Below, piece after piece: positions 1-64,000 of a DNA stretch of 64,000 nucleotides. Origin of the DNA: Chiloscyllium plagiosum. Lineage: Eukaryota. A program made the translations under genes and the position numbers. The notes under the pieces were generated by a model that saw only the letters and a list, made by a program, of their open reading frames with translations, did not search any database and was not told the origin of the DNA. The DNA is taken from NCBI RefSeq assembly GCF_004010195.1, contig NC_057719.1:11772603-11836602 (forward strand), written 5' to 3'. Every line of letters starts with the position of its first letter. Position 1 is the first letter of the stretch.

Positions 1-340
1 CCTTTAACCATATACTTGAAACATTTGGAAACATCCTTAATCGCACCAGGAAAACAAACCATTCTAAATTTACGTTCGCTACCACAGAATGTCCAAACTA
101 TCCCCCAACAGGCGTGTCCCCTATAGCAACTATTATATTTTGTCAAATGCTACCTAACTTAATCATTCCCAGTGTCCAATAACTGACTGCCCCTTCTATT
201 TTCCTCCGAGAAACCATCCCCCTTTCACAGTATCAAAGACTGAAAGTCTATTTTATAGAGTAGCCACCCGTGACTTTTGAACTATCTTGTTACCTTTCCT
301 GACAGTCACTCATCTATCTGACTACTGCTGTGTAATAACT
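1..340 (-). mobile_element. Degenerate CR1 LINE ORF1 (SGNH esterase-like) fragment
   Basis: Minus strand reads IVAIGDTPVGGIVWTFCGSERKFRMVCFPGAIKDVSK, a decayed form of the GDS...FCG...CLPGARVKDV esterase block of CR1 ORF1. Confidence 0.6.
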
Positions 341-1399
341 CTAAATCTACTAGCCATCTCGCTCTACCTCATATATGCCCATAATAACATTAAACCTAAA
401 TAAAGGAACTTTCAATAACGTATGTTTAAAATAAGCTGCCTTTCATTACCTACAGAAGAGAATGTTAAGATGGAAAAAAAATTAAAATTATATATCAAAC
501 ATAAATCTTAAAATCAACCATTTAGCTGATTAACTGAATTAAAATGACTCCTCTTCAAAAAAAATTCTTCAAAGCAAAAGAATTCTCCACAGATGACCAC
601 GTGTAGGACTTACTGAAACAAAAACACAGCTTCTTTTGTTTTTCAAAAAAAACTGTTCAGCTTTTCAAAAACATTTTTGCCATGTGAAAAGAATTCTTTA
701 AAATGCTTAGTTTTTTAGCTTCTAAATTTAGAATAAAGAAAACCTCAGCCATTCACTGAAGGCCTTCGGAAAGCTCATATATGTTTCTGATTATTGTAAG
801 CTCCAAATATTCATTTAAGCAATTAGCTTTTCATAGAATCCTCTATTTTGAAGTGTGAGAAGCAGCTTTGGCAACGTGATTCATAATTCAGCATCAGGTC
901 TCAGCAGAATAATAAAGAAAAGCTGATAAGTTGCAGCAACCAAACAGAAAAGCATGGATGATGTGCTGAAATGGGTGACTTCAAGACTATAGCTAATTCT
1001 CCTTTAAAACTGGAGCTTCATTTCAAGTGTTAATTTAAGATGCAAAATTATAAATGTTGTCACTCTAGACCATCATTGCTGCAATCCTCTCTTAGATTCA
1101 AAAGCTGCTAAACATAATGTGGATGGTATGGTTTTAATTTGAATCTTAAGATGTAGGTCTGAGTTTAAATTTTATTGTTTGTGGTGAAACAAATAGATTA
1201 CTGTATGATTAGGATGGTTGCGAATAAAAGCTCACCTGATAGAATTCGAATTCTAAGTTTGTCCTTAATCTGGTAAAACCAGATAAATTTATGGTATTAG
1301 AATTGCAATGGGGAAATCATTATTACATGGTGGGTGAAATTGAGGCTTTGGAAAACATGCGGTGAAGGGTCATATGATTAATACCCAGTTTAAAGCATC

Positions 1400-1560
1400 T
1401 TGGTGAGATAAGCTCAAAAGGCTGGGACTCTACAGTTTAGAGAGGCGTAGACTTAGGGGTGATTTGATTTGAGTTTTACAAGATTATGAAGGGAATAGAT
1501 TGCTTGTGTGCTCTGTTTTTCAACTTGATAAGTTTGGGAGGACCAAGGGTCACAATCAAA
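1400..1560 (+). mobile_element. CR1 ORF2 C-terminal fragment
   Basis: Encodes LKRLGLYSLERRRLRGDLI. Confidence 0.65.
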
Positions 1561-2236
1561 GCTGATCCTAGTTTCTGTCTGGGACAGAGATCACCTTACC
1601 TAAAGGTTAGGGCCACAGGATAATCATGATCCAGAGTGGCCTCCTTGTGGATTATTTCTAAGAATTGGGGAGGAATTTCTCAGACTCTTCTTTAATAGCC
1701 ACTGGTTTTAAATCGAATTATCTGCATTCAAGATAAGGTGTTTCTCTGGTGGGGTGGCAAATGTATATAATGTACTTGCATGACTCAGGCTGGATTGACT
1801 TTTGACTTTTTCCAGACTGCCTTTTTAATATGTACATGGCTGGAACCTCTGAAATAATGGTCTTTAAGTTAACTTTGGCAAAGAAAAGCTATTAATTGAT
1901 GAATTAAATGCCTTCAGTTTGCTCTCAGCCGATCTGACTGTTGAAGATTTAGGAAAGATGAGACCAAGGCTAACCTTTCCTGAAGAACGCCAAGATTTTG
2001 CATAATGTTGGTTTTGTTGTTGGCTAAGCCTACAGTTAATCACCTAACTTAAACTATTGTGCTGAAGTTTGTACAATAGAATTGCTTTATTGGTGTAATT
2101 TGATAAGCGCCCTTAAATTCTAGTAAATAATCATCGATATTTCTTTCACAAGGTGAGAAAATATGCTAACTTTCTTGTAGCCTTGTTCATTTGAAGCTAT
2201 TAAATTGCATAATTATTCAAAAATAGAATTAACTCC

Positions 2237-2376
2237 CATCTGGCCTACATGTAACTCAGCCCACCATATTCTGGTTGACTCTAACCTGATCTTTGAAATG
2301 GCCCAGCAAGCCACTCAATTCGATAGCAATAAATCGTGCCCTTGCCAGTGACACCCATATCCAATGAAAGAATAAT
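2237..2376 (+). mobile_element. SINE family B, 3' half (tail shared with LINE-A)
   Basis: tctggcctacatgtaact...gttgactcta...gaaatggcccagcaagccactca...gcccttgccagtgacacccatatcc; the tail resembles 44165-44215. Confidence 0.65.
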
Positions 2377-2574
2377 GGAAAAGACTTACAAACAAGTGAT
2401 TTTGGAATAAGAATAGGCTATCTCCTCTTTTTACCTATTTTTAACCCATTTGCTTAATGTATCCATATCCCTTTTCAGACCATGTTCTCAACACAACTAG
2501 CTTTTCTGCCAATCTTCACATCAGTGAATCCAATAAATGCCATTATCAGCTAAATTCCAGTTACAATATTAACT

Positions 2575-2881
2575 TTAGATTACATTACAGTGTGGAAACA
2601 GGCCCTTCGGCCCAACAAGTCCACACCGCCCCGCCGAAGCGCAACGCACCCATACCCCTACATTTACCCCTTACCTACACTACGGGCAATTTAGCATGGC
2701 CAATTCACCTGACCTGCACATCTTTGGACTGTGGGAGGAAACCGGAGCACCCGGAGGAAACCCACGCAGACACGGGGAGAACGTGCAAACTCCACACAGT
2801 CAGTCGCCTGAGGCGGGAATTGAACCCGGGTCTCTGGTGCTGTGAGGCAGCAGTGCTAACCACTGTGCCACCGTGCCGCCC
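2575..2881 (-). mobile_element. HE1-like V-SINE, full length
   Basis: tRNA-like head (A box TGGCACAGTGG, B box GGTTCAATTCC), V-domain GGAGTTTGCACGTTCTCCCCGTGTCTGCGTGGGTTTCCTCCGGG, CR1-type tail. Confidence 0.9.
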
Positions 2882-4509
2882 TTTGTTTCTACTCCTCTGT
2901 TCAATGGTCTTCAGATTTCTCTCTTTTCACCCCCCCCCCGCCCCCCCCATCTGTTGTTGTGGTAACTTTTTTCAGAATTTAACAAAGTACTGGATTTTTG
3001 CTGAACATGGAGAGATTGTGTATACAATATCTCAGGATGGGAAGTAATAAAAAAAAACTGTCAGATGTGAATGAGCTTGAAGTAAATCCATTATTTACAT
3101 ATCAAAGTGGTAATTTATACAGAATCAAATATCAGAATGACTAGCTAATTAAATTTAGGGGATTGATTCGCAGCCAGTGAACGGAACAGATTCGATCATA
3201 AATTGGAGTAGACACTTCGGACCATTGAGCTCTCTCTGCCACTCAGTCAAATTGTGGCCTTAACAGCATTGTTTTCTGCCTGTTCCCTATGATCCTTGAC
3301 TCCCAGTCAATCAGAATGTGTCTAATTGAGACAGATTCCACAACTCGGAACAAGCTGCTTTTTGATTGTAATAACGTAATGTATTAAATGATGCTGCTAT
3401 CATTTATTTACTGAAATATATCCATGTTGGTAGCTCTTCTATAGTGAATATAATCCTTGTACTTTGCTTGTTGTTAACATATGTGAAGGAATTTGAAATT
3501 GATACCTGAAGTTCTCTTTACAACTAAAGACTTGCGTAAGTGTGTAAGTGTAATTTCTGTAGAAAGTGCATTCGCACAAACACCTCCCACACCCAAAACC
3601 AGCGCAGAAGATACCTTTTTTTTAATCACTCCTGTATTTGATTCTGATATGTTGACAAACTAATGTTATAATGCTGTACATATAATAGGAATAAAAAATT
3701 CTGGTAACCTGTCTAAGAACTGCTTGGTTTACAAATTCAAGATTGCAAGTTGTGAAGGATCTATAAGGACTTCAGTGGGAGATTTTGGTATATAGTGTTT
3801 GTTTTGAACAGATGAAGTCATTTGAATGTATTTGGTACTTGCCAAGAAGGTAAATAAAAGAAAATCTAATACTATCTGCAGTATCCTGTTAAAATTTTCA
3901 AATGCATAACTCGATCTGTCTGCCATCACCCTGCTGTTTCTGAAAATTCTTGCATGGTTAAAAATTAACAAGGTTAATTGGTCAAACATTGCAGTTGCCA
4001 GCACTCCAATTCACTTAAATGAGGGCCAATTAATTATTTAGCACTTCACATTTTCATCTTTTAAGGGATAATTTGATCAGTGTTTTCCAGAAAACACTGG
4101 AGGAAGTGTGTGGTCCTCCACAAGTAGCTCCCAATACTTTCAGTTAAACCAATGAGTCTTGGCAGACCCTATTATCATAAAGGGTATCACAACAGCATTT
4201 GATCCTGTTCTCTCATGGCTTTGCTGTATAACATTTCAAGTGTGTTATTGATTAGAGATCTGGTTGAGATTACAAACTTTTCATGCCTCCCTCACAAACA
4301 TACAAAGAACAACTATACAGGGACCTACTGTAGCTGAAGTGAGCTAATTCAGTAGAGTTCAGGGGCGGGGTGAAGTGGGGGAGCTTTAACACTGCTTTCC
4401 TGGTTGGTTTTTTTGACTAAGTTTATAACTAGGTGACCTTGTTCTTTAGATGTGGCTCTGAAATTCAAACAACATTTACAGGAAATGTTATTAGTAATGT
4501 CTATATTAT

Positions 4510-5175
4510 TGCAGTAATTAACCTATAATGTCTTATTTGATTAATCACACGTACCACAATACAGTGAAAAGTATTATTTTGCATGTTATCCAGACAAAGC
4601 TTACCTTACATAAGTACATCAGAATAATAGAACAGAATGCAGAATATAGTGTTAACACTATAAAGAAGACACAGAGAATGATCAACTTTAACTTGAGCTC
4701 TGTTCAGAAGTCTGACAGCGGGGAAGAAGCTGTTATTGAATCTGTTGGTACATGTTTTCAAAATTCTGTATCTTCTGCTCGGTTGAAGGTGGTGGGTGGG
4801 ATATTTGGCCATTTTCTTGAGCTGATTCGATGGATGGAGGACAGGCAGGTTTGCATGGTGGACTGGGCTACGTTTATAACTAATTTCTTGCTGTCTTAGA
4901 CAGTGGTTGCCATACCAAGCTGTGATGCATCCCAATAGTATCCTTTCTATAGTGCATTCTTGACTGTAGTGTTGATGTGGATGGACCAGGACAGATTTGT
5001 GATATTTACTGCTTGGAACTTAAAGCTATTGATTATCTCCACCTCAGCATCATTGATACAGACGGGGGCATGGCCTGTTTTCTGCCTCGTGAAGTCAGTG
5101 ACCAGCTCCTTCGTTTTGCTGACATTGAGGGGGAGGATTGTTGTCTTTACCCCGTGCCACTAAGCACTCTATCTC
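4510..5175 (-). mobile_element. Rex1/Babar-type LINE 3' fragment
   Basis: ORF 4606-4935 contains GCITAWYGN and RYRILKTCTNRFNNSFFPAVRLLN, typical of the Rex1/Babar ORF2 C-terminus. Confidence 0.7.
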
Positions 5176-6255
5176 TATATGACTACATTTCTAATTGGGT
5201 GACCTTGTTCTGTAGATGCTGTTCTGAAATCCAAATAATAACAATATAGGAGATACTGAGGCTAATGGGCTGAATAGTAACTCAAGGAGAGAAAACTATT
5301 AATTGAGTGGGTTTGAATTACATCGCAGTTTTAGTAATTTCAGTTTAATCAGCATAATACATTATTTTTATGTAATTGATTTGTGAAGGGACAAAATTCA
5401 CAAAATTGCAAAATCAGGTTGTGAATTGATGTGCTGTAATAAAGCTCAAGTCCATCTGTTTGTTGTAAACCGCAGATTGAAGCTTGACTTTATAGAATCA
5501 ATGACAAAGTCCATTGAAGGTCATCCCTTAACTGCAGTATACTTTACTAATGCATGACATCTCCTGAACCTTGAATAACCTGTACTTTTGCCCCTGCTAA
5601 GTTTCATGCGATTATTCCAATTGTTGCTGGTTTTGAGTAAATGAATCCTGCTATCTTTATATGTTGATGCTTTAATTTGCTTCTGTATTCACACTTGCAT
5701 GTTTTAGCCAATGTGTGTTAGTTTACATTAATTTTTTAAGTCTGATTTATTGCAGTTACATGCTTGAAAAAACCTCTAATATTATGATGCAGTGTTCCAG
5801 CAGCTCCAACTGTTTTTCATCTTTTTGTTTAAATGTGCTTGCAGCTCAAGGCTTTCGTCAGTTGGAAATACACAATTTGTGCATTTACTTGATTTGCCAT
5901 TGATTTCAAGATTTGGTGTGTGCAAGTGTTTATGAAACTATGGCATCAATCAACATAGCATTAGTTCTGTGGGACAGATTCCGCATGTGAACAGATTTTA
6001 CCCCTTGATGGGAAAGGAGACACACAGTCATTAGACCTTGAATGGGATGTGTTTTAAACCAACACACACAGGCACCATTATTTAATGTTTAATATGTGGC
6101 ATGGCATTCTCAATAGACATTTAACCAAAATGTGGACTTTAATGAGCTTCTCTTCTTTGTATGTTTGTTTCCGAGCTCATGCAATGCATTTTTTTAGTTG
6201 CACCTGTAGCTTTAAATTACTAATTTGTATGTTTTCTTCTTCGCTTCGTCTTTAG

Positions 6256-6391
6256 GTCAAACCCGGGTTCAACAGCTGGCGGAGAACACTCGGTACTTCA
6301 GAAGAAGACTGAAGGAAATGGGATTCATTATCTATGGAAATGATGATTCACCAGTTGTGCCTTTGATGCTGTACATGCCAGCCAAAATTGG
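6256..6391 (+). CDS. SPTLC2: Serine palmitoyltransferase subunit 2, third-from-last coding exon (136 nt)
   Basis: Polypyrimidine tract and AG at 6254-6255, GT donor at 6392. Translates (G)[45 protein letters not shown], matching the recalled SPTLC2 C-terminal domain; phase joins the next exon. Confidence 0.95.
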
Positions 6392-7449
6392 GTAAATTAG
6401 AAACATACTCTGGCTTTGTAGTGTAGGCTCAGATTTTAAGTTTCCTTCAGCTGTCTGTAGTAACAATTATTACCTTACTAGCAGTTTTGCAAAAATCTCC
6501 ACTAGAGTGTAGCTTTAAATAAACAAACAAACAGAAGAAATCAAAAATGAGCAGTGTTTTTTCCATTTTTGAAATCTGACAAACCACCTTGTACCTTCTG
6601 GACTGTGTAATCATCATGGCTCTTGTTGAAAGGTTAACAACTATAAAATTCCATGGATTTAGACTGTCTTACAAAGCTTGCACTGTCACTTAGGAGACAG
6701 AAGTCTCCTTTTAAACTCTAGCTTGCTCCCTAGTAGGGAGTTAGTCTTTGTTTGAATTTGTGGGGGGGGGGAAAGCAAAATTGGCCATTTGTTGCAATGT
6801 TTCTGACCTTGGGAATTGTATTTTCTCGTCTTTGACCATTGGGATCAAGGATTGTTTTCTTACACTTCATTGTTATGAGTGAGGTGACTAACTAATCCAA
6901 TATTAGCCCATGTTCCTGCCACAAGTGGACCAGGTGGTATTTACTGAAGCAGATAGATGAGATGCTCAGATTTTCTCTCTGCTCTTTGTACTTGGTCTTC
7001 AGCTGGGCCTGTCATTTGAAACAAGTGAGACCTTGATGGGTGTTTTTTTTTTCCTGAATTTGGGCCGGAATTCTTACGACTTAGAGGCTGTTGCATTTTT
7101 TCCTTGAAGTATGTCCTCTGCCTTCCATGTAGCGAAGTGAAGCTCAGAGTAAAGCACTTGTGTCTAGCATGCAGATGAAGCATGTCCTTGGTTTAGAGGC
7201 CAAGGCTCATTAGTTTGACTCTAGGGATGTAAGGGATAAGATGTTAACTAAATTGGGCATAGTGCCTCTATGGTAAAGAGACTTGATATGCTTCACACTG
7301 AATCTAGAACAGGGGTTTGGGGCTGTGATAAGAGGGGAAACGTGGAGTTGATCTAGAATCGTATTGAATCGCAGGACAGGTTTTAGAGGTAATATGGTCT
7401 CTGGCTTCTATTTTTCATTTTAATATATCTTTGAGATGGGTGAGAGGAG

Positions 7450-10215
7450 AGAAACCATCGGAGCAGGATTAGTCCATATGGCCCATTGACTCTGTCCACC
7501 GCCCCCTCTTGTCTTTATCATAAGCAAACGTAGCAACAGCAGATGTCCAAATTGTTAATGTACAACATGAATATTTGTGGTCCCAATACGGGCCCCTGCA
7601 GAACTCCACTAGTCACTGGCTGCCATCCTGGAAAAAAAACCCTTTTAAGTCCCCCCTCTGCCTTCTGCCAGTCAGCTTGTCAAAGACCTGGAAATCCAAA
7701 TAGATCACATCCGCTGACTCTCCTTTGTCTAATTTGTTTGTTACCTCACAGATTTGTTAGGCATGACCTCCCTTGATGAAACCATGCTGACTTAGGAGAA
7801 ATCAACAATCTCATCTTTGGTAATGAACTGTAAAATCTGAGCAACAACTACGGTCAGGCTAACTGGCCTCTAGTTTCCTATCTTCTGCCTCCCTTCCTCC
7901 TTAAACAGAGGTGTTACAGTTTTCATTTTCTAAGCCACTGGGACTTTCCCTGACTCCAATGATTCCTGAAAGATCACCACCAATGCCTCTATTATCATTA
8001 TCATCATCATCAGAGCCCTGGGTGTATTCCATTAGTCTGGGTGATTTATCTGCCTTCAAACCTTTCAGCTTCCCCACCATCACTTTAATGGCCACTATGC
8101 TCAACTCTTCTACTGTGGAAACTGATGCAAAGTAGCTGTTCAGTTTCTTCACCATTTGTGTTCGTATTACTACTACTGCAGCCTCAATTTTCCAGGGACT
8201 TAATGTCCTCTCTGTGTCTCTTGCACCTTTCTGATTTTTAAAAAAAAATCTCCTGCATCATCGTTTATATTACTTGCTAGCTCACTCTTGGATCTCATCT
8301 TCTCCACCTCTCAACCCAACTCATTGCTTTTTTTCAGTTATCCTCTGTTTTTTAAAGGGTTTCCAATCCTCTGGCTTCCCACTGATCTTCACCACATGCT
8401 TTTGCTTTTATGCTGTCCCTGACTTTCCTTGTCAGCCATGGTTGCCACCTCTTTCCCTTAGCATGTTGTTTCTTCCTTAGTTCGAATTTCTGTCATGCTT
8501 CCCAAAGTACCCCAGAAATTCCTACTATTCCTGCTCCTCCATCTTCCCTGCTAGATTCCCCTTCCAATCAAATCTGGCCAGTTCCTCCCATATGACTTTG
8601 TAGTTACCTTTACTTGATTGTAATAGTTAGAGGGAGGACTGAATCAAATCTATCAAACTGCAGTGTGAATTCTATCATACTTTGGTCTCTGGATTCTAGG
8701 GGTTCAGCTCCTTAATCAATTCTACCTCATTACACTTCATTAAATTCAGAATTGCTCGACTCTTAGCTGGCCTATCCCAAGCTGCTCCACTTTGTAGGCA
8801 TACCATGAACTCCTTGATCTGCTACCAACCTGATATTCCTAGTCCACCTGCGAATTAAAGTCCCCCATAAGTTATATAATAGTGCCATTGTTTTCGGCCT
8901 TTTCCATCAGGGCCTTTTTTCTTTTGTGGTCCCTCAGATCTACGTGCACAGATTCTACGTCTCCCAACTCTTTATCGCTTCACGCAATCGACTTCATTTC
9001 TTACTAACAAAGAATCTCTGCCCCCTCTGCCTGTTCTTTTGATAGGACATATATCCCTGTATATTCAGTTCCTAGCCTTGATCCCCATGCAGAATGATAC
9101 CTACAGCATCATACCTGCCAACTTTAATCTGCACCATAAGCTCAATTACCTTGTTGCATATACTATGTGCATTTAAGTACAACATCCTCAGTCCTGTGTT
9201 AACTGCCCTCCTTCTCATTATTGCCCCTTATTTGCTGTGCCTGAAGTTAGATTCCTCCTCCTTCCCATACTCTGTCCTATTACGTGTTCTGGAGACTTTA
9301 ACCTCTCACTATTTAGTTTAAAGCCCTATCTACAGCCCTAGTTATGCATTTTGCTGCAACTCTGGTCCCAGCCAGATGGAGCTTGTCCTTTCAGAATAGT
9401 TCTCTCCTTCTGCAGTACTTGTGTCAATATCCCATGAATTTGAAACCGTTTCTCTCTCCAATCTTTTGAGCCACAATCATGTTGACCCTGTGGCAATTTG
9501 CTCATGGCTCGGATAGTTATCCAGAAGTGGTTTCATTTTTGGTTCTGCATTGTAATTTAGCTGTTCAGATTCCCTTAGCAGGACCTCTTTCCACTTGCTA
9601 CTGATACAATTAGAACCGATGTGGACCACAATAACTACCTTTCTCCTCCCATTGCAAGTTCCTCTGCAGCCCAGATGAGAGATCCTGAACCTGGGTATCG
9701 GGCAACACAGCCTTCAGAACTCACAGTCACAAAATAGTGCCTATTCCACTGACTATACTATCCCCGATTATAACTACACTTCTCTTTTTCCCCCCAACCC
9801 CCAATCGAATGGCTCCCTGTTAAATTGTGCTATGGTTGGTTTGCTCATCCTTCCTACAGACCCTACTGTCATCTGCATGAGCAAGAATCCTAAATGTTGT
9901 AAACAAGCTCAAGAGTTCAAGCTCCTTTAGTACTACCTCCTGGATCCCTTTATTTGCTGTGGTTGTAGTTAGACCCTGTGTCCCTGACCCACTGACTGCA
10001 TTTGAAGTAATTAATCGAAGGGGTGTAACTGCCTCCTGAAACAGTTAGGTAATTCCCCCTCCTCTCTTTCTCCCCCCCCACCACCACCACCACCACCACC
10101 ACCACACCACCACACCACCACCATACCTGTGTTCTACGGTCAGACTCCAGCTCAACTGTGAGCCAAGTTCCTCAAGGAGCATCATGCAAATACAACACAC
10201 TGCCTGGCCTGCCAT
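7450..10215 (-). mobile_element. Old, internally deleted CR1 LINE (ORF1 and ORF2 remnants)
   Basis: LNSYFASV and GKLKGLKADKSP motifs; gttccacagggcccgtattgggacc (VPQGxVLGP); CR1-type 3' end near 7460. Confidence 0.8.
10078..10123. repeat. (CCA)n microsatellite
   Basis: Directly visible imperfect CCA array. Confidence 0.9.
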
Positions 10216-10909
10216 CTCTCTTTTGATGACTTAGTTCTTAATTTGATTTTTAAAAGTTTTGTACGAATCTGTAAGTATTTCCCTTCGATCTGAAGTTAAC
10301 TATATGTTGAATTGTTAACACTCAGCAATCAATGAACTTAGAGTTTACCTGTGATGGCACTCTTGTGCTGGACCCCTGATATCGCTTCAATTTATTCTGT
10401 TTTTAAATTAAAAATTTTTTTACAAAGTATGAGGAAAAAAAACAAGCAAAAAGCATTCCTGCTCCCCACCCACCGAATTCCCATGTTGCCACCAACTTCC
10501 CCATACTATATACTCACTTGGGCTGTGTCTCAGTCTGGATGCAATCTCTCCTTTCTGACTCTGCAAAGCTTTACTCACGTCCCCAAGCACACTTTCTGAA
10601 GTCAAAACGCTAACTGTTTTTCTCCAGCATTTTTAAAATTTGAATTCCAGCATCCATAATATTTTGCTTTTATTTGAATGTAAACATATTTTCATTAACA
10701 CCTTCTTTGAAAAATGTTAAATGTAATGACTGTCCTGGAAAGACACTGACCTTTCCTTTTAAAAAGAGTACTTCACAGGAGTAGCCAACACCCACTGCCC
10801 TCTATTGTGAAATTCAAATTACAGAAATAATGTGTTAACTGTATGCTTTTCATCATAGTATTTAATTTTGGGAATAACGTTGGAGTCAGGATTTTACTTC
10901 CCATCTTCC

Positions 10910-11220
10910 AAAAGGATGTAGGTGGTGTTGGCAAGACCAGCATTTGTGGCCCCTCCTTAATTGACTTTAAACAGAATTGCTTGCTTGGCTTTTTCAGAGG
11001 GTAATTAAGAGTCAACCACATTGCTGAGAGTCTAGACTTTGCATGTAGGCCAGACCAGGCAAGTATGGTAGGTTTCCTTTCCCCAGGTGCTTCGGTGAAC
11101 GAGATGTGTTTTTACAAAATTCAGCGATAGTTTTGTGGTCATCATTTAATTGTATTTAAATCCCCTCTGTTGCTGTGGTGTTATTAGAGTATCATCTTGA
11201 ACCTCTGGATTACTAGTCAC
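10910..11220 (-). mobile_element. SINE family B, near full length
   Basis: Reverse complement of the family B body (agagtcaaccacattgctg, tgtaggccagaccagg) with the LINE-A-like tail at 10915-10960. Confidence 0.75.
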
Positions 11221-11909
11221 CATAAATGGAATATTTGCTGTGATGACAGCAGGCAGATGATACAAATATCAAACACTTGAGGAAACTCAAACTTAATTGG
11301 GCAGATAAGATGTGTGTTGAGAGAATGAGATGTAATTATTCAAAGTTTGAATATCATGGGGAAGTTAAACAATGCAAGGTTGATTCCACTAATGGACAAA
11401 TTGGTAATAAACCTGACTTTAGGATTAGCATCAAAGGCGCAAAGTGAGTAGTTGGAACAAATGATTTTACACATTATTGCTCCAATACGGAATGCATTGC
11501 CTATTAAAGTTGAGTCAATAACACACAAGCAGGATTTTGATTAAACCTTAAACTTATTTATGTTGAGTTAATTCTGTTCTAAAACCTGATTTTTAAGCAA
11601 ATATAGGATAGATTTGGAGGATCGACCTGTATATGTGTGAAAGCTATATTTGGTGAATTCCATTAATGTTGGGTTGTCAACACAAACTAAATAGCCTTGA
11701 TAATCAGGATTGGACTATCCTATTGCAAGTGTCCTTTGAAAACAATCACCCATTACTTGGGACATGAGTATTGCAGAGATGCCATAGGGTTCTTTGCTAA
11801 CATTCTAGAACTGCTCTCTCAACAATGAAGCTCGCAAAATGTCAGGCCAATTATTTTTATGCCATAGTTTCAGAAAAAAAGCTTTTTTCAATGTTTTTAA
11901 AAAACTTGA

Positions 11910-12221
<312 letters not shown>

Positions 12222-12659
12222 TAAATCAATGCTCAAGAGTCTTTTTGGAATAGTCAGCCCTTTTAAATGGAGTTGTAATAGAAGGTGCATCCTTTCAATA
12301 TGTTAAGCTTACTGATTTTTACCATTTAACATTAAAATATCTGATTTTCTAAACCTTGTATATTAGGTACAAAAAGCAGTGACAATCATTTTTGTTTAAT
12401 GTCATCAAAGCTTGTAATTGGAAATTAACATTGTTGTTCAAGTTAATTAGCTAATAAAAGGTTTAATTTGATACTATAATTGCGATACAAGGACAATGTC
12501 TCAAGTTTTATGTCATTCGCTAAATAGGCAAAATTAATTCTTAAATTTAGAGGCCTGAGTTGAGAAGGTTAAATACCTTGCTTTGGTCTTACATCACCAC
12601 CACCACCCAGATGGCTCCAAGCACTCCTATTCAGATCCTGAAATCATAATGTTGCGTTC

Positions 12660-12900
12660 CATGTGAATTTTACACTTTGAAAAATTGATTTTTTGTAATC
12701 TCAGGACACCCCAATGCATTTTACAGCTGAAATAATTGTGTGGCTGCTGTTGTAATGTAGTAAACAGAGCAGCCAATTTGAACACAGCAAACTTCCACAA
12801 ATGACTGTGGTAATAACCAGATAATCTGTTTCTCTTTAAAAACTTAATAGTTGAGGGATAGATATTGGCCAGAATACCAGGGAGAGCATCCTTTGCATTC
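12660..12900 (-). mobile_element. DeuSINE-like (SacSINE1/AmnSINE1-related) element
   Basis: Minus strand ctggccaatatctatccctcaac...cagattatctggttatta...gctgtgttcaaattggctgc; homologous to 15895-16095. Confidence 0.65.
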
Positions 12901-12959
12901 ACCTAAGATATTAGGCTTTGTTAGATGTTTTATCAGAAAAATTACATCCTTATAGTGAA

Positions 12960-13320
12960 ATATTGTCTGAACTGTGTCCTGAAGCATCAGTGTGGATTTT
13001 AAGGGACAGATTAAAGAACCGAAGCAACTGAGCCTAATTAGGAGGGAGCAAACAGACAAGATACAAGACTGAGCTTTGAAGAACTGATCAATGGTTACAC
13101 TACTCAAATGGGCTGGGAGCTGAAAGTCAGTCAGGTAATTTGAGTGAAATGCCCAAGGTGGAGAGAGATTAAATTTCTAAGGATAATGGAGGAAGAGAAG
13201 TGAGTCTGTGAAACAGTTTGAAAGTGAGAATTTTAAATTTGAGATGTTGAGGAACAGAAGCCTTTTATAGGTCAGTAAGCAGTGGGTGATTAATGAGGTA
13301 GGACTTATTCCCTGGTATTG
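12960..13320 (-). mobile_element. Degenerate L2-like LINE fragment
   Basis: gaattttaaatttgagatgttg...taggtcagtaagcagtgggtgat resembles antisense L2 3' sequence; recognised from memory only. Confidence 0.4.
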
Positions 13321-14401
13321 TACGAATGCCCTTAGTAACTTTTCATGTCTGAAACTTTTGATGTCCTTGTCCCTTTTTATCAATCAAAGTAACTTGAACA
13401 AGATGCTGTTTAATGGCATTTTCTTTTTGGGCACTTCATTCAACAGCTTTACTGTTGAATGACATTTATAGAGCTAAAACGCTGAGCTACATTAACTGCG
13501 TTTTTAGAAATGCTGCTGAAAGTGTAGAAGCTGGGCTTGTTTTTAAGCAATTACTTTGAAATACTTAACTAACAAAACACGTGTGTAATGACATATTTAT
13601 CAGCATTCTAATTGCGGGTTTTGGCCAAAGATGAAAGTTAATTATCAAACCATCTAACTCCCTAAGGGCCAAGTACCTTAAAATTGAAAATATATTACTA
13701 GTATTCCTACAACTCTGCACTCCTAAATTATATTCTCTTTGTAGTTTCTGCAATCGTACGGTGCTTTATTTTAAATTGGGAAGTCTTTTATCCTGAAGCT
13801 CATTTTAAACAAAAAAAACTTCACATTTTATTTAAACAAAATAATAAAATTGCTACCACATGGCAATGGTAATTTTATCCAAAAAAGGTCTCCTGTTACA
13901 CTGTTTGAATTTAGGGCTTTAAGCAGTAATGCTAAAGTTTCAAGATTCACCTAATGAGCTCCATATAATTGTCAAAAGATGTAATGCTATGCTCAATTGG
14001 CATGCACTTAGAGGAACCATTCACTCCATCATTTTTGTACTGTTTCAATCAATAGAGTGCAGAGTCAGGTATTTTGCTTCACTTTCCTCTTAGTTATGCC
14101 CTGTCATTTCCCACCAAGATCAGTATCCATTTGTGATTATGAAGGGACTTCTCTTATTGAAATGTCTCTCTGGTATACTTAAAAGAAAATGAGATATTTG
14201 CAGTAACAGCATCATCTGATGGTGAGGAGGAAACTATTCTGTTTCGTTGTTTCTCATGTTTTGAAGTAATCTATTTTGAAATGTATGTCAAAATCATGTA
14301 TTCTGGAGTAATTAATATACTTTGAAATTCCAGCAAGGTGTCTGTAAAAGGGTGAATTTGGTAAACCATATGTCAGCAGAAAAGTAAAAATAATTTGAAG
14401 T

Positions 14402-14703
14402 GGGAACCGGGTTCAATTCCAACCTCAGGCAAACTGTGTGGAGTTTGCACATTCTGTGGCTGCGTGGGTTTCCTCTGGGTGCTCCGGTTTCCTCCCACAC
14501 TCCAAAGATGTGCAGGTTAGTTGAATTGGCCAAACTAAATTTCCCAAAGTGTTCAGGGATGTGTAGGTTAGGTGCATTAGATAGGAGTAAATATAGGATA
14601 ACATAAGGGAATATAGGGGAATGGGTCTGGGTGGGTTGCTTTTCGGAGGGTCGTTGTGGACTAGTTGGGCCGGAGGGCCTGTTTCCACACTGTAGGGATT
14701 CTA
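14402..14703 (+). mobile_element. HE1-like V-SINE, 5'-truncated
   Basis: Starts at the B box; V-domain and the tail gggcctgtttccacactgtagggattcta are present. Confidence 0.88.
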
Positions 14704-15894
14704 AGGACATAAGTGTTAGTGATTCTATGTCAAGTTCAGGATTGCCTTTGTGCCATGAATTAGACTTGAGGTGGAAGAAAATTAGTTGCTTAGTCCCACA
14801 GATCTGTTTTTGTGATAGAAATCCAAAATAGGAGCTGGTGTAAGCCATTCAACCCTTTGAGCCTTCTCCATTATGATCATGGCTGTGTGACTCAGATGGA
14901 GTTTTACGACAATTGACCGTGTACACTACTTTAATTCCAAGTTTGTGTCTCACTGGTATGATAGGAAGATTGTACATATTAATTGGATTACCTTGTGGTT
15001 TATCGGTGTTCTGCTGAAGTTAAATTTTTAATAATAAATTGCTAATATTTAAGTTATGAACTTGGTGATCCAAATCTGTTATTTGTCAAGTTTGGTTAGG
15101 AACAGTTGAGCGATTTTGAGAGTTTGTTTTAATTTTACCATATTATGAATCCAGTGTAATGAAGTTGATTTAGTTTGACCTGCTATCCCAGTGCTGTAAA
15201 ATTTGAAACTAATGTTCAATTATCAAATTGCTTGAGAGGCTTTTAAAAGGAGTCTTTGCTCTGGTAGTTGTCAAGGTCCTAAGTTGGTCTTTTCAAATGT
15301 CATTTACATGCACATAAGGTCTCTTGGTTTAAATATTTATTGGCACATTTCATCATTTTATTAAATAGTACATTCCATCATGAACTCTTCAATTCTATTT
15401 AGCTGTGCACCCAAGCACTGAAAGTTTAAAATTAATACTGTTCGAGTAATGCTTAATTGTCTCTTCAGGAAATGAAATGTTGGGTACCTACCAGCTTGGA
15501 ACTGTAATGTAAACTAAACTTTCAGCAATAAAGTTTAGCATGAGCCAGTTCAAACTCTCTGCAGCAGTTCTCAAATTTTCTCTAATATTTCATCAATGTT
15601 TTGAATTTTTGATTTGTTTTCTTCCCTTGGAAGCACACTGCATTGTTTGGACACTGGGCTTTGATGCGTCTCTAAATTATCAGTCAATATTTTCCCTGAC
15701 CCCTCCACTGTACTGCTAACTTCATGTTTTGCAAGCTCCTGCCGGGACCTATCTATGCTGATGTATTGTATTTTCAGATGCTCACATTACCCTGCTGCTT
15801 AAAATTTGACACCTTAAAATTTTGTTTGCCTTCCCACCTGTAAGAGTTTTACTTTGTAATTAAAGCTCAAATAATAATTTAAATATGATAAAAT

Positions 15895-16095
15895 ATCCAA
15901 AGCAATAGAGTTTTCCTTTGTCCTAGCCAATATTTATCCCTCAACTAATTTCATTTTAAATGAACAACATTCTGTTTAACAACATCATGACTGTTTTTTG
16001 GCGATATGTGTGCAAAATTGGCTGCCATGTTTACAACAGTGTTTATCACATTGGCATACTTTAGACACTGTCAGGAGATTCTGCAAGCTTTTCTT
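15895..16095 (+). mobile_element. DeuSINE-like element
   Basis: tgtcctagccaatatttatccctcaac...gtgtgcaaaattggctgccatgttt. Confidence 0.6.
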
Positions 16096-16311
16096 AGTCA
16101 TTTGGCTGTCACAATCAAGGTAAGTGGGGTGCTTATTTGAGACATGCTGAGAATGATTTTGGGAGTTAGGAGAACAGCCTAATTGGAACAATCTAGCCAG
16201 TTACATCTTTGGTTATCACTACTGTTTTTGAAGAACTGACATTTGATCAGGAAAGTAGTTCATTGAGCATTCTATTCTTTATTCTAATGTTTTACCTTTG
16301 CATTTTTTTAG

Positions 16312-16431
16312 GCTTTAAAAGTAATCGGAGAAGTTGGTGATCTCCTGCAGTTGAAATACTCACGGCACAAATTGGACCCTTTACTTGACTGTCCCTTCGA
16401 TGAAACCGTGAATGAAGAAAACAAAGACTGA
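16312..16431 (+). CDS. SPTLC2: Serine palmitoyltransferase subunit 2, terminal coding exon with stop codon
   Basis: ttttttAG acceptor; phase 0. Translates [42 protein letters not shown] at 16429-16431. The PLLDxPFDET tail is SPTLC2-like rather than SPTLC3-like. Confidence 0.94.
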
Positions 16432-19400
16432 CCTCTGCCCCCATTGGGCAAATGTTTGCAAGTCCAAATCTCTCCTTTCAGTTAGCTACCACTCTGCTTC
16501 TTTATGCTTCAAATCTTCAGACCTATTTATATTTTTTTAAAACCCAAGTTGAACTTGAAGGTGTTGAATGAGTGCTCATTCACTAAAGCCATTTTGTGTT
16601 TCATTACCTGGAGCTATACACAGCTTTTCGGCATTTCCATTATTTACTGAGAAATCAAAAAAATTGCGTTTGCATCTCCTGAAAGAGTTTCTCCCCTGAA
16701 ACCCTGTCCACAATAAGCTACTATACAAGTATAATCAGTTTATTGGCAAGGTGGAGCCACTGCTCACAAGCATGAAACCTCTGAATCTTTTTTGAATGGT
16801 TTAAGTAACTTCTCACTTTACATATGTACCACATTCCTCTTTCCTCCCTCCACACACGACTTTGTTTCTTCTTAACATACTTCCTAACTATGCTGGTCTT
16901 GATCTTTCTTATAAGTGACACAATAAGAATCTTCAGAAAGGTAAGGTGGGACTGTGGTTTTAATAAGCAGTTTGAAATAACTTGCAATGATCCAATTCAT
17001 TTTTTTTTGTTCACATGCAATCAGACCAATTAAGAGTTCCTGAGGCGAAAGCTGATGTTGGCGAGCCCAGAATTGCCAATTAACTAATTGCTGAAAATAG
17101 TACTGATTATATGTGTGAAATTTTGTTTAGGTTACTTTTACCTCCTTTCAGTGATGGTGCTCCCTCCCCTCAACATCACAAAAGCTTTAATTTATAAAAT
17201 TAGATCCACTTTACATGCAATATAGCATTCAAAGCAGTACAGTTGGGTAAAACTGTCAATAGAAGGTCATGCTGGATAAGTTTTAATCTGAAATGAAATG
17301 TTGCAAGAAAATGTGTGTTGAAAGCCGGACGAAATCTTTAGGAAATTAGGGTTTAGTTTATAATCTGTTTTGGAAATTTTATTTAGAGATGGTGGTAACT
17401 TAATTTGACCATACATTTTTTAAAAATCTCACCCAAAATTGAAACATCAGGTCACCACTCTTGTCCTGAACTGTATAACCTGAGACCCCAAATAATGCAG
17501 CAAAACAATTTCCTCATCTTCCTCCTCACCACTCCCGAGAAGATTTATTTCACTAGTAACCACTGATAAGTGAGAATACCTTTACCTGGAACAGAAGAGG
17601 ATTTCTGCTGCATGTGTAAAATAAGTATTTTACAGGCATTCCCTTCGGTCTGTATCCATTATGAAAAATGATGCACTTGACCTTCATTCATTGTTGCATA
17701 GCCTGACTTATAGGGAATTGATACATTTACTTCACTGTCAGTTAGTAGTTTGAATATTTGTGTTTTTGCATCTGATTTTACTGTGGGGAAGGAGGATTGT
17801 TACAATTTCAACATTTTTTCCTATACAAGATATTGATGAGTGAAGATGAAGTTTTTTTTTAAAAAAATTGACAGTGCTCCATGCTTCAGATCTTGTCTAT
17901 TGTTAGTTTGATCATTGCTGAGGGCTAGCACTGAAAATTGAGGTCATGTGTTTACAAATGGCATTGCAATGTTGGAAGGTGTTTTTGCACATAGCTCTAT
18001 GACTATCTTAAATTCTTTCAGATTTGAAGTAATTGGCTGCAGTGGTATGATTTCTTTACAAATGTAGATATTGCCATAAATGCCTGACAGGTAGACAATT
18101 ATTATACCTGCAGAATTCCTCAATGTATTTGCTGAAGGGAATACACTGTTGCATGTTTCTAAGTGCTAGCCACTGGTTTAACCTGAGAGAGATTGTGGAG
18201 GAAGAGAGGATAGGAGAAGTGCTGGAGTGCAGGGCTTCAGAAGTGCCCTCCAATGTTGAATGCACTGAGAAAACCTCTCGTTTCTGTATTGTGTATTTAG
18301 TTGCCAGACCTCTGAGTCATGGTCCTTATTTTTCTATTTATAATAGGTGGATTCCCAGTAAATTGATTATTAAATGTACTGTGTGGTCAGTGTGATGCTA
18401 ATACTGTATTGTGTCCGGTGAACCCCTCCTGAAACACATGGATTTTGGGTGAGGACAGGATCATGCAACCCACTCACCTCAAAATTCACTTGTGTGTGTT
18501 GAGGGTTGGTGATTTGGGTGAGGTACCAGAGGGCACCTGTTGCCTGTGAAATTAAACCCCATTATAGTTTGTCTGTGCTTTAGAATAGAAAAGAACTAGA
18601 GGAGAATAGAGGGGGAAATTGAGTCGAAAGATTTGTCACATGGTTGGCTGGGCCAGGGTGGGGAGCAAAAATGATTTTGCAACCCTTTAACCTCCCACCT
18701 CAAATTTGAATTGAATGAACAGTATTTCACTTGCCTTCATGAGGAAAAGGCTTGTGAATCCTCACAGCACCAGATCCAATACCATTGTGTTCTTTTTTAT
18801 TTCAGATTACTAATTTGAAATCACTCCATTGACATTATTTTTCTAACTCCAGTTCGAGCATATTTATAAATCTCACTTACTCAAGTTTAAGGGATGAGAA
18901 ACCATATGAATCACTAACTTTTTATACTAACATGTGCAATCCAGAATTGATTTATTTTGAGTTGGGTTCTTTTTCTGCTTAAATTGATTTAAGCGGCGGA
19001 TCATTGTAAGCAAATGCAGCTTTAGTTTCTCTGGAGAAGTATTCACTTTTTTTTTAAAGGAGAAAAGATTTAATATCATTGTACTGTTTAAAATGTAGTT
19101 TGTGTCATCTATGTTTCAAGCTGCATTCATGGGCTGTCACTTATGCAGCTTATGTGATATATTCAATTAGTTAAATTAATTACACAATTGTGTCCTCATA
19201 GTTTTGCCATTCCAGATTAATATTGTCTCTATTCCTTTGGAGGGCATGCAGTTATGATTATGATACTTTTAAAATTCTGCTTGTGCTTTTTTCTCCATTA
19301 GTTTTGCCCTGAGTATTATTATAGAGTCAATTATTTTGTTTTCTAGCTGCCTTCTTTGCAAGTTAAGTCCTATGAGTTTTCTCTGTCTTCTCCCAATACA

Positions 19401-19724
19401 ATATGAACTTCTGATGCACTTTTTTATTTTTCAACAATACCTTCTCCACTTTATTTTGTCTGCTGTCATTTGGTTAGCTTTTGCACAATGGAGCAGGTTT
19501 TTTTCTCCTCTTGCATTTGGAAATGCAGAAATATCACTGCTTTCAGTGAAGTTTGCTGTTAAGCATAAAACTGCCATTGACAAGTTGATTTGAAATGTAA
19601 TGTCCAGTTGACGTGCATGAAGGAGAAATCTGTTCACAATTGCTCATCTGCACTGAAGCTTTCCACTTGATCTTGACTGTTTATAAGCTGTCTGCATCAT
19701 ATAAGATGTGATTGCTTATTAATT

Positions 19725-19820
19725 GGAGGGGAATGGTTCTGGGTGAGTTGCGCTTCGGCGGGGTCGGTGTGGGCTTGTTGGGCCGAAGGGCCTGTTTCCA
19801 CACTAAGTAATCTAATCTAA
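19725..19820 (+). mobile_element. V-SINE 3' tail fragment inside the putative SPTLC2 3' UTR
   Basis: gggtcggtgtgggcttgttgggccgaagggcctgtttccacactaagtaatctaatctaa. Confidence 0.85.
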
Positions 19821-22800
19821 TTGTCTTTTTTAAGATTAAGCCACAGGCATGTCTTTTCTGTTTAAACACATTAAACACATCAATTGAGCACTCCTATGAA
19901 AGTCAGCTTGTCACTATGGTGTAGAGTAGGTTCCCTATGCAAAATATTCTTTCACAAGGAAATGGCAATGGTTCAGGAAACAACAAAATGCTGGAAGAAC
20001 ATTTATTAGCCACCTTCAACTTCACTGACCATAGTTTTCTACAGACTATGGTCATTCTGTCATCTCCACTTCGGCATGAAATTTGCTATGCCAACACCTG
20101 GAAAATGCTGTCAGAGGGTATGCTAGGAGAAAGAACATTTCCTAAGTAGTCAATCAGAGCAGCCAGTTTAAGGAAATTGTTCCTGACTGAGCATTCGAAG
20201 AGTATAATTTCCAGGTAGTTCCAAAAACGCTCTGAACAAATGCAAGCTGTAGGAAGAAAAATCCTCCTGCTGTAACTTGTTTCTGTCTTTAAACCAGGTT
20301 TTTTTTTGCTGTAATCCTGGCTAACTCAATCTCAATAATTTCATGGAAAACTACAGTGGGGGGTAATCTGTTGGAGATTTGGGAGGGGTACTGCAGCATT
20401 CTCCCATGTTGCACATCTGTATAAAAACAAGCTTTCATTTTATCATAACCTTTAATCCTTATGATATATTGACATATTATGAAGTATAATTTGCAAACCT
20501 CACAATACATTTTGAAAATTGTGTTGAAAACAATCTTTTCACTATGATGTTTTATATTTGTACATTCATACATCTATCAGTGGTCATCAATCTAGCTTTA
20601 ACTTTAAGATTACTTTTTTTTCTTGTTCTGTGAATTTTAAGCTCACAAGTGCAGTTATTTTTAGCTGTGTGATCAGGATGCTGCCAATTGTAGACAAGTC
20701 AGTGGTTATATTTATCCAACTGATGGTCAAGGCAGTTATGAAAGACCATACAAGAGAACCTTACATAAGCCTATGGCATGTTGGAGCTATGCAGACTTTT
20801 TTTAATGTTTGTTTTTTTAAAAGAAAAGTAACTTTCCTTGGTGGGGAAATGTGTTTTTTTTTTAAATTGGATAATTTGGTGGAAGCTGATTAACATATGA
20901 TGGGTATGTGTACAGCACCTTCTGTGTGCACACAGGCTCCAAAAGTGCACCTTTTATTTATCTCCTGAAGATGCACCTTTTAGGGCGATAGCGCGCACTC
21001 CAGTCTCAACCATGCCGTCATGAAAGGGAAGAGAAAAAGCATTTTGTGCCCACTTTGTGTTGGCCACCTCATGTCTAATTTCTCTGCCAACGAATGGCAA
21101 TGGTTTTGAGATATCCACTGATGGGATGGCACTTATCAGGAAATTGTTTTGAAAATTTCAGTCTGCTGGTTTATCAGTGCAGCTAGAGCATCTTGTTAAT
21201 GTATTCAATCTAGTTTCAAACTGCCACCTTTTGAAACAACAGCTGTAAACTGTCTACTCAGGCTCTGGCAGCAGAGGCCTGCTGTACCACCTACTGCGAG
21301 GAAATCTCAGTCAATCATTTTTCTCACAGGTGTTTTTGCTCACTTGCACTAAAAAACAATGACTGTTCAATTTTAAGAATTAAACAATGTTTCCCATTAG
21401 CTGTTTATGTATTGTCTTCTCTTAAACTGTTTCAAGGAAAATAATGACTATTTTGAATAACATCTTAATGCCAATAGATAAGGATTGTACAGGTTTGCAC
21501 ACTTCAGGCATGAAAAGACTTCTCAAACTTCCTTAAAGTGCTTGTTGCAGGGAAGACCAAGAAGGGCACTGAAATGGTGTGTGATCAGAGGTGGTAAATA
21601 AATGCTGGATACATAGTGGAAGTATCAAGTGTGAACTGCAGTGGTGCCTTGTTAAGTAGCATATTGTTGAGTTTTACTTAGATTGTGAACTGGGACATTA
21701 GAAGAGGACGAGAAAAAATTGAATGCAAGTTTTCTTTTGTTGAACTGTACCATGTTAGATACCGAACATACTCTGATAGACATATCTACTCCATGATTTA
21801 ATTTAGTGTTGGATTTAAAAGGTTGATGCTCACTTGTGGCATTACACGTTGATGTTTGGACAGTGTTGACTGTAGTTATGCAAGCCAGTTATGTGTCACA
21901 GGAATGTCTGGTAACCTCTTCCCGTGTTCTGGTGTTGCTAAAGTAAGGCATGTAAAGTATTTCTGATAGGACCAGATAAATACCAATGTTGATTTTGCTG
22001 CTAGCAGAGCAGTATTTTACCCATTTGCAGAGGTAGGGAGGATTGTTGTAACTTTTGTTCCGTTTGCTTTCCTGTTGAAAAACATGATGGACATTTCCAA
22101 AATGCAATTTAAAAACCTAAAGCTGTACAGCCTTGGAATTCTAATTTTTGCCAATGTTGATGCCAACGATTCTCTCTGGATTCTAATCTCTCATCTTGAT
22201 TTGTCATTTTGTGCTGTGGTAGATATTGTTGAGCTATAGATGCAGCATCACATTTTAAGAAATGTTTGAACGTATTGCAAGAAATCAAAACCCCCATTTG
22301 ATAAAGCAGCTTTATATTCTGTGAACATTCTAAAATCAAAGGCAGAACCATCTTTTTTTTTCAAATACATTCTTGCTGCACACTTTATATTAAGCATCAT
22401 AATAACTTTGGCTTCAGATTAGGAATGATTTTGTTTGTCGATTAAATCAAGGCTAAGGAAAGAGTTCTTGGTGTGTTCTGAAAATGATAAGGCACAAATC
22501 TCTGAACCAATGTGCAGCCAGCCAAATACAACCATGTTCATGACACTTGATTTAAGGTTAAAATGGTGTCTATTACTTCCTGTTTTGAAAAATGTGTAAA
22601 ATGAGATTGTAGGTCCTCTTGCTTTTTCTGTTTTTCTCAGTGATTTGTTTAACGATGACTTAATGGCTTTGTGTACGAATTTTAACCTGGAATGACTGTT
22701 GCATTGATATTTAGAGACAAAAGTCTCTAAGTTATGTCTAGAATACAAGAAAATCCAATATTGAGAATTTGGAAATCCTTGTTAGCGACTTGATTTGCTA

Positions 22801-23247
22801 GCGACTTGATCACTTTATTTGTTGCAGGAGAAGGAGGAACAGTAGGAAGAAATGAAGTTTGCTTTTACCCTTAAATTCTGTCTGCCTCTGCAAATTTCAG
22901 CAAACAAATATTGGTTTGCTTTTCACATTTGAATGATCTCGGTCCCATTTGTGGAATACCAGTTGCAGTGTATTATAAATGTGATTAATATCCCTTACTG
23001 TTTCTGTACATATCCTGTTCTTTTGTACATGAGATGTTATAAATGTACTTTTTTGATGGGACTCAATGCAGTAATGTTTTATATTGGAACCTTCCTTGCC
23101 TTTTACCTTGAATGTGATTTTACATATATCATTGGTTTATGAAAGTGTAATTTATTCATGCATTATTTTGGAAATATGGTGCATGTTGAAAACACTGGAG
23201 AATCGATAACTGCTTGAAAAATGTCAACTGAAATGTATAATGTTCTA

Positions 23248-23253
23248 AATAAA
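23248..23253 (+). terminator. Candidate distal polyadenylation signal
   Basis: AATAAA preceded by several TGTA motifs (e.g. TGTACATA at 23005) and followed by T/GT-rich sequence; repeat density rises just downstream. Confidence 0.55.
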
Positions 23254-23592
23254 AACTTTCAATATATTTTGGGTTGCATGGCATTATACAGGATGGATTT
23301 GAACTATTGATGCTTTTGCTGCTAACTTTCCAATCCAGAAAGTTGTGTTAATATTGTTGGATTACAATGTCACTTCCCTCATGTTAAGGACCACACATTT
23401 TTGCATGTCGTAAAAGTTTATTTGGAGAAAAAAAAATAGCAATCCAGCAAGTTTCTCCTTCTAACATGTATAACAGGTTTACTGCTTTCAGTGTGGTTTT
23501 TGCATCAGCAGTCTGGAGGTAGTTCTGGTTTACATTCTGCCAGTTTCACTAGATGTGCATTTTTTGTCACAATATAGTAACCTAATTTGATA

Positions 23593-23774
23593 GGTCAGAA
23601 GTCACATGACACCAGATTGTAGTTCAACAAATTTATTTGAATTCACAAACTTTCAGAGTGCTGCTCCTTCATCAAATAAAGCTTGTGATTTTAAATAAAC
23701 CTGTGGGATTGTAACCTAGTATTGTGTGATTTCTGATCTTGTCCACCCCAGTTCAACTAGCACCTCCATCTCAT
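23593..23774. mobile_element. Penelope-like terminal repeat in inverted (fold-back) arrangement, degenerate
   Basis: Arms of ~55 bp are imperfect reverse complements; homologous to 62549-62634 and 52520-52666; decayed hammerhead on the minus strand. Confidence 0.7.
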
Positions 23775-23924
23775 TATCTGATATGAGCAGAAAGGTGTCT
23801 TTATATGTGGCTAGACAGCATATCTCTGTATATCAGCTGCTCCTATTCTCAACACTTGATTCTCTCATCCACCCCCCCCCCCCAAAAAAAAGTTATTTTT
23901 AAGGCTTTATATTTATCACAAACT

Positions 23925-24030
23925 ACTTCCAATTCTGATGAAGGAGCATCATTCTTGAAATATGACCTGTTTCTTTCTACACAAAAGCTGTCAGATTTGC
24001 TGAGGGTTTTCAGCATTGTTTCGCTTTAAT
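23925..24030 (+). mobile_element. Degenerate Penelope-like terminal repeat
   Basis: ttCTGATGAaggagcatcattcttGAAAtatg followed by gctgtcagatttgctgagggttttcagca. Confidence 0.55.
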
Positions 24031-24174
24031 CTCCCAAAGGGCTTGCTGTTTTCAATTAAGTGGGGAAGAAGCACCATCTGAAAATGAAGTTGTCTTTCTA
24101 TGTGCTGGCCCCATGTATTCATTCCTAATGCAGGATGTGGGCATCACTGACAAGGCCAACATTTATTGCCAGTT

Positions 24175-24650
24175 GATACCTGAGGTCCTGGGCACCACAC
24201 CTTAGGAAGAACATATTGGCCTTGGAAGGAGTACAGCATAGGTTTCCAAGATTGATGTGGACTTCAGTGTTTATGAGAAGAGATTACATAATTATTTGTA
24301 GAATTTAGAAAGTTAAGCGATAATCTGATTGAAGTCTTCAAGATATTAACAGGAAAAGATGGTAGAAAAATGTAAAGTATTTCCACTGGTTGGAGATTGC
24401 AGATCTAGGGGGCATAGTCCAAAAACTAGGCTGGCGTATTCAGGACAGACGTTAGAAGTATTTCTACACACAATGGGTGTTAAATGTTTTGAACACTCCA
24501 CCACAAATGGCATTCGACGTTAGACCAGTTGTCATTTTTAAATCTGAAAAATTTTTGTTCGGTAAAAGTATCAAAGGATATGGAGTTAGACCACAGATCA
24601 TTTGAATGGCAGCACTGGCTCAAAGGGCTGAATAGCCTACTGTTCTATAC
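24175..24650 (+). mobile_element. CR1 3' fragment
   Basis: gtcctgggcaccacaccttaggaagaacatattggccttgg (WAPHLRKNILALE) through a CR1-type 3' end. Confidence 0.75.
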
Positions 24651-24722
24651 AAACTCATGGTGAGCTGCCTTGAATACACCTCAGTGTCTTGATTAGGCTG
24701 TGTTGCACAGAGGTTGAGTTGT

Positions 24723-25036
24723 GGGTGGCACGGTGGCTCAGTGGTTAGCACTGCTGTCTCACAGCACCAGGGTCCCAGGTTTGATTCCAGACTCGGGTGA
24801 CTGTCTGTATGGAGTTTGCACATTCTCCCCGTGTCTGCGTGGGTTTCCTCCAGGTGCTCCGGTTTCCTCCCACAGTCCAAAGATATGCAGGTCAGGTGAA
24901 TGGGCCATTCTAAATTGTCCATAGTGTTGGGTGCATTAGTCAGAGGGAAATGGGTCTGGGTGGGTTAGTCTTCGGAGAGTCGATGTGGACTTGTTGGGCC
25001 GAAGGGCCTGTTTCTACACTGTAGAGAATCTAATCT
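24723..25036 (+). mobile_element. HE1-like V-SINE, full length
   Basis: A/B boxes, V-domain, and tail ending gagaatctaatc. Confidence 0.9.
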
Positions 25037-25689
25037 TTAAAAAAAAACTGCAAATGGTGGGTCTGTAATCGCATGACATTGAGTAGGATCAGCAAATTTC
25101 CTTCCCTGATGCATGAGTAAACCAAAGGTTTTTAATAACAATTCAGTAGTTTCATGATTTATTATTACTGACGCTAGCATATTTATTTCATGTTTATTTC
25201 CAGATTTATTTCATGTGACTCAATTTAAATTCCCCAACTGCCTTAGTGAGATTTGAACTCCTAATCCAAACTTAGTCGAGTAATATAACTGTCACTGCAT
25301 CCCTGTAAACTTTCAGCTTTCATAAAGGTGCCTGATATGTCAAATGTTAAACAACTGTGGCTTAAAGTAGGTCTAATTTCTGTTTGAGTATGTTGTCTTT
25401 GGCACAGTAGAGGTTTATTAAAGATATGTTTATGAATTCCACAAGCGCACACTGCCATAGCGGTACAGGACAGAGAAAGCTTTACTGCATATCTAAATGT
25501 TTAGCACAACATTATAATCTGGTTACAGCACAGGAAGAGGCCCTTTGGACTATTGTGTCCATGCCAACTCTGAACAGCTCAACCAGTCGACCCCACTATC
25601 CAATCTTAAAAAGATACATTTTTTTAAATTTCAAAAGCATCAGGATGTATGGAGAGAAAGCGGGAATATAGCATTAAGATAGAGGATCA

Positions 25690-27205
25690 GCTGTGAAGGT
25701 TGCCACTGAAGATTGCTGCAAAAGCTTCAGCTTTGTCTTTTGTGCTGATGTGCCGAGCTCTTTCCTCATTGAGGATTGGAGTATTTTGTGGGGCTACTGC
25801 CTCCATTTATTTAATTGTCCACTACTATTCGTAACTGGATGTGACAGGACTGCAATGCTTAGATCTCATGGGATCGCTTTGGGATTTTGGATTAGCTATG
25901 TCTATCACTTGCTGCTAATGCTGTTTGGCATGCAAGTGAGTCCTGTTAGTTAGCTTCACTAAGTTAACGCCTCATTTTCAGATATGCCTGGCAGTGCCCG
26001 TAGCATGCCCTTCTGCACTCCCTATTGAACCAGGATTGATCCCCTGGCTTGCTGGTAATGGTTGAAGGGGGATATGCTGGGCCATGAGGTTACAGATTGT
26101 GCTGGAGTACAATTCTGCTGCTGTTTATGGCGCACAGCGCCTCAGATGCCTGATCTTGAGTTGCTAGATCTGAGGTCTGGCACATTTAGCATGGTGATAG
26201 TGCCATGCAATATGGTGGTGGTTATTCATAATTTGAAGGTGGGACTTTGTGTCCACAAGGACTGTGCAATGGTCATTCTTATCAATACTGCCTTGGTCAA
26301 TGCATCTTTAGTCAGCAGATTGGTAAGGATGAGGTCAAGTAGGTTTTTCCCTTTTGGTTCCCTTGTCACCTGCTGCTGAGCAACTCTTGGTGATGACATT
26401 AAAATTCTCCACCCAGAGTACATTTTGTGCCCATACCATCCTCAGCGCTTACTCTAAGCATTGTTCAACATGGAATATCAATTCATCAGTTGAGGGAGGA
26501 TAGTTCATAGTAATCAGGTTTCCTTGCTCATGTTTATCCTGAAGCCATGAGACTTCATGAGGTCCTTAATCAATCTTGAGCTCCCATGCCAACTCCCTCT
26601 AAACTGCATACACTGTGCTGCCACCTTTACTGGATCTATCCTGCTGGTGGAAAGGACATATCCAGGGATAGTGATGGTGTCTGGGATATGGTATACTCAT
26701 AGAATCATACCTTAAAAGACAGTGTCAGGTTGTTGCTTGACTAGTCTGAGACCACTCCCTCAATTTTTCCACTAGCCCCAAGATATTAGTTAGGAGGATT
26801 TTGCAGCGTTGTCAGATGTTTATGCAGTTGTCTTTTCCGTTGCCTAAGTTGAAGCCAGGTGATCCATCAAAATTCATTTTTGAGACTGTGTAGCAGTTGC
26901 TACAACTGGGATGGCTTGCGGGGCCATTTCAGAGGGCAGTTGAGAGTCAACCACATTGCTGTGGATCCAGAGTCACATGTAGGAGAATGGCAGATTTCCT
27001 TCCCTGAAGGGCATTAGTGATCCAGATGTGTGTTTTTCAGACAATCAAAATTGGTTTCATTGGTCATCAGTAGATTCCTAATTCCAGATTTTTAAAAATT
27101 GAACTCAAATTCCACCATCTGCCGTGGCGGACTCAATCACCATCCCCAGAATGTTACCTGTGTTTCTGGATTAATAGTTAATGATTAATACCTCTCGGAC
27201 ATTCG
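25690..27205 (-). mobile_element. LINE-A 5' portion: tRNA-like SINE head followed by AP-endonuclease-coding sequence
   Basis: Minus strand: family B head and body (27205-26905), then decayed endonuclease reading NILGLVEKLRE..RLVKQQPD..ITIPGYVL..QQDRSSKGGSTV and VTREPKGKNLLDLILTN. Confidence 0.7.
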
Positions 27206-28250
27206 TCCCCATTTCTCATCAGTCCTAAATGTTTTACTCCATATCCTTTAGATACTTATTCCTCGTTCTGGACTCTCCCATCATCAGGAACACTATTCCT
27301 GCATCTACCCTGTCTAATCGTGTTCGAATTTTAAATCTGAGGTTTCTCCCCATACACTTCCCCCCCCACCAAATCATCACCACCAATCTTCTGAACTCTT
27401 GCAAGTGTAATCCTAACATTCACTCTCCTCTTATGTCAGTCCTGCCATTTCAACAAGATTCTTCACTGCACTCTGGATACCAAGAATATCCTTCATCAGA
27501 TGAGATTAAAACTGCGATAACATTGCCAGGTGTAGATTAGATTAGATTACAGTGTGGAAACAGGCCCTTCAGCCCAACAAGTCCACACCGACCCGCCGAA
27601 GCGAAACCCACCCATACCCCTACATTTACCCCTTACCTAACACTACGGGCAATTTAGTATGGCCAATTCACCTAACCTGCACATCTTTGGACTGTGGGAG
27701 GAAACCGGAGCACCCGGAGGAAACCCACGCAGACACTGGGAGAACGTGCAAACTCCACACAGTCAGTCGCCTGAGGCGGGAATTGAACCCGGGTCTCTGG
27801 TGCTGTGAGGCAGCAGTGCTAACCACCGTGCCCCCCTAATCTGTCACTTAGCCCATTGGCCTATCTGGTCAAGATCCTGTTCTAATCTGATCTTGCTTAA
27901 ACCCCTCTCTCCATATCCCCCATTCACAATTTGTAGCCATTTCGATGATCTGCCTTCCTGCTTCTACTGCCAAAGTGGATAAGATATCCATATTAGACTG
28001 ACATGAATTTGTCCATTTTCTCGGCTGGTCCAAAGCATCCATGTATACTCCCCCAGTTCTCCCTCCAACCCAGCTTTGTCATCTGCATGCTGAATTTATT
28101 AATAACATATTTCATTTTGTTCCCTCATCTAAATCGTTAATATATGTTGTGAATGAGTCTTAACACTTATCCCTGCGGTTCCCCACTAGTCCTCCCTGCC
28201 AAGCCGAGAAAGACCAGTTTATTCCTATTTTATTTCCTGTTTGCCAGGCA
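27206..28250 (-). mobile_element. CR1 fragment interrupted by a V-SINE
   Basis: LDRVDAGIVFLMMGESRTR motif; RT-region remnants at 27950-28250. Confidence 0.7.
27533..27836 (-). mobile_element. HE1-like V-SINE
   Basis: Nearly identical to 2575-2881; (TCTAA)n tail. Confidence 0.92.
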
Positions 28251-28494
28251 GTAAATACAAAATTGAGTAAACCCAAGTACCATAATACGGCACAACATGC
28301 AGTGGAACAAATTCTGTTCAAGGTCTGGTGATGACTTCAATTAAAACAATTGGCTAGCCATTGCTTTTTCACGTAGTTCAGCTCTAATGGTCCTTGGTGT
28401 ATGGATGGGGTTGATTTGCAGATCCACCACAACCTAATTAAATCTCAAAAAAAGGCTTAGAGGAGATTGGCCTTTTCCAACAGGTTTTCCTAAG

Positions 28495-28600
28495 GGCTGT
28501 TGTGGTGCAGAGGTAATGTCCCTACCTCTGAGCTGGAAGGCCTGGCTTCATGCTCCATCTGTTCCAGAAGTGTGTAATAATGTCTCTGAACAGGTTTTTG
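28495..28600 (+). mobile_element. Short tRNA-derived SINE (family C)
   Basis: gtggtgcagaggtaatgtccctacctctg...; second copy at 31900-32000 with B box GGTTCAAGTCC. Confidence 0.5.
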
Positions 28601-28664
28601 TTTAAAGAAAATGTCTTTCTCGCTGTCTCTCCTTTCCTTTTTCTTTCTTTTGGGCTTCACCCCC

Positions 28665-29330
28665 TTATCAGTTAGACAAGCTGGTTAAGGTGGCATAAGG
28701 ATATTTGCATTTATTAGCTGAGGTGCAGAATGCAATTGCAAGGACAACATGCTGGAACTGTATAAGATACTGGTAAGGTCACAATTAGAGTACTGTGTGC
28801 CATTCTGGGCACTACATTATCAGAAGGATGTGATTGCAGAAGAGGGTGCAGAGGAGATTCATCAGGGTGTTGCCTGGCCTGGAGGTTCTGAGCTATAGCG
28901 ATAGGTTGGACATCTTTTAATTGCAGCAGCAAAGGTTGTGGAGCATCTGATAAAAGTGTATATGATTTGAGGGTATAGGATGGATAGGAAAGCAGGTTTT
29001 TATCCATTAGCAGAGGGGGCAAATAACTGGTGATAGATTCTACCTAAGAGAAGAAGGGTGATGGGAGACTGAAACTCACTGCCTGAAAGTATAGCTGAGT
29101 CAGAAACTTTCATGACATTTTAAATATTCAGTTGACATTACAGTAGCCTCTAGGGCTATTGGGGTGAAAGTTGGAAAATTGGATTCGTCTAGTCAATCTT
29201 TGACTGATATGGATATGATTAAAGATTTAGATTCTCTACAGTATGGAAACAGGCCCTTCGGCCCAACATCGACCTCCGAAGACTAACCCACCCAGACCCG
29301 ATGGGCCAAATGGTTTCCTTTTGAGCTGTA
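28665..29330 (+). mobile_element. CR1 3' fragment containing an antisense V-SINE tail (29225-29300)
   Basis: LELYKILVRSQLEYCVPFWA motif. Confidence 0.75.
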
Positions 29331-30349
29331 AATATGAGTGTTAGTCACCCTTCTGGTTGTTGCAATGTGACGTCAATCTGCAATCTTGACCAAAGTCTTA
29401 GTGAGGCCAATATAAAATGGGGAAACTTGAGTATTAGTCTCATTAGCATCCTCTTCAATCAATGAGATGCCTGAATGTAAACACAGTGAGCCTGGATGTT
29501 CTGTTTTATTTAAATTTTTATTTTTGGTCCTTTAACAGAATATTTTGAATTCGTTTAATTTCCTGATTTCACTTGTCATTTTGTCTAATCACCAAATATG
29601 GTATTTCATTAGTGGTCAACGTTAGTGTTTTGGTAATTAGGAAATGCTCCATTGGTGTAACAAGTAGTAGCAAATTAGTGAGATTACATATTAATTTATT
29701 AGCTATGAGCAGCAGTTGAACAGATACTGTCGGCCTAACATTTAGTTATAGGCTAAATTTGTTTTTGAGGCTGGCCACACTGAAACTCAAATACTATTGT
29801 GGCCAATCACGGTTAAATGTACATCCAGATTAGACCATCACGGTGCATGGATATTTGAAAGCCGCTCCAGCTAAAATCCCTTTATCCCAATTCAATTCCA
29901 AAAGGTCATCAACCAGAATGTTACCTTTTTCTGTCTCTCAAAATAGATGCTGCCTGACCTGCATTTTTCTTCCTACAATATAAAAAGGAATTACAGATAT
30001 TACAGATACGAAAGATTGGAAATTACAACAAAATCTTGGAGAAACTCTGCAGGTCTGGCAGCATCTATGGAGACAGCAAAATTTGATGTTCTGTGTCCAG
30101 TTTTTCTTTTAGGAACCCTCTTTCTTTGGAATGTTTTCCTTTTCTTCCTCCGTTTTAATTTTGATATCCAATAGGTAATGAGCAAGGCCTGGAACCCAGT
30201 GTGAGTGTTGCCAGCATATGGTGTTCAAAGTGATTTTTATGGTTGATCTGTGAAACTTCCCATGCATTTGAGGCAAAGGTGAGCCCCTCAGATTTACCAG
30301 TTAGTTCATACACATCTTGACCTTCCTTCCATAGGGGTATGCAACATCT

Positions 30350-30590
30350 ACATACTAATTGCCCTTGAACTGAGTCTATTTCAGAGGGCAGTTAAGAGAC
30401 CAGATAAAGCAGATTTCCTAAACGTTAGTGAGCCAGTTGTGCTTTTAATAATTTTCATGGTCACCTACTTGCTTTGTCTTACAGATTTTGTCAATCTGAT
30501 AGATATTTCATGGGATTTGACTGTTGTCCCCAGAGCATCAGTCTTTAGATTACTAGTCCAATGACATTGCCACTACGCCACAGCCTTTCA
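30350..30590 (-). mobile_element. SINE family B, degenerate
   Basis: ctaattgcccttgaactgagt..ttcagagggcagttaagag..ttactagtccaatgacattgccactacgcca (antisense A box). Confidence 0.65.
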
Positions 30591-31496
30591 TTAATAGTGA
30601 CAAGTTGAGTCTAAAGATGATCAGCAGACCACTTAAATGACTGCAGTGTGGAATTTTGCAAGGTATCCTATGTAACAATTTGTAGTTTTTTGCTGATGCA
30701 AGTAAAGATGACTCACCTTGTACAGTTGGATAGTTATCCTCACTTTGAGTACCAGTTGCTAATATTAAGGTACTGCATGATCAAAAGCTGTTTTAACCCC
30801 CAGTCTCAAAAGTTCTGTTTATCCTAATGAAATGATATTGTTCCTCTCTTCCCCATCCTTAACCTGACAGAGTGCACAGCCTAATGCTGAAGTGTAGCTT
30901 GTTTTTATGCTGTGAGCCAGTGTCCATCAACAGTTAGAGAAAGAGATGGCCCAACCCAAGCTCCCTGGGGTTACACCTTGTTGTCAGAGGTGAAAGGGCA
31001 GTGTACTAACCCACTGCCCTCGCAGATATATTCTAAGAGACCAAGCGTTGAGGTCAAGTCATTTTTGAATCAAAACCATTAATAGATGAAGACGAAAGAA
31101 CTGCTCGAATCCTCTAAGGACTGAGTTAGGCTGAGATATTATGAGCAATCAGGAAATAGATGAATTCTTCATGTCAGACTTCATTTAAGACTAGATAAAT
31201 GCCAGACTTTGGTTACTTTAACTCAGGAATTGAAAACACATGTATGAACAAACTCAGTGTATATATATGGAACAAATGGTAGATGCTTTTGAATATTTTA
31301 AATGAAAAGAAAACCAGTTAATGCCCCAATTAATACTTTAATTGTCTACTCACAATTGTAGGTCCCAATACCAGTTCCAAAACAAGAGACTGAAACTGTC
31401 ATTACTGAAAGTAAAAGCCGGGCAGGGAGGGGAAAACATGATTATGACAAAGATAACTAAAACCTATTTGGACAAATTCTACCCAGAGGGGCATAT

Positions 31497-31610
31497 TGGG
31501 TGGCACAGTTACGCTCAGTGGTTAACACTGCTCCCACAGTGTCAGGGATCCAGGTTCAATTCCAGCCTTGGGTGACTGTTTGGCGTTTGTATTTTCTCCC
31601 CATGTCAATG
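31497..31610 (+). mobile_element. V-SINE 5' fragment
   Basis: gggtggcacag..ctcagtggttaacactgct..ggttcaattccagcc. Confidence 0.7.
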
Positions 31611-32483
31611 TCGGTATTGAGGCAGCTGACCTCAACCTTGACAAAGCACTTGCATGAACACTTGAAATGCCATAATATTCAAGACTATTGGGTCTAATAT
31701 TGGAAAGTGGGATTAGATTTAGTAGTCTAAGATTTAGTTTACCTTTGGCAGTATGGATAGGATGGGCTGAATGGCCTATTCTGTACTATGACTTTAAAAA
31801 TGGAAACAATAATGAGAAGATGGTGCTAGTTAATTTTCACAGATACTGTTATGCACCTGACAGTGGTCAGTGGTGATGACTAATAAATGTTGAGACTCTA
31901 GTGCATTGGTAGTGTCCCTACCCCTGGACAAAGATGCCTGGGTTCAAGTCCCACCTGCTCCAGAGGGGTATAATAACATCCCTAAACAGATTGTTTAGCA
32001 AACTTCTTGGGAAAGAAAGATCTGACTGAGGAGGACTTACCAAAGGTGTCCTGGACATTCCATGTTGTTCGCAACAACTCGGGGGGGGGGAGAGATATGA
32101 AACTTTGCAATAATGTAAAATGGTCAGTCATCATGGTTTTAAAGTAAATCATTAGAATCAGGAATGTGGAAACATTTTTTTTACAAAGCAGTCAGTTGTG
32201 ATCTAGAATGCCGGTTTAGATCAGAGTGGTGCTGGAAAAGCCCAAGAAAATCAATATTTCGGGCAAACGCCCTTCATCAGGAAAAGAAGTGCAGCCTGAT
32301 AGGGTGGTGGCAACAGATTATATAGAAACTTGCAAAAGTAAAGCTAATTAATCAAAAATAAAAGAAAGTAGAGTGCTGGGTCTAGAGCAGAGATGTCAGG
32401 TTAATTCAAATATTCTTTTCAAAGAGGTGGCACAAGCTGACTGGGTCAAATGGCCTCCTGCATTGCATGGTTCTAGTGTGCTT

Positions 32484-33110
32484 TGAGAAGATTTGTAGCT
32501 CTGGTTGAGATTCTGAATGGTTTGTTTTCAGGCATTTTGTCATTATATTAGGTAACATCATGAGTGAGCCTCCGGTGAAGCACTGGTGGTGTGGCCGCTT
32601 TTTATTTACATTTAGATTACCTTGGGTTGGTGACGGCATTTCCTTTTTTTTCTCAGTGGGTGGTAAATGGGATCCAAGTCAGTGTTTGTTGATAGCGTTC
32701 CGGTTGGGGTGCCAAGCTTGTAGGAATTCTCGTGCGTGTCTCTGTTTGGCTTGTCCTAGGATGGATGTGTTGCCCCAGTCGAAATGGTGTCCTTCCTCAT
32801 CTGTATGTAAGGATACTAGTGAGAGAGGGTCATGTCTTTTTGTGGCTAGTTGATGTTCTTGTATCCTTGTGGCAAGTTTTCTGCCTGTTTATTCAATGTA
32901 GTGTCTGTTACAGTTTATTGCAAGGTATTTTGTAAATGACATTAGTTTTGTTTGTTGTCTTTTTAGGGTCTTTCAAGTTCATTAGCTGCTGTTTTTAGTG
33001 TGTGAGTGAGTTTGTGGGCTACCATGACACCAAGAGGTTGCTGTAGTCTGGCAGTCATTTCCAAGATGTCTTTGTAGGGGAGAACGGCTAGGATTTCTGG
33101 TATGTTTCTA
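32484..33110 (-). mobile_element. Penelope-like element 3' fragment (GIY-YIG endonuclease, Poseidon-like)
   Basis: Minus strand: TNVIYKIPCN...TGRKLATRIQEHQLATKRHDPLSLVSLHTDEEGHHFDWGNTSILGQAKQRHAREFLQAWH (frameshifted), followed by a terminal repeat. Confidence 0.8.
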
Positions 33111-33214
33111 TACATAATACTAAACAGTAAGTGAGAGTAAGCTGCATGGCTGAGTGATGAACTCAGCAGGTGAACCTTAAATATAAATGTTATGCAAGAA
33201 GAGATAACAGATAC

Positions 33215-34775
33215 AGAGATATTAAAATTGCCAATGCAACACTTTTATTTGAAAAGAAAAGGAGACAGAAAACAAACTAAGCCAGTTAGCTTAAAGCCCT
33301 GTGAAAATGTTGAGTCTATTATAATGGATGTAATAACAGCGTTTTAAGAATGCATAATATGATCAAACATTTCAGCATGGCTTCATGAAGAGGCAACCAT
33401 GCCTGACAAATTTACTAGACTTATGAGAGGCAGTTAACAAATAGGATAGATAGAGGAAGCAGTGGATGTAATATGTTCTGAAAATCCAAATATATTTGAC
33501 AAGATTGCACATTAGGCTACTTAATAAGATGAACCGATAGTGTTGGATGTGGTATATTTGTGTAGACCGGATTGGAATAAAGTGGGCATTTTCAGGTTGG
33601 CAGCTTTAACCATCGGCATCAGTGCTGGGGCCACAAATACTGGAAGGCAAGTGGTGAGAATGAGAGTCTGCAGAGGGAGATTGCCAAGGAGGCAAATAGG
33701 AGGCAAAATCTTGGCTGATGGAATATGATGTGGGGTTATGTACTTTGGTAGGAAGGATAGAGGAGCTGAACATTATTTCAGTGGCCCGAAAGACTACAAG
33801 CCAGAGAACAGTGGGATCTGGGAGTCTTCATACATGAGTCACAAAATGCTGGCATCTAAATTCAGTGGGTAAAAGGTAAAGCAGACAATATTGGCCTTTA
33901 TTCCAAAGCAAATGGAATATAAAAGTCAGGAGGTTTGCTAAAACTGTACAAGGCACTAATCAGATCACAGTTGGAATACTGTGAACAATTTTGGGCCCCT
34001 AATTATTCATTAGGCTGATGCCATCTGTGGAGGAACTGTCATATGAGGAGAGGTTGAGTAGATTGGGCCTGTACTCATTGTCTCCCATTCCCCTATATTT
34101 CAATCTGATTGAAGCATACTAGAGGACTTGGAAGGATTGATGTGGAAAGGTTGCTTTTCCCCCTTGTGCAGAGGCTAGGACCAGCGAGCATAATAAAGGA
34201 TCACAACAAATAGGTCAGAAATGATTTTTTTATTACATTATATTTATTTATTTATTTTTATTTTATTTCTTTATTTTTATTTCATTAGTGTGGAAACAGG
34301 CTCTTCGGCCCAACAAGTCCACACCAACCCACCGAAGCGCAACCCACCCATACCCCTACATTTACCCCTTACCTAACACTATGGGTAATTTAGCATGGCC
34401 AATTCACCTGACCTGCACATCTTTGGACTGTGGGAGGAAACCAGAGCACCCGGAGGAAACCCACGCAGACATGGGGAGAACGTGCAAACTCCACACAGTG
34501 GAACTCCACACAGTCGGAATTGAACCCGGGTCTCTGGCGCTGTGAGGCAGCAGTGCTAACCACTGTGCCACCGTGCCGTCCACATTTTCTCATCAGTGTT
34601 GTGGAATTCTTTACCATGAGGGCTGTTGAGGCTGAGACAGATATTTTTTGTTTTGATCAGTAAGAGATTAGAGAGTTATGGAGAAAAGGCAGGAAACTGG
34701 AGCTGATTAATGAGTGTATTTGCCATGAGCCAATGGTGAAGCAGACTTGATGGGCCAAAGGGCTTACTGCTGCTG
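33215..34775 (+). mobile_element. Old CR1 ORF2 fragment interrupted by a V-SINE
   Basis: QHGFMKR.PCLTNLL and LKLYKALIRSQLEYCEQFWAP motifs; CR1 3' end near 34770. Confidence 0.75.
34225..34581 (-). mobile_element. HE1-like V-SINE with expanded A-rich tail
   Basis: Body at 34286-34581; T-rich run at 34225-34285; small internal duplication of aactccacacagt. Confidence 0.9.
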
Positions 34776-35589
34776 TGTGGTGGTAGGTTGGATTTTTGGG
34801 ACCTCTGTCCTTGCCCTGCATGTGGTGAAGTTTGCAGCTCTTTCACACACAACTTGAGAGCAGACAGGCAGATTGGGAAGAGGGAGAAAATGCGAAGAAA
34901 TTACAATTTGAAATATTTTAAATCCCCAAGACTCAACAGATTATTGCTTAAAGGAGTTCATTATCAGTCTTAATAGGTCATTAATGTACCAGTTTTAGTT
35001 TTCCAAAATTAATGGGAAGGTTAAGGGCGTGTCTGGTCATTTGAGAGAGAAATAGAGCTATATCAATCAGCCAGTAAATTCTGGAGACCTCCTATAGTGT
35101 CTGACCTCACATTGGCTGATATGCAGCATAATTGTGATATACTTTATTAGCATTGTTAGAGGACATGAACAGTTGATTTGTGATGTCGACTGACCCCATC
35201 AGAGAGAGTTCAATTCCCACCCAAGCTCAAGTTACCAAGAAGGATTCTCCTCAACTGTTCCCTCATCTGAGTAATGGTAACCCTCGGGTTAAGCTCTCAG
35301 AAATACTCTTGCTAAGGGAGATGCCCTATGGTCCAGTAGGCATGGTGATTTTATTTTGTTTTACGTTTTACAACATTAACAGGAGGATTTTGCCAATTAA
35401 CTGCTTTTGCTTGCTCAAAGTACCTCTAAGCCCTACCCCAGTTATATTTCTTTGGCAATTTATTATTGCTGTATTCCAATCCTCTCCTCCTTTACAATGT
35501 TTGTCTCCTCCTCCTTGATCTTTCCTTTTATCCCACTCCTCCTTCCCATTCTCTAGCCCCCTAGTCTTGTATTAAAAGAAGATTTAGGT

Positions 35590-36040
35590 TTTAGACTGAG
35601 CTCTGTGGAGAAAAGTTCCCTGGATCTGATTGATTGCATCTTTGGAATTCAAAGGATGTAGCTACAGTGATAGTAAATTAGTACCCATGTATCCACTAAG
35701 AATCTTAGATTCTGGAAAAGTGCCAGAGGATTTGATAACTGTCAATATACCACTTTTTTTTAATCCAAATGCTGAGGGGGGACACTAAATGGGGAACTAA
35801 AGGCCAGTTAGCATAATATCTGTCATAAGGACAATGTTAGAGTTTACTTGTAAAGGATGAAATAACAGAGCATTTAGAAATACCGACTCACATCAAGCAG
35901 AGTCAACTGGACTTCATGAAGGGCAAGTCATAGCTGAACATTTATTACAGTTCTTGAAGCAATTAACAAGCATGATACAAAGGGGTAATAATTCATGGAA
36001 TATATTAGCATTTCCAAAAGGTGTTCAATAAGATACTGCA
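35590..36040 (+). mobile_element. Old CR1 RT fragment (continues at 37179-37285)
   Basis: SLDSGKVPED, PVSI.SVI, GFMKGKS and FQKVFNKI-like remnants. Confidence 0.65.
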
Positions 36041-37178
36041 CATACTTCAGCAAGGCATTTGATAAGGTACCCCATGGTAGACTCATTCAGAAGGTCAGGA
36101 GGAATGGGATACAGGGGAACGTAGCTGTCTGGATACAGAATTAGCTGGCCAACAGAAGACAGCGAGTGGTAGTAGAAGGAAAATATTCTGCCTGGAAGTC
36201 TGTGATGAGTGGTGTTCCACAGGGCTCTGTCCTTGCGCCTCTACTGTTTGTAATTTTTATTAATGACTTGGATGAGGGGATTGAAGGATGGGTCAGCAAG
36301 TTTGCAGATGACACAAAGGTTGGAGGTGTCGTTGACAGTATAGAAGGCTGTTGTAGGCTGCAGCGGGACATTGACAGGATGCAGAGATGGACTGAGAGGT
36401 GGCAGATGGAGTTCAACCTGGATAAATGCGAGGTGATGCAGTTTGGAAGGTCGAATTTGAAAGCTGAGTACAGGATTAAGGATAGGATTCTTGGCAGTGT
36501 GGAGGAACAGAGGGATCTTGGTGTGCAGGTACATAGATCCCTTAAAATGGCCACCCAAGTGGACAGGGTTGTTAAGAAAGCATATGGTGTTTTGGCTTTC
36601 ATTAACAGGGGGATTGAGTTTGAGTCGTGAGATCTTGTTGCAGCTCTATAAAACTTTGGTTAGACCCCACTTGGAATACTGCGTCCGGTTCTGGTCACCC
36701 TATTATAGGAAAGATGTGGATGCTTTGGAGAGGGTTCAGAGGAGGTTTACCAGGATGCTGCCTGGACTGGAGGGCTTATCTTATGAAGAGAGGTTGACTG
36801 AGCTCGGACTTCTTTCATTGGAAAAAAGGAAGAGAGGGGACCTAATTGAGGTGTACAAGATAATGAGAGGCATAGATAGAGTCGATAGCCAGAGACTATT
36901 TCCCAGGGCAGAAATGGCTTACACGAGGGGTCATAGTTTTCAGCTGGTTGGAGGAAAGTATAGAGGGGATGTCAGAGGTGGGTTCTTTACACAGAGTTGT
37001 GAGAGTATGGAATGCGTTGCCAGCAGCAGCTGTGGAAGCAAGGTCATTGGGGACATTTAAGAGACTACTGGACATGCATATGGTCACAGAAATTTGAGGG
37101 TGCATACGTGAGGATCAGTGGTCGGCACAACATCGTGGGCTGAAGGGCCTGTTCTGTGCTGTACTTTCCTATGTTCTA
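36041..37178 (+). mobile_element. Young 5'-truncated CR1 LINE (RT through 3' UTR)
   Basis: ORFs 36166-36630 (SGVPQGSVL..FINDLD..KFADDTK) and 36491-37060 (LYKTLVRPHLEYC..ALERVQRRFTRMLPGL); tail tatgttctat. Confidence 0.95.
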
Positions 37179-38091
37179 TAAGGCTCCTTGATCAGATAAA
37201 AGTCCATCATGTTGGAATTTGGATAGAGAATGGTTGGTTCATTGAACATAGAGATGGGATAGAGAGGGCATTTTCAGGATGGCAAGCTAATCCATGGGAA
37301 CACCACCATTGCAAGGTTAATATGGAGAATAACCTCCATTGTATTGTGTGGCACTACCACTGTCTTAAATGGCACAGATTTCAAACCGATCTTGCAACTC
37401 AAGATTTGAGAATCAGAGGCACTGTGGGCCATCAACAGCTGCAGAATTGCATTCCAATTCCAGCTACAACCCCATGGTGTCATCAGTGATGCTGAATTTG
37501 GATTCCACCAGGGCAACTCCGCTCCTGTCCTCCAGAAGCCAGAGCAAAGCTGGAATCAGTGTATATTGGGGCAAACTCTCCACTGACTGGAGTCATACCT
37601 GGCACATCAGATGGTTGTGGTTGAAAGAGGTCAGTTTCCTCAGTGTTACGACACTGGGTGAACCACCTGCTTAATTTAAACCAGCAACACAGAAAATATC
37701 CCGTGTGGTAATTTGTGAAAACTCAAGAGGCCAAGAACTAATTAAAGTAAAAATTAACAACTTAGTTAATTATTCTCTTGTTTTACTTTAAGAAACAAGC
37801 AACTATATGCAACTTCCTATAACCTATCTTTAACTTTCCCTTTTATAATACTAGTCTGATAAAACCCCTGATTAAGGTTTACCAAAAATTGAAAATTTCA
37901 AAACCATCCAGATGTTGAATCTTCTCTTACATCTCCCTCAGCTACCTTCTTAGAGATTTCTGTTTCACAGGTTACTGGTCAGCAGTCTGACGATGCTGGA
38001 GGTTTGGCAGTTCTCCTCCCAACTGTTTAATTTTCCCAGTCTTCTATTCCCAAAGCATCGGATTGTGTCATTGGCTTTTAAAATTGTCAAT

Positions 38092-41000
38092 AGACAATAG
38101 ATGCAGGAGTAGGCCATTCTGCCCTTCGAGCCTGCACCACCATTCATTATGATCATGGCTGATCATCCTCAATCAGTATCCTGTTCCTGCCTTATCCCCA
38201 TAACCCTTGATTCCACTATCCTTAAGAGCTCTATCCAACTCTTTCTTGAAAGTATCCAGAGACTTGGCCTCCACAGCCTTCTGGGGCAGAGCATTCCATA
38301 CACCCACCACTCTCTGGGTGAAGAAGTTTCTCCTCAACTCTGTTCTATGTGGCCTTCCCCTTATTTTTAAACTGTCCTCTGGTTCGGGACTTACCCATCA
38401 GCGGAAACATGCTTCCTGCCTCAAGAGTGTCCAATCCTTTAATAATTTTATATGTCTCAATCAGATCCCCTCTCAGCCTTCTAAACTCAAGCGTGTACAA
38501 GCTCAGTCACTCCAATCTTTTAGTGTAAGATAGTCCTGCCATTCTGGGAATTGACCTCGTGAACCTACGCTGCACTACCTCAATAGCCAGAATGTCTTTC
38601 CTCAAACTTGGAGACCACAACTGTGCACAATATTCCAAGTGTGGTCTCACCAGGGCCCTGTGCAGCTGCAGAAGGACCTCTTTGCTTCTATACTCAATTC
38701 CTTTTGTTATGAAGGCCAGCATGCTATTAGCTTTCTTCACTACCTGCTGTACCTGCATGCTTGCTTTCATTGACTGAAGAAGGGCTTATGCCCGAAACGT
38801 CGATTCTCCTGTTCCTTGGATGCTGCCTGACCTGCTGCGCTTTTCCAGCAACACATTTTCACTTCATTGACTGATGTACAAGAACACTTAAATCTCGTAC
38901 TGCCCCTCTACCTAATTTGACTCCATTTAGGTAGCCTTCCTGTTCTTGCCACTAAAGTGGATAACCACACATTTATCCACATTAAACTGCATCTGCCATG
39001 CATCCGTACACTCACCTAGCCTGTCCAGGTCACCCTGTATTCTCCTTACATCCTCCTCACATTTCACTCTGCCACCCAGCTTTGTGTCATCAGCAAATTT
39101 GCTAATATTACTTCATCTATATCATTAATGTACATTGTAAAAAGCTGCAGTCCCAGCACTGATCCCTGCGGCATACCTACTGGTCATCACCTGCCATTCC
39201 AAAAGGAAGCCGTTTATAATTACTTTGTTTCCTGTCAGCCAACCAATTTTGAATCCGTCAGTATTTTACCCCTAATACCATACACCCTAATTTTGCTCAC
39301 TAACTTATATGTGGGACTTTATCAAAGGCTTTCTGAAAGTCCAGGTATACTACATCCACTCGATCTCCCTTGTCCATCTTCAGAGTTACATCCTCAAAAA
39401 ATTCCAGAGGATTAGTCAAGCATGATTTCCCCTTCATAAATCCATGCTATGACCTATCCTGTTACTGCTATCCAGATGTGTCGTAATTTCGTCCTTTATA
39501 AGTGACTCCAGCATTTTCCCCCACCGCTGAGGTCAGACTAACTGGTCTATAATTCTCTGTTTTCTCTCTCCCTCCCTCCTTAAAAAGTGGGACAACATTA
39601 GCCACCCACCAATCCGCAGGAACTGATCCTGAATCTATAGAACATTGGAAAATGATCACCAATGCATCCACGATTTCTAGAGCCACCTCCTTCAGTACCC
39701 TGGGATGCAAACCATCAGGTCCCAGGGACTTATCAGCCTTCAGACCTAACAGCCTCTCCAACATCATTTCCTGCCTAATATAAATTCCCTTCAGCCACTA
39801 TTACATCTGGGAGATTGCTCATGTCTTCCCCAGTGAAGACAGATCTAAAGTACCAATTCAACTCTTCTGCCATTTCTTTGTTCCCCGTAATAAATTTACC
39901 CGTTTCAGTCTTCAAGGGCCCAATTTTAGTCTTAACCATTTTTTTTTATTTTCACATACCTAAAAAAAGCCTTTATTATCCTCCTTTATATTTTTGGCCA
40001 CTTTACCTTCGTACCTTATTTTTTGTTTGCAGATTTCCTTTTTAGTTTTCCTCTTTTCTTTAAAAGCTTCCCAGTCCTCCGATTTCCCACACATCTTTGC
40101 TATGTTATACTTTTTCCCTTTTGTCTTTATATGGTCCTTAACTTCCCTCATCAGCCACGGCCACCTCTGCCTCCCCTTAGGATCTTTCTTCCTTTCGGAA
40201 TGAACTGATCCTGCATCTTCTGCATTACACCCAGAAATACCTGCCATTGTTGTTCCACTGCCATCCCTGCTAGGGTATTGCACTATTGAACTTTGGCCAG
40301 CTCCTCCCTCATAGCTCCATAGTTCCCCTTATTCAACTGAAATATTGTCACTTCCGATTCTACCCTCTCCCTTTCAAACTGCAGATTAAAGCTTATTGTA
40401 TTGTGGTCACTACCTCCTAATGGCTCCTTTACTTCGAGGTCCGTGATCAAATCCGGTTTGTTGCACAACACCAGATCCAGAATTGCCTTCTCCCTGGTAG
40501 GCTCCAGCACAAGCTGTTCTAAGAATCCATCTCAGAGGCACTCCACAAACTCCCTTTCTTGGGGTTCAGTACCATCCTGATTCTCCCAGTCTACCTGCAT
40601 GTTGAAATCCCCCATAACAACTGTAATAATATCTTTGCAACAGGCCAATTTCAGTTCCTTATTCAATTTACACACTACATCCAGGCTACTGTTTGAGGGC
40701 CTGTAGATAACTCCCATTAGGGTCTTTCTACCCTTAGAATTTCTCAGCTCTATCCATACTGACTCTACATCCCCTGATTCTAGGTCCCCCCACACAAGGG
40801 ACTGAATATCATTCCTTACCAACAGGGCCACCCCACCCCCTCTGTCCGTCAGTCTGTCCTTACGATAGCACGTATAGCCTTGGATATTCATTTCCCAGGC
40901 CCTGTCCACTTGAAGCCACGTCTCAGTTATCCCTACAACATCGTAACTGCCAATTTCCAAATGAGCCTCGAGCTCATCCACTTTATTTCTAATGCTTCGT

Positions 41001-41412
41001 GCATTCATATATAATTTTTAATTTGTTATTCCCCTCACTCTTCCTATCAATCCCTATTTCACTTGACCTTACAGCATGATCCTTTTTTGAGTTTTCTGCT
41101 CCATTTATTCTGTTGTCTTTCTTGACTTCTCTTGTTCTAACTTGCCCTTTAACTTCCTTCTTAAACTTCCAGTTTGGCCCCTCCCCCCGCTATTTAGTTT
41201 AAACGCAGCTGTGTTGCAGTGGCAAACCTGCCTGCCAGAATGCTGGTCCCCCACCTATTAAGGTGCAACCCACCCCTCTTGTATAATTTATCCTTACTGC
41301 TAAACACATCCCAGTGATCCAAGAATTTAAATCCTTGCTTCCTGCACCAGTTCCGCAGCCACACATTCAAGTCCATTATCTCCCTGTTCCTGTCCTCTCC
41401 AGCCCGAGGAAC
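38092..41412 (-). mobile_element. Long CR1 LINE: ORF1 esterase C-terminus plus ORF2 (APE + RT), frameshifted
   Basis: ORF 41194-41418 (NVWLRNWCRKQGFKFLDHW..GLHLN), ORF 40532-41008 (NARSIRNK..GITETWL..MGDFN), and RT ORFs. TSD TGTCAAT at 38085-38091 and 41413-41419. Confidence 0.95.
38778..38862 (+). mobile_element. Mini Penelope terminal-repeat insertion with hammerhead motif
   Basis: CTGAAGA-A-GGGC-TTAT-GCCC-GAAA-CGTC. TSD TTCATTGACTGA at 38766-38777 and 38863-38874. Confidence 0.85.
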
Positions 41413-41736
41413 TGTCAATGTACTAAATTCAAACTTGATTGGAGTTTGGTATTTTTCAGGGTATAATTTAAACTGATTGGCCTAATTCGAATATGTTTTG
41501 TCATCTCCAGGAAACCAGCTAATCGAGTTGTTTGAACAAATGTTACATTATATCTTGTTCAGAACATTTGGTACTGTCAGGTAGTTCTGCTAGTTTTTAA
41601 CTCTCAAAGATACATTCACATCTTCATAATACTTAGCTCCGGGACATCTCTGCAGGAGTTCCTCAGTGGAATGTTCTAGGCACAATCATCTTCAGCTGCT
41701 TCATCGATGACCTTCCTTCCATCATAAGGTCAGAAG

Positions 41737-43103
41737 ACTGAAGGATAGCAAACTGTGTTCCCTTGTTCAAGAAAGGGAGTAGCAACAACCCTGGTAATTA
41801 TAGACCAATGAGTCTTTCTTTATTTGTGAGTAAAGTGTTGGAAAAGGTTATAGGAGATAGGATTTATAATCATCTTTGAGGGCAGTAAGTTGATAAGGGA
41901 TAGACAACACAGTTTTGTGAAGGGTAAGTCTTGCCTCACAAACCTTATTGAGTTCTTTGAGAAGGTGACCAAACAGGTGGATGAGGGTAAAGCTGTTGAT
42001 GTGTATATGGATTTCAGTAAGGAGTTTGATAAAGTTCCCCATGGTAGGCTACTGCACAAAATACGGAGGCATGGGATTGAGGGTGATTTAGTGGTTTGAG
42101 TCAGGAATTGGCTGAAAGACGACAGAGTGTGGTGATTGGGAAATGTTCATCCTGGAGTTCAGTTACTAGTGTACCACAAGGATCTGTTTTGGGACCACTG
42201 CTGTTTGTCATTTTTATAAACAACCTGGATGTGGGCAAAGAAGGATGGGTTAGTAAATTTGTGGACGACACTATGGTCGATACAGTTGCGGCTAATGCCG
42301 AAGGATGTTGTAGGTTACAGAGGGACATAGATAAGCTTGCAGAGCTGGGCTGAGAGATGGCAAATGGAGTTTAATGTGGACAAGTGTGAGGTGATTCACT
42401 TTGGAAGGAGTAACGAGATGCAAAGTACTGAGTGAATGGTAAGATTCTTGGTAGTGTGGATGAGCAGAGACACCTGTGTCCATGTACGCAGATCCTTGAA
42501 AGTTGCCACCCAGGTTGATAGGTTTTTTAAGAAGGCATACAGTGTGTTATCTTTTATTGGTAGAGTGATCGGGTTTTGGAGCCATGAGGTCATGCTGCAC
42601 CTGTACAAAACTCTGTTGTGGCCACACTTGGAGTATTGTGTGCAGTTCTGGTCACCGCATTAAAGGAAGGATATGGAAGCTTTTGAAAGGGTTCAGAGGA
42701 GATTTACTAGGATGTTGCCTGGTATGGAGGGAAGGTCTTACGAGGAAAGGTTTAGGGACTTGAGGCTGTTTGCGACAGAGAAGATTGAGAGGTGACTTAA
42801 TTGAGAATATAATCAAAAGAGCCTTTTTCCTCAGATGGTGATGGCTAGCACGAGGGGACATAGCTTTAAATTTAGGGGTGATAGAGGATAGATGTCTGAG
42901 GTAGTTTCTTTACTTGGTAGTAGGGGCTTGGAACACAGCCTGCAACTGTTGTAGACTTGCCAGCTTAACAGGCATTTATATGGTCAGTGGATAGGCATAT
43001 GGATGAGAATAGAATAGTGTAGGTTAGATGGGCTTCAGATTGGCTTCACAGGTCATTGCAACATTGAGGGCCAAAGGGCCTGTTCTGCAGTGTAATGTTC
43101 TAT
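41737..43103 (+). mobile_element. 5'-truncated CR1 LINE
   Basis: KGKSCLTNLIEFFE, VPQGSVLGPLLFVIFIN and HLEYCVQFWSP. TSD AGAAG at 41732-41736 and 43104-43108. Confidence 0.93.
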
Positions 43104-43594
43104 AGAAGTGGGGATGTTCGCTACCGATTGCGCAATGTTCAGCTACATTCATGACTCATTGAAGCAGGCTATGTTCAAATGCAACAAGATCTGGACTTGT
43201 GCTGACAAGTAGCAAGTAACATTAATTCCACATATATACCAGACAATGACCGTCCCCAACAAGAGACAATATGACTACCACCCCATGACATTTAAGAATG
43301 TTACCATCACTGAATCACCCACTATCAACATCCTTGTGTTTACCACTGACCGGAAACTCATCTGGCTTTGTCATGTAAATACAGTGCCTACAAGAGCTGG
43401 CCAGAGGTTGGGAGTATTGCAGTGAGTAACTCACCTCTGATGGAATACTACTCACTTGTCTGGATGAGTGCAGCTCCAACAAGCTTGACACTATGCAGTA
43501 TAAAGCAGCTTGATTGATTGGTACCGCAGCCGCAAGCACCAATTCCCTCCACCACCAATACTTAGGAGTAGCAGTGTACACTATCTACAAGGTG

Positions 43595-43900
43595 GCGGCA
43601 CAGTGGTTAGCACTGCTCCCTCACAGCGCCAGAGACCCGGGTTCAATTCCCGACTCAGGCGACTGACTGTGTGGAGTTTGCACATTCTCCCTGTGTCTGC
43701 GTGGGTTTCCTCCGGGTGCTCCGGTTTCCTCCCACAGTCCAAAAGATGTGCAGGTCAGGTGAATTGGCCATGCTAAATTGCCCGTAGTGTTAGGTAAGGG
43801 GTAAATGTAGGGGTATGGGTGGGTTGCGCTTTGGCGGGTCAGTGTGGACTTGTTGGGCCGAAGGGCCTGTTTCCATACTGTAAGTAATCTAAAAAAAAAA
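43595..43900 (+). mobile_element. HE1-like V-SINE inserted in LINE-A
   Basis: A/B boxes, V-domain and A-tail. TSD AAGGTG at 43589-43594 and 43899-43904. Confidence 0.92.
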
Positions 43901-45089
43901 GGTGCACTGCAGAAATTCTCCTTCGCCCTTTCCAAACCCACGGCCACTTCCATCCAGAAGGTCAAGGTCAGCAGATACATGGGAACACCTCCACCTGCAA
44001 TTCCCCTCCAAGCCAATCACCACCCTGACTTGGACATATACCATTGTTCTTTCACTGATGCTGGATCAAAATCCTGGAATTCCTTCCCTAATGGCATTGT
44101 GGGTCAACCCACACCACATGGAATGCAGCTCAACACTACCTTCTAGAGAGCAACTGGGGGCAGAAAATAAATGCTGGCCAGCCTGCGACACCCATATCCC
44201 ACAGTGAACAAAAAAAAGCATGTGCCTGAATCATGAGCTGATGGCCAAGGTATCTGTAGGTTCATGTACTTTGTCCATTTCCTGATTTAATCTCTGCAAG
44301 CTCCTGATGAAGACCCCTCCATGTGTTCAGTGCCTCCTGAATGAAACCTCCCAATTGTGATCAGTGAGTATGCTTTGATCGTGAAAGCTGTTCACCTGGG
44401 AGTCTCCTGCCTTAAGGAATCTGGACTCAAGCAGCCAAGAAGAATTGGTTTTGAGTGATTGGTACCTTGACGCTGAGCAAGTTGTCTTGATTGCTGTTAA
44501 GCCACCTCCAATTTGTATGTTTGTTTCTTCCATTAGATTTGGAGAATCATCTGAAGGCATTGCGGATGATATGTACCACCCACACACACACACACACTCT
44601 CTCAATTCTTCCCCAAATGTATACAGCTACATATATATGTGCACCCACATGTAAATACATATGCATATATGCCAATATGTAAACATGCTTAAAGATTCAT
44701 TTATTTACAAATGGATACAAGCATGTTCTGTACAAGCTTCTACAAGCCCGGTTTTTCTCTTTCCCCCTTTTCTTATGTCTCCTGCAGATAAATGAAAAAA
44801 CTTTCCTAGACTATTCTCCCTATTCCTGAATATTTGCATTTCTCTAATTTTCTCTCCATTCTCTTGGGATCTGGTTCCAGTATTCACTTCTGCTCGGCAC
44901 TCTCTCTGACCTGTATTATTCTCTCTCCACCATTCTCTCCGTTTTATCTGCTTCTCACTCTCTGCCATTTTGATTCTCTGTTAATCACTCTCTCTGGCCC
45001 CACTCTTCGTCCTTCACATTCTGTCCTCTGTTCCTCGTTCTATCCCAGGAGAAACCCGTTCTCTTCTATTTGATCCAGCCTATACCACT

Positions 45090-45598
45090 TTGTATAGCAG
45101 CTCATTCCATAGACACACCATCCTCTGTGTGAAAAAGCTGCCTCTGCAGGTTCCTTTTAAATCTTTCTTCTCTCACCTTAAACCTGTGCCTCCTTGTTTT
45201 GGACTCCCCTACCCTTGGAAAAATTCTTTTGTTATTTACCTTATTTATGACCCTTGTCTCGTGATTTTATGAACCTCTGAGATCACCCCTCAGGCTCCAA
45301 TCCTCCAGGGAGAAAAATCCAGCCTCACCTCAGAACTCAAGCCCTGCAGTCCTGGCAAGACCTTTGTAATTTTTTTCTGCACCCTTTCCTACAGCAGGGC
45401 AATCTGAATTTCCACTATATTCTAAAAGTGGCTTCACCAATGTCTTGTACAGCTGCAACATGATGTTTCAACTCCTGTACTAAATGCTCTGACAAATGGA
45501 GAAATATGCCAAATGCAGCCTTCACCATCCTAGCTACCTGTGATGCCACTTTCAAGGAACTATGTACAAAGTCTAGTTGTTTGACAGCACTCCCCAGG
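45090..45598 (-). mobile_element. CR1 fragment (host of a Penelope insertion; resumes at 47460-47490)
   Basis: Antisense LQLYKTLVKPLLEY motif. Confidence 0.75.
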
Positions 45599-47459
45599 GA
45601 GAATGTAAGGATTGCAGGTGCTGGAGCGTCAGAGTCAAAAAGTGTGGTGCAGGAAAAAACAGCAGGTCAGGCCAAGGAGCAGGGGGATGGACATTTCAGG
45701 CATAAACTCTTCAGGACTGTGATGGGGAGTGGAGTAGAAAGGAGGCTAAGAGAAAAATATGGGTGAGATGGAGGGAGGTAGCTGGGAAGGTGGTAATTGG
45801 ATCTAGATGGGGGTGATTGTGATAGGTCGGTGGGGAGTGGATGGGGGGGGTGGGAAGGAAGATGGACAGGTGGTACAGGTTAAGAGGGTGGTGTCGAGTT
45901 GCAGGTTTCAATCTGGGATAGGGTGGGGGGAGGGGAGATTTGGAAACTAGGTAAAGTTGATGTTGATGCCAATTGGTTAAAGGGTCCCAAGGTGGAAGAT
46001 TAGGCATTGTTCCTCCAGTAGTCGGGTGTCTTGGATTTGGCAGTGGAGGACGCCTAGGACTTGCATATCCTTGGGTGGAGTGGGAGCGGGAGTTGAAGTG
46101 GTCAGCCACAGGGCAGTGGGGTTATTTGATGCAAATGTCCCAGAGATGTTTCCTGAAATGTTCCACAAGTTGACGCTCTGTATCCAGGAAGTAAACGAGA
46201 CCACATAGAGAGTAACGGACACAGTAGATGAGATATTTTGATGTGCAGGGAAATCTCTGCTGGTTGTGAGAAGATCCTTTAGGACCTTGGACGGAGGTGA
46301 GTGGGGAAGTATGAGTCCAGATTTTACTCCTCTTGTGGCCGCAAGGGAAGGTGCCAGGAGTAGAGAGTGGGTTGATTTGGGGGGGGCGTTGGAGAGTAGA
46401 GGACCTAATGAAAGAGTCACAGAGGGAATGGTTTCTGCAGAATGCTGATAGGAGTAGGGAGGGAAATATATCTCTGGTAGTAGTGGGGTCTGATTGTAGG
46501 TGATGGAAATGGCGGAGAATAACGTGCTGTATCCAGATAGTTGGGTGGATGGTGAGGACCAGGGGGATTCTATCGTTATTGCATTTGGAGGGGTGGGTTC
46601 AAGGCGGAGGTGCTGGAAGTGGAGGAGATGTGCTGGAGGGCATAATTGATCACATGGCAGGGTGGGGGAAATTGCGGTCCTGGAAATGGGAGGCCATCTG
46701 GCATGTCCTGGAGTGGAATTGCTCCTCCTGGGTGCAGCAGATATGGCAGAGGCGGAGAAATTGAGAGGACGGGATGGCCCTTTTACAGGAAGGGAGATGG
46801 AAGGAGGTGTAGCCCAGGTAGCTGTGTGAGTCAATGGATGATCCCTGGAATGATAGGTCTAACATATGAGGAACGGCTGAGGATCCTGGGATTGTATTCA
46901 TTGGAGTTTAGAAGATTAAGGGGAGATCTAATAGAAACTTACAAGATAATACATGGCTTGGAGAGGGTGGACGCTAGGAAATTGTTTCCGTTAGGCGAGG
47001 AGACGAGGACCCGTGGACACAGCCTTAGAATTAGAGGGGGCAAATTCAGAACAGAAATGCGGAGACATTTCTTCAGCCAGAGAGTGGTGGGCCTGTGGAA
47101 TTCATTGCCGCAGAGTGCAGTGGAGGCTGGGATGCTAAATGTCTTCAAGGCAGAGATTGATAAATTTTTGATGTCACAAGGAATTAAAGGCTACGGGGAG
47201 AGTGCGGGTAAGTGGAGCTGAAATGCCCATCAGCCATGATTGAATGGCGAAGTGGACTCGATGGGCCAAATGGCCTTACTTCCGCTCCTATGTCTTATGG
47301 TCTTATAGTTTGAAATAGATGTCCGTGTTGAGTCTGGAGATGAAGAGGTGAGGAAGGGGAGGGAGGTGTCCGAGATAGTCCAGATGAACTTGAGGTCTGG
47401 GTGGAAGGTGTTCGTGAAGTTGATGAACTGTTCCACCTTCTCACTGGAGCACGAGAGAA
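45599..47459 (-). mobile_element. Penelope-like element (Neptune-like), 5'-truncated: RT C-terminus, Cys linker, GIY-YIG, terminal repeat
   Basis: EQFINFTNTFHPDLKFIWTISDTSLPFL; SCKRAIPSSQFLRLCHIC; FPCTSKYLIYCVRYSLCGLVYFLDTERQLVEHFRKHL. TSD CACTCCC(C/T)AGG at 45588-45598 and 47460-47470. Confidence 0.85.
46838..47306 (+). mobile_element. Young CR1 3' end nested in the Penelope element
   Basis: MIPGMIGLTYEERLRILGLYSLEFRRLRGDLIETYKI...WNSLP, open to the stop codon; tail tatgtcttatggtcttat. Confidence 0.92.
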
Positions 47460-47499
47460 CACTCCCTAGGCTCTACCATTAACTGAGTTAATTAAATAG

Positions 47500-49100
47500 G
47501 GTCTAGAAAATGGCTTCTTTCTTAAATACATTTAGTAACTTGATATCTACAGACATTCTGTGGTAGAGAATTCCACAGGTTCACCACCCTCTGAGTGAGG
47601 TAATTTCTCATCCTAGTCCAAAATGACCTCTCCCATTTCCTGAAACTGTTGGCCCTTCTTGAGGACCCTGGATGTTGCCTGGTATGGAAGGAAGGCTTAT
47701 GAGGGAACATAATTCCTGCATCCAATCTGTCTCATTGAAACATACAATTTACTATGTTTCAATGAGATCCCTTCCCATTCTTCTGAACTCCAGTGGATAT
47801 AAACTCAGTCAAACCAATTTCTTCATACAAGACAAAGGTGCTGTCCCAGCAATCAGCTGGGTGAACTTCCCCTGTGGCAAATATATCCTTCCACAGGTAA
47901 AAGCCATAGAACATTACAGCATAGTACAGGCCCTTCAGCCCTTGATGTTGCGCCAACCTGTGGAACCAATCTGAAACCCATCTAACCGACACTATTCCAT
48001 TCTCGTCCATATGCCTATCCAATAACCATTTAAATGTCCATAAAGTTGGCGAGTCTACAGCTGTTGCAGGCAGAGTGTCCCATGCCCCTACTACTGAATA
48101 AAGAAATTCCCTCTGACATCTGTCCTATATCTATCACTCCTCAATTATGTCCCCTCATGCTCGCCATCCGAGGAAAAAGGCTCTCACTGTCCAACCTCTC
48201 TAACCCTCTGATTATCTTATGTCTCAATTAAGTCGTCTCTCAATTGCTTTCTTTCTAATGAAAACAGTCTCAAGTCCCTCAACTTTTCCTCATAAGCCTT
48301 CCTTCCATACCAGGCAACATCCTGGTAAATCTCCTCTGAACCCTTTTCAGAGCTTCTATATCCTTCCTATAATGCAGTGACCAGAACTTTACGCAATACT
48401 CAAAACGTGACCACACCAGAGTTTTGTACAGCTGCAATCCCACTACCAATAAAAGTTAACACACCATATGCCACCTCAACAAACCTATCAAGGGTGGTAT
48501 GGGTGGCAACTTCCAAGGATCTCTATGTACTGAGATCTCTTTGCTGATCTACACTGCCAAGAATCTTACCACTAGCCCAGTACTCTGCATTTCTGTTATT
48601 CCTTCCAAAGGGAATCACCTCTCACTTTTCTGCATTAAACTTCATTTGTCACCTCTCAGCCCATCTCTGTAGTTTATCTATGTCTCTGTAACCTATAAGA
48701 TCCTTCATCACTATCCACAACTCTACTGACCTTATTGTCATCTGCAAATTTACTAACACATCCTTCAATGCCCTCATTCAGGTCATTTATATAAATGACA
48801 AATGACAGTGGATCCAAAACAGATCCTTGCAGTACCCCACTAGTAATTGAACTCCAGGATGAATGTTTTCTATCAAGCACCACCCTCTGTCGTCTTTCAC
48901 CCTGGCCAATGTCTGATCCAAACCACTAAATCACTCTCAATCCCATGCCTCTGTATTTTGTGCAGTAGCCTACTGTGGGGAATCTTATCAAATGCCTAAC
49001 TGAAATATATATACACCACATCAACTGCTTTTCCCCTCAGCCATCTGTTTGGTCACCTTCTCAAAGAACTCAATAAAATTTGAGAGGCACAATCGACCCT
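47500..49100 (-). mobile_element. Two adjacent antisense CR1 fragments (47500-47904 older; 47905-49100 younger)
   Basis: TQRVVNLWNSLP; SGVLQGSVLDPLSFVIYINDL..KFADD. The 3' end at 47905 resembles 43000-43103. Confidence 0.85.
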
Positions 49101-49699
49101 GCTCATTAGAATCTGCCTCCGATCTCCTAGTTGATTTTCTTCACCACTTGCAACCTCAATTCATTGCCAAAATTTTGATGCGTCCATGTCTCTGCAACCC
49201 ATTCTGGTTTCTCTTTCATTCCCTCCCTGGCTACAGTCCCCTTTGTTGTTGCACCTATTCTGTCGGTGAGTGCACTGTACTTTAGTTCTAGTACTAATTA
49301 TTCACATGCCTTGGACCTTGTCCTTTACTCTCCCAACATGGCTCATCTTATTTTTGCTCGCTCTCTTCCCCCGCCCCCCCCCCCCCCAAACCACCACCGT
49401 CTGCTTCTCTCTGACCTGAATATCTGCCGTTACTTCCAATTCAATCCTTCTCCACCTTGTTACCTCTGACCTTAAGCCTCTCCAGCCGCCCTCTAAACTC
49501 TCTCTCTCTAATTCCCCCATCTGTTCACCGCTTCCCACGCTCCTTGTGTGACTCCCACTCATTGCTCCCAATTTGTCTAAAGTTTGCCAACACTTCCAGA
49601 CCGTCCCTAACTCGGGGATTATCACCTCTTGTCTCCTACCTCCCGCCTCTGTAACTCCTCTCCCTTCAATGTACTTTATTATTCTCTCCCACCTCCAAA

Positions 49700-50306
49700 T
49701 CAACCCACACGTCACTGAAACTGTTGACGTCTTGGGTGTTTCGGGCTTTTATAGTCACCAGAGTCGACTGAAGCTTCGGGGAACAGAGCAGGGAAAATAT
49801 AAATGTACCGAGAGAGAGAGAGAGACACACACACACACAGAGGAACCCTCCACTGACATCAACGCTAGCACACAAGAGACTAAGCAGAAAGGACGCTTCA
49901 GTCGAAAGAGAACGGGATTCGTTTGAAAAATTCAAACTTTTGTAAAAATATATATTTGTATCTTCGATATTCCTCCGTCTCGATCCAGATAGGGTCAGTT
50001 TTAGATAGGAGCTAGACTAAAGGTTGGAAAAGGTATTTAGTGGAAGGACATTGGACTGCAGCTGAGGGAGGGTTTGAGGGAAGAGAGTTTGGAGGGGTGG
50101 GGGGAGGCGAAGATCGCATTTATCCTGAACACCGACTGTGTAGACTTGGAGTGACTCCAGCAGCGACTTGTAGAGAAACTGAACCTTATCTGAGCGGGAG
50201 AGGTGCACATTCTGAGAAAAAGAACACTTTCTAGGTTCCCTCCCTCCCCCAGCTCCACTCTCCAAAGGTTATTTCACATAAACACGTTGAGGCACACGGC
50301 GAGGTG
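49700..50306 (+). promoter_or_regulatory. ISM2: Putative ISM2 promoter and 5' UTR
   Basis: Locally raised CpG content, TATAAA at 49798-49803, (GA)n(CA)n tract, and ~500 nt with no ATG before the start codon at 50307. Confidence 0.5.
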
Positions 50307-50447
50307 ATGCGGCTGATCAGAGAGACCTTTCAGTTCCTGGCCCTCATCTCTCTCACCACTTTCTTGGTCTTGCTCCAGGCACTGCCAACCGGCAAACTGC
50401 AGCCGAGCAGTCAGCAGGGAACGAGCAGTAGCAGCACGGGAGGCGAG
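50307..50447 (+). CDS. ISM2: Isthmin, first coding exon (signal peptide)
   Basis: ATG at 50307; MRLIRETFQFLALISLTTFLVLLQALPTGKLQPSSQQGTSSSSTGGE has a basic N-region, hydrophobic core and LQA-LP cleavage-like site. GAG|GTGAGT donor, phase 0, compatible with the next exon. Confidence 0.82.
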
Positions 50448-50639
50448 GTGAGTCAGTGTCCTTGGATTGATTTTAAATCATATTAGCTTTTTTTAAAAAA
50501 AAATAAAAACGTCCAGAGAGATGGAGCAAGGTAAATACTTGAAAGCTGAGAAGTTATATCAGTAGAAAGTGGGATCTGTATTATGAAGGTACATTATTTG
50601 TGTTTGCCTTTCTGCGCTGGGTTTGTGTGTTATATATTT

Positions 50640-50823
50640 CATAGAATCCCTACAGTGTGGAAACAGGTCAATCGGCTCAACAAGTCCATGCCGATCCTCC
50701 GAAGAGCATCTCACTCAGACCCATCTCCCTACCCTGTCCCTGTAACCCTGCATTCCTATGCTTATACACTAACCTACTCATCCCTGAACATTATGGGTAG
50801 TTTAGCATAGCCACTCCACCTAC
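50640..50823 (-). mobile_element. V-SINE 3' half
   Basis: atagaatccctacagtgtggaaacagg...tttagcatagcca. Confidence 0.8.
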
Positions 50824-50824
50824 T

Positions 50825-51090
50825 TGTGTGTGCCTGTCTATATTTGTGTCTGTATATGTACATGTCTGTGTGTCTGTTTGCATTTGTGTGTATTTGTGCA
50901 TGTCTATCTATGTTTGTGTCTCGATGTGTGAATTTATCCTTGCTTATCTGTAATTTGCCTGTAATGATGTGTTGCACTGTATTTGTGTCTGTTTGTATGT
51001 GGCTGTATGTATTTGTGTGTCCCTTGTATTTGTGTCTGTGTTTGTATGTGTGCTATCTGTATATGTATCTGTTCGTGTGCCTGTGCATGT
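50825..51090. repeat. Degenerate (TG)-rich low-complexity tract
   Basis: Directly visible. Confidence 0.85.
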
Positions 51091-52519
51091 TCTTGCCAAG
51101 TTTGAATGTTTACAGCTTCTTGCTGTTAAACAAGGAAGCCTGCTCCCTGTTTCCTGTATTAAGTCTTAGAATTTTTTTTAATCAAAACTGCATGCAGCTC
51201 AGTCTGAAACCCTCTTCTCCGCTCCTCTCCCGGGATTAGGGCTGGGATACGAGCTGGTGCCTAAACTCAGGCTGGGCTGACAGGAGCCCAGAGTTGTATC
51301 GCCACTGGCTCACAGTTCAAATCTGCTGTGCTGTAGTTCTCTAACACTCTGAGTTACTGCTTGCTGCATACGCCCCTTTTAATAACTTTGAGCTACAGGA
51401 GAGTTTGACTTCACTGAGTTACAGTTCAGGTCACCCAGGGAGAGGGTTTTGGTTTGGTCATTGGGGAGAGTTGAGGTTTATATGTTGGGGTCAGTTTTGC
51501 TTCAACTCATTTTTTAAAAATATATATAACTTTGCCCATGTGCTTTAAAAATGTAGTGAAACCTTCAATTTCTCTGAGGTATTGCACCTGTAAACATTTA
51601 CAGTCCCTTCCCTTCATAATGTTTCAAAGTCAGAGGCCCAGGAAGGGTTCATATACCCTGGAGGGACAGACTGTTTGTCCTGGGATGAGACAGACATATG
51701 CACTCACACACACCACCAATAGTCAGCCAGCAGGGCTTTGTGCCAAGGACTCAAACTCCAAACTACTGCTGCAGCCAAAACACCCTCCATCCCTCCTAGA
51801 CTATAGGCAGACTGTCATTCTGCATGGGCTAAGTAAGGGGCTTTGATCGTTTGTTTGTTTTTGTGTGTAGTGGGGAGGGGTTCCGGCTCCAAAATTCACT
51901 CAAGAAATCCCAGGAACTGCTCCTCAAACACTTGCCTTTCACTCAGAAGAGATTGTGTGACATTTCTCATGGTGAGGAGACTCTGGTTAGTAGGGGTCCC
52001 AATGGAGAGATTCTGGTTAATATGGGCCCTTGTGGTCATACTCATTCCTCTTCAAATTGTGTGTAATTCCAGTAAGGCCTAAGGAGTTCAAACTAAACGT
52101 GTTCACCAGATGGCCTGCTTTCAGAAGTATTTTTATGACCAAACCCTACATCCCCCCCACCCTTTCACAGAATGATTGATGTCTTTCACAAGCTCTCATC
52201 ATTGATTTTCAATGTATTGCAATGAGCACTGTTTCTGTTGTTCTGTGATGTGCTTTTGATTTGATCCAATGATGAGGATTTCTTCAGATCTCATCTGTTC
52301 CTGATTGTAGGTGAAACACTCAAACTCTGGTGGGCATAGCTCTGGTTTGACTCACTTTTTGAAGTCTTATTCATGAGTAATGTCTCACTGCTGGTAGCTC
52401 TGATATTAAAACCCATACAAAATCAAAGTCAAACTATTGGGCATTTTACTTATTTGTTTTATGAATAACTATCATAATTCCTTCTATTGAAAAATGCAAG
52501 CCTGTCCTACTCGGAGGAA

Positions 52520-52666
52520 GTCAGAAGTCACATGACACCAGATTATAGTCCAACAGGTTTATTGAAATCACAAGCTTTTGTAGCATTGCCCCATCGTCAG
52601 GTGAACGTCACTAACATTGACTTCTGACTTTGTCCATCCCAATCCAACATTAACATCTCCACATCA
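52520..52666. mobile_element. Penelope-like terminal repeat mini-insertion with inverted end
   Basis: Homologous to 62549-62634. TSD TACT(C/T)GGAGGAA at 52508-52519 and 52667-52678; decayed hammerhead on the minus strand. Confidence 0.75.
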
Positions 52667-52789
52667 TACTTGGAGGAATTCAGCCCTGTAACTTGACCTG
52701 TCGTTTATTCTGTTCTCAGCATAGTTTCAGTAATCGTGGATTTGGGAGGGGACGATTGAGTTACACTTTCTGCTCCAGATCCCAGTGTG

Positions 52790-53285
52790 TGCATCTACTC
52801 TCTCTTTTCCCCTCTCCTCTTGTTTACTTTCTTTTCCTCTAACTCTATGCTCAGCGCTATATTTGTTTTTTTCTCTCTATTTACTAGATACTTTCTCCTC
52901 TCCATTCCTTCCCCTTGCCCCTTTTCTCTCACCCTCTCTACTCTCTTTTTCTCTTCATTCGCTCTTCCTTTCCTACCACCCCCACTCTCCCTCTGTGTCT
53001 CCCCTTACAATTCCTTCCCCATCTTGCTTTCTCCCTCTCCCCACTCTCTTTTGACTCTCTCTCTCTTGACTCTCTCTCTCGACTCGCTCTCTCTTCCCCC
53101 CCTGACTCTATCCATCCGACTCTCTCTACTCACTTTCTCTCCCTGCCCACTCCCTATCCAAAAATCCCATTCTCTTCCCCATATACACACACACACTCTG
53201 ACTCTCTCTCCCCATTCTCTCACTCCTAGCCAACCCCACTGCAGCCCACTCATTGATTTTCTCTCTCTCTCTCTCTTTCTCTGTG
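52790..53285. repeat. Polypyrimidine (CT-rich) low-complexity tract
   Basis: Directly visible. Confidence 0.85.
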
Positions 53286-54589
53286 AGAGTGATGTGGACA
53301 CAGAGTGGAATGTTACTGTGAATGGTGCTGTAAGAGTAAGACCATGTTGGTGGTCATGTGGGGGTCCTGAACTTCACTGCAGCAATTGTGAAATGGCAGA
53401 GATAACATACTGAGTCTCCAGAATCCAGCACCCACTGAACTCCCTCTTCTTAATGTTGATTTGTTTATATCTTTGTTGATATATTGATACCAAAACTTGA
53501 TATCCTCTCTCTCTCTCTCCCACCTCTCTCTCCCTTCACTCCTCCCTCCCCCACACCCCACAAAATCCTGATGACTTGGTCATCATCTCATTGCTGTTTA
53601 TAAGGGACTGCAGGAGGCTGCATAGATTTGCTATCTCACTTCCTGCTTAACAGCAACAATTTATACACCACCTTTAATGTAGCAAAATGTCCAAAGGTTA
53701 GCAATCAAAACCTGACACCGTGCTGCATGAGACCGGTGGGACGTAGGATTCAAGGGGTATCAATGTAGAAGAGAGAATTAAAACTGTAGATGCTGAGAAA
53801 AGACCTGAGGCCTCATGAAAATTGGGGCTGCACAAGAGGCCAGAACTGGAGAAGGATAGAGATCATGGAGAGTCGCAGGGCTTCTGAAGTTACAAGCCTT
53901 CAACAGTAGCTGCTTAAGATTCTGAGAATGAGTAAGGTGCCGGAAGATGGTAAATTTATTCTTTCACTGCTTTCCTTCACCTGGGAGTGGGCAGACCAAG
54001 AGCATATTGTTGCTTGATGAACACATTACCGCTATAAGGGAGTACAATTGTATCATGGTATTGTCAGTGGCGACAGTATTTTGGATGTGGAATGAGTTTC
54101 AGGCAAAGAGCCCTTAAGACTGGGTCGCTTTGACAGCTGCTGCCCTGAAGATGGTGCCTTTTCCAGCAATGACTCGTACTTCATTTCGTCAACATGACCC
54201 TTCAACTTGGGCAGTTACAAACTGGGTCAGTGCTCTGACCTTATTTTTGGTAGGAAGTAAATCAGAAGATCAATTCGACTACATTCACTCATTAAGTTGT
54301 CAACTCTGGTTGATAGGTTTCATTGTGTGACTTGACCCACTCTCCTTAACTACCTCAGCTGGTTAAACAGTCTTCACCCACTGTGCCTTCCTGCTGCAGT
54401 TTGCCAATATTTTGTAACTTTTCTAACAAAACAAAATGTTCACAGCGCAACGAAAACTATTTGAATGAATCTTCAATCATTGCAAACTCCAGGGCAAAAC
54501 TGGAGGGTTGGCAACCCCACCAGCTCATCTTCCTGGGAGTTACAGAATGCCTTTGTATTTTCAATTTTGTTCATGGATTGCAGGAATTT

Positions 54590-54880
54590 CTGACTGAGCC
54601 AGTATTTATTGCCCAGATGGTAGTTCAGAGTTATCCACATTGCTCTGGTCTGGAGTCGTGTGTCGGCTAGACCAAGTGAAGATGACACATTCCTTTCCTA
54701 AAGAACATTAGTGGGTTTTAACCATCGACAAGAGGTCATTAGGCCAGCTTTCAATTTCAGACTTTTGTTGAATTCAAATTATCACCACCTGCCTTGGTGA
54801 GATTCAAACCCATGTCCCTAGAACAACGGCCTGGGGTTCTGAATTATTAGGCTAGTGATATTACCACAATATCACCCCCA
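54590..54880 (-). mobile_element. SINE family B
   Basis: Antisense head with B box (gagattcaaaccc) and body (ccacattgctctggtctggagtc). Confidence 0.7.
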
Positions 54881-55597
54881 TCACGACATTCCAGAAATTC
54901 ATAGTAATCCACATAGGCTCTTTCACAAGGGGCAATGAACTTCTCTGATACAAGGCCGGCCTCATTGGATTATGCAGCACAGAATGAGGCCTTTCAGCCC
55001 ATTATGCCTGTGAAAGCACTTTCCAATCAGTCCACTTGCTCATAACCCTGTGAGCTATTCTACTTAGAACCACTTCTCCAATTCCTTTTGGAAAGTTACT
55101 GTTGAAATTGCCATTTCAGGCAGCACACTCCATATCACAAGCTCTTGCCGGTTTAAAGAGACTTTTCTGCTCCCGGCTCTTTTGAATGAGCATTTATGAA
55201 GATAACCAATGGGCAGAACTGGTCTTAAACAGTCAACTTCACTGCATAGCCCAGTAACTAAACTTGCAAACTCCCCCGCACATGAAGGAAAATCCACCGA
55301 TGAATTAAGTTGAAATCATGGCTTTATTTAACAGGCCCTTATTCTCTGAAGTTTTGAAGATTGAGGGGTAATCCCACTGAAAGATATTAAATTTCTGAGA
55401 GGGTTTGATGATACGATAAATGTTAAGAGATTGTTTCCTCTGGCTGGACAATTTAGTCCTTAAGGATATACCTTGATCATTTAGGACTGAAATGAGGCTG
55501 TGAATCTTTGGAATTCTCTACCCCAGTGAGACACGGATTCTCCATCAAATGCAGAAGAAGCTAGAGAAGCTCAGCCAGTCTGGCAGCATCTGTGGAG

Positions 55598-56146
55598 GTA
55601 AAAACAATGACTGCAGACGCTGGAAACCAGATTCTGGATTAGTGGTGCTGGAAGAGCACAGCAGTTCAGGCAGCATCCAAGGAGCTTCGAAATCGACATT
55701 TCGGGCAAAAGCCCTTCATCAGGAATAAAGGCAGTGAGCCTGAAGCGTGGATAGATAAGCTAGAGGAGGGTGGGGGTGTGGAGAAAGTAGCGTAGAGTCC
55801 GTGTGGGATGAGTTGGTTACGGATGTGGCTGTGGTAGCGAGTTTGTTTCACGACATGGTTGAAGAGCTTCAGGGCAGAGGAAATGACCTGGGAGTTGCAG
55901 TGGGAGAGGGACTCCCTGAAATTCTTGTAGAGAGAGGAGGAAAACTTCTTCAAGGCAGGCATCCTTGCAAGAGGATTCGCAGTAGGGTTAAAATCAATGA
56001 GGTAAAAACAATGACTGCAGATGCTGGAAACCAGATTCTGAATTAGTGGTGCCTTTATTCCTGATGAAGGGCTTTTGCCCGAAACGTCGATTTCGAAGCT
56101 CCTTGGATGCTGCCTGAACTGCTGTGCTCTTCCAGCACCACTAATC
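55598..56146 (-). mobile_element. Internally deleted Penelope-like element with direct and inverted terminal repeats
   Basis: Direct repeats begin at 55598 and ~56002 (gtaaaaacaatgactgcaga.gctggaaaccagattctg); inverted copy at 56051-56146; ORF start MPALKKFSSSLYKNF. TSD CAGCATCTG(T/A)GGAG at 55584-55597 and 56147-56160. Confidence 0.85.
56058..56092 (+). ncRNA. Minimal type I hammerhead ribozyme motif (PLE-associated)
   Basis: TC-CTGATGA-A-GGGC-TTTT-GCCC-GAAA-CGTC-GA; palindromic ACGT helix III; GUC cleavage triplet. Confidence 0.75.
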
Positions 56147-56754
56147 CAGCATCTGAGGAGAGATACGATATGACTTTCCTTCAGGAATATTATTCATGGA
56201 TTGTCCATCATTTGAATTTCTGCAAGTCAGGAGATTGACAGTTTTGTGCTGTTAAAGGGAGTCAGGAAGTGTCGAGTTAGGACGTGAAAATAACATTGAG
56301 GCAGAAGGTAGCCTTACTGAATATGGATCATGGACTGGATGACCTGATGCGGTTCCTATTTTATTCTCATGGCTAAGACCTCGTCTCAAGAGGCACACTC
56401 CGGCCTCGTGGGACAACAAGTATGCTGGGAGATCAAGCCACTCCCTGGAAAATTCCCATGAATTGATGTCAGTGCCCTGTATTTGGTCCATTCTTCAGGA
56501 TTTGTCTCTGTAGTTGGTCGCTGTGAAGGAATGTTAATGCTATACTCATCTGCTGAGAATCGTACCACAGGAAACCGCAAAAAATATAAAAAGCAAGGAA
56601 AAGAAGACATACATTAGACTGAGACAGAGAGAGAACAAAAACATTTATTCTGTGGGTTGGGAAGTTTCCCTTCACTGAATTTATCTTGGCAATGCTGTCA
56701 TTCTGACAGTTTACAAAGTCTGTGCCTTCTCTTTTGTCTCCAAAGATAGTCCTC

Positions 56755-56860
56755 AGTTTTCTGAAGAAGGATCACTGGACCTAAAATATTAACTCTGACT
56801 TCTCTCCACAGATGTTGCCAGTCCTGAGTTTTTCCAGCAATTTTTGCTTTTGTTTCTGAT
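56755..56860 (+). mobile_element. Degenerate Penelope-like terminal repeat
   Basis: ttCTGAAGAaggatcactggacctaaaatattaact...ctccacagatgttgccag. Confidence 0.6.
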
Positions 56861-57849
56861 TATATCTTTGCTGCTTTGGTTCCATTTCCCTTAATATCCT
56901 CGTTCAAGAAGAATCAACCAATATTAGTTATTCAATTAATCCATACTTCCTTGAGTTCTAAATTTACATTGTCCTTTGTGTTGAATGCATTCTGACATCC
57001 CCCACCCCCAAACAGCCTTGCTGGAATTCTAAAATTATGCCATTTCGTATTCTCATCTGCCCACCAGAACCAATCACTTACTTTTTCCTATCTATCCTAT
57101 CAGATTATTTAAATCTCAAGCACTTTGTGATGGAGGATCACAACATATTGTCATTTGGAAACCTGGGCTGTAATGTGGACAGAACATATAGGTTCTTAAA
57201 GTTTTATTTATATTTCTATGTTGGGTGTCAAAAATGGGAGACATTGTTTCAGTACAATTTTTTTGAGTCCTCCGAGAGTGTTGAGAGTTTTCTGACATGT
57301 TGTTTGCGTATATTTAAATGAGGTTTTTAAAATAAAAGCCCCTGAGATGAATAGTTCAGTGTTTCAGAAAAGTAGAGTAAATGTAAGTAAAAGAAAAGGC
57401 AGTTTCTTAAATACTAGCCAGATGTATGCAATCTTTCACCATATTTGAACCCTTTCATCTTCTGTTTGATGTCTATTTCCATGCTTTACAAGGCAATTTG
57501 AGGTATTTCTGCATTCAAAAACCTCTAAGTTCAGTGGTAGTACAGAATTTAAGTAGTTCTGAAAAGAGAGACATGTTTCTGAAGCTTTTCATCTTGCACC
57601 CATCATAACAAAAACAAGAATGCCAAATTCCAACTAATCACAACAGCTTGTTTGAAATTTGGCATTCCTGCATTTGTCCTAATGAGTGCATGACAAAAAG
57701 CTTTGACAAAATTTCTCTTTTCAGCAATTGTCTGTAAATTGTTTTTAAAGAAAATAGATACTTTTTTTGTATTAAGGATCTACCTTTCTATTTTAAAGGC
57801 TGATAGATTTCAACTTAAATTTAACAATGTTTAGTTCAGGCTTTAAGAT

Positions 57850-58890
57850 CATAAGACATAAGAGACATAGGCCAATCAGCTCATCGAGAATACTCTACCG
57901 TTCAATGAGATACTGACTGATCAGATAATCTTTCACTTTCTTGCATTTTCCCCATAACTTTTGATTCCTTTACTGAATAAAAATGTCTATCTCAGCCTTG
58001 AATATATTGGCCCAGCCTCAACATCCCTTCATGGTAAAGAATTCTTCAAATTCACAACCCTGAGAGAAGAAATGCCTCCTCATCTCTGACCTAATTCCTT
58101 ATGCTGAGATGATGCTCTCTGGTCCGAGACTGTCCCACAAGGGGAAACAAACTTTCTGTATCTATCCTTTCAAGTCCTCTTAGAATTCTGTATGTTTCAA
58201 AAAGGTCGCCTCTCATTCTTATACATTTCTAAAAGTACAGGTGTGAACTCCTCAACCTCTCCTCATCAGACAGCCTCTCCATAGCTGGTATCAGTCGAGT
58301 GAACCTTCTGTGGGCTGCTTCCAATGCCAGTACATCTTTCATTAGTTAAAGAGCCCAAAACTGTTCACAGTATTCCAGTTGTGGTCTGACTTGTATAGTG
58401 CCTTGTGTAGTTTTTGCTAGGCTTCCTTATTTTTAACTTCCATTCCCTTTGAAATAAAGGCCAATATTCCATTTGCCTTCTTTATTACCTACTGAACTTG
58501 AATACTAGCTTTTTGTGATTTACGTACGAGGACTCCCACAGTCCTCTGTTCAGTAGCTTTCTCCATTTAAATAAAATTCAGCTCCCCTGTTCTTATTGCC
58601 AAAGTGCATAAATTCACATTCGCCCAAATTATATTCCATCTGCCAAGTTTTCCACCACTTGCTGAATCTGTCCGTATTTCTCTTTGGACTCTTTGTGTCA
58701 TCTTCACCACTTGCTTCCCCACCTATTTTGGTGTGTCATCCACAAACTTGGCTATAATATGTTCACATTCCTCATCCAAGTCATTAATATACATTGTAAA
58801 TAATTATAGCCCCAGTATTGTTCCCTGTGGCACTCCGTTAGTTACAGATTACAATCCATAAAAAAAACCTCTTATCCCAACTTTTGTTTT
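57850..58890 (-). mobile_element. CR1 fragment (RT through 3' end)
   Basis: Antisense GVPQGTILG and QLEYCEQFWA; tail cataagacataaga. Confidence 0.85.
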
Positions 58891-59314
58891 TTAATACCCT
58901 AAAACCCAACATTTGCAAATACATTCCAAATAGCACAAATAGCGCTCAAACTCCCAGTAACCTTGCATTTGTTTGAATCCACAAAATAACAAAGTTTAAC
59001 AGCAGAATTGCGCAGAAGACATTGTTGTCATTATAAAATGGTTTCCAACTGGGGGCAATACCTCAGCCCCTTAGCATTTAATAAATACAGTCCTTCCATT
59101 CACTAGATACTAACGTATCTTGTGAGGTCCATGGGTTCATTATTTCATAGTGGGTCCCACAAATTGAAATTTGTTTGGCAGATTTAAAAGCCTTCATCGA
59201 GAAAGCAGATAGCATGCCTCTGTCATTCCAGATTAAAGTGATTTTTCTGGGATATCAGGTTGAAATGTGGAAAGATATAAAGCACATAACATTACCACAA
59301 CATTATATGTCTGT

Positions 59315-61170
59315 TCATAGAGTCATAGAGATGTACAGCATGGAAACAGACCCTTCAGCCCAACTCGTCCACGCTGACCAGTTATCCCAACCCAATCTAG
59401 TCCCACCTGCCAGCACTCAGCCCATATCCCTCCAAAACCTTCCTATTCATCTACCCATCCAAATGCCTCTTAAATGTTGCAATTGTACCAGCCTTCACCA
59501 TTTTCTCTGGCAGCTCATTCCATACACGTACCACCCTCTGTGTGAAAAAGTTGCCCCTTGGGTCTCTTTTATATCTTCCCCCTCTCACTCTAAACCTATG
59601 ACCTTTAGTTCTGGACTCTATGACCCCAGGGAAAAGACTTTGCCACTTACTCTATCCATGCCCCTCATTTCCCAAAATGCAGCACCTCACATTTATCTGA
59701 ATTAAACTCCATCTGCCACTTCTCAGCCCATTGGCCCATCTGATCAAGATCCCATTGTAATCTGAGGTAACCTTCTTCGCTGTCCACCACACCTTCATCT
59801 GCAAACTTTCTAACCATACCTCTTATGCTCACATTCAAATTATTTATATAAATGACAAAAAGTAGAGGACCCAGCACTGATCCTTGTGGCACTCCACTGG
59901 TCACAGGCTCCAGTCTGAAAAACAACCCTCCACCACCACCCTCTGCCTTTGAGCCAGTTCTGTATCCAAATGGCTAGTTCTCCCTGTATTTCATGAGATC
60001 TAACCTTGCTAACCAGTCTCCCATGGGGAACCCTGTTGAACGCCTTACTGAAGTCCATTTGGATTACATCTACCGGTCTGCCCTCATCAATTCTCTTTGT
60101 TACTTCTTCAAAAAACTCAATCAAGTTTGTGAGACATGATTTCCCAAGCATAAAGCCATGTTGACTATCCATAATCAGTCCTTGCCTTTCCAAATACATG
60201 TACATCCTGTCCCTCAGGATTCACTCCAACAACTTGTCCACCACCGACGTCTGGCTCAGTGGTCTAATAAGGCTTGTCCTTACTATCCTTCTTAAAGTGT
60301 GGCACCACACCAACCTCTTGTCTTCCAGCATCACCTGTGACTATTGATGATACAAATATCTCAGCAAGAGGCCCAGCAATCACTTCTCTAGCTTTCCACA
60401 GAGTTCTAGGGTACACCTGATCAGGTCATGGGGAGTTATCCACCTTCATACGTTTCAAGAAATCAGCACTTCCTCCTCTGTAAATGGACATTTTTCAAGG
60501 TGTCGCTATCTTTCTCCGTACATTCTATATCTTCCATATCATTTTCCACAGTAAATACTGATGCCAAATACTCATTTAGTATCTTCCCCATTTTCTGCAG
60601 CTCCACACAAAGGCCGCCTTGCTGATCTTTGAGGGGCTCTATTCTCTCCCTATTACCCTTTTGTCCTTAATGTATTTGTAAAACCCTTTGGATTCTCCTT
60701 AATTCTATTTGCCAAAGCTGTCTCATGTCCCTTTTTTGCCCTCCTGATTTCCCTCTTAAGTGTACTCCTATTGCCTTTATACTCTTCTAAGGAATCACTC
60801 AATCTATCCTGTCTATACCTGACATATGCTTCTTTCTTTTTCTTAACCAAACGCTCAATTTCTTTAGCCATCCAGCATTCCCTATACCTACCAGCCTTCC
60901 CTTTCACCCTGACAGGAATACACTTTCTCTGGATTCTTGTTATCTAATTTCTGAAGGCTTCCCATTTTCCAGCTGTCCCTTTACTTACGAACATCTGCCC
61001 CCAAGCAGCTTTTGAAAGTTCTTTCCTAAACCCGTCAAAATTGGCCTTTCTCCAATTAGAACTTCAAATGTTACATTTGATCTGTCCTTTCCATCACAAT
61101 TTTAAATCTAATAGAATTATGGCCGCTGGCTCCAAAGTGCTCCCCAACTTGACTCGGTCACCTGCCCTGT
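59315..61170 (-). mobile_element. CR1 LINE, 5'-truncated, with an internal deletion near 59665
   Basis: ORFs SGVPQGSVLGPLLFVIYIN, QHGFMLGKSCLTNLIEFFE and KGKAGRYRECWM; tail catagagtcatagag. Confidence 0.92.
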
Positions 61171-61490
61171 TCAATCCAACAGAATTAATTAACAGAACAG
61201 ACACATAATAAATTGTACTCTATTTCAAAGGAAGAGTGTAATTTAGTTCAGGATAAGCACAGTCCACTACTGCTAGGTGAATAAGTCAGCTTTGCAAGGC
61301 CAGGCCCTGAACAGGCTCTTGGCTCTGGACAGAGATTGTTTCAAACAATAGCACAGCAATAGTTAACATCTTCTACAGATTGAGGGAGTCGAACATAAAC
61401 CAACAAAGCATTTCTTTCACTCTACAAACATGCCTGAGGCAACTATTACTGTTACATCCTGTGACTGAATCTTGCTGCTTTGTTCCAAAG

Positions 61491-61733
61491 GTCAAAAGCC
61501 AATCAATGCCGAGGTCGACTCAGAGGCCCGAGGAAAACAACAAGCTGGAGAGTTGGAAGCAGAACAGCCAGCAACACCACAAGCAGCGGTGGTCACCTCA
61601 ACAGACGCAGGGCACTCAGGCACAGCCAAACTTTGGGTCCAACTTGGAGGAAGTGGATCCTTTCGTCCTGGACCTGAAGAATTTCCCTGACCTGACAAAT
61701 GCAGATCTTAATGCTCAGAACCCAAATATTCAG
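61491..61733 (+). CDS. ISM2: Isthmin, second coding exon (243 nt, phase 0-0)
   Basis: ttccaaAG acceptor, CAG|GTGAG donor. Ends PFVLDLKNFPDLTNADLNAQNPNIQ, the conserved isthmin motif. ISM2 rather than ISM1 is inferred from its position downstream of SPTLC2. Confidence 0.88.
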
Positions 61734-62548
61734 GTGAGAGAAACAATTAATGACTTGTAAACAATAGCGGAGCTTGGGGAAAAGAGAAGTCCCCTTCCTT
61801 TTACAATTTGAGAGCAACTAACATGCAACCTTCTTCATCCATTCAAATCTCTTGAGGGAATGATCTACACAATCTCTTATTCCCATACATTATTGAATAC
61901 ATTTCTGGAAATTCAGCCAACCCAACCACATATTCATCCAACTACTTGAATCGGTACAACATCACCTGTTTTTGTTGGGCATCATCTTGTTCCATGTTTG
62001 TTCTACTTGTGACTAAAATGATTTCAAGACTCCCAGACCCATTGTTCAATGAAGATCAAATGATTTGATGTAATTCATTGCTGCAGCATTAACCTGCAGA
62101 TGATTGAATACTGGAGTCTGCCTGATTCAATCTCTTTTGCATTGGACTGATACCAAATAATTTGATCAAAGGAGAATTTGTCCTACTTCTTTGCATGATC
62201 AATACTTCTATCGTCTTCTTCACCTTCCTTTTTTTTCCATCATCTTCTTTTCTCCAGCCTTGAAGATTTAATCACCAGTCCAACTGGATTGTGTCAAGCA
62301 CCACATGGCCAAATTGTCCTTTTCTAAAAACATCTACATTTTGAGTTCTTTCTCAGGAACAATGTCCAACTTCTTTTCTCTATCATTGTTTCATTAACAC
62401 TCTCTCCTCTCACTTTCATCATCGAATGAAAAGAGTCTACAAATGACAATGCTAGAGAGACCATGTGTTCAATTGACTCTGCTTCTCCCTCTTTTTCACC
62501 AGATTCTTGGGAAGGGTGCTGGTGTAGTAATAATGTCACTACAATAGT

Positions 62549-62634
62549 TAAATATCACACAACACCAGGTTATAGTCCAACAGGTTTAATTGGAAGCACT
62601 AGCTTTCGGAGCGCTGCTCCTTCATCAGGTGGTC
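62549..62634 (-). mobile_element. 86 bp mini Penelope terminal-repeat insertion
   Basis: Perfect 14 bp TSD GTCACTACAATAGT at 62535-62548 and 62635-62648. Confidence 0.88.
62597..62631 (-). ncRNA. Minimal type I hammerhead ribozyme motif
   Basis: Minus strand CAC-CTGATGA-A-GGAGC-AGC-GCTCC-GAAA-GC-TA-GTG: helix I CAC/GTG, 5 bp helix II, palindromic AGCT helix III, CUA triplet. Confidence 0.8.
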
Positions 62635-63363
62635 GTCACTACAATAGTAATCCAAAGCCAATGATCTCGGGACATGGGTTTGAAATCCACTGTGGCAGAT
62701 GGTGAAATTTGAATTCAATGACACAAGATCCAGAATTTTAAAAAGACCTGTAAGCACTATAAAAACCCTCTGGTTCACTAATGTTCATTAAGTCAGGAAT
62801 CTGCCATCCTAACCTGGTCTGGCCTACAGCAAGTCCAGACCCTAAGACTATAAGACGATAGGAACATGGGACTGGGATATCATAGCAATTACAGAAATGT
62901 GGCTCAGGGATGGGCAGGACTGGCAGCTTAATTTTCCAGGATACAAATGCTACAGGAAGGATAGAAAGAGAGGCAAGAGAGGAGGGTAATGGCACTTTTG
63001 ATAAGGGATAGCGTTACAGCTGTGCTGAGAGAGGATATGGAAATAAATCCAGGGAAGTTATTTGGGTGGAACCGAGAAATTGGAAAGGGATGATCACCTT
63101 ATTGGGATTGCATTATAGACTCCCTAATGGTCAGAGGGAAATTGAGAAACAACCTTGTAAGGAGATCTCAGCTATCTGTAAGAATAATAGGGTGGTTATG
63201 GTAGGGGATTTTAACTTTCCAAACATAGACTGGGACTGCCACAGTGTTAAGGGTTTAGATGGAAAGGAATTTGTTAAGTGTGTACATGAAAATTTTTCTG
63301 TTTCAGTATGTGGATGTACCCACTACAGAAGGTGCAAAACTTGATCTACTCTTGGGAAATAAG

Positions 63364-63454
63364 ATTCTGGATCAGTGGTGCTGGAAGAGCACAGCAATTC
63401 AGGCAGCATCCGAGGACAGGCAAAATCGACGTTTCGGGCAAAAGCCCTTCATCA
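63364..63454 (-). mobile_element. Mini Penelope terminal repeat with intact hammerhead core
   Basis: Minus strand CTGATGA-A-GGGC-TTTT-GCCC-GAAA-CGTC. TSD GGGAAATAAG at 63354-63363 and 63455-63464. Confidence 0.87.
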
Positions 63455-63746
63455 GGGAAATAAGGCAGGGCAAGTGACTGAGGTGTCAGTGGGGGAGCAC
63501 TTTGGGGCCAGCAACCATAATTCTATTATATTTAAAATAGTGATGGAAAAGGATAGACCAGATCTAAAAGCTGAAGTTCTAAATTGGAGAAAGGCCAATT
63601 TTGACAGTATTAGGCAAGAACTTTCGAAAGCTGATTGGAGGCAGATGTTTGCAAGTAAAGGGACGGCAGGAAAATGGGAAGCCTTCAGAAATGGGATAAT
63701 GAGAATTCAAAGAAAGTATATTCCTGTTAGGGTGAAAGGAAAGGCT

Positions 63747-63925
63747 TGATTCTGGATTAGTGGTGCTGTAAAAGCACAGCAGTTATACACAGCAGCATCC
63801 TGATGAAGGGCTTTTGCCCGAAATGTCGATTTTACTGCTCCTCGGGTGCTGTCTGAACTGCTGTGCTTTTACAGCACCACTAATCCAGAATCTGGTTTCC
63901 AGCATCTGCAGTCATTGTTTTTATC
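63747..63925 (+). mobile_element. Mini Penelope terminal repeat with inverted 5' arm and hammerhead motif
   Basis: TSD TGAAAGGAAAGGCT at 63733-63746 and 63926-63939; perfect 37 bp inverted repeat at 63748-63784 and 63856-63892; hammerhead at 63797-63830. Confidence 0.88.
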
Positions 63926-64000
63926 TGAAAGGAAAGGCTGGTAGGTATAGGGAATGCTGGATGACTAAAGAAATTGAGGATTTGGTTAAGAAAAAGAAAA

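Follow-up and report, generated by a model that had tools for sequence, protein, structure and literature searches.

The window analysed here is a 64,000-nt stretch of the Chiloscyllium plagiosum genome (GCF_004010195.1, contig NC_057719.1, positions 11,772,603 to 11,836,602 of the forward strand) that carries two coding exons of isthmin-2 (ISM2). Coding exon 1 starts at 50307 on the plus strand, coding exon 2 follows (Table 1), and no isthmin-2 exon was found after 61733 within the window; in an atlas search with the isthmin-2 exon the match scored only 0.75. Because both coding exons map to the plus strand upstream of it, the 86-bp insert that is the subject of this analysis lies in isthmin-2 intron 2, as the initial annotation had placed it, with its ribozyme antisense to the host gene. 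The insert stands between two perfect 14-bp copies of a target-site duplication (TSD), again as first described, where a 14-nt repeat at such offsets would arise by chance with a probability of about 5e-6. The sequence that it interrupts is an older SINE-like repeat, whose paralog in the window aligns to both flanks, leaves a gap over the insert and contains the duplicated 14 nt only once. Family contigs align out to 62546, 3 nt into the left TSD copy, and this overlap fits priming with a short microhomology. A TSD and 5′ truncation are insertion traits of endonuclease-bearing (EN+) Penelope-like elements (PLEs), and the insert has both. The original description of a non-coding, retrotransposed unit is supported.

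Table 1. Features of the insert, its surroundings and related copies, in window coordinates
Feature	Position	Strand	Remarks
Insert, 86 bp; 5′-truncated, tail-less end module of a putative PLE (family A)	62549..62634	-	
TSD, left copy (element's 3′ end)	62535..62548	.	identical to right copy; last 3 nt also match family continuation
TSD, right copy (element's 5′ end)	62635..62648	.	identical to left copy
Older SINE-like repeat interrupted by the insert	62520..62841	+	paralog at 54630-54900(-); self-blast 68% over 204 nt
Isthmin-2 coding exon 2	61491..61733	+	98% identity to isthmin-2-like protein of Chiloscyllium punctatum; fixes host strand
Minimal type I hammerhead motif	62597..62631	-	descriptor match and folding; C3 62628, G8 62623, G12 62607
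Helix I, 3 bp	62631-62629 paired with 62599-62597	-	
CUGAUGA box	62628-62622	-	followed by one extra A at 62621
Helix II, 5 bp, 3-nt loop		-	G 62620 paired with C 62608
GAAA box	62607-62604	-	
Palindrome AGCU	62604-62601	-	A17 at 62600; predicted cut between 62600 and 62599
AUUAAA hexamer, then GU-rich run; poly(A)-signal-like (inferred)	62585..62590	-	AAUAAA in 51-68% of family depth (row 62589)
Older family A copy, 82% identity, decayed hammerhead	52520..52667	-	inverted tail-bearing partner, degenerate TSD
Older family A copy, 79% identity	23594..23775	-	inverted tail-bearing partner at 23678-23775(+)
Family B hammerheads, 4-bp helix II, palindrome ACGU or decayed	32280-, 38774+, 45714-, 55722-, 56061+, 63455-, 63800+		

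The minus strand from 62631 to 62597 reads as a minimal type I hammerhead, letter for letter as the initial annotation had it from the window sequence. A descriptor of the minimal-hammerhead core (CUGANGA ... GAAA ... UH with helices I and II) finds it in the insert, and with helix I set to 3 bp it gives two matches in the window, 62597-62631(-) and 63800+. The marks described in PMC4209133 for such motifs, an extra nucleotide after position 9, a G10.1-C11.1 pair and a palindromic helix III, are present here as well, the last reduced to AGCU, and the assignment to the minimal, dimer type is supported. After dinucleotide shuffling, the motif is matched in 0/300 sequences with Watson-Crick pairs and in 2/300 once G-U pairs are allowed. 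Rfam returns 0 families at gathering score across the window and, at E<=10 near the locus, 6 weak unrelated matches with no hammerhead model among them. The folding z-scores of the motif region are also unremarkable (-0.9 to -1.4). Both results are unsurprising because this is a hammerhead without helix III. They are nevertheless the points in favour of a chance match or an assembly artefact, a reading to which we assign a negligible probability, since it is refuted by the shuffles, by contigs that cross the junctions (the left junction in 3/3 DNA runs) and by the depth of the family; the TSD is perfect and further family copies lie in the window.

Several smaller features accompany the motif. 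The GU-rich run that follows the poly(A)-signal-like hexamer falls within 62557-62590(-), and both family A hammerhead arms within isthmin-2 introns are antisense to the gene, an orientation that would avoid premature polyadenylation (n=2 only). A 2-nt insertion variant at 62596, just after helix I, makes up 3-8% of family depth and suggests a subfamily.

The insert belongs to a dispersed repeat family, here called family A. Contigs matching the 601-bp stretch number 55,003, 45,013 and 43,065 in the three DNA runs, with their depth concentrated over 62531-62635 and over a second repeat at the right edge of that stretch; the summed depth is not taken as copy number. Loose contig ends before 62546, beyond the 3′ end of the insert, share a common consensus (675-1025 contigs per run). 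Beyond the 5′ end, loose ends behind 62631/62633 also have a common continuation (173-448 contigs per place), where the agreement of only 0.42-0.44 indicates that many family copies stop there, although the mapping reference itself ends at 62633 and the piles of loose ends at this place are therefore partly built in. Opposite-strand joints at 62631/62633 represent inverted pairs. The three main family A copies in the window all end at the same 3′ point, and 2/3 have an inverted tail-bearing partner; an optional 3′ tail and inverted 5′-truncated partners are found in the other copies, while the copy at 62549-62634 has neither. Scans with two patterns matched 0 stretches in viral, metagenome and prokaryote genome contigs. 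As a separate observation, a ~300-bp repeat family with 82-96% identity occurs at 2575-2881, 27537-27835, 34279-34581, 43594-43893 and 24720-25052.

Because family copies share sequence beyond both ends, the 86 bp are best read as a truncation product. This weakens the original description of a mobile ribozyme unit, although a short-template model is kept in play by the way the 5′ ends cluster. Among the 10 copies with a hammerhead in the window, which come from two families, 8 start within ~10 nt upstream of the core, not at the cut site, which random truncation does not predict. This tally was made by eye from TSDs or inversion junctions, leaves out copies without a hammerhead and omits one motif row (23935+, 1/11), where only 14 nt match the family. 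The clustering may mean that a template RNA starts, or has a splice junction, at this place, as in D. virilis Penelope. Taken further, a dedicated short RNA would have been the source of the insert. This RNA would be a non-autonomous, SINE-like parasite of PLEs, with a transcript beginning at the hammerhead's front edge, where a start site or splice junction would lie, so that most copies would be full-length from a ~85-125-nt template and not truncations. Besides the tally, the direct opposite-strand joints at 62631/62633 speak for such a template, as do two published cases: the intron end of D. virilis Penelope maps to the 5′ end of helix I (within what PMC4209133 reports), and monomeric retrozyme derivatives of pLTRs are described in the main text of bioRxiv 10.64898/2026.07.22.740005. 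We nonetheless consider it rather unlikely: many contigs continue upstream with a common consensus, 2/10 window copies do so too, one of them into a decayed ORF, the reference end accounts for part of the loose-end piles, and counting only hammerhead-bearing copies biases the tally. One opposite-strand joint connects 62633 with 62599, the base directly behind the predicted cut (4, 4 and 8 contigs per run), and five other opposite-strand joints have similar support (62583: 2, 4 and 7 contigs), among the 15 of 115 joints listed. An enrichment at 62599 is not shown by these numbers, because other joints are similarly supported, 15/115 are listed, and helix I also gives symmetry at this place.

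A second family (family B) contributes seven of the hammerhead-bearing copies, and some of these have TSDs of their own. Two of them are in sense orientation relative to isthmin-2, with 56061+ in intron 1 and 63800+ in intron 2 at a distance of 7.7 kb; 56061+ keeps its palindrome. The inserts 63354-63464 and 63733-63940, with TSDs of ~10 and 14 bp, lie within one LINE-type endonuclease fragment, where the latter is an inverted pair, and at 55578-56155 a partial tandem and an inverted copy form the canonical PLE insertion layout. The decayed end of a Penelope-like ORF with GIY-YIG-like features occupies 45600-46900(-) and is followed by a family B hammerhead repeat. Its frame 46125-46598(-) has as nearest atlas clusters groups that carry GIY-YIG on 11-27% of their members (score 0.95, a lead only), and gave no Pfam match and no PDB sequence match. 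Pfam detected no GIY-YIG among 167 window frames of at least 75 aa; what it recognised were fragments of LINE-type repeats (RT, endonuclease, GDSL-like). The decayed ORF aligns too weakly with the sequence upstream of 55722 for the match to be used. As a point against a PLE origin, family A was nowhere in the window seen attached to an RT or GIY-YIG ORF. The tie between the second hammerhead family and a decayed GIY-YIG-like frame is a point for a PLE link. The cores are common to families A and B while their helices differ, which points to selection acting in the parent elements and not in the inserted copies.

We propose, with a probability of roughly 80%, that the insert arose when the terminal module (pLTR end) of a PLE with an endonuclease was retrocopied, and that this retrocopy was dead on arrival. 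The points in its favour are the TSD, the single target in the paralog, the loose-end consensus shared on both sides and the layout of the family; this layout, with 5′ truncation, inverted tail-bearing partners and TSD, supports the Penelope-like origin first suggested. The GIY-YIG endonuclease of the element would have nicked the target inside the older repeat. The 3′ end of the target, helped by ~3 nt of microhomology, would then have primed reverse transcription at the inner of two 3′ start points of the element, which in this proposal is why the optional tail is missing. The cDNA would have run ~86 nt, through an uncut hammerhead, and been joined a few bases upstream of the hammerhead, and repair would have left the 14-bp duplication. 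Sequence from either side of the cut site is present in the insert, so the template was uncut. In this retrocopy the hammerhead would be a passenger; it would have been maintained in the parent element, in which cleavage probably requires a dimer or the aid of an element protein. Whereas the enzyme, the priming step, the parental ORF and the inertness of the copy are drawn from known PLE biology, its anatomy, its TSD, the interruption of the older repeat, the longer family on both sides and its orientation are direct observations.

How old the insertion is can be judged from contigs of three DNA runs among the 24 runs listed, two from organism A and one from organism C, which bears another species label. 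In all three, contigs with unique flank cross the left junction and cover 21-25 nt of insert sequence, and one organism C contig spans 62608-62824, across the right junction. These junction overlaps are shorter than the 31 letters required for bridging, so that they strongly indicate the insertion without proving it; at the junctions, just 7/21 and 5/27 letters would agree with an empty allele, with mismatches far above those that the records leave unlisted. A joint that skips the insert, as an empty allele would give, is absent among the 15 of 115 joints listed, which is no proof of fixation. In the left flank (62300-62534, 235 bp) organism C differs from the window by 8 substitutions and 2 indels, ~3%, where one substitution and one indel are also seen in an organism A run. 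The insertion thus appears, from these contig sequences, to predate the split of the two species labels. A perfect 14-bp TSD pair is compatible with this, as it would stay perfect with a probability of ~0.65 at 1.5% divergence per copy; the one rate found in print is an assumed value (PMC4422223). The insert postdates the other family A copies of the window without being a fresh insertion, and the initial description of it as young is overstated, given both junctions in a run of the other species label with ~3% flank difference.

Whether the ribozyme could act at this locus depends on folds that it is predicted not to favour. For the 35-mer, a fraction of 0.11 of the molecules is predicted to have an open core with both helices I and II paired; this fraction is 0.003 in the 86-nt unit and 0.006 when flanks are included. 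For two 35-mers an inactive duplex (-25.5 kcal/mol) is predicted to be more stable than the double hammerhead (-16.3 kcal/mol); these figures are nearest-neighbour estimates without tertiary contacts or protein. The nearest family A copy, itself decayed, lies at a distance of 10 kb, which leaves no tandem partner of the same family, and a heterodimer with the neighbouring family B motif (63455-) was rejected, as ACGU cannot pair with AGCU. G12, the general base according to the account in PMC6155905, is changed in 14.5-16.1% of family depth, and its CpG neighbour in 20.6-23.6%. Loss of G12 at a CpG-like rate is what neutral decay would give, in a partial test whose variation table covers 8 insert positions and leaves the second CpG (62612) unlisted. 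Activity of this copy is unlikely because helix III cannot form in the monomer, the unit is predicted to fold away from the active shape and the family loses G12 at a CpG-like rate; solo and antisense, it is, on these predictions, most likely inert. The word intact in the initial annotation therefore holds for the letters but not for a solo antisense copy, lacking a same-family tandem partner, that is predicted to fold away from the active shape.

The published record points the same way. In PMC4209133 a monomeric minimal hammerhead was inactive and dimers were weak, and most motifs are single and ascribed to truncated PLEs. The hammerhead of an Anolis PLE is reported in PMC11167929 to need an element protein and to be dispensable for insertion in vitro, with uncut RNA as the main template and, within what that source presents, no read ends at the cut site in RNA data. 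Of the Xenopus dimer elements in the main text of bioRxiv 10.64898/2026.07.22.740005, 1/9 was cleaved. Against this background it is very improbable that an antisense or read-through transcript is cut here between 62600 and 62599, with an effect on isthmin-2 or on the antisense RNA, by way of trans pairing with another AGCU-type copy or help from a PLE protein. Core and helices are letter-perfect although the insertion appears older than the species split, and partners for pairing in trans would be abundant; however, 35 nt unchanged at 1.5% divergence are likely without selection, the ribozyme is antisense to the host gene, the inactive duplex is the pairing predicted to be favoured, the nearest same-strand motif is of the ACGU type, and 8/9 of the Xenopus elements showed no cleavage.

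The copy at 62549-62634 is very probably a truncated PLE end with a known minimal hammerhead, a kind already in print, and the single locus matters little, since similar copies number in the tens of thousands. The family itself has a modest value: its very high copy number makes it a good data set, which could address the role of the hammerhead in vivo and the question of why copies begin just upstream of the hammerhead and not at the cut. Only this clustering of 5′ starts can claim to be new at all, and it belongs to the family rather than to the copy at 62549-62634. If a dedicated short template were real, it would define a SINE-like class for PLEs. It is conceivable, though we think it improbable, that a mini-retroposon headed by the hammerhead has filled shark genomes, in the form of a short RNA that begins at the front edge of the ribozyme and is copied in trans by a PLE protein. 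The four-base palindrome of each family (AGCU; ACGU in family B) would then serve as a family-specific pairing code by which dispersed copies cut only their own kind, and some inverted partners would have been primed from ribozyme-cut RNA (joints at 62599).

Family A was not found in the searchable parts and supplements of PMC4209133; the supplements of bioRxiv 10.64898/2026.07.22.740005 may list the shark families. Among the mostly open papers returned by full-text searches on Penelope elements of sharks (Chondrichthyes), combined with hammerhead or Neptune, and on shark repeat landscapes, none describes family A as far as listing or text shows. Among intronic hammerheads, the domesticated RECK/HH9 type is sense to its host, has a canonical helix III with tertiary contacts and sits at a single conserved locus (as characterised in PMC6155905); this identity was rejected for the insert, which is antisense, without helix III and part of a high-copy family. 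The non-LTR (animal) retrozymes of bioRxiv 10.64898/2026.07.22.740005 resemble it in being non-coding, related to pLTRs and dispersed as monomers with a type I hammerhead, but in that text they are defined by tandem units with at least two hammerheads, while the insert is a solo copy with a TSD. A retrozyme array was rejected on this tandem-unit trait, with the nearest family A copy 10 kb off and decayed. The Anolis element PAc, as presented in PMC11167929, and family A share a spacing of 26 nt from the AUG within CUGAUGA to the cut; in family A, where the cut is a predicted one, the frame of this AUG closes after 8 codons, so that the ORF is not started as in PAc. The TSD of 14 bp is longer than the 8-10 bp given for the rotifer PLE examples. 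With the minimal hammerheads of PLEs, as set out in PMC4209133, the shark insert agrees in core, helices and palindrome, while its helix I has 3 bp and it is known here from its end module only. In PMC8557442 and PMC3846280, PLE insertions are described as 5′-truncated, with an inverted copy next to them and, optionally, a tail of 30-40 bp. With the EN+ elements treated there (Penelope/Poseidon, Neptune), family A shares 5′ truncation, TSD, optional tail, inverted partners and an uncut hammerhead.
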